A stretch of 64,000 bases of DNA, taken from Polyangia bacterium. GTDB lineage: Bacteria > Myxococcota_A > Polyangia > Palsa-1104 > JAEUJZ01. Each line of letters begins with the position of its first letter. Within the stretch, counting starts at the first letter, position 1. A program made the translations under genes and the position numbers. Below, one piece after another: positions 1 to 64,000 of the stretch. Under the pieces are notes generated by a model that had not been told where the DNA came from, did no database searches, and was given only the letters and a program-made list of their open reading frames with translations. Where the stretch lies: positions 126,239-190,238 of the forward strand of contig JBGANQ010000001.1 of the NCBI GenBank assembly GCA_044222245.1. Direction: 5' to 3'.

Positions 1-22
1 TCAACCTGCTGGAGATCGACTG

Positions 23-463
23 ATGAGCGCCGAGATCGCCCGCCGCTACTACACCCGCGGCTGCAGCGAGCTGCAAAAAGGCGAGCTCGACGACGCCTGC
101 CAGGATCTGCAGGCGGCGGTGCAGCTGTTCCCCACTTTTTATGAGGCCCGCATCGCCTACGCGACGGCGCTGCTCCGCCTCAAGGACGCCCCGCGGGCGA
201 TCCAGACGCTGCGCGCCGGCCTGCACTACTGTCACAACAGCGCCGCGCGGTCGCTTTTGTGCCGGGTGCTCGGCGACGCGCTGACCGCCGGCGGCGATTT
301 CCTGGCGGCAGAGCAGGCCTTCGCCGAGTCGCGCGCCCAGAGCCCGAGCGACAGCGCCGACCTGCACGACCGGGTCGCCCGCCTGCGCGCCCGCACCGGC
401 CGCTTTGACGAGGCCTTCACCGAGCTGCTCGCCGCCGCCCGGCTCTACAAGACCCAGACCTAG
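23..463 (+). CDS. TPR-repeat protein
   Basis: 146-aa ORF with tetratricopeptide-like helical repeats (A/Y/L periodicity, e.g. AYATALLRL, AEQAFAESRA); high GC3. Confidence 0.45.
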   Translation: MSAEIARRYYTRGCSELQKGELDDACQDLQAAVQLFPTFYEARIAYATALLRLKDAPRAIQTLRAGLHYCHNSAARSLLCRVLGDALTAGGDFLAAEQAFAESRAQSPSDSADLHDRVARLRARTGRFDEAFTELLAAARLYKTQT

Positions 464-1305
464 GCGCTGAGCCAGTCGCGCCGCGCCGCATCGCGCGGGG
501 CTGTCAGCTCGGCGCGGGCGGCGGCGGCCAGCGGCACAAACGACGCCGCCGCGGTCAGCACCGGCTGGGCGTAGAAGAAGAAGTTGAGCAGCGCCGGCTC
601 GCAGCCAAAGCGCTGCGCGTAGGTGCCGCCGGCGAGCCCGAACTCGGCGGCGGGCACATCGAGCAGGCCCATGTCGTAGTGCTCGACCCCGTGCGCCAGC
701 AGCAGGTCGGTGGTCTTCTGGAAGCGCTTGAGCAGCTTGGGATCAAAGACCCCGGGCAGCGGCAGCTCGCGGATGAGCGCCATCCCCTCGGGGCAGACCT
801 CGCCGCCGGTGGCGAGCTCGAAGGCGACCTCCTGCACGCACGCGGCGCGGGTGATGTGCGAGCAGGCGATGCGCAGGTAGCGCTCGCGGATCATGTCCGC
901 CTCTGGGGCCAGCCCGGCCTCGGCAGCGGCCAGCGGGGCGCCGCTGGCCAGCTCGGCCGCCGAGGCGGCGCGCAGCTCCACCAGCGCCGGCGGCCGGCCC
1001 AGGCACAGCACGTAGATGAACGAGCAGAGGTCCTCGGGCCCGCCCGCCTGCACATACGCCGGTGCCTTGAGGGCCGTGGCCAGCTGCTGCCCGAGCGCCG
1101 TCACCGCCCCCGCGTGCAGGCCGGCGCGGAAGCAGGCCTCATCGTCGGGCTCGCCCCAGCGGCGGCTCGGGTAGAGGCGGGCGCTGAGCCCGTCGAGCAG
1201 CTCCTTCTGGGTCGCCTTGCGGGTGCCGCAGCCATCTTCGCGGCCGCACTCTGACTTGCACGTGTCACAGCCCATCCATACTCCCTTACCGCCAGCAGAG
1301 CACAC
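460..1305 (-). CDS. hypothetical protein with N-terminal Cys cluster
   Basis: 281-aa ORF. N-terminus has CDTCKSECGREDGCG (multiple Cys, possible metal-binding). No recognised catalytic motif. Confidence 0.45.
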   Translation of the reverse strand: MCSAGGKGVWMGCDTCKSECGREDGCGTRKATQKELLDGLSARLYPSRRWGEPDDEACFRAGLHAGAVTALGQQLATALKAPAYVQAGGPEDLCSFIYVLCLGRPPALVELRAASAAELASGAPLAAAEAGLAPEADMIRERYLRIACSHITRAACVQEVAFELATGGEVCPEGMALIRELPLPGVFDPKLLKRFQKTTDLLLAHGVEHYDMGLLDVPAAEFGLAGGTYAQRFGCEPALLNFFFYAQPVLTAAASFVPLAAAARAELTAPRDAARRDWLSA

Positions 1306-1402
1306 GACGGCGCCGGCGTAAAGGGTCCGCCCCCGCTGGGATCGGCGCCGGCGCCCGGGCAGAATGTGCAGAGTGCTGCGGCAGGCGCTGTATACTGGGC
1401 CT

Positions 1403-2095
1403 ATGTCGTCTCAATCTAAGCGCGGCGGCCCGTGCCGCCCGGCCCCTGTCGGCGAGGACGGCTGCGCCGCGCCGCGGTACCTCGTGGCGGCGGCGCTCGC
1501 GACGCTGCTCGGCGGCTGCGCGCCGACGGTCCTCAGCCTCGCCGCCGAGTCCGAGCCGGCGGGCACGCGCTACGAGAAGACGGTGGACCGCTGGACGCGG
1601 GTAAAGCGCATCGGCTCGGTCGATGACCTGGACACCCCGATTGTCATCGCGGCGACGCTGCGCTCGCGGGCGTTTCAGCGCGCCTATGCCGAGCACTACC
1701 TGCAGACCTACAAGGTCAACATCCAGCTTGAGCGCGACAAGCTCATCGAGCGTGAGCGGGCGGTCGCCGACCTCGGGCTGTCATTTTGGGTCCGCACGAC
1801 CTTCCACAACTACCTGTGGAACGACCTGCGCTCGCAGGCCAAGTGGCGCGTCGTCCTGGTCGATGAGAGCGGGCAAGAGACCCCCGCCGAGTCGATCGAG
1901 CTGGTGGCGCTCAAGGACCTGACCCAGCCGGTGCTGCTCGGGGCGGCGCTCGACGCCTACAGCAAGCTGTGGCTGGTCCGCTTTCCGCTGCTGCGCGGCG
2001 ATGGGCTGCCGCTGGTGCCGGCCGGGGCGCGAAAGATCATCTTGCGGGCCGCCGGTCCTGTGGGGCAAACCGACCTGACATGGCTGCTGAACTAA
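1403..2095 (+). CDS. hypothetical lipoprotein
   Basis: ORF 1364..2095. Likely start at MSSQSK. LLGGC lipobox-like signal (ALATLLGGCAP). Confidence 0.4.
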   Translation: MSSQSKRGGPCRPAPVGEDGCAAPRYLVAAALATLLGGCAPTVLSLAAESEPAGTRYEKTVDRWTRVKRIGSVDDLDTPIVIAATLRSRAFQRAYAEHYLQTYKVNIQLERDKLIERERAVADLGLSFWVRTTFHNYLWNDLRSQAKWRVVLVDESGQETPAESIELVALKDLTQPVLLGAALDAYSKLWLVRFPLLRGDGLPLVPAGARKIILRAAGPVGQTDLTWLLN

Positions 2096-2183
2096 CTATC
2101 GGCTCGCGGAGCGGCGCGGGAACCGTCTCAGGTATCGCGTGCCTCTGGGGTCTTGGGGGCGCCCGCGCGCTGCGAGGGCGGCG

Positions 2184-4343
<2,160 letters not shown>

Positions 4344-4426
4344 CCGCGCGTCCCAGGTCCCAAGCTAGAGACGCGCGGTGGGGGCCAGCGGCGGCGCAGG
4401 GCCGCGCTTGGCGCGACCCCTCCGCG

Positions 4427-4606
4427 GGCGGCGGTCAGTCTTTGCGCTACATCGCCCGCTGGCCGAGGCTCGGCAGCGATGGAATGGCGCGCGGCGCGGC
4501 CTCGGCGGGCGGCGCCGGCGGCGGTCAGTCTTTGCGCTGCATCGCCCGCTGGCCGAGGCTCGGCAGCGAGGGAATGGCGCGCGGCGCGGCCTCGGCGGGC
4601 GGCGCC
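4427..4606. repeat. 90-bp tandem direct duplication (2 copies, 2 mismatches) spanning the 3' end and stop codon of the bactofilin gene
   Basis: ggcggcggtcagtctttgcgct(a/g)catcgcccgctggccgaggctcggcagcga(t/g)ggaatggcgcgcggcgcggcctcggcgggcggcgccggc occurs at about 4427-4516 and 4517-4606. Confidence 0.85.
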
Positions 4607-5115
4607 GGCGGCGGCTCGGCGTGCGGCATGGCCATGCTGCCGGTAATCTCGGTCGCCGGCTTGACGGCGGGCGGCTCGGCGGCGACCGGCTCAGCGGCGG
4701 GCGGTGGGGTCGGCGGTGGCACCGGCGCAGCGGCCGGCGCGGCGATGGTCTGGGTGGGACGGCTCGCGGCAGGCGCCGGCTTGTCTTCGGCGCTCAGCGC
4801 CGCCAGCCCCTGATCCGAGACGAAGGTGACGCGGGCCGCCATGATCTCCCCCAGCACCCGGCCGCTGGTGGTGTGGATGCGCACCACATCGCGGGCGCGC
4901 AGGGTCCCGCTGAACACCCCGATGACCAGCGCATCGCCGACCTCGGTGTCCTCGCAGCTCACAGAGCCGGCGGCGGCCACGGTCAGCCGCCCGCGCACGC
5001 GCAGCGGTCCGCCGTCGATGCGGCCTTCTACGGTCAGGTCCTCCTCTGAGATCACCTGACCCACGATCTTGGTCCCCGAACCAATGGTGGTCTTTGTCTG
5101 TGCCATCGTGCCCAA
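4525..5115 (-). CDS. bactofilin (polymer-forming cytoskeletal protein) with Pro-rich C-terminal tail
   Basis: GSGTKIVGQVISEEDLTVEGRIDGGPLRVRGRLTVAAAGSVSCEDTEVGDALVIGVFSGTLRARDVVRIHTTSGRVLGEI is the right-handed beta-helix bactofilin (DUF583) repeat pattern. C-terminus PAPAASRP...PPPTPPPAAEP. Confidence 0.8.
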   Translation of the reverse strand: MGTMAQTKTTIGSGTKIVGQVISEEDLTVEGRIDGGPLRVRGRLTVAAAGSVSCEDTEVGDALVIGVFSGTLRARDVVRIHTTSGRVLGEIMAARVTFVSDQGLAALSAEDKPAPAASRPTQTIAAPAAAPVPPPTPPPAAEPVAAEPPAVKPATEITGSMAMPHAEPPPAPPAEAAPRAIPSLPSLGQRAMQRKD

Positions 5116-5212
5116 AGCGTATCACCCGGCGAAGCCGGGGGTCAATCATCGGTCCGGAATCGCCCAGAATCGGCCGCCGCCGAGCCCGCGGTCGGCCCTC
5201 TGCAGCACAGCA

Positions 5213-5300
5213 GGCTGGTTCTGGTTCTGGTTCTGGTTTTGTTTCTGGTTCTGGTTTTGTCTCTGGTTCTGGTTTTGTCTCTGGTTTTGCCTTGGCTGGA
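5213..5300. repeat. A/C-rich microsatellite, (AACCAG/AAACCAGAG)n-like, about 88 bp, in bactofilin/POT divergent promoter region
   Basis: ggttctggttctggttctggttttgtttctggttctggttttgtctctggttctggttttgtctctggttttgcc; low-GC simple repeat in a 70% GC genome, about 100 bp upstream of the bactofilin ATG. Confidence 0.85.
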
Positions 5301-5480
5301 GTCACATGGCGGCGCGCAGGGGCGACGAGGCGGTCACATTTAGGCCAAAAGCAGTAAACCTCTTTGCAAAAGTTCCGATAACTAACTTATGCGTCGGACA
5401 GGGGGTCTGGCAGACCTGGGGGGCCCGGGCGAGTTGCGGCGGACCGGACAGCCGGGCCGCGCCGGCACGGAAAAAGCCGC

Positions 5481-6833
5481 ATGAGCCAGGATGCGCGCAG
5501 CTGGAGCTTCCCGCTCTCGTTCTGGACCGCCAACGTCATCGAAGCTGCCGAGCGCGCCGCCTACTACGGCTGGTTCATCATGCTCGCCCCCTTCCTCACC
5601 TCGGTGGTGGGCTACAGCGACATCGCGGCGGGCTACATCGGCGGCTGCTTCGCGGCGCTGCTCTACCTTCTGCCGTTTGTGAGCGGCGCCTTCGCCGACC
5701 GCGTCGGCTACCGCCGGGCGCTGATGCTGGCGATGGCGCTTTTGGGCAGCGGCTATGCGGCGATCGGTCTTGTCCCGCGCAAGGGCTTTGTCCTTATCGC
5801 CATGGCGTCGATCATGCTCGGCGGCTCGCTGGTAAAGCCGATCATCACCGGCACGGTCGCCCGCACCTCTGACAAAGCGCACCGGGCGCGCGCCTTCAGC
5901 CTGTTTTACATGATGGTGAACATCGGCGCCTTCACCGGCAAGACCATCGCCAAGCCGATCCGCAGCGCGCTCGGGCTGGCCGCGCTGCCGCTGTTCTCGG
6001 CGACGGTGGCGCTGCTGGCCCTGGTCGCCGTCGCCCTGTTTTACCGCCCCAAGGAGTCCGCCGCGGTCGCCGGGGAGAACAAGTCGGCGCCGCCGTCGCT
6101 TGGGCAGGTGCTGCGCCAGCTGCGGGACGACTTCGCCCAGGTCCTGCACTCGGGTCGGCTGATCGCGCTCATCGTCATCACCGGCGGATTTTGGATCATC
6201 CAGAGCCAGATGTACTCGTCGATGCCCAAGTTCGTGCTGCGCACCGTCGGCGCCGCCGCCAGTCCCGAGTGGTACGCCAACGTCAACCCGACCCTGGTCG
6301 TGCTGTGCGTGGTGCCGGTCACCCAGCTGTGCCGGCGGCTGCAGCCGGTGACCTCGATGACGATCGCGCTCGGCCTCATCCCGCTGTCGGCGCTGGCGAT
6401 TGCGCTCCTGCCGCGCACCCTGGGCGCCGTCGGGCCGCTGCACCCGGTGACGGTGGCGATGGTGCTCGGCATCGCCCTGCAGGGCTTCTCGGAGTGCTTC
6501 CTGAGCCCGCGCTACCTGGAGTATGCCTCGCACCTGGCGCCCCGGGACAAAGAGGCGCTGTACATGGGGTACGCCCACCTCAACCAGTTCCTCGCCTGGC
6601 TGATCGGCTACATCCTGTCGGGCTACCTGCTAAACGCCTTCTGCCCTAACCCCGAGACGCTGCCGCCCGCCGACCAGGCGGCTCATGCCGCGGCGCTGGC
6701 CGCCGGCGGCGTCCTGCCGGCGGCCTACGCCCACGCCCACTACCTGTGGTTCGTGTTCGCCGCCATCGGCAGCTGCGCCTTCCTGGCGCTATTGGTGTTC
6801 CAGGTGGTCACCCGTCGCCCCGCCGCCCGCTGA
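5481..6833 (+). CDS. POT/PTR2-family (MFS) di-/tripeptide:proton symporter
   Basis: PTR2 signature FWTANVIEAAERAAYYGWFIML (ExxERFxYYG-like), GAFADRVGYRRAL, about 12 predicted TM segments. Confidence 0.7.
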   Translation: MSQDARSWSFPLSFWTANVIEAAERAAYYGWFIMLAPFLTSVVGYSDIAAGYIGGCFAALLYLLPFVSGAFADRVGYRRALMLAMALLGSGYAAIGLVPRKGFVLIAMASIMLGGSLVKPIITGTVARTSDKAHRARAFSLFYMMVNIGAFTGKTIAKPIRSALGLAALPLFSATVALLALVAVALFYRPKESAAVAGENKSAPPSLGQVLRQLRDDFAQVLHSGRLIALIVITGGFWIIQSQMYSSMPKFVLRTVGAAASPEWYANVNPTLVVLCVVPVTQLCRRLQPVTSMTIALGLIPLSALAIALLPRTLGAVGPLHPVTVAMVLGIALQGFSECFLSPRYLEYASHLAPRDKEALYMGYAHLNQFLAWLIGYILSGYLLNAFCPNPETLPPADQAAHAAALAAGGVLPAAYAHAHYLWFVFAAIGSCAFLALLVFQVVTRRPAAR

Positions 6834-6869
6834 GCAGGGGTTGCCGCGCGCCCGCGCGCTTGTGGTAAG

Positions 6870-7889
6870 TTGCCGCCGATGAAGGCGTTGGAGATTAAAG
6901 TCGGGGCGCTGATCGTCGTCTCGCTCGGGCTGCTCGTCGGGTTTGTCGCGCTGCTCGGCGGGCTGCAGCTGACGCCGACGTTTCGCGTCTTTGTCGACTA
7001 TGACTTCTCGGGCAACATCCACGCCGGGGCGCCGGTCAAGATCTCGGGGATCAAGGTCGGCAAGGTCGACGACGTGCTGTTCCTTGGCGGCGAGCTCGAT
7101 CCCGAGGTCAAGCGGCGGGTGCAGGTGCGCCTGGTCGTGCGCATCGAGCAGCGGGCGCAGAGCGCCATCCACGAGGGCGCCGAGTTCTTCGTCAACACCC
7201 AGGGCGTGCTCGGCGAGCAGTACCTGGAGATCGCCCCCGGCGACTACGACAAGCCGACGCTCAAGCCGGGCACCAAGGTACGCGGCGTCGATCCCCCGCG
7301 CACCGACCTCATCATCGCCCGGCTTTACGAGTTCCTCGACGCGGTGACGAGCCTGCTGCGCGAGGACAAGGAGGTGCTGCGCGACCTGCTTCGCTCGGGG
7401 GCCAAGGTGGCGCGCAGCCTCGACAAGCTGCTTGGCGAGAACCAGGACGACGTCAAGAAGCTGCTGCACGATCTGGATCGCCTGACCGCGGCGAGCGCCG
7501 ACTTCATCGCCAAGCTTGACAAGGGCGTCGGCTCGGCCGAGGACCTGCGCCGCACCGTCGCCAACATCGAGGCGATCAGCAACGAGCTGCACGCCGAGCT
7601 CGGGCCGCTGCTGCAAAAGACCAAGCGCGCCCTGGACGGCGTGAGCGAGGTCGCCGGGCTGCTCGGACCCGAGGACAAGAAGAAGCTGCTGCGCGCCCTG
7701 GACGAGCTCTTGCTGGTCGGCAACAAGGTCCAGGCGGTGGCCACCGACGCCGCGTCGCTGGTCGGCGATCTGAAAAAAGGCCGCGGCACGGTGGGGGCGC
7801 TGCTCGTCGATCAGCAGATCTACGACGACCTCAAGGAGCTGACCCGCGACCTCAAGCGCAACCCGTGGAAGTTCTTCTGGAAGGAGTAG
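6870..7889 (+). CDS. MCE/MlaD-family protein
   Basis: N-terminal TM (IVVSLGLLVGFVALLGG) followed by MCE domain (FRVFVDYDFSGNIHAGAPVKISGIKVGKVDDV...VQVRLVVR) and long coiled-coil C-terminus. Confidence 0.75.
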   Translation: MPPMKALEIKVGALIVVSLGLLVGFVALLGGLQLTPTFRVFVDYDFSGNIHAGAPVKISGIKVGKVDDVLFLGGELDPEVKRRVQVRLVVRIEQRAQSAIHEGAEFFVNTQGVLGEQYLEIAPGDYDKPTLKPGTKVRGVDPPRTDLIIARLYEFLDAVTSLLREDKEVLRDLLRSGAKVARSLDKLLGENQDDVKKLLHDLDRLTAASADFIAKLDKGVGSAEDLRRTVANIEAISNELHAELGPLLQKTKRALDGVSEVAGLLGPEDKKKLLRALDELLLVGNKVQAVATDAASLVGDLKKGRGTVGALLVDQQIYDDLKELTRDLKRNPWKFFWKE

Positions 7890-7892
7890 CGC

Positions 7893-9017
7893 GTGAGCCT
7901 GGGGCCGCCCTTTGACCACAGCGGCGAGCGGCTGCGTCTCATCCTCGGCGCGGCGACGGGGGTGACGCTGCTGGTGGCGATCGGCGTCGCGCTCCTGGCC
8001 GCCGACCGCTCGCTCGGCGAGGCGGTGACCGTGCACATGCTGGTGCAGCGGCCGGGGGCCCTGCACACCGGGGCGCTGGTGCGGGTGGCCGGCGAGCAGA
8101 TCGGCGAGGTGGTGGCGATCCGCGGCCATCGCCCCGAGGCCGGTCTGCGCGACGGCCCCGGCGCGGCCGAGAGCGCCGAGCCCGGCGTCGACATCGAGCT
8201 GCGCCTGCGCAAGCGCTGGGCGAGCCGGATCTACGACAACTCCACCTTCCTGCCGGTCAATCCCACCGTGCTCGCCGAGGCCCTCATCGAGATCGGCCCG
8301 CCGGCGGGCGGCGCCGCCCCGGGCAGCCCGATCGGTGCCGAGCAGCGGGTGCGCGGCGTCGAGCCGGCGGATCTCGACCAGCTGCTGCGCCGGGTCTACC
8401 AGAGCATCGAGCTGACGCTGCAACAGGCGCGCGAGCTGGGCGCCGAGTGGACCGAGCTGAACGAGGCCTTCACCGCGCTGTCGGCGCGCCTGTCCGTGAG
8501 CCTGCCCGACACCCTGCGCGTGCAGGTCCAGGGGGCGGCGGCGCGCCAGGGCATCGAGCAGCTGCTTGGCACCCTGCGCGCCGGCCGCGCCGACGAGCTG
8601 CCCGAGCTCACCCGGCAGCTGGATCGCTCGCTGACGCCGCTGGTGCGGCAGTTCCAGCTGCTGGGGGCGCAGGGGGAGCTGCTGCAGGCGCGGGCGCGCG
8701 AGCTCGGGCAGGCGCTCGGACCGGGCCAGCAGGCAGAGCTGCGCCGCGCCATCGCCCAGCTGCGCACCGCCCTCTCCGCCGGCGAGCAGCTCGCCGCCGA
8801 TGCCCGCTTCCTCATCCGCTATGTCGACAGCGGGCGCGGCACCCTGGGCGGCTTCAGCCAGGACATGCAGATCTTCGACGAGCTAAAAGATACAAGCCGC
8901 ATCCTCAAGCAGCAGAGCTGGCGGCTGCTCATCAAGCGCCGCGACTCGGCCGCGCCCGCCGCGCCGGTCGCGCCCGCCGGACCTCCGGGCAGAGCCCCCG
9001 CGCGCCCCTCCCCCTAG
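7893..9017 (+). CDS. MCE/MlaD-family protein (paralog)
   Basis: GTG start 4 nt after previous stop. TM helix then MCE-like core (VTVHMLVQRPGALHTGALVRVAGEQIGEVVAI), coiled-coil tail. Confidence 0.65.
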   Translation: MSLGPPFDHSGERLRLILGAATGVTLLVAIGVALLAADRSLGEAVTVHMLVQRPGALHTGALVRVAGEQIGEVVAIRGHRPEAGLRDGPGAAESAEPGVDIELRLRKRWASRIYDNSTFLPVNPTVLAEALIEIGPPAGGAAPGSPIGAEQRVRGVEPADLDQLLRRVYQSIELTLQQARELGAEWTELNEAFTALSARLSVSLPDTLRVQVQGAAARQGIEQLLGTLRAGRADELPELTRQLDRSLTPLVRQFQLLGAQGELLQARARELGQALGPGQQAELRRAIAQLRTALSAGEQLAADARFLIRYVDSGRGTLGGFSQDMQIFDELKDTSRILKQQSWRLLIKRRDSAAPAAPVAPAGPPGRAPARPSP

Positions 9018-9118
9018 CCGCCGGACCGCGGTCCGGGGCGCCGGCAGCTCCCGAGGCCGCCACCGCGGTCGCGAGTCCCAGCTGAGACGACCGGCCGCGC
9101 CCGGGGTAAAGTGAACGG

Positions 9119-10234
9119 ATGGCAGGCCCCCTGGTGAGCAGAAACGATGCAGCTCGCGGTCTTGGCGCTCGCGCCCACGCGATTCCCGCGCGCTGCGCCG
9201 CCGCGTGGCCGGTCGGGCTGGTGGGCGGGCTGGCCCTCGCCACGGCCTGCCATGACGAGCAGGTCGCAACTGCGCTGCAGAAAAAGACCCAGGCCGCTGC
9301 CGCTGCTGCTGCTGCTGCCGCCGCGCCGACCGGCCCAAGTCAGCCTCCCAGGCCGAGCGTCGTCCTGTTCAGCCGCCGGCACGGTCAGCTGCTGCCGCTG
9401 GCCTGCTACAGCGAGGTGACCCAGAGGCTGCACGCGGGCAGCGACTGCGCCGGCCTGCTCCCCGAGGATGCCGAGGTCCGCATCGGCGACACCTACGGCG
9501 GGCGGCTGCGACCGGGCCAGCCGCTGGTCTGCCAGACCAAGACCGGCCCGCTGGTGCTGCCGACCTTCGGCCTGCTGGAGGGCCCGCCCGGCGACGCCGG
9601 TCCGCAGCCGGGACCGCCGCTGGCGCTGTGGTCGTCCGGACCGCTGCCCAAGCTGGAGCTGCCCCCGAGCCCGCCCGAGCCGCTGCCGCTGCCGCCCAGC
9701 GAGTCGCTGTACATCACCAACTCGTCGCGCAACCTGCTGCCGCCGGCGCAGCGGCTGCTCATCGGGCAGGTCGTGGTCGACAACGTGTGGACGGTCGATC
9801 TCGATGCCGACGGCCTGCGCGAGCGGCTCGATCAGGTGCGCCTGCTGGAGGTCCGCCGCCGCTTCATGATGCTCACCGGCGTGTTCGTGGTCGCCGGCAA
9901 GGACGCGGTGGCGCTGCGGCCGCTGCGGGTGCAGCTCATCCCCCCCGAGCAGCGCGAGCGCCTCGGCCGCGACGACCACAGCTACGACGTGAAGATGCTC
10001 GCGGCGCTCGACCTGGATCACGACAGCCGGCGCGAGCTGTGGCTGCAGGTCGCCCGACCCGAGACGACCACCGACTCGCTCGGGCGCTTCACCGACACCG
10101 GGCTTGCAGTGTTCGCCGAGCTGACCTGCCCGAACCAGCCGGCCGCTGTCTCACCGCCGCCGCCCCCGCCGCCCCCCGCAGCTGGTCGGCCACCCGGCGC
10201 CGCCCCGCCCAAGGGCCAAGGACCGCGACCGTGA
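9119..10234 (+). CDS. hypothetical Pro-rich lipoprotein
   Basis: ORF with LVGGLALATAC lipobox-like segment, poly-Ala stretch, PPPPPPPP tail. Start uncertain. Confidence 0.35.
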   Translation: MAGPLVSRNDAARGLGARAHAIPARCAAAWPVGLVGGLALATACHDEQVATALQKKTQAAAAAAAAAAAPTGPSQPPRPSVVLFSRRHGQLLPLACYSEVTQRLHAGSDCAGLLPEDAEVRIGDTYGGRLRPGQPLVCQTKTGPLVLPTFGLLEGPPGDAGPQPGPPLALWSSGPLPKLELPPSPPEPLPLPPSESLYITNSSRNLLPPAQRLLIGQVVVDNVWTVDLDADGLRERLDQVRLLEVRRRFMMLTGVFVVAGKDAVALRPLRVQLIPPEQRERLGRDDHSYDVKMLAALDLDHDSRRELWLQVARPETTTDSLGRFTDTGLAVFAELTCPNQPAAVSPPPPPPPPAAGRPPGAAPPKGQGPRP

Positions 10235-10262
10235 CCCGCGACCGCAGCCAGACCCCCCGCGC

Positions 10263-11801
10263 ATGATCAGCGCCGAGCTACGCCGCCAGGTCGACCGCCT
10301 CTGGACCGCGTTCTGGACCGGCGGCATCACCAACCCGCTGGAGGTCGTGGAGCAGCTTACCTACCTCCTGTTCCTGCGGCGCCTGGACGACCTGCAGACC
10401 CTGGCCGAGACCGCCGCCGCCGACCCCCAGCGTCCCCTCGCGCGCAGCCTCTTCCCCGACGGGGTGACCGCCAGCGGCCGCCCGCTGGCCGAGCTGCGCT
10501 GGTCGCACTTCAAGCACCTGGCGCCGGGCCCGCTGTTCAGCCTCTTTGCCGAGGATGTCTTTCCGTTTCTGCGCACGCTCGGCGCCGCCGACTCGACCTA
10601 CGGTCACCACATGCGGGATGCGCGCTTCACCATCCCCCGGCCCGAGCTCCTCGCCAAGGTGGTCGACCTCATCGACCGCATGCAGCTCGACGAAGCCGAC
10701 ACCAAGGGCGACCTGTACGAGTACATGCTCAGCAAGCTCGCCAGCGCCGGGCGCAACGGGCAGTTCCGCACGCCCCGCCACCTCATCGCGCTGATGGTCG
10801 AGCTGACGGCGCCGCGTCCGGGCGACTCGATCTGCGATCCCGCCGCCGGCACCTGCGGCTTTCTGGTCGCGGCGGGCGAGTACCTGCGGGCCCACCACGG
10901 CGCGCTGTTTGCCGACCCCGCCGAGCGCGAGCACTTCCACCGCTGCATGTTCCACGGCTTCGAGGTCGACAGCACCATGCTGCGCATCGGCAGCATGAAC
11001 ATGCTGCTGCACGGGGTGGACGGCCCCGCCATCGCCTACCGCGACTCCCTGGCCCAGGCCGACGGCGGCGAACAAGACAAGTACAGCCTGATCCTCGCCA
11101 ACCCGCCGTTTTCCGGCTCGCTCGACGAGGCGCTGTGCGCCCGCGAGCTGCGGCAGGTGGTAAAGACCCGCAAGACCGAGCTCCTGTTTGTCGCCCTGTG
11201 CCTGCGCCTCTTGCGGCGCGGCGGGCGCGCGGCGATGATCGTGCCCGACGGGGTGCTGTGCGGCGCCAGCGCGGCCCACCGGACGCTGCGTGCGCTGCTG
11301 GTCGAGCAGCAGAAGCTCGAGGCGGTGATCGCGCTGCCGGGCGGCGCCTTCCGGCCCTACGCCGGCGTCTGCACCGCCATCCTCCTTTTTACCAAGACCG
11401 ACTGCGGCGGCACCGAGCAGGTCTGGTTCTACGACCTGGTCGCCGACGGCTTCAGCCTGGACGACAAGCGCCAGCCGCTCTTGCCGCCCGACAAGCTGGG
11501 CGCGACGCCGCCGACCCCGCTGACCGCCGCCGAGCACGCCGCCAACAACCTGCCCGATCTCCTGTCCCGCTTTTGCCAGCGCGACTGCGCCGAGCGCCAG
11601 CGCCCGCGCACCGCGCAGAGCTTCTGCGTCCCCAAGGCCGACCTGGTGGCGCAGGGCTATGACCTGAGCCTGGGCCGCTACCAGCAGGTCGCGCCCGCCC
11701 CCAGCCCCCCGCGCGAGCCGCAGCAGGTGCTGGCCCGGCTGGTCGAGCTCGAGGCAGAGATCCAGCAGGGAATCCGCGAGCTGACCGAGCTGCTTGCATG
11801 A
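10263..11801 (+). CDS. hsdM: type I restriction-modification system DNA methyltransferase subunit HsdM
   Basis: HsdM_N region, GQFRTPRHL (GxFxTPR), SAM-binding DPAAGTCGFL, catalytic NPPF (LILANPPFSGS). Confidence 0.9.
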   Translation: MISAELRRQVDRLWTAFWTGGITNPLEVVEQLTYLLFLRRLDDLQTLAETAAADPQRPLARSLFPDGVTASGRPLAELRWSHFKHLAPGPLFSLFAEDVFPFLRTLGAADSTYGHHMRDARFTIPRPELLAKVVDLIDRMQLDEADTKGDLYEYMLSKLASAGRNGQFRTPRHLIALMVELTAPRPGDSICDPAAGTCGFLVAAGEYLRAHHGALFADPAEREHFHRCMFHGFEVDSTMLRIGSMNMLLHGVDGPAIAYRDSLAQADGGEQDKYSLILANPPFSGSLDEALCARELRQVVKTRKTELLFVALCLRLLRRGGRAAMIVPDGVLCGASAAHRTLRALLVEQQKLEAVIALPGGAFRPYAGVCTAILLFTKTDCGGTEQVWFYDLVADGFSLDDKRQPLLPPDKLGATPPTPLTAAEHAANNLPDLLSRFCQRDCAERQRPRTAQSFCVPKADLVAQGYDLSLGRYQQVAPAPSPPREPQQVLARLVELEAEIQQGIRELTELLA

Positions 11802-12991
11802 CGGAGGTCGCGCTCGGGACGCTGTTTCAGCTCATCCGCAACGGCCTGAGCATCGGCCAGGACAAGTCGGGCCGCGGTCTGCCCATCGCCCGCATCGAGA
11901 CCATCGCCGACTCCGAGATCAACCAAGCCCGCGTCGGCTACGCCGGTCTGGACGAGAGCGGGTGCCGCTCCTTCCTGCTGCAGCCCGGCGACATCCTGTT
12001 CAGCCACATCAACAGCGTCCCCCACCTCGGCAAGTGCGCGGTCTACCGCGGCCGCCCCGAGAAGCTGGTGCACGGCATGAACCTTTTGTGCCTGCGGCCC
12101 GAGACGACCCGCCTGCTCCCCGAGTTTGCCAAGCACCTGCTGCGCAGCCCCACCTTCCGCAGCCGCGCGCTGCCCTACGTCAAAAAGGCGGTCAATCAGG
12201 CGAGCATCTCGATCGAAAACCTGAGGACGATTCCGGTGCCGCTGCCGCCGCTGGCCGAGCAGCGCCGGATCGCTGCGGTGCTCGACCGGGCCGACGAGCT
12301 GCGCGCCAAGCGCCGCCAGAGCCTGGCCGAGCTGCAGGCGCTGCCGCAGGCCATCTTTCACTCGCTGGTTGGCGATCCGGTGCAAAACCCCCGCGGGTGG
12401 CCGCGCGTCACCTTGGCAGAGGTCATCGTCAGCGCCGCCGACGGACCGCACGCCAGCCCCCAGTACTCCCGGGACGGCGTCCCCTTGCTGTCGACCCGGC
12501 ATGTGCGCCCGGGGGAGATCGTCTGGGAGGACCTAAAGACGATCAGCCCGGCGGCGGCCGAGGTGCAGTGGCGCAAGCGCCGGCCCGCACGGGGCGACAT
12601 CCTTTACACCAAGGGCGGGACCACCGGCGTCGCCGCGGTGGTCGATACGGACGTAAAGTTCGCGGTCTGGGTGCACCTGGCCCTGCTGAAGCTGAAGCGG
12701 CAGCTGGTGGAGCCCTTCTGGCTGGAGGAGATGCTCAACAGCCCCTTCTGTCACGCCCAGGCGCAGCGGCTGACCCAGGGAATCGCCAACCGCGATCTCG
12801 GCCTCAAGAAGATGGTCCACATCGCCCTGCTGCTGCCGCCGCTCGAGCTGCAGCGCGAGTTTGTTCGCCGCCGCGCCGCCATCGCTCCCCTCAAGCGCGC
12901 CCAGCGCGCCTCGCTGGCCGAGCTCGATGCGCTGTTTGCCGCGCTGCAGCATCAGGCGTTCGGCGGCGACCTGCCGCGGCCTGGGGGCTGA
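11798..12991 (+). CDS. hsdS: type I R-M specificity subunit HsdS (two target-recognition domains)
   Basis: Overlaps hsdM stop (ATGA). Two TRD-like halves separated by conserved coiled-coil spacers (LPPLAEQRRIAAVLDRADELRAKRRQSLAEL ... LPPLELQREFVRRRAAI). Confidence 0.8.
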   Translation: MTEVALGTLFQLIRNGLSIGQDKSGRGLPIARIETIADSEINQARVGYAGLDESGCRSFLLQPGDILFSHINSVPHLGKCAVYRGRPEKLVHGMNLLCLRPETTRLLPEFAKHLLRSPTFRSRALPYVKKAVNQASISIENLRTIPVPLPPLAEQRRIAAVLDRADELRAKRRQSLAELQALPQAIFHSLVGDPVQNPRGWPRVTLAEVIVSAADGPHASPQYSRDGVPLLSTRHVRPGEIVWEDLKTISPAAAEVQWRKRRPARGDILYTKGGTTGVAAVVDTDVKFAVWVHLALLKLKRQLVEPFWLEEMLNSPFCHAQAQRLTQGIANRDLGLKKMVHIALLLPPLELQREFVRRRAAIAPLKRAQRASLAELDALFAALQHQAFGGDLPRPGG

Positions 12992-13153
12992 GCGGCGGCG
13001 CCCCGGGAGCCTCTGGCCGCCTTTGCCAGCGTCGCGCGGCGGGCAGCCGACTCTGGCCCTGCAGCCTCAGGGCCGTTACACTGCGGCCACAGGCTGCGGC
13101 GGCGCCCCGGTCGCCGACCGCCGCGCCGCTCGCGCGCCGCCAAGGAGTGCTCC

Positions 13154-15280
<2,127 letters not shown>

Positions 15281-15371
15281 GCCGCTCCGGCGCGCTCCGC
15301 CGGGTGCTGGTGAGCCGGTGCCGCACACCGGCCGCCTTTACACCGCGGTCCCGGGCAAGTAGGGTGCAGGC

Positions 15372-15713
15372 ATGAGTCAGTCGCTCACAGACAGCGAGTT
15401 CGACAAGCTCGCCGACGCGCAGCTCAGCAAGCTGTACAAGTTGCTCATGGACTTCGACCCCGATGAGATCGAGGCCGAGCTGGCGCTGGGGGTCCTGTCG
15501 ATCACCGTCCTTAACCAGCACAAGGTGGTGATCAACAGCCACCGCGCGGCGCGCCAGATCTGGATGGCGGCGCAGCGCAAGGCCTGGCACTTCGATCCAA
15601 ACCCCGCCTCCGCCTCGTTCACCACGGCCGACGCCGAGCTGCTAGCCACTGTCGAGAAGGTGCTGGGCGAGCTGCTCCGGCGACCCTTCACCCTGCCGGC
15701 CGCCCGCCGCTAG
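15372..15713 (+). CDS. cyaY: frataxin-like iron donor protein CyaY
   Basis: SDSEFDKLADAQLSKL...GVLSI...HKVVINSHRAARQIWMAAQRKAWHFD aligns with E. coli CyaY (EFHRLAD..GVLTI..IIINRQEPLHQVWLA..GGYHFD). Confidence 0.75.
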   Translation: MSQSLTDSEFDKLADAQLSKLYKLLMDFDPDEIEAELALGVLSITVLNQHKVVINSHRAARQIWMAAQRKAWHFDPNPASASFTTADAELLATVEKVLGELLRRPFTLPAARR

Positions 15714-15808
15714 CGCGCGCGGCGGCGACCGCCTCACCCGCCCCTTACCGCCGGGCGACCAGCGCGTGAAGCGGTGAAGACATGGGCCGGCGCAGGTAGA
15801 ATGAAATC

Positions 15809-16612
15809 GTGCTCGGGATCTTTTTCCTCCTGGTTTGGGTTTCGGTGATCGCGGCGCTTACCGGCCACGATCGCAATCGCGGGCGGCTGCTGCTCGCGCC
15901 CGGATACCTCGACGAGGAGTTCCACAACGCGCTGTCGCGCAGCGATCACGGGGTGCTGGCCCGCTACTATCGGGTGGCGCTCAAGCGCACGCTGCCGGCG
16001 CGCGATGAGCAGCTTATCCGCATAAACCTCGCCTGCGCCCTCAACGGCCTCGCCGAGCACGCCCAGGCGCTCGAAGAGCTCGATCGGGTGTCGCTGCAGC
16101 AGCTGTCGCCGCCCGAGGTGGCGCTGTGGCTCAATAACCGCGCCTACACCCTGGTGTTCCTCGGTCAGGCCGCCGACGCCCTGGACAACCTCAAGGACGC
16201 CGACGAGCTGCTCGCCGGCGATGAGGGCGGCGTGCGCGATCCGCTGCTCACCGCGTGCATCAGCGGCACCCGCGGCATTGCGCTGTTGCACCACGGCGAC
16301 CTCGAGGGGGCAGAGCGGTCGCTGGAGCTGGCGCTGCGCCAGGAGGAAGAGGGAGTCGCCCGCCAGTTCGATCCCGAGTGGCAGCCCGACCCGGCGCGCG
16401 CCGCCGAGCGCTGGTTCTGGCTGGGCGAGGTGGCGCGGCGGCGCGGCGACCTGCCCGCCGCCCGGCTGCGCCTGGAGCGCGCCGCAAGCTCGCCGACGGT
16501 GCCGTTTGGCCGGCGGGCGCGGGCGATGCTGAGCGAGCTGGCGGCGCTGCCCGCCCCAGCCGCCCTGCCGGCGGCCGGCGGCAGCGAGACCGAGGCCCTC
16601 AAGCGGTCGTGA
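15809..16612 (+). CDS. TPR-repeat membrane-anchored protein
   Basis: N-terminal TM (IFFLLVWVSVIAAL) then TPR-like helical repeats. Confidence 0.45.
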   Translation: MLGIFFLLVWVSVIAALTGHDRNRGRLLLAPGYLDEEFHNALSRSDHGVLARYYRVALKRTLPARDEQLIRINLACALNGLAEHAQALEELDRVSLQQLSPPEVALWLNNRAYTLVFLGQAADALDNLKDADELLAGDEGGVRDPLLTACISGTRGIALLHHGDLEGAERSLELALRQEEEGVARQFDPEWQPDPARAAERWFWLGEVARRRGDLPAARLRLERAASSPTVPFGRRARAMLSELAALPAPAALPAAGGSETEALKRS

Positions 16613-16659
16613 AAAAGCGGTTCTTGACTCGCGCTCCGACGTAAACAAGACTCCTTGAC

Positions 16660-18222
16660 GTGCTAGCCTTCGCTCTCGTACTGGCAGTCGCCCTGGGTGG
16701 CGCCGCGTTCCTCTGGCAGAGCCGGCGGCTGCAGGCCCAGCAGGCAGAGCTCCTCGCCCAGACAAAAGACGCCGCGCACCTTGTGCGCGCCACCGCCCAC
16801 GCCGAGGCCAAGCAGCTCCTGGAGGCCGCCCACGCCGAGGCCAAGGAGGCGCTGCTGCGCCGCCAGAAGCAGGGCCAGCGCGAGCTCGCGCAGCGCTGCG
16901 AGCTGCTGCAAAAGACCATGGAGCAGGCGGCGGTGTGGGAGCAGACCCTGGCCCGCAGCGAGAGCCAGCTCGCCGCCCGCGTCGCCGCCATCACCGAGCG
17001 CGAGCGCGCCATCGCCCAGATCACCGGCCGCCAGCACAGCGCCGCCGAGCGCGCCGCCGGGGCCCGCGCCGCCGCCGTCGAGCGCGTGCAGCAGCTGGCC
17101 GGCGAGACCTTCAAGGAGGCCCGCGCCCGCCTGGTCAGCGAGTGGGTCGAGCAGGCCCGCGCCGAGTCGAGCGCGGCGCTGCGCCAGCTCGAGCAGAACC
17201 ACAACGATCCAGCCTACAGCCAGCGCGCCAAGCGCATCCTCGACGTCGCCAGCCAGCGCTACTACGGGCACTACCTGACCGAGCGGCTCTTGTCCAACCT
17301 GCCGATCACCCCCGATCTGGCCGACAAGATCGGCAGTGAAGACGGCAGCGGCTTTCTCATCATCGGCGAGGTCGCCAACGTCAAGCTGACCCTGTCGGAG
17401 GACCGCACCTCGATCCGCCTTGAGGGCCAGGACAGCTTCGGCCGCGAGATCGCCCGCCGGGCGCTGTCGCGCTTCGCCCGCGCCCTGCCGCGCGGCGGCG
17501 CCGAGGGCCTGCGCCGCGCCGTGCAGGCGATCACCGAGGAGCTGGAGCGCGAGACCGTGGACCTTGGGCGCAAGGCGTTCAAGGAGCTGGAGATCCCGCG
17601 CGCCCACCCCGACATCGTGCGCCTGGTCGGCCGCCTGAACTACCGCACCAGCTACAGCCAGAACCAGTGGAAGCACGCGGTCGAGGTGGCGTTCCTGTGC
17701 GGCATGATCGCCGCCGAGCTGCGCCTGGACGTGAAGATCGCCCGCCGGGCGGCGCTCATGCACGACATCGGCAAGTCGCTGACCCACGCCATCGATGGCA
17801 GCCACGCGGTGATCGGCGCCGACTACGCGCGCCGGCTCGGCGAGGCCGAGGTGGTGGCCAACGCCATCGGCGCCCACCACCTGGACGAGCCGTTCAACTC
17901 CCCCTACGCCTATATAGTCGCCGCCGCCGACGCGATGAGCGGCGCCCGCCCCGGGGCGCGCCACGAGCAGGAGGGCAGCCACATCCAGCGCCTGGAGGAC
18001 CTGGAGCGGCTGGCGCTGACCATGTCGGGCATCGATCGCGTCTACGCCCTGCAGGCCGGGCGCGAGCTGCGCGTGCACGTGCACGAAAACCAGGTCGACG
18101 ATCTGCGCGCGGCGCAGCTGTCGAGCGAGCTGGCCGAGAAGATCAGCGACAGCCTGGTCTTCCCCGGCCAGATCAAGGTCACGGTGATCCGCGAGCTCAC
18201 CGCGGTCGCGATTGCCAACTGA
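16660..18222 (+). CDS. rny: ribonuclease Y
   Basis: N-terminal TM anchor, long coiled coil, KH domain (SGFLIIGEVANVKLTL), HD domain (HAVEVAFLCGMIAAEL...MHDIGK...AIGAHH). Confidence 0.9.
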   Translation: MLAFALVLAVALGGAAFLWQSRRLQAQQAELLAQTKDAAHLVRATAHAEAKQLLEAAHAEAKEALLRRQKQGQRELAQRCELLQKTMEQAAVWEQTLARSESQLAARVAAITERERAIAQITGRQHSAAERAAGARAAAVERVQQLAGETFKEARARLVSEWVEQARAESSAALRQLEQNHNDPAYSQRAKRILDVASQRYYGHYLTERLLSNLPITPDLADKIGSEDGSGFLIIGEVANVKLTLSEDRTSIRLEGQDSFGREIARRALSRFARALPRGGAEGLRRAVQAITEELERETVDLGRKAFKELEIPRAHPDIVRLVGRLNYRTSYSQNQWKHAVEVAFLCGMIAAELRLDVKIARRAALMHDIGKSLTHAIDGSHAVIGADYARRLGEAEVVANAIGAHHLDEPFNSPYAYIVAAADAMSGARPGARHEQEGSHIQRLEDLERLALTMSGIDRVYALQAGRELRVHVHENQVDDLRAAQLSSELAEKISDSLVFPGQIKVTVIRELTAVAIAN

Positions 18223-19318
18223 AGGCGCCGGCGCCGAGCCGCAGATCCTGACGAGCCGAGACGGAGTCGCCGTGCCCGCGCCGAGTCGCAGCCCGCTTTT
18301 CCCGGTCAGCGCCGAGACGCTCGCCCAGGCGGCGGCGCTGCTGCAGCGCGACGAGGTCTGCGCCTTCCCCACCGAGACCGTGTACGGCCTGGGCGGCAGC
18401 GCGCTGTCCCCGGCAGCGATCGAGCGGATCTACGCCCTCAAGGGACGCCCCCGGTATAACCCGCTCATCGTCCACGTCGGCGACGCCGCCGCCGCGGCGC
18501 AGCTGGCCGGGGCGTGGCCGGCGGTGGCGCAGCAGCTGGCGGCGCGCTTCTGGCCGGGGCCGCTCACCCTGGTGGTGCCGCGCGGGGCCGCGGTGCCGGC
18601 GCTGGTCAGTGCCGGCCTGCCGACGATGGCGCTGCGCGTCCCGGCGCATCCGGTGGCACTGTCGCTGTTGCGCGCCGCGCGGCTGCCGCTGGCCGCCCCC
18701 AGCGCCAACCGCTCGGAGTCGGTGTCGCCGACCACCGCCGCCCACGTCCTGGGCAGCCTGCCGGCGGTGCCGCTCATCCTCGATGGCGGCCCGTGCCCGC
18801 TCGGCATCGAGTCGACGGTGGTCGATCTGACGACCTCGCCGCCGCGCCTGTTGCGCTCTGGGGCGCTGCCGCTGCGGGCGCTGCTCGCGGTGCTGCCCGA
18901 CCTCGCGCTGCCGGAAGCGGCGCAGTCGCTCGGGCCCGAGCCCGATGCCCAGGCGCCGCGCGCCGCTCCGGGCATGCTGGGGCGCCACTACGCGCCGCGG
19001 GCGCCGATGTGCCTGCTGCCGCCGGCGCTGACCACGCTGACGCCGGCGCAGCTCGCCGCGCTGCCGCCGCCGCGCGGGCTGCTCACCTACCGGCCGCTGC
19101 CCGCGCTGACGGCACACTTTGCGCACGTCGAGCAGCTCGCTGCCGAGCCGCCGGCATTCGCCGCCGATCTCTATGCCGCGCTGCACCGCCTCGATGAGGC
19201 GGGCGTGGCCAGCATCGCCGCGCTGGCCCCGCCGCCCGACCTCGACTGGCACGCCATCGCCGACCGCCTGCGTCGCGCTAGCGCGGCGCCTTCTGCTTGG
19301 CCACCCACTCGCGAGTGA
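18212..19318 (+). CDS. tsaC: L-threonylcarbamoyladenylate synthase (TsaC/Sua5/YwlC long form)
   Basis: AFPTETVYGLGGSAL, RIYALKGRPRYNPLIVHV, FWPGPLTLVVPR (YrdC domain) plus Sua5 C-terminal domain. Confidence 0.85.
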   Translation: MPTEGAGAEPQILTSRDGVAVPAPSRSPLFPVSAETLAQAAALLQRDEVCAFPTETVYGLGGSALSPAAIERIYALKGRPRYNPLIVHVGDAAAAAQLAGAWPAVAQQLAARFWPGPLTLVVPRGAAVPALVSAGLPTMALRVPAHPVALSLLRAARLPLAAPSANRSESVSPTTAAHVLGSLPAVPLILDGGPCPLGIESTVVDLTTSPPRLLRSGALPLRALLAVLPDLALPEAAQSLGPEPDAQAPRAAPGMLGRHYAPRAPMCLLPPALTTLTPAQLAALPPPRGLLTYRPLPALTAHFAHVEQLAAEPPAFAADLYAALHRLDEAGVASIAALAPPPDLDWHAIADRLRRASAAPSAWPPTRE

Positions 19319-19778
19319 CCTGGGCGGCGGTGTCGTAGGCCTCGCGCATCTGGTCGATCATCAGCTTCTCAATCCTGCCGCCCAAAAGCGGCACCAGGAT
19401 CTTGACCTCGCCGGCGAACTCGCGCCGACACCGCCCCGGACCAAGCGGCGTGACGTTGAACGAGGAGCTCATCTGGAACCGCTCCTTCATCAGCATCGGC
19501 TCGATGCGCACCGCCATCTTCGAGGTCGCCTTGTCCAGCACGTCATACTCGGTGTAGCCGGTGTCCTTGATGACCGAGGCGGCCCACGACGGGACCGCCA
19601 GCTCGGGCTCCATCCGCTGGGTGCGCCGCACCAGGTTGCCCTCGTCCTTGTGCTCCAGCACCGTGCGGGTGCGGATCTTCAGGCGCTTGTACAGATCCTC
19701 TTCGTAGGGCTTGCTGAAGAACAGGTCCCAGAACCCCTGCGGGTCGATGTCGAAATCATGGGCGAAGCTAAAGTTCAT
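19278..19778 (-). CDS. DUF2505-like (SRPBCC fold) hypothetical protein
   Basis: 166-aa ORF, mixed alpha/beta pattern reminiscent of polyketide-cyclase/SRPBCC small proteins. Identity by recollection only. Confidence 0.4.
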   Translation of the reverse strand: MNFSFAHDFDIDPQGFWDLFFSKPYEEDLYKRLKIRTRTVLEHKDEGNLVRRTQRMEPELAVPSWAASVIKDTGYTEYDVLDKATSKMAVRIEPMLMKERFQMSSSFNVTPLGPGRCRREFAGEVKILVPLLGGRIEKLMIDQMREAYDTAAQVTREWVAKQKAPR

Positions 19779-19833
19779 GGGCGTCTCGCCGTCTGCGGGA
19801 GTGGTTGGAGGGGGGCGGCCCGGGGCCGGCGGC

Positions 19834-20112
19834 TCAGGCGAAGAGCTTCTTCAGCTCTTCTTTGATCTTCTCTTCGACCTTGCCCTTGATCGGGGACAGC
19901 GCGAACGACAGATCGAGGTTCACCTTGACCTGCGCCGGCTCGATCTTGATCGTGCCCGAGGCGCCGGTGCGCTCGACCTTGGCCTCGGTGTCGCTGTGCC
20001 ATTTCGAGGTCAGGCCGTACTTGTCCGAGAGCTCCTTGCTGAGGGCCTCGAGCTTGGTCTTGGCTTCGGCGGCGGTGACTTTGTGGCTCTGGGTGATCTC
20101 TAGCTTGGGCAT
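19834..20112 (-). CDS. polyhydroxyalkanoate-system small protein (PHA_gran_rgn family)
   Basis: Start at MPKLEITQSH. C-terminal LSFALSPIKGKVEEKIKEELKKLF matches the LSxxKGxIExxIxxxL pattern of the family; good RBS spacing. Confidence 0.5.
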   Translation of the reverse strand: MPKLEITQSHKVTAAEAKTKLEALSKELSDKYGLTSKWHSDTEAKVERTGASGTIKIEPAQVKVNLDLSFALSPIKGKVEEKIKEELKKLFA

Positions 20113-20207
20113 GGCCCGTACTCCTTGAGGTCTTTGTAAGGGTGAGATGCGGGGACACAAGGTCCGCGATGGTGCTGCATATATCATGTGCTAGCCTCGA
20201 CCGCGAG

Positions 20208-21488
20208 ATGAACAAAATTTCGCCGCCAGCCGAGCCGGACAGCCAGCCCCGCGCGGCCGGGCTACCAGGTCCGGGCGCAGTGGCAGCCCGGGTCGAGGCC
20301 GAGCCCACCCCCGACCCGCGGCTCATCACCCGCTTTGCCTCCTCCGGCGGTTGAGCGGCCAAGGTGGGTCCGGGCGACCTGCAAGAGATCATGCAAGACG
20401 TCCAAGACGCTGCGGGCGTCCAGGACCTCCCCGGCTCCGGTGAGGAGCTGGCGTCGGCGCTCGCGCCGGCGCCGGGGCAGGAGCTTGCCGGCCCCCCCGC
20501 GCTCGCCGGGGTCCGCCGCCGCCGCGACCCCGCGGTGCTCGTGTCCACCGAGACTGGCGACGACGCCGGCGTCTATCTTGTCCAGCCCGCCACGCCGGCG
20601 GGGGTGGGCATCGTCCAGACCGCCGATTTCATCACCCCGCCGTTTGACGATCCCGAGGGCTATGGGCAGATTGCCGCGGCCAACGCGCTCTCGGATGTCT
20701 ATGCGATGGGCGGGCGGCCGATCTCGGCGCTCAACCTGTGCGTGTTCCCGCCGGCCTTGGCCGCGACCAGCGCCCGCGCCATCCTGAGCGGCGCCAGCGC
20801 CAAGCTGCGCGAGGCGGGAGCGGTGCTGCTCGGCGGCCATACCGTGCGCGGCCCCGAGCTCCTGTTCGGCCTGGCGGTCACCGGCGTGGTGGCGCCGACC
20901 GCCATCTGGCGCAACGTCGGCGCCCGCCCCGGCGATGTCCTTTTGCTCACCAAGCCGCTCGGCTGCGGGCTGATTGTCACCGGGTCGCGCAAGGGCCTGG
21001 TCGCCGACGCCGAGCGCCAGGCCTGCCGCGCCGGCATGGTCAGCCTCAACCGCCGCGCCGCCGAGGTGCTGGCGCAGTTCGCGGTGCACGCGGCCACCGA
21101 TGTGACCGGCTTCGGACTGGCCGGCCACGCGCTGGGCATGACGCGACTTGAGGACGTATCGCTGCACCTGAAGGTGGGCGAGCTCCCGGTGTATCCGGGG
21201 GCGCTGGCGCTGGCCGCCCAGGGCGTGACCTGCGGCGGCGCCAAGAGCAACCGGCGCGCCTATAAAGATCGCCTCGCGCTGCAGGGGTCGCTAAGCCCTG
21301 CTTATGAGGAGCTGATCTTTGATCCGCAGACCTCTGGGGGCCTCTTGTGCGCGCTCGCTGCCGCCGACGCCGAGCCGGCGCTCGCGGCGCTGCGCGCCGC
21401 CGGGGTGCAGGCCTGCCGGATCGGCGAGGTCGGGGCGCGCGCGGCCGCGGCGCTGGTGGTGTACGGCGATGCGGGGGCGGGTCGCTGA
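20208..21488 (+). CDS. selD: selenide, water dikinase SelD (selenophosphate synthetase), selenocysteine-containing (in-frame TGA at about 20352-20354)
   Basis: ORFs 20142..20354 and 20364..21488 are in the same frame, separated only by TGA. Read-through gives RLITRFASSGG-U-AAKVGPGDLQEIM, aligning with E. coli IRLTQYSHGAG-C17-GCKISPKVLETIL (Sec at Cys17, Lys20 conserved). Downstream DDAGVY, ADFITP, AANALSDVYAMGGRP typical SelD. Alternative GTG start at about 20280. Confidence 0.85.
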
Positions 21489-21742
21489 GCCCCGCCGGTG
21501 TCGTCGGGCGCCTCGCCTCCGACGGCACGCAAGAACGCCACACGGGCCGCACCAAGCCGCCCCATTGTGGTCATGGTGAACGGCGCGCGGGACGCCCGCG
21601 GCTCGGGCTCACCGTCGCTCAGCTCTGACTGCGACGGGCGCCAGGCGGCTGGCACGCCGCCTGCTGAGGTGTCCGGTCAAGCGAGCGGCCCGCCCCAAAG
21701 TGGCCGCGAAGAGCTCAAACCCGATTACTCAGGAGAACTCCC

Positions 21743-22123
21743 ATGAAGATTACGAAGCTCGTGCTTGGTGTCGCCGCCGCTCTCGCTCTGGCCGCGGGTC
21801 CCGCCGGCGCTCAGGACAAGAAGGCCGCCAAGGCCGAGAAGATCGAGGCCAAGGCCGACAAGGTTGAGGCCAAGGCCGAAAAGGCTGAGGCCAAGGCCGA
21901 CGCCAAGGCCGCCAAGGCCGAGAAGGTCGAGGCCAAGGCCGACAAGGCCGCCGCCAAGGCCGAGGCCACTGGCAATGAGAAGGCCGCCGCCAAGGCCGAG
22001 AAGGTCGAGGCCAAGGCCGACAAGGCCGAGCACAAGGCGGAGAAGGCCGGCCGCAAGGCGGGCAAGGCCGAGGCCAAGGCCGAGAAGGTCGAAGCCAAGG
22101 CCGCTGCCGCCGCCGGCAAGTAA
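21743..22123 (+). CDS. secreted low-complexity Ala/Lys/Glu-rich repeat protein
   Basis: Signal peptide MKITKLVLGVAAALALAAGPAGAQ, then AKAEKVEAKADK-type repeats encoded by repeats of roughly 33-80 nt. AGGAG RBS 8 nt upstream. Confidence 0.7.
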   Translation: MKITKLVLGVAAALALAAGPAGAQDKKAAKAEKIEAKADKVEAKAEKAEAKADAKAAKAEKVEAKADKAAAKAEATGNEKAAAKAEKVEAKADKAEHKAEKAGRKAGKAEAKAEKVEAKAAAAAGK

Positions 22124-22185
22124 CCTCGTCGGTACGGGGGCCGCTCGCGGTCCCCGCGCTGCTGGCTCCAGCTACGCAAAGCACC

Positions 22186-22218
22186 GGGCCCCGGGGGCAA
22201 CCTCGGGGCCCTTTTTTT
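22186..22218 (+). terminator. rho-independent terminator
   Basis: GGGCCCCG-ggggcaacct-CGGGGCCC perfect 8-bp GC stem followed by TTTTTTT, 63 nt after stop of 21743..22123. Confidence 0.7.
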
Positions 22219-22229
22219 GCCCGCCGGGC

Positions 22230-23240
22230 TTACAGGGCGAGCAGGGCGGCGAGCAGCTGCTGGCGAGCCGCGGGCAGCGGCGCCTCGACGGCGATCCGGG
22301 CGCCGGCAGCGGCCTGCGGGTCCAGGGCGGGGAAGCGCAGCCGAGCGGCGTGCAGGAAATAGCCCGGGGCGCCCGCCAGCGTCGCGGGCGCATCCGCCAG
22401 GTCGAGCGGCCCGAGGTCCTGCGGGCGCGGGCCGCCGTACAGCTCATCGCCGACCAGCGGCAGCCCCAGGTGCGCCAGGTGGGCGCGAATCTGGTGGCGC
22501 CGCCCGGTCTGCGCCTGGGCCTGCAGCAGCGTGAAGCGCCGCCCGCGCGACAGGACGACAAACCGCGTGTAGGCATCCTGGGCGTCCCGGCGGTACATCT
22601 GATCCGGCGTCGCGGCGACCTGCACCCGGCGGTGACCGTCGGGGCCGCCGCCCGCGAGCAGCGGCAGCGCCAGCTCGAACTCGTCCTGGGTCGGCACCCC
22701 GGCGACCAGGGCCAGGTATTCCTTGTCGACCTGACCGGCGGAAAAAGCCGTTCGCAGCGCCTGCCAGGCGGCCGGGGTGCGCGCCGCGGCCAGCGCCCCG
22801 GTGGTGAAGGTGTCCAGGCGGTGGCCCAGGCCCCCCTCGCGCGGGCTATCGCTGGCGCGCGCGCACTCGGGGTAGCGGGCGACCAGGGCGTTGGCGACCG
22901 TGCCAAGCTCACCGGGGCGCAGCGGGTGACACGCCAGGCCGGCGGGCTTGTTGAGGACGACCACGGCGGCGTCCTGGTAAAGGACGGTGAGCGGCAGCTC
23001 GGGCTGCGGCTGCGGGGGCGTCCGCTGCGGATCGAGCGGCGGGGCGCGCAGCTCGACCCGCTGCCCGGCGGCCAGCACCTCGCCCTTTTTGCCCACCCGG
23101 CCATCGAGCAGCACCTGCCGCTCGCTGAACAGGCGCAGCGCCGCCCCGCGCGACAGCCCGGTCCGCTCGGCGACAAAAGAGTCCAGGCGGCAGCTCTGCT
23201 CGGCGGCGGCGACGACAAAGGTTCTGGCTTGATCGGTCAC
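22230..23240 (-). CDS. RluA-family (RluD-like) 23S rRNA pseudouridine synthase
   Basis: N-terminal S4 domain (RLDSFVAERTGLSRGAA...VLLDGRV), catalytic GHRLDTFTTG (HRLD motif), ...RRHQIRAHL. Confidence 0.85.
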   Translation of the reverse strand: MTDQARTFVVAAAEQSCRLDSFVAERTGLSRGAALRLFSERQVLLDGRVGKKGEVLAAGQRVELRAPPLDPQRTPPQPQPELPLTVLYQDAAVVVLNKPAGLACHPLRPGELGTVANALVARYPECARASDSPREGGLGHRLDTFTTGALAAARTPAAWQALRTAFSAGQVDKEYLALVAGVPTQDEFELALPLLAGGGPDGHRRVQVAATPDQMYRRDAQDAYTRFVVLSRGRRFTLLQAQAQTGRRHQIRAHLAHLGLPLVGDELYGGPRPQDLGPLDLADAPATLAGAPGYFLHAARLRFPALDPQAAAGARIAVEAPLPAARQQLLAALLAL

Positions 23241-23254
23241 TTTACACCGGCACT

Positions 23255-24544
23255 TTATACAGGTTGCAGCAGCGAGGCCAAGACGGTCGCCCCCGCCGGC
23301 AGCGCCGCCGGCCCGGGCGGCACATGCAGCAGCGCGTTGACCCCGACCATCGAGCGCAGCATCCCCGAGCCCTGGTGCCGCGGCGCCCGCCCGAGCAGCA
23401 CCGCCGGCTCATCGGCCGAGCGGCTGACCAGGGCGCGCATGAAGTGCAGCCGGTGGCGATCGGGCAGGATCGGCTCGACGAGCCGCACCGGGACAAGCGG
23501 CCGCTGCAGCGCCGCCCCGTCGAACCCGAGCAGCCGACGCAGGGCCGGCCGCACGAACAGCTCGAAGCTGACCATCGACGACGCCGGGTTGCCGGGCAGC
23601 CCGAACACCATCACCTCGGGCCCGCCGGCGCCGGGCGGCAGCAGCAGGAACTGCAGCGGCTTGCCGGGCCGCATCGCCACCTTGGAGAACTGCTCGGTCG
23701 CCCCGAGCAGGGCCAGGGCCTCGCGCACGTAGTCGAACTCGCCCACCGAGACCCCGCCCGACGAGATCACCACGTCGGCGCGCGCCGCCTCGGCAAAGCA
23801 GGCGGCGATGGCCTGGCGATCATCGGCGGCGATGGGCAGCACCCGCCCCACTGCCCCGACCTCGGTCACCTGGGCGAGCAGCGCGTGGGCGTTGCTGTTG
23901 ACGATCTGCCCCGGCCCCGGCGCCACGTCCGCGGTCACCAGCTCGTCCCCGGTGGAGACGATGGCGACCTGCGGGCGCCGGTGGACCTGCACCAGCGTCC
24001 GCCCGAGCGCCGAGAGGAGGCCGAGCTCGCCCGGGCCGAGCAGCACGCCGGCCGGCAGCACGACCTCGCCGGCGGCGATGTCCTCACCGGCGCGGCGGAT
24101 GTGCTGCCCGAGCGCCGCGGCGGCGCGGAAGCGCACTGCACCGGCCTGCTCGTCCGCCTCTTCTTTCATGATCACCGCGTCGGCCCCGGCGGGCAGCGGC
24201 GCCCCGGTCATGATGCGCACCACCGTCCCCGGGGCCAGCGGCTCTGTCGCCGGGTGGCCGGCGGCGATGACTCCGACCACCGGCAGCGGCTGGCCGACCT
24301 GGACCTCGGCGGCGCGCACCGCGTACCCGTCCATGGCCGAGCTGTCCCACGGCGGCAGCCGGCGCCCCGCGGTCACCGGCTCGCGCAGCACCCGCCCGAG
24401 CGCCGCCCCCAGCTCGACCACCTCGCCCGCCAGCGGGCGACAGCGGTGCAGGATAAGGGCCAGCGCCGCTTCCGGAGACAGCAGCTCCGGCACCACGGCT
24501 GCAGGCAGGGGCTTGTCGCCGGCCGGCGAATCAGGAGTGGTCAT
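23255..24544 (-). CDS. moeA: molybdopterin molybdenumtransferase MoeA
   Basis: PPWDSSAMDGYAVRA, RIMTGAPLPAGADAVIMKE, SSGGVSVGEFDYV, FGLPGNPASSMVSF. Confidence 0.9.
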   Translation of the reverse strand: MTTPDSPAGDKPLPAAVVPELLSPEAALALILHRCRPLAGEVVELGAALGRVLREPVTAGRRLPPWDSSAMDGYAVRAAEVQVGQPLPVVGVIAAGHPATEPLAPGTVVRIMTGAPLPAGADAVIMKEEADEQAGAVRFRAAAALGQHIRRAGEDIAAGEVVLPAGVLLGPGELGLLSALGRTLVQVHRRPQVAIVSTGDELVTADVAPGPGQIVNSNAHALLAQVTEVGAVGRVLPIAADDRQAIAACFAEAARADVVISSGGVSVGEFDYVREALALLGATEQFSKVAMRPGKPLQFLLLPPGAGGPEVMVFGLPGNPASSMVSFELFVRPALRRLLGFDGAALQRPLVPVRLVEPILPDRHRLHFMRALVSRSADEPAVLLGRAPRHQGSGMLRSMVGVNALLHVPPGPAALPAGATVLASLLQPV

Positions 24545-24743
24545 GGCTGGCGGTTTTCCTCCACCGGCCCTGCTCTGTCAACGACCAACCCGCCGGCCCG
24601 CCGGCCCGCCGGCCCACACCCCCCTGGGTACCCAGCTTCTGCTGGGGCGGCCCCCGCGCCGCGGGCAGCTTGCGGGCTCCTTGCGTGCGCTTGCATGCCG
24701 GTTGCAGGTTTGACAAGCGCTGCCTGGGCATTAGGTTCCGGTT

Positions 24744-25010
24744 ATGCCCATCTACGAATACAGCTGTGAGTGCGGCGCGATCCTGGAGAGCCTGGAGTCC
24801 GTCGGCTCGACGCGGCAGCTCTGCGGCGAGCTGTGCAAGCAGGCAAGCCGGGCCGGACTTGCCGTCATGCCCTCCGGCCAAGGGAAGCTCACCCGGCTGC
24901 TCTCGGTCTCTGGCATCCGCGGCGACGGCCACGAGGCCAGAGAGCCGGTCTTCGACCCGGTCAAGCGCGCCAACCGCCCCGGCTGCGACGACTGCAGCTG
25001 CGACAACTGA
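24744..25010 (+). CDS. FmdB-family zinc-ribbon putative regulatory protein
   Basis: MPIYEYSCECGAILE...C..C N-terminal CxxC...CxxC zinc ribbon; C-terminal CDDCSCDN. Confidence 0.7.
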   Translation: MPIYEYSCECGAILESLESVGSTRQLCGELCKQASRAGLAVMPSGQGKLTRLLSVSGIRGDGHEAREPVFDPVKRANRPGCDDCSCDN

Positions 25011-25159
25011 GCCTCAGGAACCAGCTCCCGTAAATTAGGGTCGGCCAGGAACAAACACGGAAACAAACGCACGAGCGAGCGCAGGAGCTGCAAGGAAGCA
25101 GACAGTCGCGCCCGTGCGCTCTTTGCCTTTGTGCCGGGCCGTGTTACAAGCGCGCTTGT

Positions 25160-25453
25160 ATGTGCCCACAGACAAGCGGCGAAGCGGCCCCGCGGACGAC
25201 CCTTTGGCGACGGTCCTGGGGGACACTCTGCGGCAGTCGGCTCGGCCTCGCGCTGAGCCTGGTATTCGTGCTCGCGCTCGCGCCGGCCTGCGCGGTCGTC
25301 AAGCCCTACCAGCGCGAGCAGCTGGCCGAGCGCTGCATGGCGCCGGGCCTGGGCGACTCCGCCGAGCTCAAGTTTCGCTCGCACTGGGAGGGCTCGCGCC
25401 ACGGGGGTGAGGGCGGCTTCTCGTACGCCAGCGGTGGCTGCGGATGCAACTGA
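25160..25453 (+). CDS. DUF4266-family small lipoprotein
   Basis: Lipobox LALAPAC, VKPYQREQLAE... and C-terminal GGFSYASGGCGCN (Gly-rich tail ending GCGCN characteristic of DUF4266). Overlaps next gene by 10 nt. Confidence 0.55.
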   Translation: MCPQTSGEAAPRTTLWRRSWGTLCGSRLGLALSLVFVLALAPACAVVKPYQREQLAERCMAPGLGDSAELKFRSHWEGSRHGGEGGFSYASGGCGCN

Positions 25454-26745
25454 GCGACCGGCGGCGCGACCCGCGGGCGTGGCAGACGCGGCAGGCGTGG
25501 CACTCCGGGCGGTTCACGGGCCTGCGCCGCTGCCTCCCCCTGCTCTTGCTGAGCGTGTTCCTGGCGGGTCCCGCAGGCGCCGAGCAGATCCCGCAGAACC
25601 CGAGCGGCGAGGTCGCCTTTCGCGGCAACTACTGGCGCGACCGCAACACGCGCGTGCTAAACCCGACGGTGGATGTCCGCCAGGAGCTGCCGGGCCGGGT
25701 CGGCGTCAATGCGCACTACGTGCTCGACGCGATTACCTCGGCCTCGCTGGCCGCCGGCGCCAACACCGACCAGCCGTTCACCGAGCTGCGCCACGAGGCA
25801 GGCCTGGGCGTCGACGTCCAGCTGCCCGGCAAGACGACCCTGTCGGCCAACTATAGCTACTCGACCGAGAGCGACTACTTCTCGCACAACGCCGGGCTGC
25901 GCGCCAAGTTCAGCATGTTCCAGGACAACTCGACGCTGGTCTTCGGGCTCGACTACGGCCATAACACGGTGGGCAAGCGCCTGGGCCCGACCGGCTACCT
26001 GATTGAAGGGGTGCTGCAGACGATGCACATGGTCGTTCTGTGGTCGCAGGTGCTGGGCAAGCGGCTGCTCGGCACCGCCTCGTACGAGCTGACCAGCGCC
26101 AACGGCTACCAGAACAACGTCTACCGGCCGGTGCCCGGCGAGCAGACCCTGGAGATCGAGAACCTGCCCGGCCAGCGCCTGCGCCACGTCGGCGCGCTGT
26201 CGCTGCACGCGATGATCCCGACGCGCTCGACCCTGGTCCCGCACGTCACCCTGCGGCCGGGGCTGCGCGGCCACTACGACTCGTGGAACCTGCGGGCGCT
26301 CAACCCCGAGCTGGCCGCCTACGTGCCCATCGGCCCGGTCGAGCTGCGCGGCCTGTTCAGCTTCTACACCCAGTGGGACGTCTACTTCTACCGCCACGAG
26401 GGGGATGACCTGGCCAACGTCTTTCCCGGCTCGCCTTATTACAAGAGCGCGACGATCCGCGAGCTCGGCTACTTCACCTCGGACACCAAGCTCGGCACGT
26501 ACAACACGTATACCGCCGAGCTGCAGCTCAAGTGGCGGCTGACGTTCTTGCGCGGCTCGGGCCCGATCAGCCAGCGCCTGAGCCGCACCGTCGTCGAGCT
26601 CACCGGCGGCATGTGGTTCGCGGATCAGGCGGTGGGCAACCAGTTTGGCATCCCGCTCGCAAGCGGCGATCCGCGCGGGCCGGCCGGCTGCTCGCTGATC
26701 TGCGGGGCCGGCTACGCGAGCCTGGGCCTGTACATTCCGCTGTAG
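25444..26745 (+). CDS. DUF3570-family predicted outer-membrane beta-barrel protein
   Basis: Signal peptide, alternating beta-strand pattern, C-terminal aromatic residue. Translationally coupled to DUF4266 gene (ATGCAACTGA overlap). Confidence 0.5.
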   Translation: MQLSDRRRDPRAWQTRQAWHSGRFTGLRRCLPLLLLSVFLAGPAGAEQIPQNPSGEVAFRGNYWRDRNTRVLNPTVDVRQELPGRVGVNAHYVLDAITSASLAAGANTDQPFTELRHEAGLGVDVQLPGKTTLSANYSYSTESDYFSHNAGLRAKFSMFQDNSTLVFGLDYGHNTVGKRLGPTGYLIEGVLQTMHMVVLWSQVLGKRLLGTASYELTSANGYQNNVYRPVPGEQTLEIENLPGQRLRHVGALSLHAMIPTRSTLVPHVTLRPGLRGHYDSWNLRALNPELAAYVPIGPVELRGLFSFYTQWDVYFYRHEGDDLANVFPGSPYYKSATIRELGYFTSDTKLGTYNTYTAELQLKWRLTFLRGSGPISQRLSRTVVELTGGMWFADQAVGNQFGIPLASGDPRGPAGCSLICGAGYASLGLYIPL

Positions 26746-26793
26746 CGCTGCCGGTCCCGCGGCGCGGCCACCTGGGCCAGATTGAGCAGAGCC

Positions 26794-26810
26794 TGGCACG
26801 CTGCCGGCAT
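26794..26810 (+). promoter_or_regulatory. candidate sigma-54 (-24/-12) promoter
   Basis: TGGCACgctgccgGCAt: GG-N10-GC spacing correct, -24 perfect, -12 GCa only. Confidence 0.3.
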
Positions 26811-26998
26811 GCTGCCCGTCTGCGGGCAGGCAGCGGTCAAAAGTGACCAACTTGGCAGACTTGGACTGCAGTCTTGGCAGTCGCCCGCGGGCCGCATCGG
26901 GCAGCGGAGCGCGCGAAAGCCGTGGCGCGGCTGACGGCAGGGCGAAAATCTGCGGGCGTTGCGCTGGGTTGCACCGATTCTTGCATCAAGTGGCGGTC

Positions 26999-27298
26999 AT
27001 GACTCCACGCGCCGTTCCCCCGCCGATTCCTGCAAGCTGCCACTTGCCCGCGCGGCCCGCCGCGCAGTCCCTCCCCGAGCCGCCGATCCGGCGCTACGCC
27101 ATGCACTGGCTGCAGCACGCCGCCGCCCGCATCAACAAGCGCCACGAGCGCAGCCAGCGCCAGCGCCTGCTAACCGAGGCGGTGTTCGGCATCGACCACC
27201 TGTTTGATCTAAGCGACATCCCCACCCGACCGCTGCGCCGCATCCGCCCGCTGCACGGCAGCGACCCCGGCATGCAGCACGGGGTCGGCCGCGCCTGA
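26999..27298 (+). CDS. hypothetical small protein (99 aa)
   Basis: MTPRAVPP...MHWLQHAAARINKRHERSQRQRLLTEAVFGIDHLFDL. High GC3. About 190 bp downstream of candidate sigma-54 promoter. Confidence 0.3.
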   Translation: MTPRAVPPPIPASCHLPARPAAQSLPEPPIRRYAMHWLQHAAARINKRHERSQRQRLLTEAVFGIDHLFDLSDIPTRPLRRIRPLHGSDPGMQHGVGRA

Positions 27299-27416
27299 GC
27301 CGCGCGCCGCTCCCGGCAAGTCGGGGGTAGGCTGCGCCAGAGCCTTGGCTGTAGAGCTCGCAAGCGGCTCCCCGTAGCGCTTTACAGCTTGGAAGCGCGC
27401 GTGTTACGCGCATCCA

Positions 27417-28019
27417 ATGCGAGCGGTAGTCCAGCGGGTGTCGCGCGCTGCGGTGCGCGAGGTGACCAGCGGCGAGATCCTGGGCAGCATCGGCGCCGGC
27501 TCCGAAGGCTCGGACGCCCCGGGGCTGTGCGTCCTGCTCGGCATCGGGCACGGCGACACGCAGGCCGAGGCAGACTGGCTGGCCGACAAGATCACCGGCC
27601 TGCGCATCTTCCCAGACGACGCCGCCGAGCCGGCCGCCAGTCGGGCGGGCGAATCGGCCGACGCGCCCCCGGCGCCGGATGAGTCGGCAGCCAAGCGGGC
27701 GGGCAACATGAACCGCTCGCTGCGCGAGGTCGGCGGGGCGCTGCTGGTGGTGAGCCAGTTCACCCTGTACGCCGACCTCAGTCGCGGCCGCCGCCCGTCG
27801 TTTACCGCGGCCATGCCGCCGACCGCGGCCGAGGCGCTGTACGAGTACTTCGTCGCGGCGCTGCGCCGCCTGGGCTATCGCGTCGCCACCGGGCGCTTTG
27901 GTGCCCTGATGGCGGTGGAGCTTATCAACCAGGGGCCGGTCACCCTGTGGCTCGACACCTGCGAGGCCAGCCGGGGCCGCGACAAGACCCCGAGCCTGGC
28001 CGCCGGCCAAGGAGGCTAG
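27417..28019 (+). CDS. dtd: D-aminoacyl-tRNA deacylase
   Basis: MRAVVQRVSRAAV N-terminus, SQFTLYAD (SQFTL motif), C-terminal GPVTLWLD; contains an about 45-aa Ala/Pro-rich insertion. Confidence 0.85.
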   Translation: MRAVVQRVSRAAVREVTSGEILGSIGAGSEGSDAPGLCVLLGIGHGDTQAEADWLADKITGLRIFPDDAAEPAASRAGESADAPPAPDESAAKRAGNMNRSLREVGGALLVVSQFTLYADLSRGRRPSFTAAMPPTAAEALYEYFVAALRRLGYRVATGRFGALMAVELINQGPVTLWLDTCEASRGRDKTPSLAAGQGG

Positions 28020-28021
28020 CC

Positions 28022-29239
28022 GTGCGTCCCACCCTGCCCGCCCTCTCGGTCGCGACGCTGTGCCTGCTGCTCGGGCCAAGCGCCCGGGCCTCGCTGCCCG
28101 AGCTGATCTCGCTCGGCACCCGCTCACCGGCGCTCGCCGGCACCGGCGTCGCCGAGGCCACCGGCTACGAGGCGACCTACCAGAACCCGGCCGGCCTGGC
28201 CACCGGCAAGCGCAACCTCACCCTGGGCCTGGTCTACGGCGGCTACCAGACCACGATCGATGACGCGCCCTACCCCATCGAGAACACTCTGGGCCTTCTC
28301 ATCGGCGGCGCGCTGCCGCTGCCGCTCGGCGGGGTGATGAAGGATCGGCTGGGCCTGGGCCTTGGCCTGTACCTGCCGGCGGGCTTCATCAACCGAGTAC
28401 GAGTGCCGTTTCCCGACGTCGCCCGCGCCACCCTGCTCGACTCGCGGACCCAGATCGTGTCGATCTTGTTTGGCGGCGGGGTGCGGCTGCCGTGGGGGCT
28501 GCAGCTCGGCGGCGGGGTGCTGGCGCTGGCGGCGCTGGTCGGCGAGATCAATATCCAGCAGGACGGCAGCGGACGCCTCATCGCCGCCTCCGAGCAGCAG
28601 CTGACGGTCAACTACTCGCCGATCCTCGGGGCGCGCTGGCAGAGCCCGGGCGGCCGGGTCGCCCTCGGGGCGGTGTTCCGCGGGGTGTCGCAGTCGTCCT
28701 ACCGCATCACGGTGCACACGCGCCTGGGCGACGCCCTGCCGCTCATGCTGCCGGTGATCTACTTCTCCGGCATCGCCCAGTACGACCCGCTGCAGGTGGC
28801 TGCCGAGGTCGCGCTGCGAACGAGCCGGCGGCTCTTGCTCACCGCTCAGCTGAGCTACAAGCAGTGGTCGGCGTTCGCCTACCCGATCGACAAGTCCACC
28901 GACGGCTCGCTGCCGCTGCCAGTGCCGCACTTCCACGACACCGTGGTGCCGCGGGTGGCGGTCGAGTGGCAGCCGGCCGACCTGCACGCGGTCGAGCTCC
29001 TGCTGCGCCTGGGCTACTTCTTCGAGTGGAGCCCGACTCCAAGCCCGCCGCCCGACGACCTGGCGCGCAACCTGCTCGACAGCGACCGCCATGTGATTAC
29101 CGCGGGCGTCAGCGTGCGGCTGCTCGGGCGGGTCCCGCTGTCGGTCTCGGTGTTCGGCCAGGGGCACCTGCTGACCCCCTCGCCGCGCTTCAACGGCGGC
29201 TTTGGCACCCTGGGCACCGCTGTGGGGCTCGACCTATGA
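28022..29239 (+). CDS. FadL/TodX/OmpP1-family outer-membrane hydrophobic-compound channel (1)
   Basis: GTG start 2 nt after dtd stop with AAGGAGG RBS. Signal peptide. ATYQNPAGLA (NPAGL FadL motif), beta-strand alternation, C-terminal aromatic. Confidence 0.65.
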   Translation: MRPTLPALSVATLCLLLGPSARASLPELISLGTRSPALAGTGVAEATGYEATYQNPAGLATGKRNLTLGLVYGGYQTTIDDAPYPIENTLGLLIGGALPLPLGGVMKDRLGLGLGLYLPAGFINRVRVPFPDVARATLLDSRTQIVSILFGGGVRLPWGLQLGGGVLALAALVGEINIQQDGSGRLIAASEQQLTVNYSPILGARWQSPGGRVALGAVFRGVSQSSYRITVHTRLGDALPLMLPVIYFSGIAQYDPLQVAAEVALRTSRRLLLTAQLSYKQWSAFAYPIDKSTDGSLPLPVPHFHDTVVPRVAVEWQPADLHAVELLLRLGYFFEWSPTPSPPPDDLARNLLDSDRHVITAGVSVRLLGRVPLSVSVFGQGHLLTPSPRFNGGFGTLGTAVGLDL

Positions 29240-30621
29240 GGCGGCGGGCGATGGAGCCGCTCCGCGGCGGCGGCCTGCGAGGCGCGCCGGCTGGCCTTGG
29301 GCTGCTTGCCGGCCTTACGCTGCTCGGCGGCCCGGGGACCGCGCGCGCCAACCCGCTGGACGCCTTTGGCTGGGGGGCGCGCGCCCCGGCGCTCGGCAGC
29401 GCCTACGCGGCGATCGCCGATGACAGCGCCGCCGGCTACTACAACCCGGCGGGCCTGGCGCGCGGCACCGACCTGCGCATCGACGTCGGCTACCAGGTGG
29501 CGCGACCGCTGATCGATGTCTCGGGGCAGCGCCAGTCGATCAAGGACGCCCGTGGCCTGGCGGCCGGCATCGTGCTGCCGGGGCAGATCCTCGGGGTGCG
29601 CTTTGCCTTCGGGGCCACGCTGTTTCTGCCCGACCAGTACGTCACCCGGGTGCACGTGCTGAGCTACGACGCGCCGCGCCTGCAGCTGTACGACAACCGC
29701 ACGCAGCGCTTCTTCCTGGGGGCCAACCTGGCGGTGCGCATCTACCGCGGCCTGTACATCGGCGGCGGGCTGGCGTTCCTCTCGCGCTCGGCCGGCACCG
29801 TCGAGCTGCGCGGTCAGATCGCGCTTTCCGATCCGAACGCCAGCACGCTCCAGTCAGCGGTGGCGGTCGATCTGCTGGCGATCCGCTACCCGCAGTTTGG
29901 CCTCCTGTGGGAGGCAACCTCGCGGCTGACCCTGGCGCTGGTCTACCGCCACAGCTTCCGGCTCGATCTCAGCCAGGGCTTCACCATCAACGCGGATGTC
30001 GGCGACCCCGGCCAGACGCCGGTGGTGTCGGCGGCCAAGCTGGCCGAGATCTCAAACTCGGTGGACCTGTTCCAGCCGTGGCAGCTGGTGGCGGCGGCGG
30101 CGGCGCGGTTTGGCCGGGTGCTGATCAGCTTCGACCTGACGTTCGCCCGCTGGAGCGAGCAGCCGCCGCCGGCGTCCAACTTCCACCTCGACCTGGACAT
30201 CGGCCAGCTGGGCGATCTGGTCAAGCTGCCGGCCTCGCGCGCCTACCCGGACCCGGGGTTTCACGACCTGCTCATCCCGGCGGTCGGGCTGGAGTGGCGA
30301 GCCATCGACAGCGCCGCCGGAGATCGCCTGGCGCTCGACGTGCGCGGCGGCTACCGCTACGAGGCCTCGCCGGTCCCGGCGCAGCTTGGCGAGTCGAGCT
30401 TCGGCGATGCCGACAAGCACATCATCAGCGGCGGCCTGGGCCTGGAGCTGCGCAAGCTCGGCCGGGTGCTGAGCCGCCCGCTGTCGATCGACGGCTTCGC
30501 CGCCGTGACCGTGCTGCCCGAGCGGCTGTTCCTCAAGCTCGACCCGCGCTCGGCGGTCGGCGACTTCACGGTGCAGGGCCTGGTCTGGCAGGCCGGAGGG
30601 CAGGTGCGATGGCGCTTCTGA
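29236..30621 (+). CDS. FadL/TodX-family outer-membrane channel (2)
   Basis: ATGA overlap with previous gene. Signal peptide ...ARANPLDAFGWGARAPALGSAYAAIADDSAAGYYNPAGLA. Confidence 0.65.
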   Translation: MRRRAMEPLRGGGLRGAPAGLGLLAGLTLLGGPGTARANPLDAFGWGARAPALGSAYAAIADDSAAGYYNPAGLARGTDLRIDVGYQVARPLIDVSGQRQSIKDARGLAAGIVLPGQILGVRFAFGATLFLPDQYVTRVHVLSYDAPRLQLYDNRTQRFFLGANLAVRIYRGLYIGGGLAFLSRSAGTVELRGQIALSDPNASTLQSAVAVDLLAIRYPQFGLLWEATSRLTLALVYRHSFRLDLSQGFTINADVGDPGQTPVVSAAKLAEISNSVDLFQPWQLVAAAAARFGRVLISFDLTFARWSEQPPPASNFHLDLDIGQLGDLVKLPASRAYPDPGFHDLLIPAVGLEWRAIDSAAGDRLALDVRGGYRYEASPVPAQLGESSFGDADKHIISGGLGLELRKLGRVLSRPLSIDGFAAVTVLPERLFLKLDPRSAVGDFTVQGLVWQAGGQVRWRF

Positions 30622-31673
30622 ATCAACGCTGGTGCCGGTGGGCGCGCGGGGGGCTGCTCGGGGCGCTCTTGGGCTGGGGGCTGGCGGCCTGCGGGACCCA
30701 GGGCGGCGGCGAGCCGCTGGTCGATGCGTGGCCGCGCACCGCCCTGCGCAGCTTCGTGTTGCGCGACGCCGAGCAGCCCTACGCCCTGCTGCGCCTGGGC
30801 TGGGATCTCGACCAGCCAGCGGTGGCGCCGCGCCTGGACGAGGCGTCGGGGCCGCTGCCCATCTGGGGCCGCATGAGCCCGCGCCAGGAGGCGCAGCACG
30901 GCGTGCTGTTCCGCGCCACGGTCACCGACCTCGGCGCCGCCGCCCCGCCCGAGCTGGCGCTGGAGCCGGCGGTCGGCTGGGAGGGGAGCGGCCTCAGCTC
31001 GCCGACCTGGCTCGCCGCCGAGGCCGGGCGACCGCCGCTGCTGTTCTACCAAGGCAGCGACGGCAGCGTCGGCCTCGCTCGGCTCGGTGAGGACGGTCAG
31101 GTGCAGCGCTTGACCCCCGCGGCGCCGCTGCTGCCGGCCGCCGCCCTGGGGACCGGCCGCATCGGCCGCTTGAGCGTCGTGAGCGTCGGCGCCACCGTGC
31201 GGCTGTACTACCTGGTCGACGACCAGCGCGCCCACTTCGCGCAGCTTGATGCCGCCGCGCTGGCGCGCCGGGCGGCGGCCGACTCGGGCGCGCTCGACTT
31301 CCAGGTCAGCGCGCCGCTTCTGTGGGCGTCCGACTTTACCGTCAAGCAGACCGCCGTGGTGATGGTCCCGGCCGAGCGGCTGGCGGGGCTGTGGGTCCGC
31401 CGGGTGATCACGCCGGCCGGCCGCGATCGCTTCGACCTGTACGCCGTGGCTTCGGCCATGACCAAGTCGGTGGTGGTCTCGGCCTCGTCATATAGCGGCG
31501 GCGTCATCGGCAGCACTAGCGAGCGCTTCCTACCGGTCGAGTCGCCGGCGCTGGCCAGCAACGACCAGGGCACCCCGAGCAGCCCGGCGATGATCCTCTA
31601 CCAGGGCCAGCCGCTGATGCTCCTTGGGCTGCGCACCGTGCAGACGGGCATCGCGGCCGCCGTCCCGCCCTAG
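30609..31673 (+). CDS. hypothetical lipoprotein
   Basis: 13-nt overlap with previous gene. LGWGLAACGTQ lipobox. Confidence 0.45.
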   Translation: MALLNQRWCRWARGGLLGALLGWGLAACGTQGGGEPLVDAWPRTALRSFVLRDAEQPYALLRLGWDLDQPAVAPRLDEASGPLPIWGRMSPRQEAQHGVLFRATVTDLGAAAPPELALEPAVGWEGSGLSSPTWLAAEAGRPPLLFYQGSDGSVGLARLGEDGQVQRLTPAAPLLPAAALGTGRIGRLSVVSVGATVRLYYLVDDQRAHFAQLDAAALARRAAADSGALDFQVSAPLLWASDFTVKQTAVVMVPAERLAGLWVRRVITPAGRDRFDLYAVASAMTKSVVVSASSYSGGVIGSTSERFLPVESPALASNDQGTPSSPAMILYQGQPLMLLGLRTVQTGIAAAVPP

Positions 31674-31676
31674 GTC

Positions 31677-32783
31677 ATGGCGGCTCTCCGCGGGTTTGAT
31701 GCGGCGCTGGAGCTACTGCAGCAGGGGGTCGGCGAGGCCTACCCGGCAGCTGCCCTGTGGTGCGGTCGCGGCGGGGTCGAGCTCGCTGCGACCGTCGGCG
31801 CCGCCGAGCCGACTACGTGGTTCGATCTCGCCTCGCTGACCAAGCCGCTGGTCACGACCGTGCTGGCGATGCGCCTGCACGCGGCGGGCAGGCTCCAGCT
31901 CGATGAGGAGGTGGCGCTCGGCAGCGGGCCGCCGGTCCGGCTGTGGCAGCTGCTAGCCCACTGCAGCGGGCTGCCGCCGGGACCGCCGCCGCTGTGGGCG
32001 GCGACGCAGGGGCTGCTCAGCGGCCCCTCGGCGGCCAGCCGGGAGGCGGTCGTCGCGATGGCGGCAGCGGCCCCGCGGGGGCCGGCCGGACACCAGGCGA
32101 TCTATAGTGATCTCGGGTTCATCCTGCTCGGCGCGCTGCTCGAGCAGCGCACCGGGGCGCGCCTGGACGAGCAGCTGCGCCCGCTGACCCAGGTGCTGGG
32201 CGCCGAGCTGGCGTTCCGGCCGCTCGATCAACCACCGCCGCCGGGAGCTGCGGCCTGCGCGCCGACCCGCCGCGAGACCGCCGACCGCGAGCTGCTGGTG
32301 GGACAGGTGCACGACGACAACGCCCGCGCCATGCTCGGGGTGGCCGGTCACGCGGGGCTGTTCGGCACCGCCGCCGGCGTGCACTGCCTGGCCGCGGCGC
32401 TGCTAGATGCCTACTGGGACGCCGGTACGCCGCGGCAGCGGGCGCTGGGGCTTGGCAGCGCCACCGTGCGCCGCTTCTTCGCCACCGTCACCGAGCCCGA
32501 CCTGCGCACCACCTGGGGCCTGGGCTGGGACCACCCGGAGCCGCCGCACGCCGGCGCCGCCGCCTCCTCGGCCGGCCGCCTGTGGCCGCGCACCGGCGTC
32601 GGGCACCTCGGCTTTACCGGCTGCTCGCTGTGGCTGGACCTGGAGGCGCGCGGCGTGGCGGTGCTGCTGTCAAACCGGGTCTGCGTGCCCACCGCCGCCG
32701 CCGCCGCCGCGACCAAAGAGCGCCTGCGCGCCCTCCGCCCGGCGCTGCACGACGCGATTCAGCGCACCTGGCGAGCCGGCTAA
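31677..32783 (+). CDS. beta-lactamase-fold serine hydrolase (class C / esterase-like)
   Basis: SxxK active-site motif FDLASLTKPLVTTVLA; about 370 aa; 3-nt spacing from previous gene. Confidence 0.7.
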   Translation: MAALRGFDAALELLQQGVGEAYPAAALWCGRGGVELAATVGAAEPTTWFDLASLTKPLVTTVLAMRLHAAGRLQLDEEVALGSGPPVRLWQLLAHCSGLPPGPPPLWAATQGLLSGPSAASREAVVAMAAAAPRGPAGHQAIYSDLGFILLGALLEQRTGARLDEQLRPLTQVLGAELAFRPLDQPPPPGAAACAPTRRETADRELLVGQVHDDNARAMLGVAGHAGLFGTAAGVHCLAAALLDAYWDAGTPRQRALGLGSATVRRFFATVTEPDLRTTWGLGWDHPEPPHAGAAASSAGRLWPRTGVGHLGFTGCSLWLDLEARGVAVLLSNRVCVPTAAAAAATKERLRALRPALHDAIQRTWRAG

Positions 32784-32834
32784 GGTGCGCCGCCGAGCGC
32801 CCGGATCTATAATTTCGTTCCACTTTTCCAAGGA

Positions 32835-33446
32835 GTGCTCGCCATGAAGCTCTATTTCGCCCCCGGTGCCTGCTCGCTCTCGCCCCACATCGTGCTGCAC
32901 GAGGCCGCGCTCGCCTTCGAGCTCGAGCAGGTCCACCTCGGCAGCAAGAAGACCAAGAGCGGCGCCGACTTCCGCGAGACCAACCCCAAGGGGTACGTGC
33001 CGGCGCTGCAGCTCGACGACGGCCAGGTGCTCACCGAGGGGCCGGCGATCGTCCAGTACATCGCCGATCGCAAGCCCGAGTCGGGCCTCGCCCCCGCCGC
33101 CGGGACGCTGGCCCGCTACCGCCTGCAGGAGTGGCTCAACTACATCTCGACCGAGCTGCACAAGTCCTTCAGCCCGCTGTTCAACCCCAAGCACCCGGCG
33201 GAGCTGAAGCAGCAGGTAAAGGAGGCGATGGCGGGCAAGTTTGACTACGTCAGCAAGAGCCTGGGCGACAAGCCCTACCTGCTGGGGCAGTCGTTCTCGG
33301 TCGCCGACGCCTACTTGTTCACCGTCCTTCGGTGGACCAAGTACGTCGACATCGATCTGAGCCGCTGGCCGGTGCTCACCGCCTTTGTCGCCCGCGTTGC
33401 CGAGCGCCCGGCCGTGCGCGCCGCTCTCGCCGCCGAAGGTCTGTAG
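32835..33446 (+). CDS. gstA: glutathione S-transferase (GstA-like, beta class)
   Basis: MKLYFAPGACSLSPHIVLHEAAL...NPKGYVPALQLDDGQVLTEGPAIVQYIAD closely parallels E. coli GstA N-terminus. Confidence 0.8.
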   Translation: MLAMKLYFAPGACSLSPHIVLHEAALAFELEQVHLGSKKTKSGADFRETNPKGYVPALQLDDGQVLTEGPAIVQYIADRKPESGLAPAAGTLARYRLQEWLNYISTELHKSFSPLFNPKHPAELKQQVKEAMAGKFDYVSKSLGDKPYLLGQSFSVADAYLFTVLRWTKYVDIDLSRWPVLTAFVARVAERPAVRAALAAEGL

Positions 33447-33612
33447 GCTCGTGCCGAGCGCGGCGGCAGCGCCCGCGGCTCGGTTGCCGCCGCCGTCGCC
33501 TCTGTCTGGGCTGGCTGTGGCGAGACCTAGCAAGTGGCCGGGTTCGGGCGCGCCGAGCAGCCTCTGAGCTGTGAGCAGGACCGGACCGTAAGTCGGGTCG
33601 CGTAGCTTTGCG

Positions 33613-35070
33613 CTAGCCAACCACCGGCAGGTGGCGCAGCAGGGTGGGCGACGGCGTGCTGCGCGGCGCGCTGGGGACATAGCGGGCGCGACCGGCAGCG
33701 CTGAGCTCGCCGACCAGCGAGTGCTTGTGGGCGCGGCTGATGGTGACCTCCACGGTCTCGCCGAGCGGCGCCGCGCCGGCGGGAAACTCGACGTGGACTA
33801 CTTCGTTGCGCTCGCTGCGGCCGTGGTAGATGTCGCCGGTGGGCGTCTCGCCGCGGGCGGCGCGCTTGCTGCGCCCCTCGATGAGCACCTGGGTCGCGCT
33901 GCCGACCAGGCCGCGCAGGTAGGCGGTGCCCTGGGTCTCGACGACCTCGATGAGCCGCAGCAGCCGCTCGGCCTTGACCTCTTCGGGGACGTCATCGACC
34001 AGCCGGCGGGCCGGGGTGTGCGGCCGCACCGAGTACTTGTAGGTGAAGGCGGTGGTAAAGCCGGCCTCGCGCACCAGGGACAGGGTGGCGGCGAAGTCCT
34101 CCTCGGTCTCGCCGGGGAAGCCGACGATGAGGTCGGTCGACAGGGTGAGCCCGGGGCGGGCGGCGCGCAGCCGCTCGGCGCGGCGCAGGAACTCCTCGCG
34201 GGTGTAGCGGCGGATCATGCGCTTGAGGACGCGGTCGCTGCCCGACTGCACCGGCAGGTGGATGTGGCGGCACAGCACCGCCAGCTCGGCGTGGGCGGCG
34301 CACAGCGACTCGGTGGCGTGGCGGGGGTGGGGGCTGGTGTAGCGCAGGCGCGAAAGGCCCGGGACCTCGGCGGCCAGGCGGCGCAGCAGGAAGGGGAACT
34401 GGCTCTCGTCGGGGTCATCGCTGACCGGGGGCGGCAGCGCCGGATCGCGGTAGCTGTCGACAGTCTGGCCGAGCAGCAGGATCTCGCGCGCCCCGGCGGC
34501 GACCCAGCGCTGCACCTCGGCGACGATGTCGTCGGCCGGCCGGTAGCGCTCGGGGCCGCGGGTGTAGGGGACGACGCAGAACGAGCAGCGCTCATCGCAG
34601 CCCTTCATCGTCGTGACGTAGGCGCTGATCGGCGCCTGGCCCGGCCGCGGCGCCGCGGCGAGGAAGTGCGGCGCCTCGACATCGAACGAGGTGCGCGCCA
34701 GCGGCGGCGAGCCGGCCAGCTGATCGCTGAGCAGCGCCGGCAGCTCGGGGATGTTGTCGGGGCCGATGACCAGATCGATGGCCGGCATTTCCTTAAGCAG
34801 GCGCTCGCCCTCCTGCTGCGCGACGCAGCCCGCCACGGCGATGAGCAGCGACGGGCGGGCCCGCTTGACCGGGCGCAGCTTGTCGACCTCGATGCGCAGC
34901 TTGTTCTCGGCGGTCTCGCGCACGCTGCAAGTGTTGAAGACCACCAGGTCGGCCGCCGCCACGCTCGGGGCGGCGCGCCAGCCGTGCGCGACCAGCACGT
35001 CCTGCATCCGGTCCGAGTCATGGACGTTCATCTGGCAGCCGAAGGTATGGACGAAGAACCGGCCCGACAT
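33613..35070 (-). CDS. miaB: tRNA-2-methylthio-N6-dimethylallyladenosine synthase MiaB
   Basis: FFVHTFGCQMNVHDSDRM (MTTase N-term Cys), radical-SAM CDERCSFCVVPYTRG, TRAM domain C-terminus. Confidence 0.9.
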   Translation of the reverse strand: MSGRFFVHTFGCQMNVHDSDRMQDVLVAHGWRAAPSVAAADLVVFNTCSVRETAENKLRIEVDKLRPVKRARPSLLIAVAGCVAQQEGERLLKEMPAIDLVIGPDNIPELPALLSDQLAGSPPLARTSFDVEAPHFLAAAPRPGQAPISAYVTTMKGCDERCSFCVVPYTRGPERYRPADDIVAEVQRWVAAGAREILLLGQTVDSYRDPALPPPVSDDPDESQFPFLLRRLAAEVPGLSRLRYTSPHPRHATESLCAAHAELAVLCRHIHLPVQSGSDRVLKRMIRRYTREEFLRRAERLRAARPGLTLSTDLIVGFPGETEEDFAATLSLVREAGFTTAFTYKYSVRPHTPARRLVDDVPEEVKAERLLRLIEVVETQGTAYLRGLVGSATQVLIEGRSKRAARGETPTGDIYHGRSERNEVVHVEFPAGAAPLGETVEVTISRAHKHSLVGELSAAGRARYVPSAPRSTPSPTLLRHLPVVG

Positions 35071-35269
35071 CGCGCGCTTTCCTTTCCAAAGAGCCAGAGC
35101 CTACAGCAGATTTTCGCAGCTGGCCGCTCCACGACGCATCGACCGCCGCCCGCGCAAGCGGTCGGCGCGGCGCTGGCCCCGCGGCGGCGCGAGACCAGCG
35201 GCGCGGCGGCGGCTGAGGCGGACGGGCAGAGCCCGGCCTTAGCGAGAGGGAGTAACGGACAAAGCGGCG

Positions 35270-36208
35270 CTAGCGGGTGGTGACGTAGTCTTTTTTGATC
35301 AGCTCGATGAGCGCTACGGCGGCATCGGCGTCGGACAGCTTGCTGCGATCGAGCACCGCCTGCAGGTTGCCGCCGTTTAGCACGATCTGGAAGATCTCCA
35401 GCTGCTCGGGCTTGAGCGCGGTGAGCGGCGCGGTCAGCGGCTGCGGGATGATGAGCTGGGCGGTGCGCGCCGGCAGATCGTCTTCGACCCGCTTGAACTC
35501 GTCGAGCAGGCGCATGCCCTCCATCAGCAGGCCCTCGGTCGAGTCCTTGACCTCGTCGAGGAACGTCTTCTCCTCGGCCGAGTCGAGCTCGAAGGTGCCG
35601 CGATCCCAGGTGAGCAGCCGGTAGGCCGCCTTACGCGGGTTCATGTCGTAGCTGTCGTCGACGGTCGCGTAGTAGATCTGGCCCTTGCGGAGGAAGATCT
35701 GGCCGTTGCCGGTGGGGCCGCGCAGCGACAGCACGCCCGTGCGCTTGGACGTCGACAAGAGCTGCAAGAGGTCGGGCAGCGGGATCTCCTCGATGCTGCC
35801 GGACATCGCCCGGCTCGTCGAGGTCGTCTTCATCGAAGACTGCTGGCCGCGCTTCTCCAGCTGGTTCTTCGCCTCGGCCTCGCTGACCTGGCTCGCCGGA
35901 TCGACCGAGACGAGCTTGATGATCGAGGTGCCGATCAGGATGCGATCCCCTTCTTTGAGGCGCGCCTTCTTGATCTTCTCGCCGTTGACGAAGGTGCCGT
36001 TGGTCGAGCCGACATCGGCAATGCTGATCTCGTCGCCGTTGAGGCCAATGCTGGCGTGGCGGCGCGAGACCATGTCCTCGATGAGCACCATGTCGAGCTC
36101 ACTCGAACGGCCGATGACAATCTCGCGGCCCTTGACCAGAGGGAACTCGCCACCCTGGTACTTGCCCGAGATGAACCGCAGCGCGTAGCTAGGATTCGTC
36201 GGTGGCAC
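35270..36208 (-). CDS. FHA-domain plus DUF4388 protein
   Basis: N-terminal FHA (IVIGRSSELDMVLIEDMVSRRHASI...TNGTFVNG), C-terminal DUF4388-like region (PLPDLLQLLSTSKRTGVLSL). Noticeably lower GC than flanks. Confidence 0.65.
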   Translation of the reverse strand: MPPTNPSYALRFISGKYQGGEFPLVKGREIVIGRSSELDMVLIEDMVSRRHASIGLNGDEISIADVGSTNGTFVNGEKIKKARLKEGDRILIGTSIIKLVSVDPASQVSEAEAKNQLEKRGQQSSMKTTSTSRAMSGSIEEIPLPDLLQLLSTSKRTGVLSLRGPTGNGQIFLRKGQIYYATVDDSYDMNPRKAAYRLLTWDRGTFELDSAEEKTFLDEVKDSTEGLLMEGMRLLDEFKRVEDDLPARTAQLIIPQPLTAPLTALKPEQLEIFQIVLNGGNLQAVLDRSKLSDADAAVALIELIKKDYVTTR

Positions 36209-36416
36209 CTTAAATCTTCTCCAGCGGGATGCCGCTCAGTATCGCTTAGGGGTTAATCGTGGCCGCACCGGTCGTCTGCAACACTGTTCCGACGCTGTAT
36301 CGACGGGCTCTGTCACCGATCCGGGTTCCCGATAGCGCGACCGTCCGCCCGACACCGAGCGGCCTGCCTTCGCAAGGGTGCGTGTATACACAGACCAGCA
36401 TAACACAACAGGTCCG

Positions 36417-38864
36417 CTATTTGACCTGGATAACCAACTGAACTGTGCTCGCATTATCCGCAGCATCGCTTGCCCGCACGAGCGCGAGGTGGCTGCCGGC
36501 TGTAAGGCGCGGCGGCCGGACCTGGAAGTCTTCACTGGCGTCATCCAGGACCCCGTCGCGCGGGGCGAGCGGGAAGAAGTCGCCGCCGTCGATCGAGTAG
36601 CTGAGCTCCAAGATCGGCGAGACCGCGTCCACCGCCTGCCCGGACAGGGTCTGGGTCGCCGGGTTCCAGCGCACCTCGCGCAGCTCGGGGCGGCGGTTGT
36701 CGATGATAAACGGCGCCGAGACGAGCTCGCTCGTCTGCACCAGCTCGGGGGGGTTACTGCGCTCGTCGCTGACCACGACCTTGAGCTCGTACAGGCCGTC
36801 GCCCACGGTGTCGGTGTTGAAGTCGAGCTCGGCGCGGGCGAGCGGCTCGGGGCCGGAGATGCGCAGCCAGGCGGCGTCGGTGCTGTCACCGGAGACGGGG
36901 GGGACGGCGGCGCTCGCGCTGGCGGCGGAGTGGGCGGCAGCTGGGGCCGGGCCGGCAGCGACCGCGGGGCGGATGTAGACGCGATGGCTCAGGTCGTCCT
37001 CGTCGGGGTTTTCCACCTTCCAGCGCAGCTTGATCACCGGCGTGCGCGGCCGCAAGGGGCTCGCCGGCTTGACGCCGCGGGCGACCCGGCCGCTCGGGTC
37101 TTCCCCGACCAGGATGTCGGTGATGCGGGCGCGCTGGTTGAGCGGCTGGTAGTGGACGGTAAAGTCGCTCAGCACCGCGCGGTCGGCAAACAGGAAGCGG
37201 GCCTGCAGGTAGCGCCCGGGCGGCGAGCCGATCTTGCCGAGCTGCTCGCCGGTAAGAGGCAGGCGCGCCGGCGCCCGCAGCGGCTGCCAGGGGCTCCAGG
37301 TGGCGTCGGGCTTGCTGAGGTTGCCTGAGCGGGTCTCGACGCGCAGCTCGCCCTGGCCGAGGTAGCGCAGGGTCCCCCAGTGGGCCAGCGCCTGGGCGTC
37401 GATGACCTTGCTCTGGTAGCTCGGGTCCTTGGGCGGCCCGTCGCCAAGCTTGTACACCGCGGCGCTGTTGCCGGTGCCGATCAGGCGCTCGCCGCCCGCA
37501 AGGGGCAAGCTGAGCGCCAAAACGTCGCTCTCTTTGACCTCCAGCAGGGTCAGCACCGTGCGATCGGGCTTTACCTCGTAGACCCGTCCGCGCCCCCCAG
37601 GGGCGGAGGCGGCGGCGTACAGGTTGCCAGCCGCGTCCAGGTGCAGGGCGTTATAAAAGCCGTCGACCACCGCGTGCAGCTGCTCGACCCGGCCGGCCTC
37701 GTCGATGCGGAACAGGGCGCCTTTGCCCTTCTTCTCGACCAGGCTCGTGCTCGTCGAGGGGCTCGGGGGGGTCGGCGGGGTCGGCTTGACCCCGGGCGCG
37801 GTGCCGGCGGCCGGCGCCACCAGCTTGACCCCGCGGCTGCCGATGTCGCCGCGCTGCATGTCGTTCACGGCGACGTAGACCAGGCCGGCGCGGGCGACGA
37901 TGGCGCGCACCTCGTTGCCGGCGAAGTCATGCACCGCGCGCGCCGCCGGCTCGCGGCCCTCGCGCGGCGGCTCGATGCGATACAGCACGGCGTCATCGGC
38001 GGTGCCCACATATAAGGCGCCGTCGTCGGCGCGGGCCAGGGAGAGGAACTGCTTGGCGCCGGTGTCGAGCAGCTTGCGGGCGTGCGCCTTGCTCTGCTCG
38101 GCGCGACCGGGCCCCGCGTCCTTGTCGGCGATCGCCCACAGCCGCCCGGGACCGGTCGCCACATAAGTCACCCCGCCCTCGCGCACCAGGCTCCAGACAT
38201 GGTCGGCCTCGACCTGCGCCCACAGCTGCGCGCGGCCATCGGGACCGACGTCAAAGAGCCGCCCGTCCTGGGCCGTCGCCGCCAGCACATGCCCGGGCTG
38301 CCCCTCAAGCAGGCACAGCGCCGTCACCCAGGTTCCCGCGGCCAGGGCGGCGTGCTTGCGCAGCTGGCCCTGCTTGTAGATGTGCACCGCCGCCGTCTCG
38401 CCGCCGGTGCCGACGTAGACGGTTCCGTCGGGCGCGGCGACCATGGCGCGCACGCTGTCATCGCCCGGCGCCGGCAGGCTGAGGCGGGTGGCGGCGATGC
38501 CGACCCGCACGTCCCCCTGCGAGGTGAGCAGCACCCCGCTGTCCTGGCCCTCGGCGAGCTCTGGTACGAGGTGACCCGCACCGAGCGCGCCGGCCCGGCC
38601 AGCGCCGCCGCCCCCGAGGTCGCAAGCCAGGCCAGCGGCAGCAGCCACCGCCGTGCCCGCTGGCCACCCCGCAGCCCGCCGCCGCCGGCAGGCGCCGCGG
38701 CGCTGCGGTCGCCGGGTCGCGCCGGACTGGCGGCCCGGCTGGCCGGGCGGGTCTGTGGGCAGTTGGTTGCTTCGCTGGATGGGTTGGCGCAGGTTGGCAA
38801 GCGGTCGGCCTCTCGATAGACGGTAGACGGTAGACGGTAGGTGCGAAGCGCGGCTGGGCGGCAA
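36417..38864 (-). CDS. large secreted beta-propeller repeat protein (start uncertain, probably downstream of 38864)
   Basis: Repeated DGTVYVGT / DGALYVGT / GNLYAAAS-type blades; N-terminal part of the ORF is Arg-rich and probably non-coding. Confidence 0.5.
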   Translation of the reverse strand: MPPSRASHLPSTVYRLSRGRPLANLRQPIQRSNQLPTDPPGQPGRQSGATRRPQRRGACRRRRAAGWPAGTAVAAAAGLACDLGGGGAGRAGALGAGHLVPELAEGQDSGVLLTSQGDVRVGIAATRLSLPAPGDDSVRAMVAAPDGTVYVGTGGETAAVHIYKQGQLRKHAALAAGTWVTALCLLEGQPGHVLAATAQDGRLFDVGPDGRAQLWAQVEADHVWSLVREGGVTYVATGPGRLWAIADKDAGPGRAEQSKAHARKLLDTGAKQFLSLARADDGALYVGTADDAVLYRIEPPREGREPAARAVHDFAGNEVRAIVARAGLVYVAVNDMQRGDIGSRGVKLVAPAAGTAPGVKPTPPTPPSPSTSTSLVEKKGKGALFRIDEAGRVEQLHAVVDGFYNALHLDAAGNLYAAASAPGGRGRVYEVKPDRTVLTLLEVKESDVLALSLPLAGGERLIGTGNSAAVYKLGDGPPKDPSYQSKVIDAQALAHWGTLRYLGQGELRVETRSGNLSKPDATWSPWQPLRAPARLPLTGEQLGKIGSPPGRYLQARFLFADRAVLSDFTVHYQPLNQRARITDILVGEDPSGRVARGVKPASPLRPRTPVIKLRWKVENPDEDDLSHRVYIRPAVAAGPAPAAAHSAASASAAVPPVSGDSTDAAWLRISGPEPLARAELDFNTDTVGDGLYELKVVVSDERSNPPELVQTSELVSAPFIIDNRRPELREVRWNPATQTLSGQAVDAVSPILELSYSIDGGDFFPLAPRDGVLDDASEDFQVRPPRLTAGSHLALVRASDAADNASTVQLVIQVK

Positions 38865-38877
38865 GGCGGCGGGTCCC

Positions 38878-40965
38878 CTAGCGGGAGTCGTCTTTGACCT
38901 GCACGGTCAGCTCTTTGGTGCCGGTAAGGACGGTGTCCACATCGACGGCGAAGCGGGTCAGGCGCTTGTAGACCTCGCCCCGGCGGGTGGTGCTGCCCGG
39001 CCGCAGGGTGGCGATCACCGACGCCGGCAGGCTGGGGATGAGGCGCCCGCGGTGGCTCACGCCCTCTTCGGTGGTGGTCAGGGTGATGACGAGCTGGCGG
39101 GCGGCGTAGCCCTTGCGCAGGTTCTCCACCAGGTCGGTCAGGGACTCGGGCGGCGCGACCTCGGGCTTGACCAGGTTGCCGGCGCTGGCCTCGATCTTCA
39201 GGGTCTGCCCGGCGAGCGCGCGCGGGATCTCCAGAGGCACGGCGCGCACCTGCGGGACGCCGCTGTAGGGCCGCAGGGTCACATACAGGCTGGGTCGGGT
39301 GTCGGGCTCCAGCTCGTCGCTCAGCAGCGACAGGCCGGTGATCTCGGCGACCTCGCTCTTGTACTCGACCGCCACCGTCAGGTCGAGGCGCTCGACGCGG
39401 GTCGGGCCAAAGGGGTTGAACAAGAGCTCGGGCAGGTGCCGCATGCCCGAGGAGGACTGCAGCAGCCGAGGCGTCACGCCGCCCGGCGAGTACAGGGTGT
39501 CGGTCTGCAAGAGCGGCGCGAACCCGCGCAGGCCCAGCCGCGACTGCACGCGCACCGTGACATCGCTGACGTCGGGCGCCGCCGACTGGATCGAGCTCGC
39601 GGCGACGCTGGCGGCGAGCAGCGGGGTGAGGAAGCGGTGGCTGGCGACCTCGGTGGCGTAGATGCGGTCGCTCTGGCCGGGGATCTGCACCGTCACCTGG
39701 ACCGGCACCATCGGCGCCTGCTTGCGCACCTCGCCGACGATCCCGGTCTCGCGATCAAGGAGCAGCGAGCCCAGGGTGGTGAGCGGCGTGGCCATCTTGA
39801 AGCTCGAGGACAGCGAGGAAAGGATCGTCACGACCTCGGCGGTGGCGATGGGGAACAGGACCTCGCCGGCGCCACCATCGCCGAGCATCGGGTGGCCAAA
39901 CCCCATCACGCGGTCGCCGTCGACATAGGTGACGGTACCGACTCCGGTGGCGCTGATGTCGCCGCGGATGAGCTGGACGCCCAGCGAGCCGCCGGCCTCG
40001 AAGCGGTCGGGTCCTTTGGCGCCGGCCACCCCGGCGCCGCCGGCCTGCAGCGGCCGCACCTGATAAGGCGACAGCGCCTCGCGCAGGCCGTCCAGGGACC
40101 GCTCGGACAGGCCAGCGACCGAGAGCGGCACCGATGCCCTGACCAGCCGCGGCTCGGGCAGCAGGCTGGCCGGGGTGAGCCGGTTGAGCGCTCGATCCTG
40201 GGCGGTGGCCGGCAGCTCGCCGCCGGCCAGCGCCCGCAGCAGCTCACGCCGCGGCAGCGACGCCACGAAGCGCTCGCGCTCGCCGCCCTCGGCCGGCGGC
40301 CAGTCGGTCGGGGTGCCCGCTGCGGCCAGCGGGGCGGGCCCACCCGGCTGCCCGCGCAGCGGCCGTCGCATGTCAGCGAGCATCCGCTCGATCGGCGTCA
40401 CTCCCGCCACCGGATCTTTGCCAAACTGCCAGCCGTAGGCCAGCGCGCCGGCGAGGCGGCCATCGATATAGATCGGCGAGCCGGACATGCCGGCGGCGAC
40501 CCCGCTGTGCAGAAGTCGCGGATCGTCCGAGTCAATCAAGATGAGGTCGAGCTGCGGCAGGAAGTTGCGCAGCACGCCGATGACGCGCACCGCGAACCGC
40601 TCGGGGTGGGTGCCCTTGAACACGGTCAGGCCGTAGCCGGTCATGCCCGGTCGCACCTCGCGCACCGAGATGATCGGGGTCGTCGGCAGCGGCCGGCTGG
40701 CCGCGGGGGCCCCGTCCGCGCTGGTCGTCGACCCGCTTGCCGCCGGGGTCGTGAAGGCCTGCTTGGGCACCGGGGCCGGGGTGGCGGCGGCCGCGGCGCC
40801 CCCTTGCAGAGCCCACCACAGGCCGGCCAGCGCGAGCCCGCGGCGCCTCACCGGGCCATGGTCGTGACCAGGGCTGTGCGAACTCGCCCCGGAGCTCTGC
40901 CCTCGCCCCTGCCTAGACCGAGTCATCGTGCCCCTCAGTCTAAGAGGACCGCTCCGAGGCGTCAA
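38878..40965 (-). CDS. SpoIVB-like peptidase S55 family protein
   Basis: AAGMSGSPIYIDGRLAGALAYGWQF matches the SpoIVB active-site GMSGSPI...YG.F. N-terminal signal/Ala-rich linker. Confidence 0.65.
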   Translation of the reverse strand: MTPRSGPLRLRGTMTRSRQGRGQSSGASSHSPGHDHGPVRRRGLALAGLWWALQGGAAAAATPAPVPKQAFTTPAASGSTTSADGAPAASRPLPTTPIISVREVRPGMTGYGLTVFKGTHPERFAVRVIGVLRNFLPQLDLILIDSDDPRLLHSGVAAGMSGSPIYIDGRLAGALAYGWQFGKDPVAGVTPIERMLADMRRPLRGQPGGPAPLAAAGTPTDWPPAEGGERERFVASLPRRELLRALAGGELPATAQDRALNRLTPASLLPEPRLVRASVPLSVAGLSERSLDGLREALSPYQVRPLQAGGAGVAGAKGPDRFEAGGSLGVQLIRGDISATGVGTVTYVDGDRVMGFGHPMLGDGGAGEVLFPIATAEVVTILSSLSSSFKMATPLTTLGSLLLDRETGIVGEVRKQAPMVPVQVTVQIPGQSDRIYATEVASHRFLTPLLAASVAASSIQSAAPDVSDVTVRVQSRLGLRGFAPLLQTDTLYSPGGVTPRLLQSSSGMRHLPELLFNPFGPTRVERLDLTVAVEYKSEVAEITGLSLLSDELEPDTRPSLYVTLRPYSGVPQVRAVPLEIPRALAGQTLKIEASAGNLVKPEVAPPESLTDLVENLRKGYAARQLVITLTTTEEGVSHRGRLIPSLPASVIATLRPGSTTRRGEVYKRLTRFAVDVDTVLTGTKELTVQVKDDSR

Positions 40966-41065
40966 ACGGGTTCACGGGCGCCGGCTCGCGAGTCTTACCG
41001 GCGAGCCGTCGGCGCGGGTGGGCGGACTAGGCTCGGCGGGCCGCTACTCGCGGCGGGCGGCGCGG

Positions 41066-42379
41066 TCACAGCCCCTGGAGCAGGAAGTGCAGGGCCGCCG
41101 GCAGCCGCTGCGCCCAGTAGACCTCATTGTGCTGGCCGCCGGCCTGCACCACGTAGAGCAGGTTGTCCTCTTCATGCCCGAGGTCGTGGTAGCCGAGATC
41201 GCGGTAGGCCTGGGCCAGCTTGCGGGTGTTGTCGACGTCGTCCTTGCTGGCGCCGCTGTCGCCGCTGTCGACATAGACGCGGCCCGGGCGCTGGGGGCTC
41301 GCTTTGACCGCGCCGATGATGTAGAGGCTGTCCCACCAGGTCGATGGCGATACGGCGCCGATGCGCCCAAAGACGTCGGCCCGCCGCGCCCCCGCGTAGG
41401 CCGAGATGAGCCCGCCCAGCGACGAGCCGATGAGGGTCGTCGCGGCGCCGTCCGGCATCGTGCGCAGGTCGCGATCGATCACCGGCTTGAGCTCCTCGAT
41501 AAGGAAGCGCAGGTACTTGTCGCCGCCGCCGCCGGTGTAGTCGGGATCGTCGCCCACGGTCGGCGTGTACTCGTAGATGCGGTCGGCGGTGTTCTCGGGG
41601 CCGACGACCAGGACCTCGGGCAGGGCGGCGCTCGGGTCGAGCGCGTCGATGCCGCGGTCCAGGGTCTCGGCGACCTTCCAGGTGTTGCCGCCAAAGGCGT
41701 AGCGGGGGTCAAACAGGTTCTGACCGTCGTGCATGTAGACCACCGGGTAGCGGCGCAGCGGGTTCTCGGTGTAGCTCGGCGGGTAGTAGACCCAGACGCC
41801 GCGGCTGTTGCCGAGGATCGCCGAGGAAAACGACGGGTAGCGTCGCTCGTAGCGGCCGGCGCCGGTGCGGAAGTGGGGATAGACGTCGGTGGTCTGGCCG
41901 GGCAGGACGCGGTAGTTGGTGCCGCGCGACCAGGTGGTGTCGTCGAGCAGCGGCTTCCACTCAAGGGCGGTGGTCAGGCCGCGGATGGTCACCTGATAGG
42001 TCGTGGCGTCCACCCGCTTCATGGCCTGGCCGCGCATCCACGACAGCGGCGCCACCGAGCCGCGCACCGCCAGCTGGTTAAACCCCGGGTCCTTGGGATA
42101 GTGCACGCGCAGCACGGTGTCGCCGGGCAGCGGCACAAGCTCGCTGCTCGGGGCGGCGGTCGGGTCCACCACCTGCGCGGCGGGCGCGGGCGCGCTCGGC
42201 TCTAGCGGTGCGTCGGTGCAGCCGGCGGCGCCGAGCACGGCCCCGAGCACCAGCGGGCTCAGGGCGGCCCAAAGCGGCCGCGGCGGCTGCGACCACAGCT
42301 CGCCGCTGCGGCGCCGGGAGATGCGGCCCAAGCGGGTCGCGGGCAAAAGCTCAGCGAAGGGAAAAAAAAGAGCCCACAT
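41066..42379 (-). CDS. esterase-family alpha/beta hydrolase with N-terminal E-set/CBM-like domain
   Basis: GSSLGG (GxSxG), YPVVYMHDGQNLF esterase/enterochelin-esterase-like pattern, N-terminal beta-sandwich segment, lipoprotein-like signal. Confidence 0.55.
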   Translation of the reverse strand: MWALFFPFAELLPATRLGRISRRRSGELWSQPPRPLWAALSPLVLGAVLGAAGCTDAPLEPSAPAPAAQVVDPTAAPSSELVPLPGDTVLRVHYPKDPGFNQLAVRGSVAPLSWMRGQAMKRVDATTYQVTIRGLTTALEWKPLLDDTTWSRGTNYRVLPGQTTDVYPHFRTGAGRYERRYPSFSSAILGNSRGVWVYYPPSYTENPLRRYPVVYMHDGQNLFDPRYAFGGNTWKVAETLDRGIDALDPSAALPEVLVVGPENTADRIYEYTPTVGDDPDYTGGGGDKYLRFLIEELKPVIDRDLRTMPDGAATTLIGSSLGGLISAYAGARRADVFGRIGAVSPSTWWDSLYIIGAVKASPQRPGRVYVDSGDSGASKDDVDNTRKLAQAYRDLGYHDLGHEEDNLLYVVQAGGQHNEVYWAQRLPAALHFLLQGL

Positions 42380-42477
42380 GCAGGGAACATACTCCCGGCA
42401 GGTGGGCGTTGGAAGGGAGGAACCGGACCGCGAACGCCGCCCGCGCGAGCAGACCTGCGCGGGCGGCGACGGACCTG

Positions 42478-43905
42478 TTAGGTGGTTCCGGGCTTGATGA
42501 TGATGTTGCCGAGGGGCGCCGAGTAGTACTGGCGGACGTCGTCGGTGCTGCCGCCGGTGACGGCGTACAGGACGGCGCCGCAGGCGGCGCTCGTGCAGGC
42601 CGCGGTCGGGGTGGCGGCGTTCAGGGCGCCGGTCACCGGATCCCAGTTCATGCGCGCATTGGTCATGATGTCGCCGAAGAAGCCGCCGGGCAGCTTGCCC
42701 GCCCCCTGGACGTACAGGAGGTTGGCGCCACCGGGAGCGCCGTCCGGCCAGCCGCTGCGCTGGTGCGGGTTCTTGATGGTGTCGCCGCTCATCGTCATGA
42801 CCAGGCGATCGCCGAGGAACTTGCCGGAGACCACCGGATCGGGGACGGTGTCGAGGAACGCCTGGAACGACTCCAGCGAGCGCCCGAGCCCGTCGAACAG
42901 ATCGTCGGGCTGACCGGCGAACGCGCCGTGCGGATCGTCAAAGAAGCCGCCGAAGGTGACGTGCGGGGTCAGGCCCAGCTTGAAGGCGTTGGCGGTGACG
43001 ATCAGGGTCTCAACAACCGGCTGCATGCGGTTGTCGGTCGCGACCAGCGGTCCGGCCCAGGTGGCGGCCTGACCGGGCTGAACCCTCAGCTGGGTGCCGA
43101 GGTTCTGCACCACCAGCGACAGCGCGGTCTGCGCGTCCTTGGCGGAGGTCGAGTAGGTGGGACGACCGGCCCAGCGGGTCAGGCCGAGGAGCGCGGTGTA
43201 GTACTGGCTGTACAGGTTCTGGTGCGCCGGGTCACCCAGGCGGTTCATCAGCTGCGAAGCGGCGCTGGCGAACAGGCCGACCATGGCGTTCTGGTCGGTG
43301 ACTGCCGACAGGGCCGGCGAGCCCGGCGAGGCCGGGTTGTAGTTGGGGCTCATGCCGCCGCGCTGGATGCCGATGGCCGGGACCAGCGAGTGCAGCGAGG
43401 TCTGCAGCTGCGCCGCTGCCGACAGCATGCTGACGTTGCCGTTCATCGTCACGGTGGTGACGTTGCCGTTGAAGGCCGGGAAGTTCGAGTGGGCCTGGCT
43501 CTGCCCGCTGACGAACACCGTCCAGGGCTTCTTCTCGCCGAACGCCTTGCCGTCGATGATACGGCCGTAGTAGGGGTTCCCCGAGGGCAGCGTGAGCTGC
43601 TTGAAGCGCGAGGAGATCGGCGCGCCCGTGGTCATGGGGTTGAGCGCCGTGTTGGCGGGATCAAACGTCTTGATGGCGTTCGGCACCGCGACGAGCTGGG
43701 TGGCGCGGCTCATCGCACCGTTGCCCAGGATCAGGTTGACCATCAGGCTCCGGTTGACGGCCGCCTGGGCCAGGGCGCTGCCGCCCATCTTCTCAAGCAT
43801 GTCGAGCGCCCGGGTCGGGCCAAGGCCAAGGGCTGCGCTCGCGGTGAACACGCCGCGTACAAAGTCTCGGCGGGAGGCGCCCCGCAATCCGATGTCTTTT
43901 TTCAT
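42478..43905 (-). CDS. Tat-secreted DUF1552/DUF1501-like protein
   Basis: Twin-arginine signal (SRRDFVRGVFTASAALGLG); about 475 aa; lower-GC codon usage. Confidence 0.45.
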   Translation of the reverse strand: MKKDIGLRGASRRDFVRGVFTASAALGLGPTRALDMLEKMGGSALAQAAVNRSLMVNLILGNGAMSRATQLVAVPNAIKTFDPANTALNPMTTGAPISSRFKQLTLPSGNPYYGRIIDGKAFGEKKPWTVFVSGQSQAHSNFPAFNGNVTTVTMNGNVSMLSAAAQLQTSLHSLVPAIGIQRGGMSPNYNPASPGSPALSAVTDQNAMVGLFASAASQLMNRLGDPAHQNLYSQYYTALLGLTRWAGRPTYSTSAKDAQTALSLVVQNLGTQLRVQPGQAATWAGPLVATDNRMQPVVETLIVTANAFKLGLTPHVTFGGFFDDPHGAFAGQPDDLFDGLGRSLESFQAFLDTVPDPVVSGKFLGDRLVMTMSGDTIKNPHQRSGWPDGAPGGANLLYVQGAGKLPGGFFGDIMTNARMNWDPVTGALNAATPTAACTSAACGAVLYAVTGGSTDDVRQYYSAPLGNIIIKPGTT

Positions 43906-43916
43906 AAGTTTCCTCC

Positions 43917-44618
43917 CTAATCACACATGGCGACGGTGCCGACCATCGATGCCACAGCCAGCCGGCGCCGATCGAGCGCGACGGTGACCATAGCGGTGGC
44001 GTCGTTAATCATGCTTGTGCACGCGGCCAGCTGATTCTGGCTCGGAGTCGCGCCCATCAGGCACGCGAAGCCATCCGCATCGCAGGTATTGTTGTTAAAC
44101 AGCTTGGCGCCGGTGCAGGCGGTGACGGCCGCCGGGTAGGCACCGTCCATGTTGGCCGCCGTGACCCACTCCTCAGCCGCGGCGATCAGCACGTCGTGCA
44201 GGCTGACCAGGCTGCTGGTGGTGTCGCGGATCGTCTCGGGAGCGCGACCGGGGAAGTTCGCCACGCCCCAGATTCCCTGCGCCTTGGTGAGCAGGGCGCC
44301 GGCGCTGTTGGCGGTGGTGTTGGTGACATTGACGCCGCGCGACGACAGGATGGTGCTCAGCCAGCTGAAGCGAAGCTTGCCGCACGAGTGCAGCTTCTCG
44401 CCGACTGCCGGAGCGACCTGGCGACCATCGGTGAAGATGTTGCCAATGTTGTTGAGGATGTCGTCGTGGTTAAGACCGTAATCCGGTCCCTGAGCCTGCT
44501 GACCAGTCTGCAGGGGATCGGCCGGAGTCGGATTTTCGTTACCCGGGTTGTTGCAGAACGAGAGGCCCAGCGCCCCAACTAGGCACAAGCCCCGCAGGAA
44601 AGATTGCTTTTTGCGCAT
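43917..44618 (-). CDS. hypothetical lipoprotein
   Basis: MRKKQSFLRGLCLVGALGLSFC lipobox; Cys-containing; lower GC. Confidence 0.45.
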   Translation of the reverse strand: MRKKQSFLRGLCLVGALGLSFCNNPGNENPTPADPLQTGQQAQGPDYGLNHDDILNNIGNIFTDGRQVAPAVGEKLHSCGKLRFSWLSTILSSRGVNVTNTTANSAGALLTKAQGIWGVANFPGRAPETIRDTTSSLVSLHDVLIAAAEEWVTAANMDGAYPAAVTACTGAKLFNNNTCDADGFACLMGATPSQNQLAACTSMINDATAMVTVALDRRRLAVASMVGTVAMCD

Positions 44619-44642
44619 CTTTATCTTTCTCCTCGCTGTGGC

Positions 44643-45533
44643 CTAGAAGTTGACAAACGAGTCGCTGGTAAACACCGAGCGAACGCTCTTCTTCAGGTTC
44701 CAGTTATTGCCCATAAGTTCAGTCGTCAACTTCGACGCCAGATCAGCCGTGATAGTCGCACCGTCGTCGATGACGTCCGGACGCGACATACCCCAGTTCC
44801 AGATCCGGTTGACCATGCAGGACGCGAACACCGGGTCCGCGGCCACAGCGGCGGCGAACTCCGTGATGTCCTTGGTCGGCTTGCCGTTGCGCCACGCAGT
44901 GGTCTCGCCAGCGGGCAGCCAGTCGGCCAGGGTCGCCAGCGGGCTCCCCGGGATCGGCACCTGGACCTGCGGAGTGGCCTTGGGAACGCCGGCGGCATCG
45001 AAGTTGGCGAACAGCGAGGCCTGGTGATTCATCGTGCCGTGGCAGTTGGCGCAGATGATCGACTTGTCATCCTGGAAGTCGATCTTCGGCTTGGCCGCAT
45101 TCTGATTGCCGGTGATCGAGTTGAACGGCCACGGGTTGACGTACGAGCCACCCGGGTGCTGCTCGGGGGTGCCCGTGGTCTCCGCGGGGAACTTGGTGCA
45201 GGCGAAGGTCTCCTGCACCCAGCGGACGCGGCGGAAGGCCATGTTGGAGAAGAACTGCGCCTGGACGCCGGCGTCGGTGAACACGCCGACCGCGGTGGCG
45301 TTGGGGCAGGTCGCGGTAGCGAAGGTGCCGTTGGTCGCGTTGAAGGTCTGGCAGGTCCCGCTGGTCGCCGTGAGCACCTGGTTGATCGGCTTCTCACCGA
45401 CCACCAGCGACGCCGCGTAGTTAGGAGCGAAGTCCAGGTTGACCGTCGCTCCGTTCACCGTGATGTTGCCACCCATCTTGAACGTATCGCGCCAGAAGTC
45501 GACCATCGCCGAGGCGAACGTCGGCCGACTCAT
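44643..45533 (-). CDS. Planctomycete-type cytochrome-like protein (PSCyt3/DUF1588-like, CxxCH); N-terminus probably extends upstream
   Basis: IICANCHGTMNHQASLFANFDAAG heme-c-type CxxCH motif. In-frame upstream sequence encodes a plausible lipoprotein signal but without a canonical start. Confidence 0.45.
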   Translation of the reverse strand: MSRPTFASAMVDFWRDTFKMGGNITVNGATVNLDFAPNYAASLVVGEKPINQVLTATSGTCQTFNATNGTFATATCPNATAVGVFTDAGVQAQFFSNMAFRRVRWVQETFACTKFPAETTGTPEQHPGGSYVNPWPFNSITGNQNAAKPKIDFQDDKSIICANCHGTMNHQASLFANFDAAGVPKATPQVQVPIPGSPLATLADWLPAGETTAWRNGKPTKDITEFAAAVAADPVFASCMVNRIWNWGMSRPDVIDDGATITADLASKLTTELMGNNWNLKKSVRSVFTSDSFVNF

Positions 45534-46398
45534 ATAGTCGTCGATAAGCTTCTCGTAAGCGGCCTGCTTGCTTGCCGCGTTACGGACGGACTGGATTTCC
45601 GTCAGCGTGGGGTAGTTGCCAGTGAGCTTAAGGGCCGCCGAGCGAAGTGCCTGCTCATAGTCAACAACGGTAGTTACCGTAACTGCCGAGGTCAGGTCCG
45701 GATTGGTACCTGCATCGGCAGTATTCGCACTGCCCGTTCCAGTACAGGCACTTAGCCCAGCTGCCAGTGCCAGCGATAGCGTTACATTGCCGGAGGAAGG
45801 GGGGGTCGGGGAGCGTCCGGGTTATTGGGACGGTGCCGTCGGTGACGGGGTGAGCCGGGGTGCTCGGTTGGCGGACGCTACGGGACGTTTGCGGAACGGT
45901 AGATGGACCGTCTCCTCTCCTCTCCCGGCTGCTGCCCAACCCTTGGCCAACTCATCCGCTGCTCTGCATCGCCTAACAGCTCGTGCCGCTGCGACGCTGG
46001 GAGCGATCGGCTGCTTTCAGCGCGACGCCGACTCATCGCGGCAAGTTGAGGCGGCCGAATATTCGCGCGTGGACTACTTCCCATTCCTCGCCAACGCCCG
46101 CGAGAGCAGACGCCAGCCCCTGCTCTAAGCGCTGGCGCAGCTCGGCGCGGACCGCCGGATCATCTGGCAGAGGCGGAGGCACTGGCCCAAGGGTGCCTTC
46201 CTGATCGGGGTCAACTGGCCGTGCTGACTTGCGGAGTTTGCGAGACTTGGGAGCGGACATGCGCGACCTCTCTTGAATGGCTACAATGGTCAGGGCGGGC
46301 CATCGGCGAAAGACTCTACCATGCAAGCCTCATGGCCCCTTGGCGATCGTGTCTTCCCTTCTCTCGGTTTTGGCATAGTATCCAGGCAGGAATCGCCC

Positions 46399-46551
46399 AT
46401 GGAGCGCACGAAGAAAAAGCGTCTGCAGTCGCGCGGCTGGAAGGTCGGCACCGCGGCGGACTTCCTCGATCTGGCGCCTGAGGAAGCCTTGCTCATTGAC
46501 ATCAAGGCGCGGCTGGCGGTGGCGCTGGCATCCGGCCAGCCCGCCACCTAG
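46399..46551 (+). CDS. small HTH protein resembling HigA/XRE-type antitoxin (orphan)
   Basis: MERTKKKRLQSRGWKVGTAADFLDLAPEEALLIDIKARLAVAL; motif recalled from type II TA antitoxins; no adjacent toxin gene found. Confidence 0.3.
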   Translation: MERTKKKRLQSRGWKVGTAADFLDLAPEEALLIDIKARLAVALASGQPAT

Positions 46552-46804
46552 AACCCTACCCTGGCGGCAGCCGCGGCCGTTTTTCCCACTCCCGTTCCCA
46601 ACAATTACCTTGTTTCGGGTTGTTTCACTTTTATTCCAAAGTATTCACTTGTTTCAGCTTCTATCGTTCCGCGGAGGCCAACATGGACCAGATATGGACC
46701 ACGGAACGGACGCCGGCGACACTCAGCGACGGGGAGCTCGCGATCTTGCCGTCACATTGCCTAATGTTTGTTTCATAGCGCCTCCGACTTGTTATAGGGA
46801 AGAC

Positions 46805-47962
46805 CTACTTCTCTCCCGCCGCCCAAGTTGTCACCTCAGTGGTAAACCTAGTGATATCTGCCGCCACTGAGTACTTAAAGGGATGATTTGGCGTCCCGCC
46901 CTGTGCCTGGGGAATCGCCTGCAAGAGCAGGATGCTCTTGTTGGGTGTAGTCTTGTTGATACGGCCGAGCGAGCTGATACAGAAGCTCATCAGCTTGGCC
47001 ATGTCAGTGCTCGTCGAGAGCGTCATGTCATACGCGCTCGTCGCAGCGCCGTTCCTGCCGCCGTGGCAGGTCGCCGCGCAGCCCTGAAGATCCTTGACCA
47101 GCGCCGGATTGAAGTCCTTGAAGTCCTTGCAGGCGACCATCACAGGCTGAACCTGGGACTTCTCCAGCGTCTCAAAGGCGATGCCGATGCGGGTGTTGGG
47201 ATCATTGGTCGGGGCGTTGGTGAGGAGCACCGTGCCGCCGCCGATCGTCATGCTCCCATTGGCCGGTACCGACAGGTCGACAATGCCCAGACTGTCGGCC
47301 GGATCGGCGAAGGAAGCGGTGTTAGTGATGAAGTAAAACTTCGGGTGCTTGATGTGAATGCCGGTAGTCGGCCCGGCGGTGAGCGTCAGCTTCGAAACCC
47401 GGTAGAAGTTGCTCGAGTCCGGGGCCAGGTTGAACGTGATGTTCGCCTGCGGGTCGTTGATGGGATCTTCATTCCCAAAGTTCATATTGAATTCGCCGGT
47501 GGTGATCGGCGCCGTCGGCAACAACGCAGACTTCTGCATCCCCGGCGTGTTCGACGGACGGGCGGCAATCTCCGCCTCGATCCAGCCCTGCACGGCAGCA
47601 TACTGCTCCGGCGTGAAGGCGGGGCCGGTGTGCGGGCCCTTGGTGAGCAGCACGCTCTGCACCGCGGCCGGCACGTTGATGAACTTGCCCTGCTCGTACG
47701 TCGTGATCGACTTGTACTCGTCGCCGGTAGCCAGGAACGTCGCGACGGAGCCCTGCGCGCGGTCGTGGCAGTTGGCGCAGCTGTTCACGAGCTCCGGCTT
47801 GGCCAGGGTGTCAAAGATCGCCGTGGGGGACACGTCCGGCTGGGCCATGTTGTTCGTGTCCCCACCACCGCAGCTTGGACCGAGGGCCAGGGTCAGCAGC
47901 GCTCCCCCGAAGCTGGAGACGCGGAGTCCAGTACTTAGTTTTTTTAATCGAACTAGTTTCAT
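46805..47962 (-). CDS. di-heme c-type cytochrome-like lipoprotein
   Basis: Start at MKLVRLKK; lipobox LALGPSCGG. Two CxxCH motifs (NSCANCHD, GCAATCHGG). Lower GC. Confidence 0.5.
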   Translation of the reverse strand: MKLVRLKKLSTGLRVSSFGGALLTLALGPSCGGGDTNNMAQPDVSPTAIFDTLAKPELVNSCANCHDRAQGSVATFLATGDEYKSITTYEQGKFINVPAAVQSVLLTKGPHTGPAFTPEQYAAVQGWIEAEIAARPSNTPGMQKSALLPTAPITTGEFNMNFGNEDPINDPQANITFNLAPDSSNFYRVSKLTLTAGPTTGIHIKHPKFYFITNTASFADPADSLGIVDLSVPANGSMTIGGGTVLLTNAPTNDPNTRIGIAFETLEKSQVQPVMVACKDFKDFNPALVKDLQGCAATCHGGRNGAATSAYDMTLSTSTDMAKLMSFCISSLGRINKTTPNKSILLLQAIPQAQGGTPNHPFKYSVAADITRFTTEVTTWAAGEK

Positions 47963-48425
47963 CGCGGTTCCCCTTGCCTTCCTGTCACCGGCTGCGGTGA
48001 CAGCGGGTCTACATGTCATTCCCGGGTGCACAGATCCCCGAAGGGGCAATTCCAATGACGCCCCGACTTGGAATTTTCCTCCGCAACGCAGCAAAAGTTG
48101 CGAAAAATGTTTTCCTCACTCGGCAAAAATCGCACTTGTCGGATAGTACGTAGCCCTTTTTGCCGTTTTTATGGACTCCTTTGTAGGTACAGAGCCGACT
48201 CTTTTGCAGCATCTCGCACGCGATGGCGATCGGGCGATCAACCGATGGACCGACAACTCAAAAGATCGGCTTCACCGACGACAAATGCGATCGTGCAGAC
48301 GGCCCTGTCGCACTGTCCCAGACAGAGACCTACCGCTTTTGGGAAGGCTCTTGCGTGCAGAAAAGTGGGCACAAGTCAGCAGTACTTCTGACGATTCCCA
48401 ATTACTGACAGGAAACCGCCGCCGA

Positions 48426-49409
48426 CTACTCGCGCTGCCAGCTCGGCTCGTCGTCTATACAGGCCAGGGTCTCTTGCAGAGCCGCCAGCTCATCGACCCA
48501 GTGCTGGGTCGTAGGGAAGTGCGGGAAAGTGCGCGGGAAGATCGGATCGGCGAAGCGGCGAGCGACCCAGGACGCGTAGTGGATGAGGCGCAGCCCGCGC
48601 AGCGGCTCGATCAGACGCAGGGTGCGGCGATCGAAGGCGCGCATCTGCTCGTAGCCGGAGAGCAGCAGCTCGCGCTGGCGCACCGCTTCGGCGTCGCGCC
48701 CGCGGATCACTATCCACACGTCCTGCACCGCCGGACCGCTCAGCAGATCGTCGAAATCGAGGAAGAACGGCCGGCTGTCCTGCCACAGCAGGTTCCCCAG
48801 GTGACAGTCGCCGTGCAGCCGGTGCAGCGGCACCTCGCGCCACAGCGGCTCGGCGGCGGCGATAAGGGCCCGCGCGGTCTGCTCGTAGCGGGCGCGCAGC
48901 GACTCGGCGATAAACCCGCTGTGGAGCAGCGCCAAAAGCGCCGGCTCCCCGTAGGCGCGCGGCGCGAGCAGCGGTCGCTCGGGCGCCGGCCGCGCCGCCG
49001 CCACGTTGTGCAGCCGCCCGAGGAGCCGCCCGATCTGCAGCAGCTGCGGGTCCGAGAGCTCCTGCAGGCAGCGGCCGACCACGCGCGGGAACACCGCGAA
49101 CATGATTCCCGACGGCAGGGCCTGCAGCGTCCCGCCGTCCGACAGGGTCAGCGGGGCGACCACCGGCACCTCGGCCAGCTCGAGCTCGGCGAGCAGCGCG
49201 TGCTCCTGCAGGATCGCCGCGCGCGACCAGCGCCCGGGCCGGTAGAACTTGGCGACGACCCGCCGGTCCCCTTCGAGCTCGAGGTCGTAGACCCGGTTCT
49301 CCAGGCTGTTGAGGGTGTAGCAGCGGCCGGTCGCGCGGGCGCCACCGCCGAGCGCCGCCTCCACCGCATCGAGCAGCGCGTCGGGGGTCAGCGAGAAAAA
49401 GTCTTGCAC
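48426..49409 (-). CDS. stress-response Ser/Thr kinase SrkA/YihE/RdoA-like (aminoglycoside phosphotransferase fold)
   Basis: LHGDCHLGNLLW...FFLDFDD (HGDxHxGN...DFDD catalytic/metal-binding motifs of the YihE family). Confidence 0.65.
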   Translation of the reverse strand: MQDFFSLTPDALLDAVEAALGGGARATGRCYTLNSLENRVYDLELEGDRRVVAKFYRPGRWSRAAILQEHALLAELELAEVPVVAPLTLSDGGTLQALPSGIMFAVFPRVVGRCLQELSDPQLLQIGRLLGRLHNVAAARPAPERPLLAPRAYGEPALLALLHSGFIAESLRARYEQTARALIAAAEPLWREVPLHRLHGDCHLGNLLWQDSRPFFLDFDDLLSGPAVQDVWIVIRGRDAEAVRQRELLLSGYEQMRAFDRRTLRLIEPLRGLRLIHYASWVARRFADPIFPRTFPHFPTTQHWVDELAALQETLACIDDEPSWQRE

Positions 49410-49550
49410 CCCGGCACAATAACAGACTCCCCCTGCCGGCAGCAGCCGCCCGGCGCCGCGGCCCTCCGCGACCGCCGTCGCCGGGTCAATGGCGGGCAGC
49501 GCCTTGATATAGCCCGAGTTTCTTGCTCCATTTCTTGGTAAATTGATGTA

Positions 49551-50564
49551 GTGGGGCTCCTACAATTTACTACCGCTATACTGCTGGCGCTGCTGCTCGG
49601 CGGACTCGCGGTGACCGTGCTCCGGCGGCGGCTGCTGCCGGGACGGTCGGGGCGGCGCGGGCTCTTCTCGCGCTGCCCGGAGCCGCCGGTCGCCCCCGCC
49701 CCGACAGTCAGCCGGGGGCTGAGCGTCGTCGTCACCGAGCCCGGCCAGCACCAGGTGCGCTTTGCCTCGGTGGGCGGGGCGGCGGCGGCCAAGGCGGCGC
49801 TGCTGCGGCTATGCGCCCGGCTGCGTCAGAGCGACCCGGAGATCAGCGACATCCGCAGCGGCAGCCATCGCAGCGCCCAGAGCGCCATCGGCGGCGTGCT
49901 GCACGGACCGCCCGGCTGCGGCAAGACCCTGCTCGCGCGCGCCCTGGCCGGGGAGCTCAACCTGCCGCTTTACACCCTCTCGGGCGCCGAGCTGACGGAG
50001 CTGGCCCCGGCGGCCTTCGCGGCGCCGCTGCGCGAGCTGTTCGCGACGGCGGCGCTGCGCGCCCCGAGCCTCATCTTCATCGACAGCCTCGATGCCCTTA
50101 ACAGCCGCGCCGCCCGCCCTGCGGCGGCGAGCGGCGCCGGCTGCGACAGCGGCGCCCCGGTGGTGCTGCAGCTGGTCAGCCTGCTCGACGAGCTGTCGCG
50201 CGAGCAGGCCGGGGTGGTGGTGCTGGGGGCGGCGCGCCGCCTGGAGGGAGTCGACGAGGCGCTGGTCCGTCCCGAGCGGCTCGGGCGGGCGGTGGCCCTG
50301 GCTCTGCCCGAGCTGCGCGAGCGCGCCGAGATCATCGCCCTGCTCGGCCGCGCCCACCCGGAGCTCGACAACCTGGACGTGCTCGCGCTGGCCACCCGCA
50401 CCCAGGGGTATAGCGGCGCCGACCTCGGCCGGCTGCTCGGCCGCCTCGCCCGGCTCGTCTCGGAGCGCCCGCAGCCGGGGGGCCCGACCTCGATCGAGAC
50501 CGTAGAGCTCGAGCGCGCCATCGCCGAGTCGCCGCCGCCCACCGGCTCCCCCAAGGCAAGCTAG
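49551..50564 (+). CDS. membrane-anchored AAA-family ATPase with degenerate Walker B
   Basis: N-terminal TM (LLQFTTAILLALLLGGLAV), VRFASVGG, Walker A GPPGCGKT, Walker B LIFIDSLDAL (DS instead of DE), SRH-like GYSGADL. Confidence 0.7.
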   Translation: MGLLQFTTAILLALLLGGLAVTVLRRRLLPGRSGRRGLFSRCPEPPVAPAPTVSRGLSVVVTEPGQHQVRFASVGGAAAAKAALLRLCARLRQSDPEISDIRSGSHRSAQSAIGGVLHGPPGCGKTLLARALAGELNLPLYTLSGAELTELAPAAFAAPLRELFATAALRAPSLIFIDSLDALNSRAARPAAASGAGCDSGAPVVLQLVSLLDELSREQAGVVVLGAARRLEGVDEALVRPERLGRAVALALPELRERAEIIALLGRAHPELDNLDVLALATRTQGYSGADLGRLLGRLARLVSERPQPGGPTSIETVELERAIAESPPPTGSPKAS

Positions 50565-50645
50565 CTCGCGCCGGCGACGAGGGCGCACCGACCGGCGCGG
50601 CGCCCGCAGAGCCGCCGCTAGCGGACTCGGCAGCGAAGCTCGGCC

Positions 50646-53531
50646 TCAGGGAGCGGGAATGAAGCGGGTCCGGCCAAGGCCCCGCTGCTGCTGCTCGCGC
50701 TGCGCGCTCTGCAGGACTTCGTCGTCGCGAAACGCCAGCTCGAAGGCGCGGTTCTGGCGCCACAGCTCGGCCTGATCGCGGTAGTGCGGGCTCTCGGGAT
50801 CGAAGATCTGGCCGCCGGGCAGGGCGTTGCGGGCGCGCGGGCCGGTCGGGGTCATCTCGCAGACAAAGCGGATCGCGGCGCCGTCCTGGAACGTGAAGCG
50901 GGTGGACGACAGGCCGTGCGCGCCGACGTCAACGGTGCCGTTGGTGCCGGGGCGCGGGAAGCCGCCGGGGAAGCTCGGATCGTCGCTCGGCGGCAGGTTC
51001 AGCGCCGACAGGCCGGCGGGGAACTGCATGGTGAGGGTGTGCAGCTGACCCCAGCGCCAGCGGCTGCCATCGCTGCCCAGGCGCCCGCTGAGCGCCGCCA
51101 GACCGGCCAGGAGCGCCTTGGCGGCGATGCCGGTCTTGGTCTCCAGCTCGCTGGTCCCCAGATCGTCAAACAGGACCGCGTCGCCGGTGCGCGGGTGCAC
51201 GCCGGTCTTGAGCGTGCCCGGCTCGTTGCACATGCGGATAAGCAGGCGGGTCCGCGAGTCGGAGCCGGTGCGCACCCCCAGCACCGCCAGCTCATCGCCG
51301 AGCGCCAGCTTGTCGAGCTGCGCCAGCCACATCGCGAACACCAAGGTCGCCTGCGAGTCTGAGATCTGCGCTGCGCCGGGGCGGTCTTCGGGCATCGCCG
51401 CCGGGGTGTCGAAGCTCCAGCCGCGCACCCAGGCGACCGCCGTAGGCAGCAGCGCCTTGACCGGGGCGCTGGCCGCGGCCAGCAGCGGCGTCAGCTCGGG
51501 CACGCTGCCCGGCTGCACCAGCTCCTTGAGCAGCGCCTCGCCGGCCAGGAGCAGCGTCGGCGCGAGCTGCTCGCCATACTCGGTGACGTGATCGGCCTGG
51601 ATGGCGGCCATGTCGTCGAGCGTCAGCTTCTGGCCGGCGCTCTTTTTAGCCAGAATTCGCTTGGTGATGCGGCCGGCGCGGGTGCCGGTGTCGTAGTCGG
51701 CGCCGAGGTAGCGCGGCGCGCCGTCGATGAGCGGCTGCCCGAAGAACGGATCGTTGTTGGCGGTGACCCCGATCGGATCGTTGTTGGCGGTGACCAGGAA
51801 GCCCTGCGCCGGGTCGGTGGCGTGCGGCACGTACTTGCGATCGAGGTCCGAGAGCCACTCGGCGCTGCCATCGCCGGGCAGGATCTTCCATGGGGCAAAG
51901 CCGGGCGACCGCCGCGGCACCCGCGTCGCCTGGGTCCAGCCGAAGTGACCGCGGTCGTCGATGAACACCCAGTTCTGGCGCCCGACCAGGAAGTCCCGAT
52001 CCAGCGCCGCCGTGGCCTCCTCCAGGGTGCGCGCCCGGTTGACGCCCCACACCGCGCGCAGCAGCTGCACTGGCTCGTAGCCGGTGTAGCGGATCGACAG
52101 CTCGCTGGTGCCAAGCGGCTCGGGCCGGTAGTCGGCGTTGAGCCGCGGCACGATCGGGCCGTGGTGCGGCACGTCGTACAGCGTCACCTCGCGCTGCTCG
52201 CTGAGCTTGCCGAAGCGGCCGACGCCGATCACCTCCTTGCGCGGCTGCAGCGGCACCTGGCCGCCCTTCCACAGCACGCACGGACCGCCGCCGGCGGTGC
52301 ACGGCACGACCTTTTCGCGGTAGACATCGGTGACGTCGATCTGGTTGACGGTGCTGCCCCAGGCCAGGTGCTCGTTCATGCCGAGCACGACGCCGGGCAG
52401 GCCGGCGAACTGCACCCCCATCACGCTGTCGGTCCGCGCCGCGGTGGTCACCTTGAGGTGCTGCAGGTAGAACACCGGCGGGTTGCTGAGCAAAAGGTGG
52501 GTATCGTTGGCGAGCAGCGGGTAGCCGCTGGCCGACAGGCTGCCGCCGACCACCCAGTTGTTCGAGCCAACCGCCGGCCGCAGCACATGGTCGTCCCCGA
52601 GCCCCGCCACCGACCGCCGGGCCGCCCGCAGCAGCCGCAGCTCGGCCGCGCTGGCCCGCCCGGCCGCCCGCCCCGCCGCCCGCGCCAGCCGCACCGGCAG
52701 ACCGCCGGACTCGGGCAGGGTGAAGGTCGGGTCCACGGGGCTGAGCAGCTCCAGGTCGGCGCCGATTCCCTTGCGGGCGGCGCGCACCGGATCGGCGCTG
52801 GAATCAAACTGCAGCGCCGCCGCCTCTTCCACCGCCGAGAAGGTGATCTCGCTGTCGGCGTCAAAGCTCAGCGAGAAGGCCTGCAGCAGCGCCAGAGCAA
52901 GCGAGTCCTCGGGCCGCCAGGGCCGGGCCGTCTTGATGTCATAGACGATGGTCAGCGAAGACGGGAAGCGGTGGCTGTCGGTCTGCGCCTCGGCGATGTA
53001 GGTGTTCACCCCGGCGGCGAACTGCTCGACCGCGGTGACCAGCGCGCGGTCGGAGTCCTCGCCGCTGGCGCGCAGCTCGGCCAGGGTCTGGCTGGCGGTG
53101 GCGGCCAGGTGGTGCACCCGCATGTTGATGTCGCTGCCAATCAGCTCGGGGCTGAGCTCGCCGAGCAGCTCGGCCAGGGTCCCCTCGGCCTGGCGGCGCC
53201 CGAGGTCCATCATCAGCAGCCGATCCTGGGCCATGAAGTAGCCCTGCGCGAAGGCGGCGTCGGCGAAGCTCTGGGCGTAGATGTGCGGCACCCCGAGCTC
53301 GTCGCGCACCACGTCCACCGGTGCCGACAGGCCGCGCGCCATCACGGTGCTCTGCTGCGGCACCGACTCGACGGGCGAGACCGCAGGCGGCGGCGGCGGC
53401 GGCGCGTCCGGGCCCGGGGTGCAGCCCGCGCTGGCGGCGCTCAGCCAGACGCCCAGCCAGACGCTCGGCCAGACGCGAAAACAACGCAGCGCGCCGGAGC
53501 GAGCCGCGGGACGGGAGCGGGGGGACAGCAT
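50646..53531 (-). CDS. penicillin-acylase family (peptidase S45, Ntn hydrolase) lipoprotein
   Basis: GSNNWVVGG...LLANDTHL (SNNW N-terminal nucleophile of beta subunit). Lipoprotein signal ...LSAASAGC, Pro-rich linker. Start at MLSPRS, about 53531. Confidence 0.75.
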   Translation of the reverse strand: MLSPRSRPAARSGALRCFRVWPSVWLGVWLSAASAGCTPGPDAPPPPPPAVSPVESVPQQSTVMARGLSAPVDVVRDELGVPHIYAQSFADAAFAQGYFMAQDRLLMMDLGRRQAEGTLAELLGELSPELIGSDINMRVHHLAATASQTLAELRASGEDSDRALVTAVEQFAAGVNTYIAEAQTDSHRFPSSLTIVYDIKTARPWRPEDSLALALLQAFSLSFDADSEITFSAVEEAAALQFDSSADPVRAARKGIGADLELLSPVDPTFTLPESGGLPVRLARAAGRAAGRASAAELRLLRAARRSVAGLGDDHVLRPAVGSNNWVVGGSLSASGYPLLANDTHLLLSNPPVFYLQHLKVTTAARTDSVMGVQFAGLPGVVLGMNEHLAWGSTVNQIDVTDVYREKVVPCTAGGGPCVLWKGGQVPLQPRKEVIGVGRFGKLSEQREVTLYDVPHHGPIVPRLNADYRPEPLGTSELSIRYTGYEPVQLLRAVWGVNRARTLEEATAALDRDFLVGRQNWVFIDDRGHFGWTQATRVPRRSPGFAPWKILPGDGSAEWLSDLDRKYVPHATDPAQGFLVTANNDPIGVTANNDPFFGQPLIDGAPRYLGADYDTGTRAGRITKRILAKKSAGQKLTLDDMAAIQADHVTEYGEQLAPTLLLAGEALLKELVQPGSVPELTPLLAAASAPVKALLPTAVAWVRGWSFDTPAAMPEDRPGAAQISDSQATLVFAMWLAQLDKLALGDELAVLGVRTGSDSRTRLLIRMCNEPGTLKTGVHPRTGDAVLFDDLGTSELETKTGIAAKALLAGLAALSGRLGSDGSRWRWGQLHTLTMQFPAGLSALNLPPSDDPSFPGGFPRPGTNGTVDVGAHGLSSTRFTFQDGAAIRFVCEMTPTGPRARNALPGGQIFDPESPHYRDQAELWRQNRAFELAFRDDEVLQSAQREQQQRGLGRTRFIPAP

Positions 53532-53968
53532 GGTGCCTCCTTGTGCCGCGCACCGTACCAGGGGGAGGCGCCGGGTAGAAGCAGAAGCGTCGCTGCCGGA
53601 CCGCGCGCCGGCAGCTCGCCGAGCGGCCGCCGCGCCATGGTCATCCGCCACCACAAAAACCCGCCGAGCAGCGCCGTACACAGCGCCAGCCCTACCAGCA
53701 CATATGGCCAGCGCGGGTGCTGCGCCCCCCAGGCCTTGGCGTTGGGGGCAAAGGCGCGCAGGCTGGCCTCCACCGCGCCCGCATCGCCGACCTGGGAGAG
53801 CAGCAGCGCGACCCGCTGGGCGCGGTCCATGGCCGGGGTAAACTGCGCCCGCACCTGCGGAAAGCGGTCCTGACAGAACGCCAAAAGCTCGCCATCCCCC
53901 GGCAGCACCGCATCGAGGAGCTGGCGCACCCGCTCGGGGCCAGTCGAGTCAACCGCAGGAGGTCGCAT
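53441..53968 (-). CDS. hypothetical small membrane protein (overlaps acylase 5' end)
   Basis: MRPPAVDSTGPERVRQLLDAVLPGDGELLAFCQDRF... followed by TM helix WPYVLVGLALCTALLGGFLWW; C-terminal part may be out-of-frame overlap. Confidence 0.3.
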   Translation of the reverse strand: MRPPAVDSTGPERVRQLLDAVLPGDGELLAFCQDRFPQVRAQFTPAMDRAQRVALLLSQVGDAGAVEASLRAFAPNAKAWGAQHPRWPYVLVGLALCTALLGGFLWWRMTMARRPLGELPARGPAATLLLLPGASPWYGARHKEAPCCPPAPVPRLAPARCVVFASGRASGWASG

Positions 53969-53982
53969 CGCCGGCGCCACGC

Positions 53983-54702
53983 TCAACCGGCCGCCGCGGT
54001 GAGCCGGGCAAAGTCGTCCCACTCCAGGATCTCCACCGGCGCCGCCGGGCGACCGGGCGGGGCGAGGCGCTCGGCGTTGCGCACCAGCGCCTGCCCGAGC
54101 TTCTGCACGTCAATGCCGCGATACTTGCGCAGCGGCCCGGCGAGGACAAAGTCGAGGCGCGGCCACACCGCCAGGAGCAGGCCCTGGCTGGTCCCGTAGC
54201 GGTTGTGCGGCGTGAGCAGCATCGACGGCCGCGCCAGCGTGCAGCGGGCAAAGCCGAGGTCGGCGACCGCCTGCTCGAGCTCTGCCTTGAGCCGCAGGTA
54301 CTTGACCCGCGAGCTGCGATCGGCTCCCACCGAGGTCATGAGGGTAAAGTGGTGCACCCCGCGCTGCCGGCAGGCGGTGGCGAAGGCGAGCACGCAGTCG
54401 ATCTCGATGCGCCGCACCTCCGCCTCGGGCACCTTGGACGGCTGGCCGACCCCCAGGGTGCAGAACGCCGTGTCGTGCCCGCCGAGAAGATCGCGGTAGG
54501 AGTCCGGCGCGAACAGATCGACCACATGCTCGGTCAGCTTCTGCGAAGCGGCCAGCGGATCATCGGCCGCCAGCTTGCGCCGCCCCAGGGTGGTCGCGGC
54601 GATGAAGTGCGGCGAGTGCAGGACCGCGTCAAGGACATTGCGCCCCACGGCGCCGGTGGCTCCGATGAGCACCGCGCGCGAGGCTTGAGCTCGTTCCGAC
54701 AT
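53983..54702 (-). CDS. NAD(P)H-binding atypical SDR / semialdehyde-dehydrogenase-like oxidoreductase
   Basis: AVLIGATGAVGRNVL Rossmann GxxGxxG at N-terminus; about 240 aa. Confidence 0.6.
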   Translation of the reverse strand: MSERAQASRAVLIGATGAVGRNVLDAVLHSPHFIAATTLGRRKLAADDPLAASQKLTEHVVDLFAPDSYRDLLGGHDTAFCTLGVGQPSKVPEAEVRRIEIDCVLAFATACRQRGVHHFTLMTSVGADRSSRVKYLRLKAELEQAVADLGFARCTLARPSMLLTPHNRYGTSQGLLLAVWPRLDFVLAGPLRKYRGIDVQKLGQALVRNAERLAPPGRPAAPVEILEWDDFARLTAAAG

Positions 54703-54782
54703 ACCATCACGGTATACCACTGCGGCCCCCCGCCTGGCGCAGATCCGCGCTGGCCGGCTGCACGCGGCCGGTCAGCGGCCGG

Positions 54783-56240
54783 TCAGCGGCCGGCGCCCGG
54801 CAGCGAGATCCCTTTGAGGCGGCGATACAGGGTCACCGCGTAGCCGTCGGTCATGCTGGCGATGTAGTCGGTGACGCGCAGGGCCCGCTCGTAGGCGCAG
54901 TCCTCGGCGGGCGGCATGCCGAGCAGGGCCAGCAGCTTGTCTTCATGCTGGCTGCGCGCCGCCACCGGCTTGACCGCGGCGGGGATGAACTCGTGCAGGA
55001 GCGCGCCGATGAGGTGGTAGCCGGCGAGCTCGATCTCCAGCACCCCGCGCGAGCGGTAGCAGTAGGTCTCGGTGAGCTGGCGGATCGCCTCCAGCTGCGG
55101 CGCCGAAGGCACCTCATCGAGCAGGCAGCCGGGGTAGCGGCCGGCGAGGATGCGCGCCTCGCAGTCGAGGAACACGGCGTAGACCTCGATGATGAGCTGC
55201 TTTATCGCCCGGGCGCGCAGCTGCTCGACGGCGCCGCTCTCGGAGTCATCGGGGCGGACAAAGCGCGGGGTCTTTTTGGCGATCTCGCACAGGGCGTCGA
55301 TGCCCTTGTGGCGCGGCACGAGGTTGAGGCGCAGCCCGTCCTCCAGGTCGAGGATGCGGTAGCTTATGTCATCGGCGGCCTCGACGAGGAAGGCCAGCGG
55401 GTGGCGGCAGTAGCGGAGCCCCGGACCGGGCGCCGGCAACAGTCCCAGCTCGCTGGCCACCGCCTGGAAGACGCGGCGCTCGGACTGAAAGAAGCCGTGC
55501 TTCTTCCATTGTGACGGGCATTGTGAGGGGCACTGTGAGGGGCTCGGCGCGTGACTCGGCGCGGGGCTGCCGGGCCCCTTTTCGCTCGCCGCCGGGGTGG
55601 CGCCGCTCTCGCAAGGGTACTTGGTGAACGCGCCGAGGGTCGCCGCGGTCAGGCGCATGCCCAGGTTGCGCTCGTCGTGCAGGCGGGTGAGGATGCGAAA
55701 GCCCTGGGCGTTGCCCTCAAAGCGCACCAGATCCGCCCACTGCGCCGCGGTCAGGCGGTGGCCGCGCAGCTCGCCGAGCAGCGGCCCCTCCGCCGCCGAG
55801 TCGCTGTTGCCAAAGTAGCGGGCGATGGCGTCCTCGCCAGCGTGTCCGAACGGCGGGTTGCCGATGTCATGCGCCAGGCAGGCCGCCGCCACCACATCGG
55901 CCAGGTCCTGGGCCCAGCTGCGCGCCAGGCCGCGGCTCGTCGCCGCCAGCTCCGGGTAGCGCGCCGGCAGCTCGCGCCCGACGGCAAAGCCGAGCGAGCG
56001 GCCGACCACCGCGACCTCGGTCGAGTGGGTCAGCCGCGAGTGGATGAGATCGTTTTCCGGCAGCGGAAACACCTGCGTCTTGTCCTTCAAGCGGCGAAAC
56101 GCCGGCGAGAAGATGATGCGGTCGGCGTCGCGCTGGAAGTCGGTGCGCATCGGCGGCTCGTCGGCGCCAAGCTCGGGCTCGGCGCTGCCATCGCTACAGA
56201 ACCGCCGCGCCGAGAGAAGCTGAAGCCAGTTCATGGACAT
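54783..56240 (-). CDS. dGTP triphosphohydrolase-like HD-domain protein
   Basis: FQRDADRIIFSPAFRRLKDKTQVF, HSRLTHSTEV, HDIGNPPFGHAGE (HD motif). Contains low-complexity insertion PSQCPSQCPSQ. Confidence 0.8.
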   Translation of the reverse strand: MSMNWLQLLSARRFCSDGSAEPELGADEPPMRTDFQRDADRIIFSPAFRRLKDKTQVFPLPENDLIHSRLTHSTEVAVVGRSLGFAVGRELPARYPELAATSRGLARSWAQDLADVVAAACLAHDIGNPPFGHAGEDAIARYFGNSDSAAEGPLLGELRGHRLTAAQWADLVRFEGNAQGFRILTRLHDERNLGMRLTAATLGAFTKYPCESGATPAASEKGPGSPAPSHAPSPSQCPSQCPSQWKKHGFFQSERRVFQAVASELGLLPAPGPGLRYCRHPLAFLVEAADDISYRILDLEDGLRLNLVPRHKGIDALCEIAKKTPRFVRPDDSESGAVEQLRARAIKQLIIEVYAVFLDCEARILAGRYPGCLLDEVPSAPQLEAIRQLTETYCYRSRGVLEIELAGYHLIGALLHEFIPAAVKPVAARSQHEDKLLALLGMPPAEDCAYERALRVTDYIASMTDGYAVTLYRRLKGISLPGAGR

Positions 56241-56710
56241 CGGCTCTATATATACGCTGCCGCAGCGGCCGTCCTGTCTTGTCGCCAACAATCAGCGCGG
56301 CGGCGACGCGACGCCGCCGCCCGGGCGCCCGGGTCGGCCGCTGTCGTGGCGGCGGCCGTCCTGTACTGCTCTGTAAGCGGCCCGGGCGCTGCCACGGTCG
56401 AGCTGGCGCGCTCGCTCGACGCAGTGCGCTAGCGCAGTGCGCCTCGTCAGCTGGGCGGAGTCTTTGACGCGACCTCCCAACAAGCTCGGGGGTAAGCTCG
56501 CGCGTCTGGGCTGAAATCGCCGCCGCGGCCGTAGTAAGATGACAGACTGATGGGAGTCTTGCCGCGTCTGTCTTCTGCTCCTTCAGGCTCTGCGCGAGCC
56601 AAGCGGAGCGGCAGCCGCACGGACTCTGCTGGCAGCTCTCTGCGACTCCTTTTTCCCCTGACGGATAGGTGCCTCCGGCCGCTGCCGATCACCTACCTTG
56701 GAGGCCGGTC

Positions 56711-57943
56711 ATGTCGAACTCTTTCGCCGACGTAAACAGCTACTTTGAGCGCGCTGCCGCCATCCTGCAGCTGCCGCGCGAAGTGGTAGAGCCGCTCATC
56801 ACCCCCCACCGCGAGATCCGCGTCGAGTGCACCATCCGTCTGGACAACGGTCACGTGCGCACCTTCACCGGCTACCGCGTGCAGCACGACAACTCGCGCG
56901 GGCCGTTCAAGGGCGGTCTGCGCTTCCACCCCGATGTCGACATCGACGAGGTCCGCGCCCTGGCCTCGCTCATGACGTGGAAGACGGCGGTGGTCGGCGT
57001 CCCCTACGGCGGCGCCAAGGGCGGCATCGCCGTCGATCCGACCCAGCTGTCCCCGCACGAGCTGGAGCGCCTGACCCGCAAGTTCGTCGCCGGCATCCAC
57101 GACCTCATCGGCGATCACGTAGACATCCCGGCCCCCGACGTGAACACCAACGCCCAGGTCATGGCCTGGATCATGGACGAGTACAGCAAGTTCCACGGCT
57201 TCCACCCCGGCGTCGTCACCGGCAAGCCGGTCGATCTGTTCGGCTCGGTCGGTCGCGACGAGGCCACCGGGCGCGGCGTGGTCATCGCCTGCGAGGAGCT
57301 CTTGCGCACCTGCGGTCAGGAGATAAGCGACGCCCGCTACATCGTCCAGGGCTTCGGCAACGTCGGCAGCCACACCGCGCGCATCCTGCACGAGCGCGGC
57401 GGGCGGGTGGTCGGGATCGGTGATCACACCGCCTCCTACTATGACATCTCCGGACTGAACGTCTCGGCGGCCCTGGCCTACGCCAAGGAGAAGCGGGTCC
57501 TCGCCGGCTGGACCGGCGGCCCCGCCATCGCATCGGCCGAGCTGCTCCTGCAGCCGTGCGACGTGCTGGTGCCGGCGGCGCTCGGCGGCGTCATCACCAA
57601 GGACAACGCCAACCAGCTCAAGTGCCGCATCGTCGCCGAGGGCGCCAACGGCCCCACCACGCCCGAGGCGGATCAGCTCCTGCAGCAGCGCGGCATCACC
57701 GTCCTGCCCGACATCTACGCCAACGCCGGCGGCGTCACCGTCAGCTACTTCGAGTGGGTCCAGAACATCCAGCAGTTCGCCTGGGATGAGACCCGCGTCC
57801 GGCTCGAGCTCGAGCGCATCATGCGCACCTCCTTCGCCCACCTCACCAAGGCCGCCGCGATCCACCGCGTCGATCTGCGCACCGCCGCCTTCATCGTCGC
57901 CATCGAGCGCGTCGCGCGCGCCATGGCGCAGCGCGGCGTCTAG
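56711..57943 (+). CDS. gdhA: NAD(P)-specific glutamate dehydrogenase
   Basis: GGLRFHPDVDIDEVRALASLMTWKTAVVGVPYGGAKGGI (Glu/Leu/Phe/Val DH active-site Lys region), Rossmann GFGNVGS. Confidence 0.9.
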   Translation: MSNSFADVNSYFERAAAILQLPREVVEPLITPHREIRVECTIRLDNGHVRTFTGYRVQHDNSRGPFKGGLRFHPDVDIDEVRALASLMTWKTAVVGVPYGGAKGGIAVDPTQLSPHELERLTRKFVAGIHDLIGDHVDIPAPDVNTNAQVMAWIMDEYSKFHGFHPGVVTGKPVDLFGSVGRDEATGRGVVIACEELLRTCGQEISDARYIVQGFGNVGSHTARILHERGGRVVGIGDHTASYYDISGLNVSAALAYAKEKRVLAGWTGGPAIASAELLLQPCDVLVPAALGGVITKDNANQLKCRIVAEGANGPTTPEADQLLQQRGITVLPDIYANAGGVTVSYFEWVQNIQQFAWDETRVRLELERIMRTSFAHLTKAAAIHRVDLRTAAFIVAIERVARAMAQRGV

Positions 57944-58142
57944 CGCCCGGCGCCGCCGGCCGCGCGGCCGGCTCGCGCAACACCGCAAGCCTCCACCCGG
58001 GAGCCGCGGGCGGGCCCCCCGGCCGGCGGCTTGTACCTATGCCCGCAGCGAGGGCGGAAGTGCGCATCCGCAGGGGTGATTGACGTTAGTCAACCCGGCG
58101 CGAGCGAACTTATAGTTAAATCAATTAAGAGAGGTAAATTAC

Positions 58143-61004
58143 ATGAAAAAATATCCATATATTACCAGCCTGTCGGGTACCTCGCCGGTACTCGACGGGG
58201 CGCGGCCGACCACCGCGTCCGCCCGCTGGCGCGTCTCGGTCCTCGCGGCGGCCGGGCTGTGCGTCCTTGGGCTGTCGGGCCTGGGCTGCGTCGCCGATGT
58301 GCCAGCGACCACCCCCAGCCAGGGCGTGGTGGCGCTGTTCAACCCGGGCGCCTCGCCGCCCGTGGTGCCGTCGCCGACCGATCTGGTGCGGGTCAACGGC
58401 ACCCTGCAGATCCCGGTCGACCCGGCCGAGGCGACCAACGGCGCGCTCAAGACCTTCAATGACTACCTGCGCGGGCTCGACGGCTTCCCCCCGGACTCGG
58501 TGGCAACCACCACGTTCTCGGGCGCCATCGACCCGAGCTCGCTCGGCGAAGGGGTGGTGATCTACGACGCCACCACCAGCACCGAGCTCGCGCCGCCCGA
58601 GGCGGTGGCCAGCCTGGAGCCGACCTCGGCGAACAAGGAGCTTTTGATCAGCACCAAGGCGCGCTGGCGCAACGGCCACACCTACTTCGTGGGCCTGTTC
58701 AGCTGGCAGGAGGCGGGGGCCGTGCGCGGCGTCCGCAGCGCCGACGCCAAGGCGGTGCTCACCGACAGCGCCTTTGCGCTGCTGCGCAGCCAGACGCCGC
58801 TTTTTGCCAAGTGCCAGGACGCGGCCAATCCGGACTGTGTTTGTAAGAACCTCGCCGACAGCGCCTGTCACGCGGTGGTCGATGGCATCAGCAACGTGCA
58901 GGCGCAGCAGCTGGAGGCGGCGCGCCTGGGCATCGGGCCGATCATCGACAAGGTGCTCGGAATCAGGGGCCGCAAGCGCAGCGAGCTGGTGATGGCCTGG
59001 AGCTTCACCATCAGCCAGCGCTCGTTCGCCACCTTCGACGCCGGCCGCAGCCAGGTGCCGTTCCCCTCCAACCTCCTTCTGTCCAACCAGGGCATGGGCA
59101 GCCCGACGGCCGACGCCACGGTCAACATCCCGATCCTGCCCACCGACGACCCGCAGACCAAGGCGCTCAAGGGCGGGCTCAACACCCTGGACGGCTTTAG
59201 CACCACCGGCTCGGTGCAGTTCCCCATCGACAGCGCCGTCAGCGGCGGACTGCCGGTCGACATCGACGCCAAGAGCGTGGTCGCCGGCAAGACGGCGCTT
59301 TTGGTCAACCTGAGCCTGCCGACCAGCCAGCCGAGCTACCAGGCGCAGCCGCTGCGGGCGCTGCTCGACGTGCCCAACAAGATCTCGGGCTTCGCCGGTC
59401 AGATCTATGTCACGCCCAAGAGCCCGCTGCTCAGCGACCGCGTGACCTATGCCGCCGTGTTGACCACCAACATTAAGGACGCCAACGGCGGGCGGCTGGC
59501 GCCGTCTCCGGTGACCCTGCTTATCACCCAGGGGTCGCCGCTGGTCATCGATGGCAAGTCGGCGGTGCCGACGATTCCGCTGGCCCAGGCGATGCAGCTG
59601 GAGGCGCTGCGTCAGTCGGTCTCGCCGCTGGTCGACTCCTTGGGTCTGTCGCCGACGAGCGTGGCGGCGCTGACGGTCTACCGGACGCAGTCGATCATCA
59701 GCCCGATACAAAAGCTGATTGCCGGCACCGCCCAGCTGGCACCGGTCATCCCGAGCACGGTGACGATCACCACCACGGTGCCCATCGGGACGCCGATCGG
59801 CGCCATCCTGCACGGCACCATGACGGTGCGGCGGGTCGTCGATCTGCGCGGCCCGTTCAATCCCACCGCGCGGCTCACGCCCACCCCGGCCAGCAATGAC
59901 GTGATTCCGTTCCTCATGACCCTGCCCAATCCGGCGCTGGCGCCGCCGGGCGGAGCGCCGGTGGTGATCGTCCAGCACGGCCTGACCCGCTGGCGCGGCG
60001 ACGCCCTGGCGATCGCCGGCACGCTGGCCAGCAAGGGGCTGGCGATGATCGCCATCGATGCCATCTATCACGGCGGCCGCGTCGTCTGCCTGAGCAATGC
60101 CGACTGCGCCTCCGGCGTAACCTGCACCCAGCCGGCCCCGGTCAACGGGGTGCCGCAGGCCGGCAGCTGCGCCGGCGCTTACCTGGCAGCGGCCGGGGCG
60201 ACGGCGCTGCCCGGCAGCCCGGACCTGCTCCCGGATCCGAGCCTGCCGAGCCGCGACTTCGTCAACCTCGCAAACCCCTTCGCGCAGCGCGACAACTACC
60301 GCCAGCACACCCTGGATCTGTTCCAGCTGGTGCGTGTGATCAAGGACACAGCCGCCGGCAGCCTGAGCGCGCAGATCAGCGCCAACGCCACGCTGGCGCC
60401 GATAAACTCCGCCAAGATCGGCTACCTCGGACAGTCCCTGGGCGCGCTCATGGGAACGAGCTTCCTGGCGCTGTCACCGAGCGTCAACCTCGGCGTCCTC
60501 AATGTCGGGGGTGGCAACCTGGTCGGCATCTTCACCGACCCCGCCTCGAGCCTGTCGGCGGGCGCGGCAGCGCAGCTCGGGGTGACGCCGGGCACACCGG
60601 CGTACTTTGGTCTGCTGGAGAACTTCCACTGGATCATCGATCCGGCGGATCCGATTAACTTCGCCCGCTACGTGCGCGCTCCCGATGCCAAGCTCATGCC
60701 CAATCGTACGGCTCCGGCGCGGGTGATCTTGCAGGAGGCGGGGATGGACACGGTGATCACCAACCAGTTCACGCTGGCCCTGGGGCTGGAGCTCGGGCTG
60801 CCGGTGGACATGATGCAGCACCTGCAGGGAATCGATCAGGAGGGCGCGGCCAACGCAGCTCCGGTGTCGACCTTCTTCCCCACCGCCGACCACGGCGCCA
60901 TCTTCAACTTCACGAACATGGCGCTGACGCTGCAGATCCAGAATCAGGCCGCGACGTATCTGTCCACCGGCCTTGCTGGCGCGCCCCCCACCGTCACCCC
61001 GTAG
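58143..61004 (+). CDS. VolA-like lipoprotein lipase (bacterial virulence-factor lipase N-terminal domain plus alpha/beta hydrolase)
   Basis: Lipobox LGLSGLGC, about 600-aa N-terminal beta-rich region, C-terminal GYLGQSLGA (GxSxG) hydrolase. AT-rich 5' end. Confidence 0.6.
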   Translation: MKKYPYITSLSGTSPVLDGARPTTASARWRVSVLAAAGLCVLGLSGLGCVADVPATTPSQGVVALFNPGASPPVVPSPTDLVRVNGTLQIPVDPAEATNGALKTFNDYLRGLDGFPPDSVATTTFSGAIDPSSLGEGVVIYDATTSTELAPPEAVASLEPTSANKELLISTKARWRNGHTYFVGLFSWQEAGAVRGVRSADAKAVLTDSAFALLRSQTPLFAKCQDAANPDCVCKNLADSACHAVVDGISNVQAQQLEAARLGIGPIIDKVLGIRGRKRSELVMAWSFTISQRSFATFDAGRSQVPFPSNLLLSNQGMGSPTADATVNIPILPTDDPQTKALKGGLNTLDGFSTTGSVQFPIDSAVSGGLPVDIDAKSVVAGKTALLVNLSLPTSQPSYQAQPLRALLDVPNKISGFAGQIYVTPKSPLLSDRVTYAAVLTTNIKDANGGRLAPSPVTLLITQGSPLVIDGKSAVPTIPLAQAMQLEALRQSVSPLVDSLGLSPTSVAALTVYRTQSIISPIQKLIAGTAQLAPVIPSTVTITTTVPIGTPIGAILHGTMTVRRVVDLRGPFNPTARLTPTPASNDVIPFLMTLPNPALAPPGGAPVVIVQHGLTRWRGDALAIAGTLASKGLAMIAIDAIYHGGRVVCLSNADCASGVTCTQPAPVNGVPQAGSCAGAYLAAAGATALPGSPDLLPDPSLPSRDFVNLANPFAQRDNYRQHTLDLFQLVRVIKDTAAGSLSAQISANATLAPINSAKIGYLGQSLGALMGTSFLALSPSVNLGVLNVGGGNLVGIFTDPASSLSAGAAAQLGVTPGTPAYFGLLENFHWIIDPADPINFARYVRAPDAKLMPNRTAPARVILQEAGMDTVITNQFTLALGLELGLPVDMMQHLQGIDQEGAANAAPVSTFFPTADHGAIFNFTNMALTLQIQNQAATYLSTGLAGAPPTVTP

Positions 61005-61037
61005 CCCCACAGATCCCCTTGCACCGGAGCCCTTTTC

Positions 61038-62480
61038 ATGGAGCGCAGTATGCGAGCTATCTTTTTTCCCTCTGAAGCGGCAGTAGCAGCGGGCCGCCCG
61101 GGCGCCACTACCGGCGTCCTCGCCGCGGGGCTTCTGACCCTGGGGCTGGGGCTCGGGCTTGTGCCCGCGACGGCCCAGGCGGCCGGGTATGTCAACTCGG
61201 AGCAGTCGCCGGCCGGGGTCGGCCTGGCCGGCGCGATGACGGCGCGCGCGGACGACGCCTCGGCCATCTTCTACAACCCGGCGGGTCTGGGATTCCAAAG
61301 CGGACTGTCGATTGTGGCCGGGATCACTCTGGCCAGCCCGCAGCAGAGCGTGACCAGCTTCGCCCCGGGCTCTGATCCGGGGGGCAGCATCTTCAAGGCG
61401 CAGAGCGCCAACTTCGTGCTGCCTACGATCTACGCAGCGGCGCGGGTGTCCGATCAGATCGCGCTCGGGCTGGGCGTGTTCGTCCATCACGGCGGCGGCG
61501 CCGACTTCCAGAACCCCGATGATCCGCGGCCGTTCCCGGGGCGCTTCGCGGCGCTGCGCACCAACATCCAGAGCCTCACCTTCAACCCCACCCTGAGCAT
61601 CCGCATCATCCCGGAGGTCTCGGTGGGCGGCGGGCTGGATATCGAGGTCGGCTCGCTGGAGATCGTCCGCTCGCTGGCGCTCGGCAGCGCCGAGGGACGG
61701 ATCGCTCTTGCGGGCAGCAGCCTGGCGTTTGGCGGCAACATCGGCGCCCTGGTGCGGCTGCTCGATGGCCGGCTGAACTTCGGACTGAGCTTCCGCTCGG
61801 CGCTCAACCTGCGCTTTGACTCCCTCAAGGTCGGCGCGACGGCGCCGGACGGAGTCTCGCTGCTGTTCCCCTACACCCAGGGCGCGACCAACCTGCCGAC
61901 GCCGCACACGATCAGCCTGGGCATCGCCGGCAAGCCGGCGCGCTGGCTGACCATCAGCGTCGATGCCATCAGCTCGCTGTGGTCGGCGGTGCATGATCAG
62001 CGGATCACGCTCTCGGACGGGGGCAGCTTGACCCAGACTTCGGTGATTCCGCGCAGCTGGCGCGACGCCTACAGCGGCCGCATCGGCGTCGAGCTGGATC
62101 TGGGACCGGTGCTGGAGGCCAAGACCAAGTTCTGGCCGAAGGTGCGGGTCGGCTTCGGCTACGATCAGTCGCCGGTGCCGCCGAGCACCCTGGACACGTC
62201 GGTGCCGGACGCGGATCGCTTCTTCCCGTCGCTTGGCGTCTCGCTCGGTTATCGCGGGCTAGGTAGCATCGAGCTCGGTTACACGGCGATTCTGTTCCGC
62301 TCGCAGCCTTCGGAGAACCCGAACCTGCCGCTCACCTACGACACGACGATCCATGTGTTCGGGGCGGCAATCAACCTGCAGCTGGAGCGGGTGTTCGGCA
62401 AGCGCAGCGCGGCCTACTCGGCGCGGCTGCTGGATCGGTCGCCGGCGGTGCCGGTGGAAGAGGCGGCGCCGGCGCACTAG
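61038..62480 (+). CDS. FadL/TodX-family outer-membrane channel (3)
   Basis: Signal peptide ...ATAQAAGY, ADDASAIFYNPAGLGF (NPAGL), beta-barrel alternation, C-terminal ...F. Confidence 0.65.
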   Translation: MERSMRAIFFPSEAAVAAGRPGATTGVLAAGLLTLGLGLGLVPATAQAAGYVNSEQSPAGVGLAGAMTARADDASAIFYNPAGLGFQSGLSIVAGITLASPQQSVTSFAPGSDPGGSIFKAQSANFVLPTIYAAARVSDQIALGLGVFVHHGGGADFQNPDDPRPFPGRFAALRTNIQSLTFNPTLSIRIIPEVSVGGGLDIEVGSLEIVRSLALGSAEGRIALAGSSLAFGGNIGALVRLLDGRLNFGLSFRSALNLRFDSLKVGATAPDGVSLLFPYTQGATNLPTPHTISLGIAGKPARWLTISVDAISSLWSAVHDQRITLSDGGSLTQTSVIPRSWRDAYSGRIGVELDLGPVLEAKTKFWPKVRVGFGYDQSPVPPSTLDTSVPDADRFFPSLGVSLGYRGLGSIELGYTAILFRSQPSENPNLPLTYDTTIHVFGAAINLQLERVFGKRSAAYSARLLDRSPAVPVEEAAPAH

Positions 62481-62506
62481 GAAAAGCGGGCGAGGCCCCT
62501 TTCCCG

Positions 62507-62551
62507 GAGATCCTTTTTTGGCCAGCTGGAGCTGACGAAAAAGGATCTCCG
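62507..62551. repeat. perfect 13-bp inverted repeat (GGAGATCCTTTTT...AAAAAGGATCTCC) between convergent genes; possible bidirectional terminator or palindromic binding site
   Basis: seen directly; 19-nt loop; no U-tract after the stem on either strand. Confidence 0.5.
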
Positions 62552-62566
62552 CTCAGCCCCACCCCA

Positions 62567-64000
62567 TCAGTCGCGGAAGATGAGGAGGACGATCAGGACC
62601 AGCGCCAGGACGGAGAGGGCGGCGATGACCTTGACCCAGAGGTTGATCTGCTTGTCGAAGAAGGCGGGGTGGCGGGCGAGCGAATCTGGGAGCGGCGCCG
62701 CGCTTGGGGTAGCGGGCACGACCGCATTTGACGCCGAGAGGGGGAGCGGGGGGGGGGCGGCGGAGGAAGCGCGCCTACCTCGGTGGCGGGGGTGCGGCGG
62801 GGTCGATTCGCGGGTGGCCGGCCAGCGGGGTGGGGACGCGCGGCAGCAGGCCGCACACCTAGCACCGGGATGGGGGGCGGGGGTGTGACGGCCGGAGGGA
62901 CGCGTGCTGCCAGCGGGGCGGGGTGGGGCCACCGGCGAGCGGGATGGCGCCGTCGGTGGGACTGCGGGCGGCAGGGCGCGCGCTGCCGGGCAGAGCCACC
63001 GCTGGCTGCGGCGCGGGGTCGGGCGGGGCGCAGCTGCAGGCGGCGTCGTGACCAGCGCCCGCGACCGGCGCCGCGACCGCGGGGGCGGCGGCGGGCACGG
63101 GCGCAGCCGCGGCGGCGGGGGTCGGGGCGGCGACGCCGGGCGGGAGCGGGGCCCGGCGAGCTCGGGGGCGCGCCGCCAAAGACGGCGGCGGCGCTGACCG
63201 GAGCCAGGGAGGCCCGGCTGGCCGACTTGGCCAGCATGTCGGGGCGCAGCGTCTTGAGGCCTTGGGTCACGGCGGCGCGCACGCCGGGGTCGATCGCGCC
63301 GTCGACATCGGTGCGCATCAGGTCGTCGGCGGTGAGCTCGATGATGTCGTCGCCCGAGCCCTCGACGCGGCGCATCGCGTCGGCGACATCGACGTCGACG
63401 TGGACGCCGCTCTCCTCCTCGTTCCAGTTGGAGGAGATCTTCTGGCCTTCGGCGATGACCTGCTTGGACCACTGCTTTACCGTCGTCTCGGTCGTGCCCT
63501 TGATGGCGGGCAGCTTGGCCATCGCCCGGGTGAGGGCGTCGGCCAGGGCGTTGCCGTCGACGTAGCGGGTCTTCAGGTCGCGCGACAGGGCGGTCATCAC
63601 GACATCGTCAAGCTCTTTGGGGATGCTCGGGATGAGCTGACTCGGGCGGGGAATCTCGGCCTTGAGGACGCGGCTGATGACGATAAAGTCGTTGTGGCCG
63701 CCAAAGAGCCGGCGCCCGGTGAGCATCTCGTGCAGGACGATGCCGACCCCGAACACGTCGGTGGCCGGCACGACCTTCTGCGCCACCTGCTCGGGCGCCA
63801 TGTAGGCGAGCTTGCCCTTGATGATGCCGGTGCGGGTCTGCGGCCCGAAGCCGCCGAGGGCCTTGGCGACGCCGAAGTCGATGACCTTGATGCTGCCCTC
63901 GGCCGAGACCATGACGTTCTCGGGCGAGATGTCGCGGTGGATGATCGGCTGCAGCTTGCCGGTGACGCTGTCCTTGTGGCTGTGGGCGTGGCCCAGGCCG
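62567..64000 (-). CDS. Hanks-type Ser/Thr protein kinase (partial, N-terminus beyond window; C-terminal frame ambiguous)
   Basis: Kinase subdomains VI-IX in frame 62593..>63960 (VIDFGVAKAL..., KLAYMAPEQ, DVFGVGIVLHEMLTGR). A different frame (62567..) ends with a clean TM tail PAFFDKQINLWVKVIAALSVLALVLIVLLIFRD. Confidence 0.6.

Follow-up and report, generated by a model that had tools for sequence, protein, structure and literature searches.

The window, by which the whole 64-kb stretch of DNA analysed is meant (G+C content 71%), carries on its forward strand a gene that is assigned by sequence to selD, for selenophosphate synthetase (selenide, water dikinase; activity predicted), and whose reading frame is interrupted once (Table 1). 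Indeed, translation of 20142-21488 in one frame meets a single internal stop, the TGA at 20352-20354, and the ORF listing gives two ORFs of this same frame, 20142..20354 and 20364..21488, with one TGA between them, so that the split described in the first-pass annotation is confirmed. Upon read-through, the context of the stop is ...RLITRFASSGG-stop-AAKVGPGDLQEIM..., the full peptide upstream being PDPRLITRFASSGG. UGA ends 19 of the 45 ORFs in the window as an ordinary stop, including selD itself, and any recoding within the gene must therefore be local.

The gene had been proposed to run from GTG 20142 to 21488. The 3' end stands, and the start codon is most likely the ATG at 20208 (MNKISPP...), given that an MNKxS start is conserved and that the frame upstream of it is shifted or disrupted by an indel in two orthologs. 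In particular, the ortholog alignment shows that a start of the type MNKxS or MDKFS is kept, and that the stretch 5' of the ATG is conserved as DNA and not as a reading frame: one ortholog (L033) has a TAG upstream in frame with its own ATG, and another (L032) has a 5-nt indel there. Since the frame leading to the ATG differs in the former and is displaced by the indel in the latter, this stretch can be regarded as a non-coding leader. A consensus scan of the region upstream of selD returned no sigma-70 match.

Table 1. Positions of the selD gene and of its associated features in the window
Feature	Positions	Strand	Description
Leader/promoter region	20153..20207	+	Conserved, non-coding; core TATATCATGTGCTAGC; common to Sec- and Cys-type orthologs
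selD coding sequence	20208..21488	+	Start codon most likely; 426 sense codons including predicted Sec49; own TGA stop at 21486-21488
UGA, predicted Sec49 codon	20352..20354	+	Aligned with Cys17 of E. coli SelD; TGA or TGC in orthologs
Lys52 codon (AAG)	20361..20363	+	Corresponds to Lys20, which is essential in E. coli SelD (UxxK)
Putative SECIS-type hairpin	20364..20382	+	7-bp stem 20364-20370/20376-20382; loop CGGGC 20371-20375
Low-complexity linker	20382..20549	+	56 residues (59-114), from Sec loop/helix to AIRS core; pLDDT 48-62

Family assignment and protein features

For profile and structure searches, the internal stop was replaced by Cys in the product. The family model for selenide, water dikinase SelD (TIGR00476) then scored 324.2 bits (cutoff 125), NF002098 reached 271 bits, under its stricter cutoff of 299, and the Pfam domains AIRS (PF00586, 3.4e-22) and AIRS_C (PF02769, 2.6e-17), which belong to the PurM-like fold, were found. 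The TIGR00476 score and the two AIRS domains bear out the earlier naming of the gene as selD. Matches to SelD structures in the PDB included the enzymes of E. coli (3u0o, 5e-52) and Aquifex aeolicus (2yye, 3e-51).

SelD depends on a glycine-rich loop that contains Cys or Sec at position 17 and Lys at position 20. In the alignment to 3u0o, the internal stop corresponds to Cys17 and Lys52 to Lys20 (SGG-U49-AA-K52 as compared to GAG-C17-GC-K20), as the first-pass annotation had it; the catalytic Cys is thus matched by the UGA itself and does not fall downstream of the GTG at 20364. The loop also agrees, nearly residue for residue, with that of a Sec-containing SelD, as SSGG-U-AAKVGPGDLQEI in the window corresponds to SSGCAAKVGPGDLQEI in the Aquifex crystal sequence (2yye, SSGCAAK), a protein that natively carries Sec at the aligned position and was reportedly crystallised as a Cys mutant.

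When the portion of the protein that follows the UGA was modelled with AlphaFold, the core was confident, with a mean pLDDT of 88.9 and values above 90, and the low-complexity linker that connects the loop to this core is predicted to be disordered (pLDDT 48-62). The linker varies in length and sequence among relatives, and its 56 residues are the longest correctly delimited example among the 120 best matches, where 19-31 residues are typical and 42-51 are found in the nearest relatives. At the N-terminus, a low-complexity extension of about 25 residues is present relative to two of the clade orthologs (L021 and L034). These low-complexity expansions, extension and linker, are the only unusual features of the gene.

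Orthologs and the hairpin downstream of the UGA

The closest relatives are Myxococcota/Polyangia metagenome-assembled genomes (MAGs) and metagenome contigs. TGA occupies the same codon in eight to nine loci of the Myxococcota clade, with protein identities of 62-79% where measured. These include L001 (77% identity), L002 (70%), L020-L023, L034 and an independent JGI contig (L031) that is identical to the window and has the same TGA, and the flanks are PDPR(L/A/R)ITRFASSGG on the 5' side and AAKVGPGDL on the 3' side. The TGA, with conservation on both sides of it, recurs in fifteen more distant selD loci, which come from Campylobacterota, Aquificota (Desulfurobacterium), Nitrospinota, Desulfobacterales and metagenome contigs of no assigned phylum. 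Four syntenic orthologs carry TGC (Cys) at this codon (L030, whose protein P0006 is 64% identical, and L032, L033 and L035), as do many other proteins of the Cys type, and in the Cys-type orthologs the ORF continues unbroken through the site. PHA_gran_rgn is the divergent neighbour in all four, with the DUF2505 gene retained as well in L030 and L033. In these TGA- and TGC-bearing orthologs of shared synteny, the exchange of Sec and Cys in SelD can be seen as a clean natural case. A further 'Cys' match, the 369-aa P0002 with a C-terminus 100% identical to the window, was left out of the comparison as it looks like a chimeric 1.5-kb assembly.

Directly 3' of the UGA, GUGGGUC can pair with GACCUGC in a stem-loop with a minimum free energy (MFE) of -9.0 kcal/mol. 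The first-pass annotation had expected a bacterial SECIS (bSECIS) hairpin about 11 nt after the UGA; a hairpin is indeed present, with the stem at 9 nt rather than 11 and the loop at 16 nt. The model of bSECIS elements takes into account a loop of 3-9 nt with G in the first two loop positions, a stem of 4-16 bp, a distance of 16-37 nt from UGA to loop and an MFE not above -7.5 kcal/mol (PMC13188914 Fig. 2). With a 5-nt loop that has G at position 2, 7 bp, 16 nt and -9.0 kcal/mol, the hairpin agrees with all four constraints of the model; the N1-N2 pair that optionally closes the loop in the consensus is missing from its loop, CGGGC.

The comparison of codon usage in Sec- and Cys-type genes indicates that this element is maintained at the nucleotide level. 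With six Sec-type clade orthologs, the identity of codons for identical residues at positions +1 to +10 was 86% between Sec-type genes versus 62% gene-wide, as compared to 49% versus 54% for Sec-Cys and 51% versus 52% for Cys-Cys pairs, these comparisons being not independent and consistent in direction in most cases, with some L021 pairs as exceptions. Similarly, across 13 Sec-type sequences with the GP.DL motif the five core positions are paired without exception (65 of 65 cells), and in the four Cys orthologs 64% of the cells pair, with pair 30-44 lost from every one of them and pair 32-42 from three. The Gly codon of the stem is GGT in every one of the 13 GP-type Sec sequences, a codon that accounts for 8% of the Gly codons of the window. 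The SelDs of the SPVGL type retain a hairpin with a GGUC loop at the corresponding site, offset by one nucleotide, and a compensatory change from AGUCC/GGACU to AGCCC/GGGCU is observed. Within the GP-type sequences, covariation is weak (three of the seven pairs are invariant, and shuffle controls were not exceeded), so that the structural argument rests on synonymous-site conservation and on the contrast between Sec and Cys types. By these two lines, the hairpin is selected at synonymous sites only in UGA-bearing orthologs and decays in Cys-type ones.

Folded as a single sequence, stretches of 49-141 nt that surround the UGA did no better than shuffled sequences (z from +0.96 to -1.74). A long alternative hairpin at 20363-20430 was considered as the SECIS element and rejected, as it is specific to the window and not conserved in orthologs, where the linker sequence differs. 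None of the 4227 Rfam models matched the window at the gathering threshold, and searches of 20300-20480 at E up to 10 retrieved chance miRNA matches only; this says nothing against a SECIS element, because the diversity of bSECIS elements is too great to be covered by a single model.

Decoding of the UGA codon

On this comparative evidence, it is highly probable that codon 49 of a single selD gene spanning 20208..21488 is decoded as selenocysteine and not as a stop. The steps that this would involve are modelled on the established bacterial Sec pathway. SelB, with GTP and Sec-tRNA(Sec), would bind the hairpin while the ribosome sits at the UGA, and Sec would be inserted at codon 49 in competition with RF2. 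In the resulting full-length enzyme, Sec49 and Lys52 would lie on a flexible loop and support the conversion of selenide and ATP to selenophosphate. Since SelA needs selenophosphate for the generation of Sec-tRNA(Sec), synthesis of full-length SelD would depend on its own product, which may create a positive-feedback, selenium-sensing loop. Autoregulation of a selenophosphate synthetase that is itself a selenoprotein was reportedly put forward by Guimaraes and colleagues in 1996, as a hypothesis and not as a demonstrated mechanism. Thus, when the first-pass annotation spoke of a known autoregulatory arrangement, it was right as to Sec-containing SelD being known, and the autoregulatory part is to be taken as a published hypothesis.

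The same codon could instead be read by a near-cognate tRNA (Trp or Cys) with no Sec system at work, the hairpin acting as a pause or as a stimulator of read-through. The content of the window is in line with this possibility, as ARAGORN found no tRNA in the 64 kb, tRNA-Sec included, Pfam searches of about 50 stop-to-stop ORFs of the window found no SelA, SelB, SelU or YqeB/YqeC domains, and tblastn of the window with E. coli SelA and SelB and with the SelB of L034 gave no match; the hairpin, moreover, is conserved rather than strongly covarying. However, the hairpin fits the model of SelB-type bSECIS elements, and the same element occurs where the Sec machinery is encoded next to selD. Indeed, selA and selB lie directly downstream of a UGA-selD of the same type in L007, L013 and L016, selB followed by selA in L011, and selA at the contig end in L012. 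Closer to the organism under study, a 1.6-Mb contig of a Polyangia MAG (L034, GCA_046351595.1) shares the DUF2505/PHA_gran_rgn/selD synteny, and its TGA-selD carries the element and is immediately followed by a gene with SelB-specific domains. In addition, an enzyme with Trp as its catalytic residue would be inactive, and surveys report orphan selD genes without Sec machinery and no Sec-type SelD outside Sec-decoding organisms (PMC1794560). Near-cognate decoding is hence very unlikely, and by analogy with these loci we infer that selA, selB and tRNA-Sec are located elsewhere in this genome.

Still less probable is that the TGA is a genuine stop, the real protein being the 374 residues that begin at GTG 20364 and the upstream 48 codons being separate or untranslated. 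Automated gene calls agree with such a product: the JGI protein P0001 (374 aa, 100% identical) begins at this GTG, just as the first-pass annotation had warned that a naive annotator would truncate the gene, and roughly 37 of the best 120 database matches likewise start with [MV]GPGDL. Yet a protein starting there would be devoid of the glycine-rich loop with the equivalents of Cys/Sec17 and Lys20, orthologs of 62-79% identity preserve the upstream peptide in frame, and Cys-type orthologs are continuous through the site. This GTG, called as a start by ORF finders, simply encodes the Val of AAKVGPGDL, and the hairpin stem begins with it. The 374-aa product is therefore an annotation artefact without the catalytic loop, which the roughly 37 database entries with this start lack as well. 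The pairing of Sec and Cys with both flanks conserved excludes a real start at GTG 20364 and, equally, a pseudogene or a sequencing error. A nonsense mutation from TGC to TGA, or an error of sequencing or assembly, would require one base only, with a close Cys-type ortholog at hand (L030), but this reading, the least credible of all, is effectively refuted by the comparative data, as the TGA recurs in the independent JGI contig, in the other clade loci and in the 15 distant ones, protein-level conservation persists on both sides of it, and only genes with the TGA show the added constraint on synonymous sites downstream.

With Sec decoding retained as the preferred reading, the neighbourhood of the gene can be considered. 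In the window selD forms no operon with selA/selB or selU, and it is divergent from the PHA_gran_rgn and DUF2505 genes. Three features, namely the leader at 20153-20207, the divergent pairing with PHA_gran_rgn/DUF2505 in Sec- and Cys-type orthologs alike, and a GTG located in the stem 9 nt past the UGA, could be brought together in a selenium-responsive module. In such a module the leader would be regulatory, the PHA_gran_rgn/DUF2505 genes would take part in selenium handling or delivery, and, when selenium is scarce, stopping at the UGA and re-initiation at GTG 20364 would yield a loop-less SelD; this remains speculative, and very improbable as a whole. A crude screen of the window for other in-frame TGAs with coding-like flanks gave antisense artefacts only, and the screen missed selD itself. 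Other pairs of adjacent ORFs in the same frame (MFS/MlaD/MlaD, hsdS/DUF255, beta-lactamase/GST and Big_5/FadL) were considered as split genes and proved to be distinct genes, the domains of each being complete.

With the gene call corrected, the organism can be counted as a probable user of selenocysteine, and selA, selB and selC are predicted to lie elsewhere in its genome, probably along with genes for further selenoproteins. Its practical value is that of an annotation fix, and knowledge of selenium biology is left unchanged.

Comparison with known systems

The Sec-SelD arrangement is well known, and the gene described here is an ordinary further member of a known family. SelD is the second most widespread family of prokaryotic selenoproteins (PMC13188914), for which the motif UxxK is given (PMC13188914 Table 1), and FdhA and SelD are found in essentially every bacterial selenoproteome (PMC1794560). 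Conversions from Sec to Cys have been documented for SelD (PMC1794560), and within the Myxococcota a Sec-SelD is listed for Anaeromyxobacter dehalogenans (PMC1794560 Table 3).

The Sec-SelDs of Aquifex aeolicus (2yye/2zod), Haemophilus influenzae and A. dehalogenans share with this gene the family HMM, the UxxK loop, a UGA for the catalytic residue and, within the KVGPGDL codons, a SECIS hairpin, and the Aquifex loop matches as SSG-U/C-AAKVGPGDLQEI. The gene differs from them in the N-terminal extension of about 25 residues, in the 56-residue disordered linker (19-31 residues in most relatives) and in its location outside any selA/selB or selU operon. The Cys-type SelD of E. coli (3u0o) agrees with it in fold, in domains and in the Lys at position 20, with a match of 5e-52 over the core, but it carries Cys17 (TGC) where the window has UGA, and it needs no SECIS element; in the Cys-type clade orthologs (L030, L032, L033 and L035) the integrity of the hairpin is lost.

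As for the hairpin, it resembles the bSECIS consensus in being a stem-loop within the coding sequence, directly 3' of the UGA, with G at loop position 2 followed by a second G. It has no sequence similarity to the SECIS element of E. coli fdhF, lacks its bulged U and has a CGGGC loop instead of GGUC, a loop that is present in the SPVGL-type SelDs. Mammalian SEPHS2 (SPS2) is also a Sec-dependent maker of the selenium donor, and it is for this enzyme that the autoregulation hypothesis of 1996 was put forward; there, however, a eukaryotic SECIS in the 3'-UTR works with SBP2 and EFSec, whereas the putative element described here is a SelB-type one that lies within the coding sequence.

Conserved surroundings on the 5' side of selD

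When orthologs are compared, the N-terminal coding region of selD turns out to be less conserved than the non-coding stretch that precedes it (GGACACAAGGTCCGCGATGGTGCTGCATATATCATGTGCTAGCCTCGACCGCGAG). In particular, the core TATATCATGTGCTAGC is common to loci of both types, namely the Sec-type L001, L002, L020, L022 and L023 and the Cys-type L030, L032 and L033. No match to the sigma-70 consensus was found in this stretch, which could serve as a promoter or leader, or be bound by a regulator.

The PHA_gran_rgn-family gene lies divergent to selD in all Myxococcota-clade loci (L001, L002, L020-L023, L030-L035), a pairing that is independent of whether the locus is Sec-type or Cys-type, and the DUF2505 gene is found beside it in most of these loci, not in all. 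Both genes are absent from the vicinity of selD in the loci of other phyla. The arrangement could reflect either synteny at the level of the clade or a functional link.

Features in and around selD and elsewhere in the window
Feature	Position	Strand	Remarks
hsdM	about 10125-11801		type I restriction-modification
hsdS	11663-12991		type I restriction-modification
DUF255/thioredoxin-domain protein	12992-15280		762 aa; next after hsdS, in frame with it
Frataxin-like gene	15363-15713
DUF2505 gene	19281-19778	-	accompanies PHA_gran_rgn gene
PHA_gran_rgn-family gene	19835-20113	-	adjoins selD, divergent
Non-coding conserved stretch	20153-20207		immediately 5' of selD start
SelD linker	20382-20549		56 residues, Ala/Gly/Pro/Gln-rich; between Sec loop and AIRS core
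RluA-type pseudouridine synthase	22230-23240	-
moeA	23255-24544	-

The SelD linker and a mixed SelD protein

The SelD linker, predicted to be disordered, is the longest correctly delimited one among the 120 closest hits, where 19-31 residues are typical, and both its sequence and its length differ even between nearest relatives. Within 20363-20430, the 5' strand of the SECIS hairpin is able to pair instead with a downstream look-alike, CGUCCAGGACCUCC, generating a long imperfect hairpin in a 99-nt context. This alternative hairpin is probably a G+C-rich accident, since the linker sequences of orthologs are unlike that of the window at this site and the 99-nt fold (-43.7 kcal/mol, z = -1.7) is not significant against shuffles.

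The database protein P0002 (369 aa, from an ENA contig of 1493 bp) combines about 270 C-terminal residues that are 100% identical to the window SelD with about 90 N-terminal residues from another, Cys-type SelD. Most likely the metagenome assembly is chimeric here; recombination is a less probable origin.

Other genes and the downstream side of selD

No hsdR was noticed near hsdM and hsdS. Three successive stop-to-stop ORFs in one frame (5382-9017), encoding an MFS transporter and two MlaD-domain proteins, were rejected as recoding candidates: each holds a complete domain, and they are therefore separate genes.

In L034, a locus of the Polyangia MAG GCA_046351595.1 with the same selD synteny as the window, selB (11073-13118 of that locus, - strand) is convergent and directly 3' of the TGA-containing selD, whereas in the window the equivalent position is occupied by the RluA-type gene together with moeA.

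What the first reader, a model, noticed from the sequence alone, without database searches (positions are those of the whole stretch)
42478..48420. Lower-GC island with Planctomycete-type CxxCH cytochrome-like lipoproteins and Tat-secreted partner
From about 42.4 to 48.4 kb the GC content and codon usage drop visibly (A/T-ending codons, AT-rich intergenic tracts at 46.55-46.80 kb and 47.97-48.42 kb). The island encodes a Tat-signal protein of the DUF1552/DUF1501 type and two lipoproteins, one with ICANCHG (PSCyt3/DUF1588-like). Beyond an orphan antitoxin-like HTH gene lies a further lipoprotein with two CxxCH motifs (SCANCHD, CAATCHGG). PSCyt and DUF1552 gene pairs are widespread but functionally uncharacterised. 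Here the usually fused multidomain partner appears split into separately lipidated pieces. No integrase or tRNA marks the borders in this window.
Basis: partly seen in the sequence, partly recalled or inferred. Interest (0 to 1): 0.6.

Follow-up and report, generated by a model that had tools for sequence, protein, structure and literature searches.

The report
Myxobacterial cytochrome-like lipoprotein operon, one gene interrupted
The low-GC stretch is a four-gene operon for exported cytochrome-like lipoproteins and a Tat-exported enzyme-like protein, conserved in one class of myxobacteria, of unknown function and only distantly related to the 'planctomycete cytochrome' modules; in this genome a 958-base insertion left by an integrating mobile element has cut one of its genes.

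Summary
The GC dip is real: 0.637 over 42478-47962 against 0.715 for the rest of the window. It is not a bordered island. About half comes from amino-acid composition (GC1 0.53-0.62), part from lower GC3 in three genes (0.82 against 0.92), and the rest from an insertion and an AT-rich upstream region.

The genes form one minus-strand operon, A-B-C-D.
- A is a 385-aa lipoprotein with two invariant CxxCH motifs.
- B is a 387-aa ICANCHG lipoprotein.
- C is a 233-aa lipoprotein.
- D is a 475-aa Tat-exported protein.

The order A-B-C-D was the same in all 38 related genome loci wherever the contig reached far enough. All 38 are Myxococcota, nearly all labelled Polyangia or its families.

Profile comparisons tie A's first domain to PSCyt1 and B to the C-terminal part of DUF1592/DUF1588 proteins. 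C matches nothing. D is not a DUF1552 or DUF1501 member by HMM. It is a separate family of 387 cluster representatives, and its predicted fold resembles the alkaline-phosphatase superfamily only weakly.

Gene B is broken here. A 958-bp insertion (45792-46749), flanked by 12-bp direct repeats, separates its first nine codons from the rest. The 'orphan antitoxin' is a fragment without an HTH domain inside that insertion. Closely related strains have the site empty.

Function is unknown. I favour an extracytoplasmic haem-linked metalloenzyme complex.

The parts
46805..47962 (-). Gene A: 385-aa predicted lipoprotein. Layout is a helical CxxCH domain (SCANCH, PSCyt1-like), a beta-sandwich, and a second helical CxxCH domain (CAATCH).
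   Evidence: ORF; the ATG at 47962 matches the 385-aa homologues. In 23 homologues both CxxCH motifs, H111, M313 and H360 are invariant and the lipobox Cys is nearly invariant. AlphaFold model has pLDDT 84.7. hhalign to PSCyt1 N-termini gives 90-92%. No Pfam or NCBIfam family and no significant PDB fold match.
46750..46776 (-). Detached 5' end of gene B: ATG plus 8 codons (MKQTLGNVT). It includes the left copy of the 12-bp repeat (46750-46761).
   Evidence: Sequence read. It is identical to the N-terminus of intact B in P0059, P0060 and P0063. It is contiguous with the gene body in L007, L008 and L010.
45792..46749 (.). 958-bp insertion inside gene B, GC 0.632. I read it as a decayed remnant of an integrative element.
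   Evidence: Absent from L007, L008 and L010, whose sequences join window 45791 to 46750 with a 12-bp overlap. Present in three independent JGI assemblies, L001-L003. Logan contigs L004 and L005 end exactly at 45791. A relative with about 90% DNA identity (L009) carries other DNA at the same site and shares both ends of the insertion. No Rfam, PHROG or PADLOC match.
45780..45791 (.). Right copy of the 12-bp direct repeat: CGTTACATTGCC on the + strand, GGCAATGTAACG on the gene strand.
   Evidence: the repeat finder family D7, spacing 970 bp, 11 of 12 identical. The single copy in L007 is covered by both alignment blocks.
44643..45779 (-). Body of gene B (codons 10-387). It has a lipobox (LSAC), a PSCyt2-like N-terminal segment, a PSCyt3/DUF1588-like domain with ICANCH, and a PSD-like C-terminus. 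In this genome it has no usable start codon.
   Evidence: Translation. Pfam: PSCyt2 36.6 bits (cut-off 29.8), PSCyt3 24.4 (cut-off 27), PSD1 18.6. At least 884 homologue clusters. CANCH is invariant in 25 of 25 sequences. hhalign 96.2% to a DUF1592 protein and 83% to a DUF1549/1553 protein. The first in-frame start is codon 98.
46400..46551 (+). 50-codon fragment of a HigA-like antitoxin gene (N-terminal 36 residues only, no HTH), inside the insertion.
   Evidence: tblastn to HTH regulators on cyanobacterial plasmids, E 2e-5. The Nostoc homologue is 116 aa and follows a RelE/ParE toxin gene. No HTH Pfam hit. The codon-position GC pattern is atypical for coding sequence.
43917..44618 (-). Gene C: 233-aa predicted lipoprotein of unknown fold, with an invariant H-x-C-x-K motif and a Cys-rich C-terminal half.
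   Evidence: ORF. It lies between B and D in every locus. Alignment of 19 sequences. No Pfam or NCBIfam hit in any member. No hhalign match to canonical PSCyt/PSD proteins.
42478..43905 (-). Gene D: 475-aa Tat-exported protein, the founding example here of a family without a Pfam model. Invariant residues are H139, Q168, D324-P-H326, G-D375-T-x-K378, W386 and D388.
   Evidence: Twin-arginine SRRDF motif and TAT_signal hits in 12 of 32 members. Alignment. Model has pLDDT 82 and pTM 0.80. The 49 top Foldseek PDB hits are all alkaline-phosphatase-superfamily enzymes, but weak: E 0.03-2, TM mostly 0.1-0.3. 387 representatives in the exhaustive search. The same invariant residues are kept in a stand-alone lipoprotein subfamily.
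47963..48425 (.). AT-rich (GC 0.546) intergenic region upstream of gene A; presumed promoter region of the operon.
   Evidence: Composition. No sigma-70 consensus and no Rfam match. The role is inferred from position only.

Best explanation
The region is a chromosomal copy of a four-gene operon (A-B-C-D, minus strand) found so far only in Myxococcota, chiefly class Polyangia. It is a divergent, disaggregated relative of the PSCyt/PSD-plus-Tat-partner modules known from Planctomycetes, Verrucomicrobia and others.

Shown here:
- All four products carry export signals: three lipoprotein signals and one Tat signal.
- A carries a PSCyt1-like CxxCH domain and a second CxxCH domain.
- B corresponds to the C-terminal DUF1588/DUF1585-like part of DUF1592-family proteins and has one invariant CxxCH.
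- D stands where DUF1552 stands in canonical pairs. It belongs to a separate family with a conserved His/Asp/Lys cluster, and its predicted fold resembles alkaline-phosphatase-superfamily enzymes only weakly.

Inferred mechanism (about 35% confidence):
- D is the catalytic metalloprotein. It folds and is loaded with its cofactor in the cytoplasm and is exported by Tat.
- A and B are c-type haem carriers anchored to a membrane. They pass electrons to or from D's reaction.
- C is an adaptor.
- Together they form an extracytoplasmic redox-linked enzyme complex acting on an unknown substrate.

In this genome B is disrupted. A 958-bp integrase-less remnant of an integrative element sits between codons 9 and 10, at a 12-bp core that other elements also use in a related genome. 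B can therefore only be made without its signal peptide, if at all.

The GC dip has four additive sources: the family's Thr/Asn/Ser/Ala-rich composition, lower GC3 in A-C, the foreign insertion, and the AT-rich upstream region.
For: Operon conservation.
- The order A-B-C-D was the same in all 38 genome loci wherever the flank allowed, and in three further metagenome contigs. All 38 are Myxococcota (Polyangium, Sandaracinus, Minicystis, Chondromyces, Byssovorax, Kofleriaceae).
- No other gene is consistently linked to the cassette.

Homology.
- A's N-terminal domain matches PSCyt1 at 90-92%.
- B matches a DUF1592 protein at 96% over 271 columns and Pfam PSCyt2 at 36.6 bits.
- All three CxxCH motifs are invariant.

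D.
- Tat motif and a confident model.
- The top 49 Foldseek hits all belong to the alkaline-phosphatase superfamily.
- The conserved H/DPH/GDTxK/WxD residues are retained even in stand-alone lipoprotein paralogues. This points to an active site carried by D alone.

Redox hint.
- Cytochrome c and cytochrome b genes follow a canonical DUF1501 module and a canonical DUF1552 module on two plasmids.
- Kamneva et al. proposed electron transport for the DUF1501/PSCyt modules (PMC3542564).

Insertion.
- The site is empty in L007, L008 and L010 and filled in the window and L001-L003, with 12-bp repeats.
- The same site in L009/L059 is occupied by at least 8 kb of genes without Pfam matches, plus an XRE gene and a 385-bp segment that shares both ends with the window's insertion.
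- In L018 a paralogous B is split, at a different site, by an element that carries a tyrosine integrase and has 16-bp repeats. L020 is split at about the same codon, but its repeats were not confirmed.

Composition.
Against: - No experiment or solved structure links any of the four families to a function.
- Haem attachment is inferred from motifs only. Foldseek found no cytochrome fold for A, and Pfam cytochrome models give only faint hits in a few members.
- D's fold similarity is weak (best E 0.03, TM mostly 0.1-0.3). D lacks the canonical first-strand Asp and nucleophile of alkaline-phosphatase-type enzymes (reading).
- Its relation to DUF1501 and DUF1552 is not significant by hhalign.
- C has no detectable relatives of known function.
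- The window contains no integrase, and the ends of the insertion have no inverted repeats, so its mode of insertion is inferred from other loci.
- A-C have GC3 about 0.10 below the host in this lineage only, which the model does not fully explain.
Confidence: 0.6

Rival explanations
1. The 42.4-48.4 kb stretch is a horizontally acquired genomic island, brought in as a unit from a lower-GC donor.
For: GC is 0.637 against 0.715. GC3 is 0.82 in A, B and C, against 0.90-0.94 in neighbouring genes. The flanking genes are shared only with the two closest relatives, and in other genomes the cassette has different neighbours. Some genomes carry two paralogous cassettes.
Against: There is no integrase, tRNA or direct repeat at the borders. 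The cassette has the same neighbours in L009 and L010 at 87-90% DNA identity, so any transfer predates those lineages. D has host-like GC3 of 0.92. About half of the dip is GC1, that is, protein composition. In 29 other genomes the cassette is on average only 0.02 below its flanks. The family was found only in Myxococcota.
Confidence: 0.2
2. The cassette is a non-redox hydrolytic or binding system. D is an alkaline-phosphatase-superfamily hydrolase (a phospho- or sulfo-ester type reaction). The CxxCH motifs of A and B are structural or metal-binding rather than haem sites, and A, B and C present or bind the substrate.
For: D's only structural neighbours are sulfatases, phosphatases and related hydrolases. 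Stand-alone D-like lipoproteins exist without A-C. A has no detectable cytochrome fold in the PDB and a central beta-sandwich of a kind common in binding modules. PSCyt genes often lie near sulfatase and carbohydrate-binding genes in Verrucomicrobia (PMC5615132).
Against: All three CxxCH motifs, and candidate axial ligands (H111, M313, H360 in A), are invariant across the families. Tat export suggests a cofactor loaded in the cytoplasm. Cytochrome c and b genes sit next to canonical modules. D lacks the usual nucleophile and first metal-binding Asp of the hydrolases.
Confidence: 0.25
3. The 958-bp insertion is a non-autonomous transposon (MITE-like) that created a 12-bp target-site duplication. 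It is not a remnant of an integrase-type element.
For: Direct repeats of 12 bp flank the insertion. The insertion has no recombinase gene. It is small, and the site is polymorphic among close strains.
Against: The ends have no terminal inverted repeats. The two repeat copies differ at one base. The same core in a relative with about 90% DNA identity is occupied by different, much larger DNA arranged in tandem, which is typical of repeated site-specific integration.
Confidence: 0.15

Closest known systems
DUF1592/DUF1588/DUF1585 (PSD3-5, PSCyt3, PSD2) proteins paired with DUF1552 (PF07586) Tat proteins
   Same: B aligns to the C-terminal 300 residues of a Sphingobium DUF1592-family protein (96%) and to the C-termini of Chondrinema and Planctomyces ones (90% and 67%). 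It has the CxxCH of PSCyt3. A Tat-signal protein of about 450-475 aa lies downstream in the same operon. Canonical partners can also be split over two or three genes.
   Different: B is only 387 aa and has no DUF1587, DUF1592 or DUF1595 domains by HMM. An extra lipoprotein, C, lies between B and the Tat protein. The Tat protein is not DUF1552: no Pfam hit in 42 members and hhalign 22%. All three partner proteins are lipoproteins.
DUF1501 (PF07394) plus PSCyt1/PSCyt2/PSD1 (DUF1549/DUF1553) modules of Planctomycetes and Verrucomicrobia, including the four-gene clusters described by Kamneva et al. 2012 (PMC3542564)
   Same: A's first domain is PSCyt1-like (90-92%). B's N-terminal segment passes the PSCyt2 threshold and matches a DUF1549/1553 protein at 83%. 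A four-gene layout with a Tat enzyme-like protein, a signal-peptide protein of unknown type and two CxxCH proteins parallels the most complex clusters described there. D and DUF1501 share the Tat signal and a first strand followed by G-G-x-S (hhalign 35%).
   Different: D gives no DUF1501 HMM hit. Its C-terminal motifs can be laid alongside those of DUF1501 by eye (DDPH against WDxH, GDTxKxP against GEFGRTP) but the alignment has no statistical support. B's C-terminal part matches the DUF1592 lineage much better than the DUF1553 lineage. Taxon is Myxococcota.
Alkaline-phosphatase superfamily enzymes (sulfatases, alkaline phosphatase, YejM/PbgA, cofactor-independent phosphoglycerate mutase)
   Same: They are the only structural neighbours of the D model. 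D has Asp/His motifs placed after beta-strands, as in that superfamily's metal sites (reading).
   Different: The similarity is weak (E at least 0.03, TM mostly 0.1-0.3). There is no sequence match to any solved structure. D has no first-strand Asp and no Ser/Thr/formylglycine nucleophile motif, and it has a large helical insert at residues about 205-310.
Tyrosine-integrase integrative elements that insert into protein-coding genes (as in L018)
   Same: Short direct repeats flank the insert. The site is empty in close relatives. The same core is reused by other elements in a related genome. The cargo includes toxin-antitoxin and XRE-type genes or their fragments.
   Different: The window's copy has no integrase and no intact gene. 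It appears to be a deletion remnant and may no longer be able to excise.

Membership tests
PSCyt3 / DUF1588 (PF07627) group, i.e. DUF1592-family proteins | PSCyt3 domain with a CxxCH motif | tested here: met
   The Pfam PSCyt3 score is 24.4-25.1 bits, just under the 27-bit cut-off. Several homologues have the hit on record. hhalign to a PGAP-annotated DUF1592 protein gives 96.2%, E 2e-9, over 271 columns. CANCH is invariant in 25 of 25 sequences.
PSCyt3 / DUF1588 (PF07627) group, i.e. DUF1592-family proteins | N-terminal DUF1587, DUF1592 and DUF1595 (PSD4, PSD3, PSD5) domains in the same polypeptide | tested here: not met
   B has no such Pfam hits at E up to 1, whether read as 296 or 392 residues. 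The family is uniformly about 360-450 aa.
PSCyt3 / DUF1588 (PF07627) group, i.e. DUF1592-family proteins | A DUF1552 gene immediately downstream | tested here: not met
   Gene C and then gene D lie downstream. D does not hit DUF1552.
PSCyt2 / DUF1549 (PF07583) | Match to the Pfam model above its gathering score | tested here: met
   36.6 bits against a cut-off of 29.8, but covering only model positions 15-83 of 209. hhalign gives 83% to a DUF1549/DUF1553 protein over 93 columns.
DUF1552 (PF07586) | Match of the Tat protein D to the family profile | tested here: not met
   No hit at E up to 5 in 32 members, nor at E up to 1 in 10 distant members. hhalign against three PGAP-annotated DUF1552 proteins gives 22% over 56 columns. 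The exhaustive profile search returned only 387 proteins.
DUF1501 (PF07394) | Match of the Tat protein D to the family profile | tested here: not met
   No Pfam hit. hhalign against six PGAP-annotated DUF1501 proteins gives 35%, E 4e-4, limited to the Tat signal and first strand. The forced full-length alignment is not significant.
Alkaline-phosphatase superfamily fold | Significant structural superposition with members | tested here: inconclusive
Tat-exported proteins | Twin-arginine motif S/T-R-R-x-F-L-K followed by a hydrophobic stretch and an A-x-A site | tested here: met
   The sequence reads ASRRDFVRGVFTASAALGLG...SALA. R12 and R13 are invariant. Pfam TAT_signal hits 12 of 32 members.
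PSCyt1 / planctomycete cytochrome C (PF07635) | Profile match of a CxxCH domain | tested here: inconclusive
   No Pfam hit in 23 members. hhalign of A's N-terminal domain gives 90-92% to the N-terminus of a Singulisphaera 'PSD1 and planctomycete cytochrome C' protein, and 49-63% to three other such proteins. A's C-terminal CxxCH domain shows no match.
c-type cytochromes | Covalent haem bound at CxxCH | not testable with these tools
   The motifs are present and invariant. Only faint hits to Cytochrome_CBB3 and CCP_MauG in 3-4 members. No cytochrome fold match.
Bacterial lipoproteins | Signal peptide ending in a lipobox [LVI][ASTVI][GAS]C | tested here: met
   B has LSAC. A has GPSC in the window but mostly xxGC or xxAC in homologues, with the Cys nearly invariant. 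C has LSFC in the window and mostly xxGC or xxAC in homologues. This was judged by eye; no dedicated predictor was run.
Genomic island | Compositional deviation from the host | tested here: met
   GC 0.637 against 0.715, and GC3 0.82 against 0.92 for A-C. D is host-like and half of the effect is GC1.
Genomic island | Mobility genes, tRNA or repeats at the borders, and presence/absence among close relatives | tested here: not met
   No tRNA. The neighbours are an esterase, an S55 peptidase, an APH-family kinase and an AAA protein. The cassette and these flanks are present in L009 and L010.
Site-specific integrative element (for the 958-bp insertion) | Direct repeats at both junctions and an empty site with one copy in relatives | tested here: met
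   12-bp repeats, 11 of 12 identical. L007, L008 and L010 have one copy and no insert.
Site-specific integrative element (for the 958-bp insertion) | An integrase gene in the element | tested here: not met
   No ORF with a recombinase match lies in 45792-46749. An integrase is present only in the unrelated element of L018.
Type II antitoxin (HigA-like HTH) | HTH DNA-binding domain and an adjacent toxin gene | tested here: not met
   Only residues 1-36 of a 116-aa homologue are matched. There is no HTH Pfam hit and no toxin remnant.

The most novel reading that the evidence does not exclude
A-B-C-D is a minimal, fully disaggregated version of the enigmatic PSCyt/DUF1501/DUF1552-type systems. 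D founds a third, previously unmodelled family of Tat-exported partner enzymes: an alkaline-phosphatase-like scaffold with a conserved His/Asp/Lys centre. Its chemistry is coupled to two lipid-anchored c-type haem proteins, which would make it a new class of extracytoplasmic haem-dependent metalloenzyme. A less likely reading is also not excluded: the 5' end of gene B serves as a dedicated attachment site, so that integration and excision of mobile elements switch the system off and on.
Probability: 0.25. Interest if true: 0.7.

Novelty: new variant of a known kind. Interest (0 to 1): 0.5.

Why it matters
PSCyt/PSD proteins and their DUF1501 or DUF1552 partners are among the most multiplied gene modules in Planctomycetes and Verrucomicrobia. 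They have had no known function since their description in 2004 (PMC3542564, PMC5615132).

The myxobacterial cassette offers a smaller system in which each module is a separate protein of 230-475 aa. It occurs in one or two copies per genome. It is present in cultured strains: Chondromyces apiculatus DSM 436 (L042) and Minicystis rosea DSM 24000 (L044). That makes biochemical and genetic dissection more practical.

Three of the four families (A, C, D) have no Pfam or NCBIfam model, so the cassette is invisible to routine annotation.

Natural strains with and without the insertion in gene B are a ready-made comparison for the role of B.

Tried and rejected
- Rfam (E up to 1) on 45.5-48.6 kb gave nothing.
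- PHROGs and PADLOC on the insertion ORFs and on the L009 element genes gave nothing useful.
- The sigma-70 and terminator scans gave no more than expected from shuffles.
- tblastn of B and of the 75-aa ORF from the insertion against plasmids found no match.
- An exact-pattern scan for the conserved end of the insertion found 0 matches in metagenome contigs and 0 in viral contigs. The metagenome collection evidently lacks the samples that do carry it.
- Profile searches of A and D against PDB sequences matched only a Tat signal and noise.
- A motif scan of the loci for canonical DUF1552 or DUF1501 genes found none. Genuine examples were instead retrieved from annotated plasmids, using consensus sequences I wrote from memory as bait. 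The baits themselves are not evidence; only the annotated hits were used.
- A survey of recurrent neighbours of the cassette found only generic myxobacterial kinases and response regulators, and DUF3570 in 7 loci. It gave no functional lead.
- I considered that the missing start of B was an assembly error. I rejected this because three independent assemblies share the same sequence.
- I considered that the 97-aa and 92-aa ORFs in the insertion are real genes. I rejected this on codon-position GC and the absence of any family match.
- I considered relaxed selection on the B body. pN/pS is 0.43, against 0.08 for A and 0 for D, when compared with the intact allele. The counts (8 and 6 substitutions) are too small to conclude anything.

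Full report
**1. Composition**

The window averages 0.715 GC. One-kb windows outside the region have a standard deviation of 0.027 and a minimum of 0.63. Between about 43.7 and 48.0 kb, 1-kb windows fall to 0.58-0.63, and 42478-47962 as a whole is 0.637. The dip is real.

Per gene the picture is mixed:
- GC3 is 0.82-0.83 for the three lipoprotein genes, against 0.90-0.94 for neighbouring genes.
- GC3 of the Tat-protein gene is host-like at 0.92.
- GC1 is 0.53-0.62 in all four genes, against about 0.72 elsewhere. This reflects protein composition rich in Thr, Asn, Ser and Ala.

In 29 homologous cassettes from other genomes, the cassette averages 0.66 GC against 0.68 in its flanks, and its GC3 is usually host-like. 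So only part of the dip is particular to this lineage.

**2. Gene map**

All relevant genes are on the minus strand.
- A: 46805-47962, 385 aa.
- B: body at 44643-45779, plus a detached start (section 4).
- C: 43917-44618, 233 aa.
- D: 42478-43905, 475 aa.

D begins MKKDIGLRGASRRDFVRG..., a twin-arginine signal. B and C have lipoboxes, and A has one that is atypical here but normal in its homologues.

Pfam and NCBIfam give nothing for A, C or D. B, read through its whole open frame, hits PSCyt2 at 36.6 bits (cut-off 29.8, partial coverage), PSCyt3 at 24.4 bits (cut-off 27) and PSD1 at 18.6 bits.

**3. The cassette is a conserved unit**

Searching D's family in one genome per species gave 38 loci. 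All are Myxococcota, nearly all labelled Polyangia or its families. They include Chondromyces apiculatus DSM 436, Minicystis rosea DSM 24000, and Sandaracinus, Byssovorax, Polyangium and Kofleriaceae MAGs.

tblastn with the four proteins showed the order A-B-C-D, on one strand, in every locus with enough flank. Some genomes hold two paralogous cassettes. Three metagenome contigs reached through B homologues show the same four genes.

No other gene family is consistently linked. The recurrent neighbours are generic kinases and response regulators, and DUF3570 appears in 7 loci.

The window's flanking genes (esterase, S55 peptidase, APH-family kinase, AAA protein, penicillin amidase) are shared only with the two nearest relatives, L009 and L010, at 87-90% DNA identity. 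The cassette is therefore not a recent arrival in this strain. It has no tRNA gene and no mobility gene at its borders.

**4. Gene B is interrupted in this genome**

The open frame of B runs upstream of its first ATG and encodes a lipobox (...VTLSLALAAGLSAC). No ATG, GTG or TTG lies in frame before codon 98.

The closest homologue, P0059 (98% identical), starts MKQTLGNVTLSLALAAGLSAC. Those first nine codons lie in the window at 46776-46750, just 28 bp downstream of A's stop codon.

Contigs carrying P0059 (L007, L008) align to window 42610-45791 and 46750-49951, with 12 bases shared by both blocks. L010 does the same. So 45792-46749 (958 bp) is an insertion flanked by the direct repeat GGCAATGT(A/G)ACG (family D7).

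Three independent JGI assemblies (L001-L003) carry the insertion at 99.7-99.9% identity, with small indels in C-runs inside it. Two Logan contigs end exactly at 45791. That is what a graph branch between filled and empty alleles would produce.

The right-hand repeat reads GTA where L009 has GTG, so the B body has no start codon here. It has no stop or frameshift either. Divergence from the intact allele is low, with 8 non-synonymous and 6 synonymous changes.

DNA on the A side of the insertion is 97.8% identical to L007, against 99.3% on the B-D side. This suggests a recombination boundary at the site.

**5. What the insertion is**

It matches no Rfam family and has no terminal inverted repeats. 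No PHROG or PADLOC family matches its ORFs.

Its first 36 residues are 50% identical to the N-terminus of a 116-aa HTH regulator that follows a RelE/ParE toxin gene on a Nostoc plasmid. The HTH part is missing, and there is no toxin remnant. Its codon-position GC, and that of the 97-aa ORF, does not look like coding sequence.

In L009/L059, an activated-sludge MAG with about 90% DNA identity, the same core occurs twice, 397 bp apart. The segment between the two copies shares both ends with the window's insertion. Upstream of the left copy lie an XRE-type HTH gene and at least 8 kb of genes with no Pfam match, where gene A would be expected.

Independently, a paralogous B in L018 is split at codon about 125 by a 3.8-kb element. 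That element carries a tyrosine integrase (Pfam 78 bits), a GNAT protein preceded by a small ORF, and a double-HTH protein, and it is flanked by 16-bp direct repeats. L020 is split at about the same codon, but my repeat search did not recover the repeats there.

I therefore read the window's insertion as a deletion remnant of an integrase-type element at an attachment site in codons 6-9 of B. A MITE-like transposon with a 12-bp target duplication is the weaker alternative.

**6. Relationship to known families**

Genuine canonical examples were retrieved from annotated plasmids. They are six DUF1501 proteins, three DUF1552 proteins, and their PSCyt/PSD partners.
- B aligns to a Sphingobium DUF1592-family protein at 96.2% probability (E 2e-9) over 271 columns. 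It aligns to the C-termini of Chondrinema and Planctomyces DUF1592 proteins at 90% and 67%, and to the DUF1549 region of a DUF1549/1553 protein at 83%.
- A's N-terminal CxxCH domain aligns to the PSCyt1 N-terminus of a Singulisphaera protein at 90-92%, and to three others at 49-63%. Its C-terminal CxxCH domain resembles only A's own first domain, and weakly (42%).
- C matches nothing.
- D gives 35% against DUF1501, limited to the Tat signal and the first strand. It gives 22% against DUF1552 over 56 columns.
- No Pfam hit appears in 32 close and 10 distant D-family members. The exhaustive profile search found only 387 cluster representatives. That is too few for the profile to be detecting the large DUF1501 and DUF1552 families; their size is my own knowledge, not a result here.

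D is thus a separate family standing in DUF1552's position. The canonical partners are themselves sometimes split. Planctomyces has separate DUF1587 and DUF1592 genes. Sphingobium has two hypothetical genes, a 536-aa DUF1592 gene and a DUF1552 gene.

**7. Structures and conserved residues**

The D model is confident (pLDDT 82, pTM 0.80). Its 49 top Foldseek PDB hits are all alkaline-phosphatase-superfamily enzymes, at weak scores: E 0.03-2 and TM mostly 0.1-0.3. Invariant residues are H139, Q168, D324-P-H326, G-D375-T-x-K378, W386 and D388.

A stand-alone subfamily of 400-440 aa has a lipoprotein signal instead of Tat. It lacks the helical insert at about residues 215-300, and it is not adjacent to A-C. 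It keeps all these residues. This points to an active centre intrinsic to D.

The A model (pLDDT 84.7) is a helical domain, a beta-sandwich and a second helical domain. It has no significant PDB neighbour. Both CxxCH motifs and H111, M313 and H360 are invariant. B's CANCH and several Cys, Arg and Glu residues are invariant. C has an invariant H-x-C-x-K motif.

**8. Mechanism**

Shown:
- Four exported proteins are encoded by a strictly conserved operon.
- Three invariant CxxCH motifs lie on two lipoproteins.
- The Tat protein has a conserved His/Asp/Lys cluster.

Inferred (about 35% confidence):
- D is a metalloenzyme loaded in the cytoplasm.
- A and B are haem carriers that couple D's reaction to electron transfer.
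- C is an adaptor.

Two canonical modules on plasmids are followed by cytochrome c and cytochrome b genes. Kamneva et al. reached a similar electron-transport guess for the DUF1501 modules. He et al. note that nothing is known of their function.

The main rival is a purely hydrolytic or binding system in which the CxxCH motifs do not bind haem.

**9. Verdict**

It is wrong on three points:
- D is not a DUF1552 or DUF1501 member.
- The stretch is not a bordered island.
- The split architecture is not unique to this window.

The cassette is a new variant of a known but unexplained kind of system. Interest is moderate.

Noticed in passing
L018 2502-6350 (same split position in L020): A paralogous copy of gene B is split at codon about 125 (FWRNT) by a 3.8-kb element. 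The element carries a tyrosine integrase, a small ORF followed by a GNAT acetyltransferase (a possible toxin-antitoxin pair) and a double-HTH XRE protein. In L018 it is flanked by 16-bp direct repeats CGTTCTGGCGCAACAC; the repeats were not confirmed in L020. Gene B is thus hit by mobile elements at two different sites in different genomes.
   Followed up: partly
L009 5400-6134; L059 1-8128: In a relative with about 90% DNA identity, the same core at the start of gene B occurs twice, 397 bp apart. Upstream lie an XRE-type HTH gene and at least 8 kb of genes with no Pfam match, where gene A would be expected. This looks like tandem occupation of one attachment site. No integrase lies within the available contig.
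   Followed up: partly
window 46750-49951 versus 42610-45791: Identity to the uninterrupted allele (L007) is 97.8% on the gene A side of the insertion and 99.3% on the B-D side (synonymous divergence 0.068 against 0.012-0.022). A recombination boundary seems to coincide with the insertion site.
   Followed up: partly
window 46595-46665: Inside the AT-rich end of the insertion are two imperfect 32-nt direct repeats (72% identical, 39 nt apart), each containing TTGTTTC (GAAACA on the gene strand). Their role is unknown; they might be protein-binding sites of the former element.
   Followed up: no
window 45805 and 45846: Single-base indels in C-runs distinguish otherwise near-identical assemblies (L001, L002) within the insertion. 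This fits non-coding DNA evolving neutrally, or homopolymer sequencing error.
   Followed up: no
proteins P0246, P0252, P0254, P0263, P0271, P0283, P0295; loci L061-L064: A stand-alone subfamily of D-like proteins (400-440 aa) has a lipoprotein signal instead of a Tat signal and no helical insert. It keeps all of D's invariant residues. These genes are not next to A, B or C. One lies beside thioredoxin and peroxiredoxin-like genes, another beside a fasciclin-domain gene.
   Followed up: partly
L054 6338-7566 and L058 5577-6688: On two unrelated plasmids (Saccharobesus, Sphingobium), a canonical DUF1501 module and a canonical DUF1552 module are each followed by a cytochrome c gene and a cytochrome b/b6-domain gene. 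This hints that these modules connect to membrane electron transfer.
   Followed up: no
window 58116-62480: A 962-aa protein with a bacterial Ig-like (Big_5) domain is followed directly by a FadL/TodX-type outer-membrane transporter gene. Both have somewhat low GC1. This may be a surface uptake pair, unrelated to the finding.
   Followed up: no
window 46033-46326 (minus strand): A 97-codon ORF in the insertion has no family match, and its codon-position GC (GC1 0.74, GC3 0.63) is unlike host genes. It is probably not a gene, or is a decayed foreign one.
   Followed up: partly
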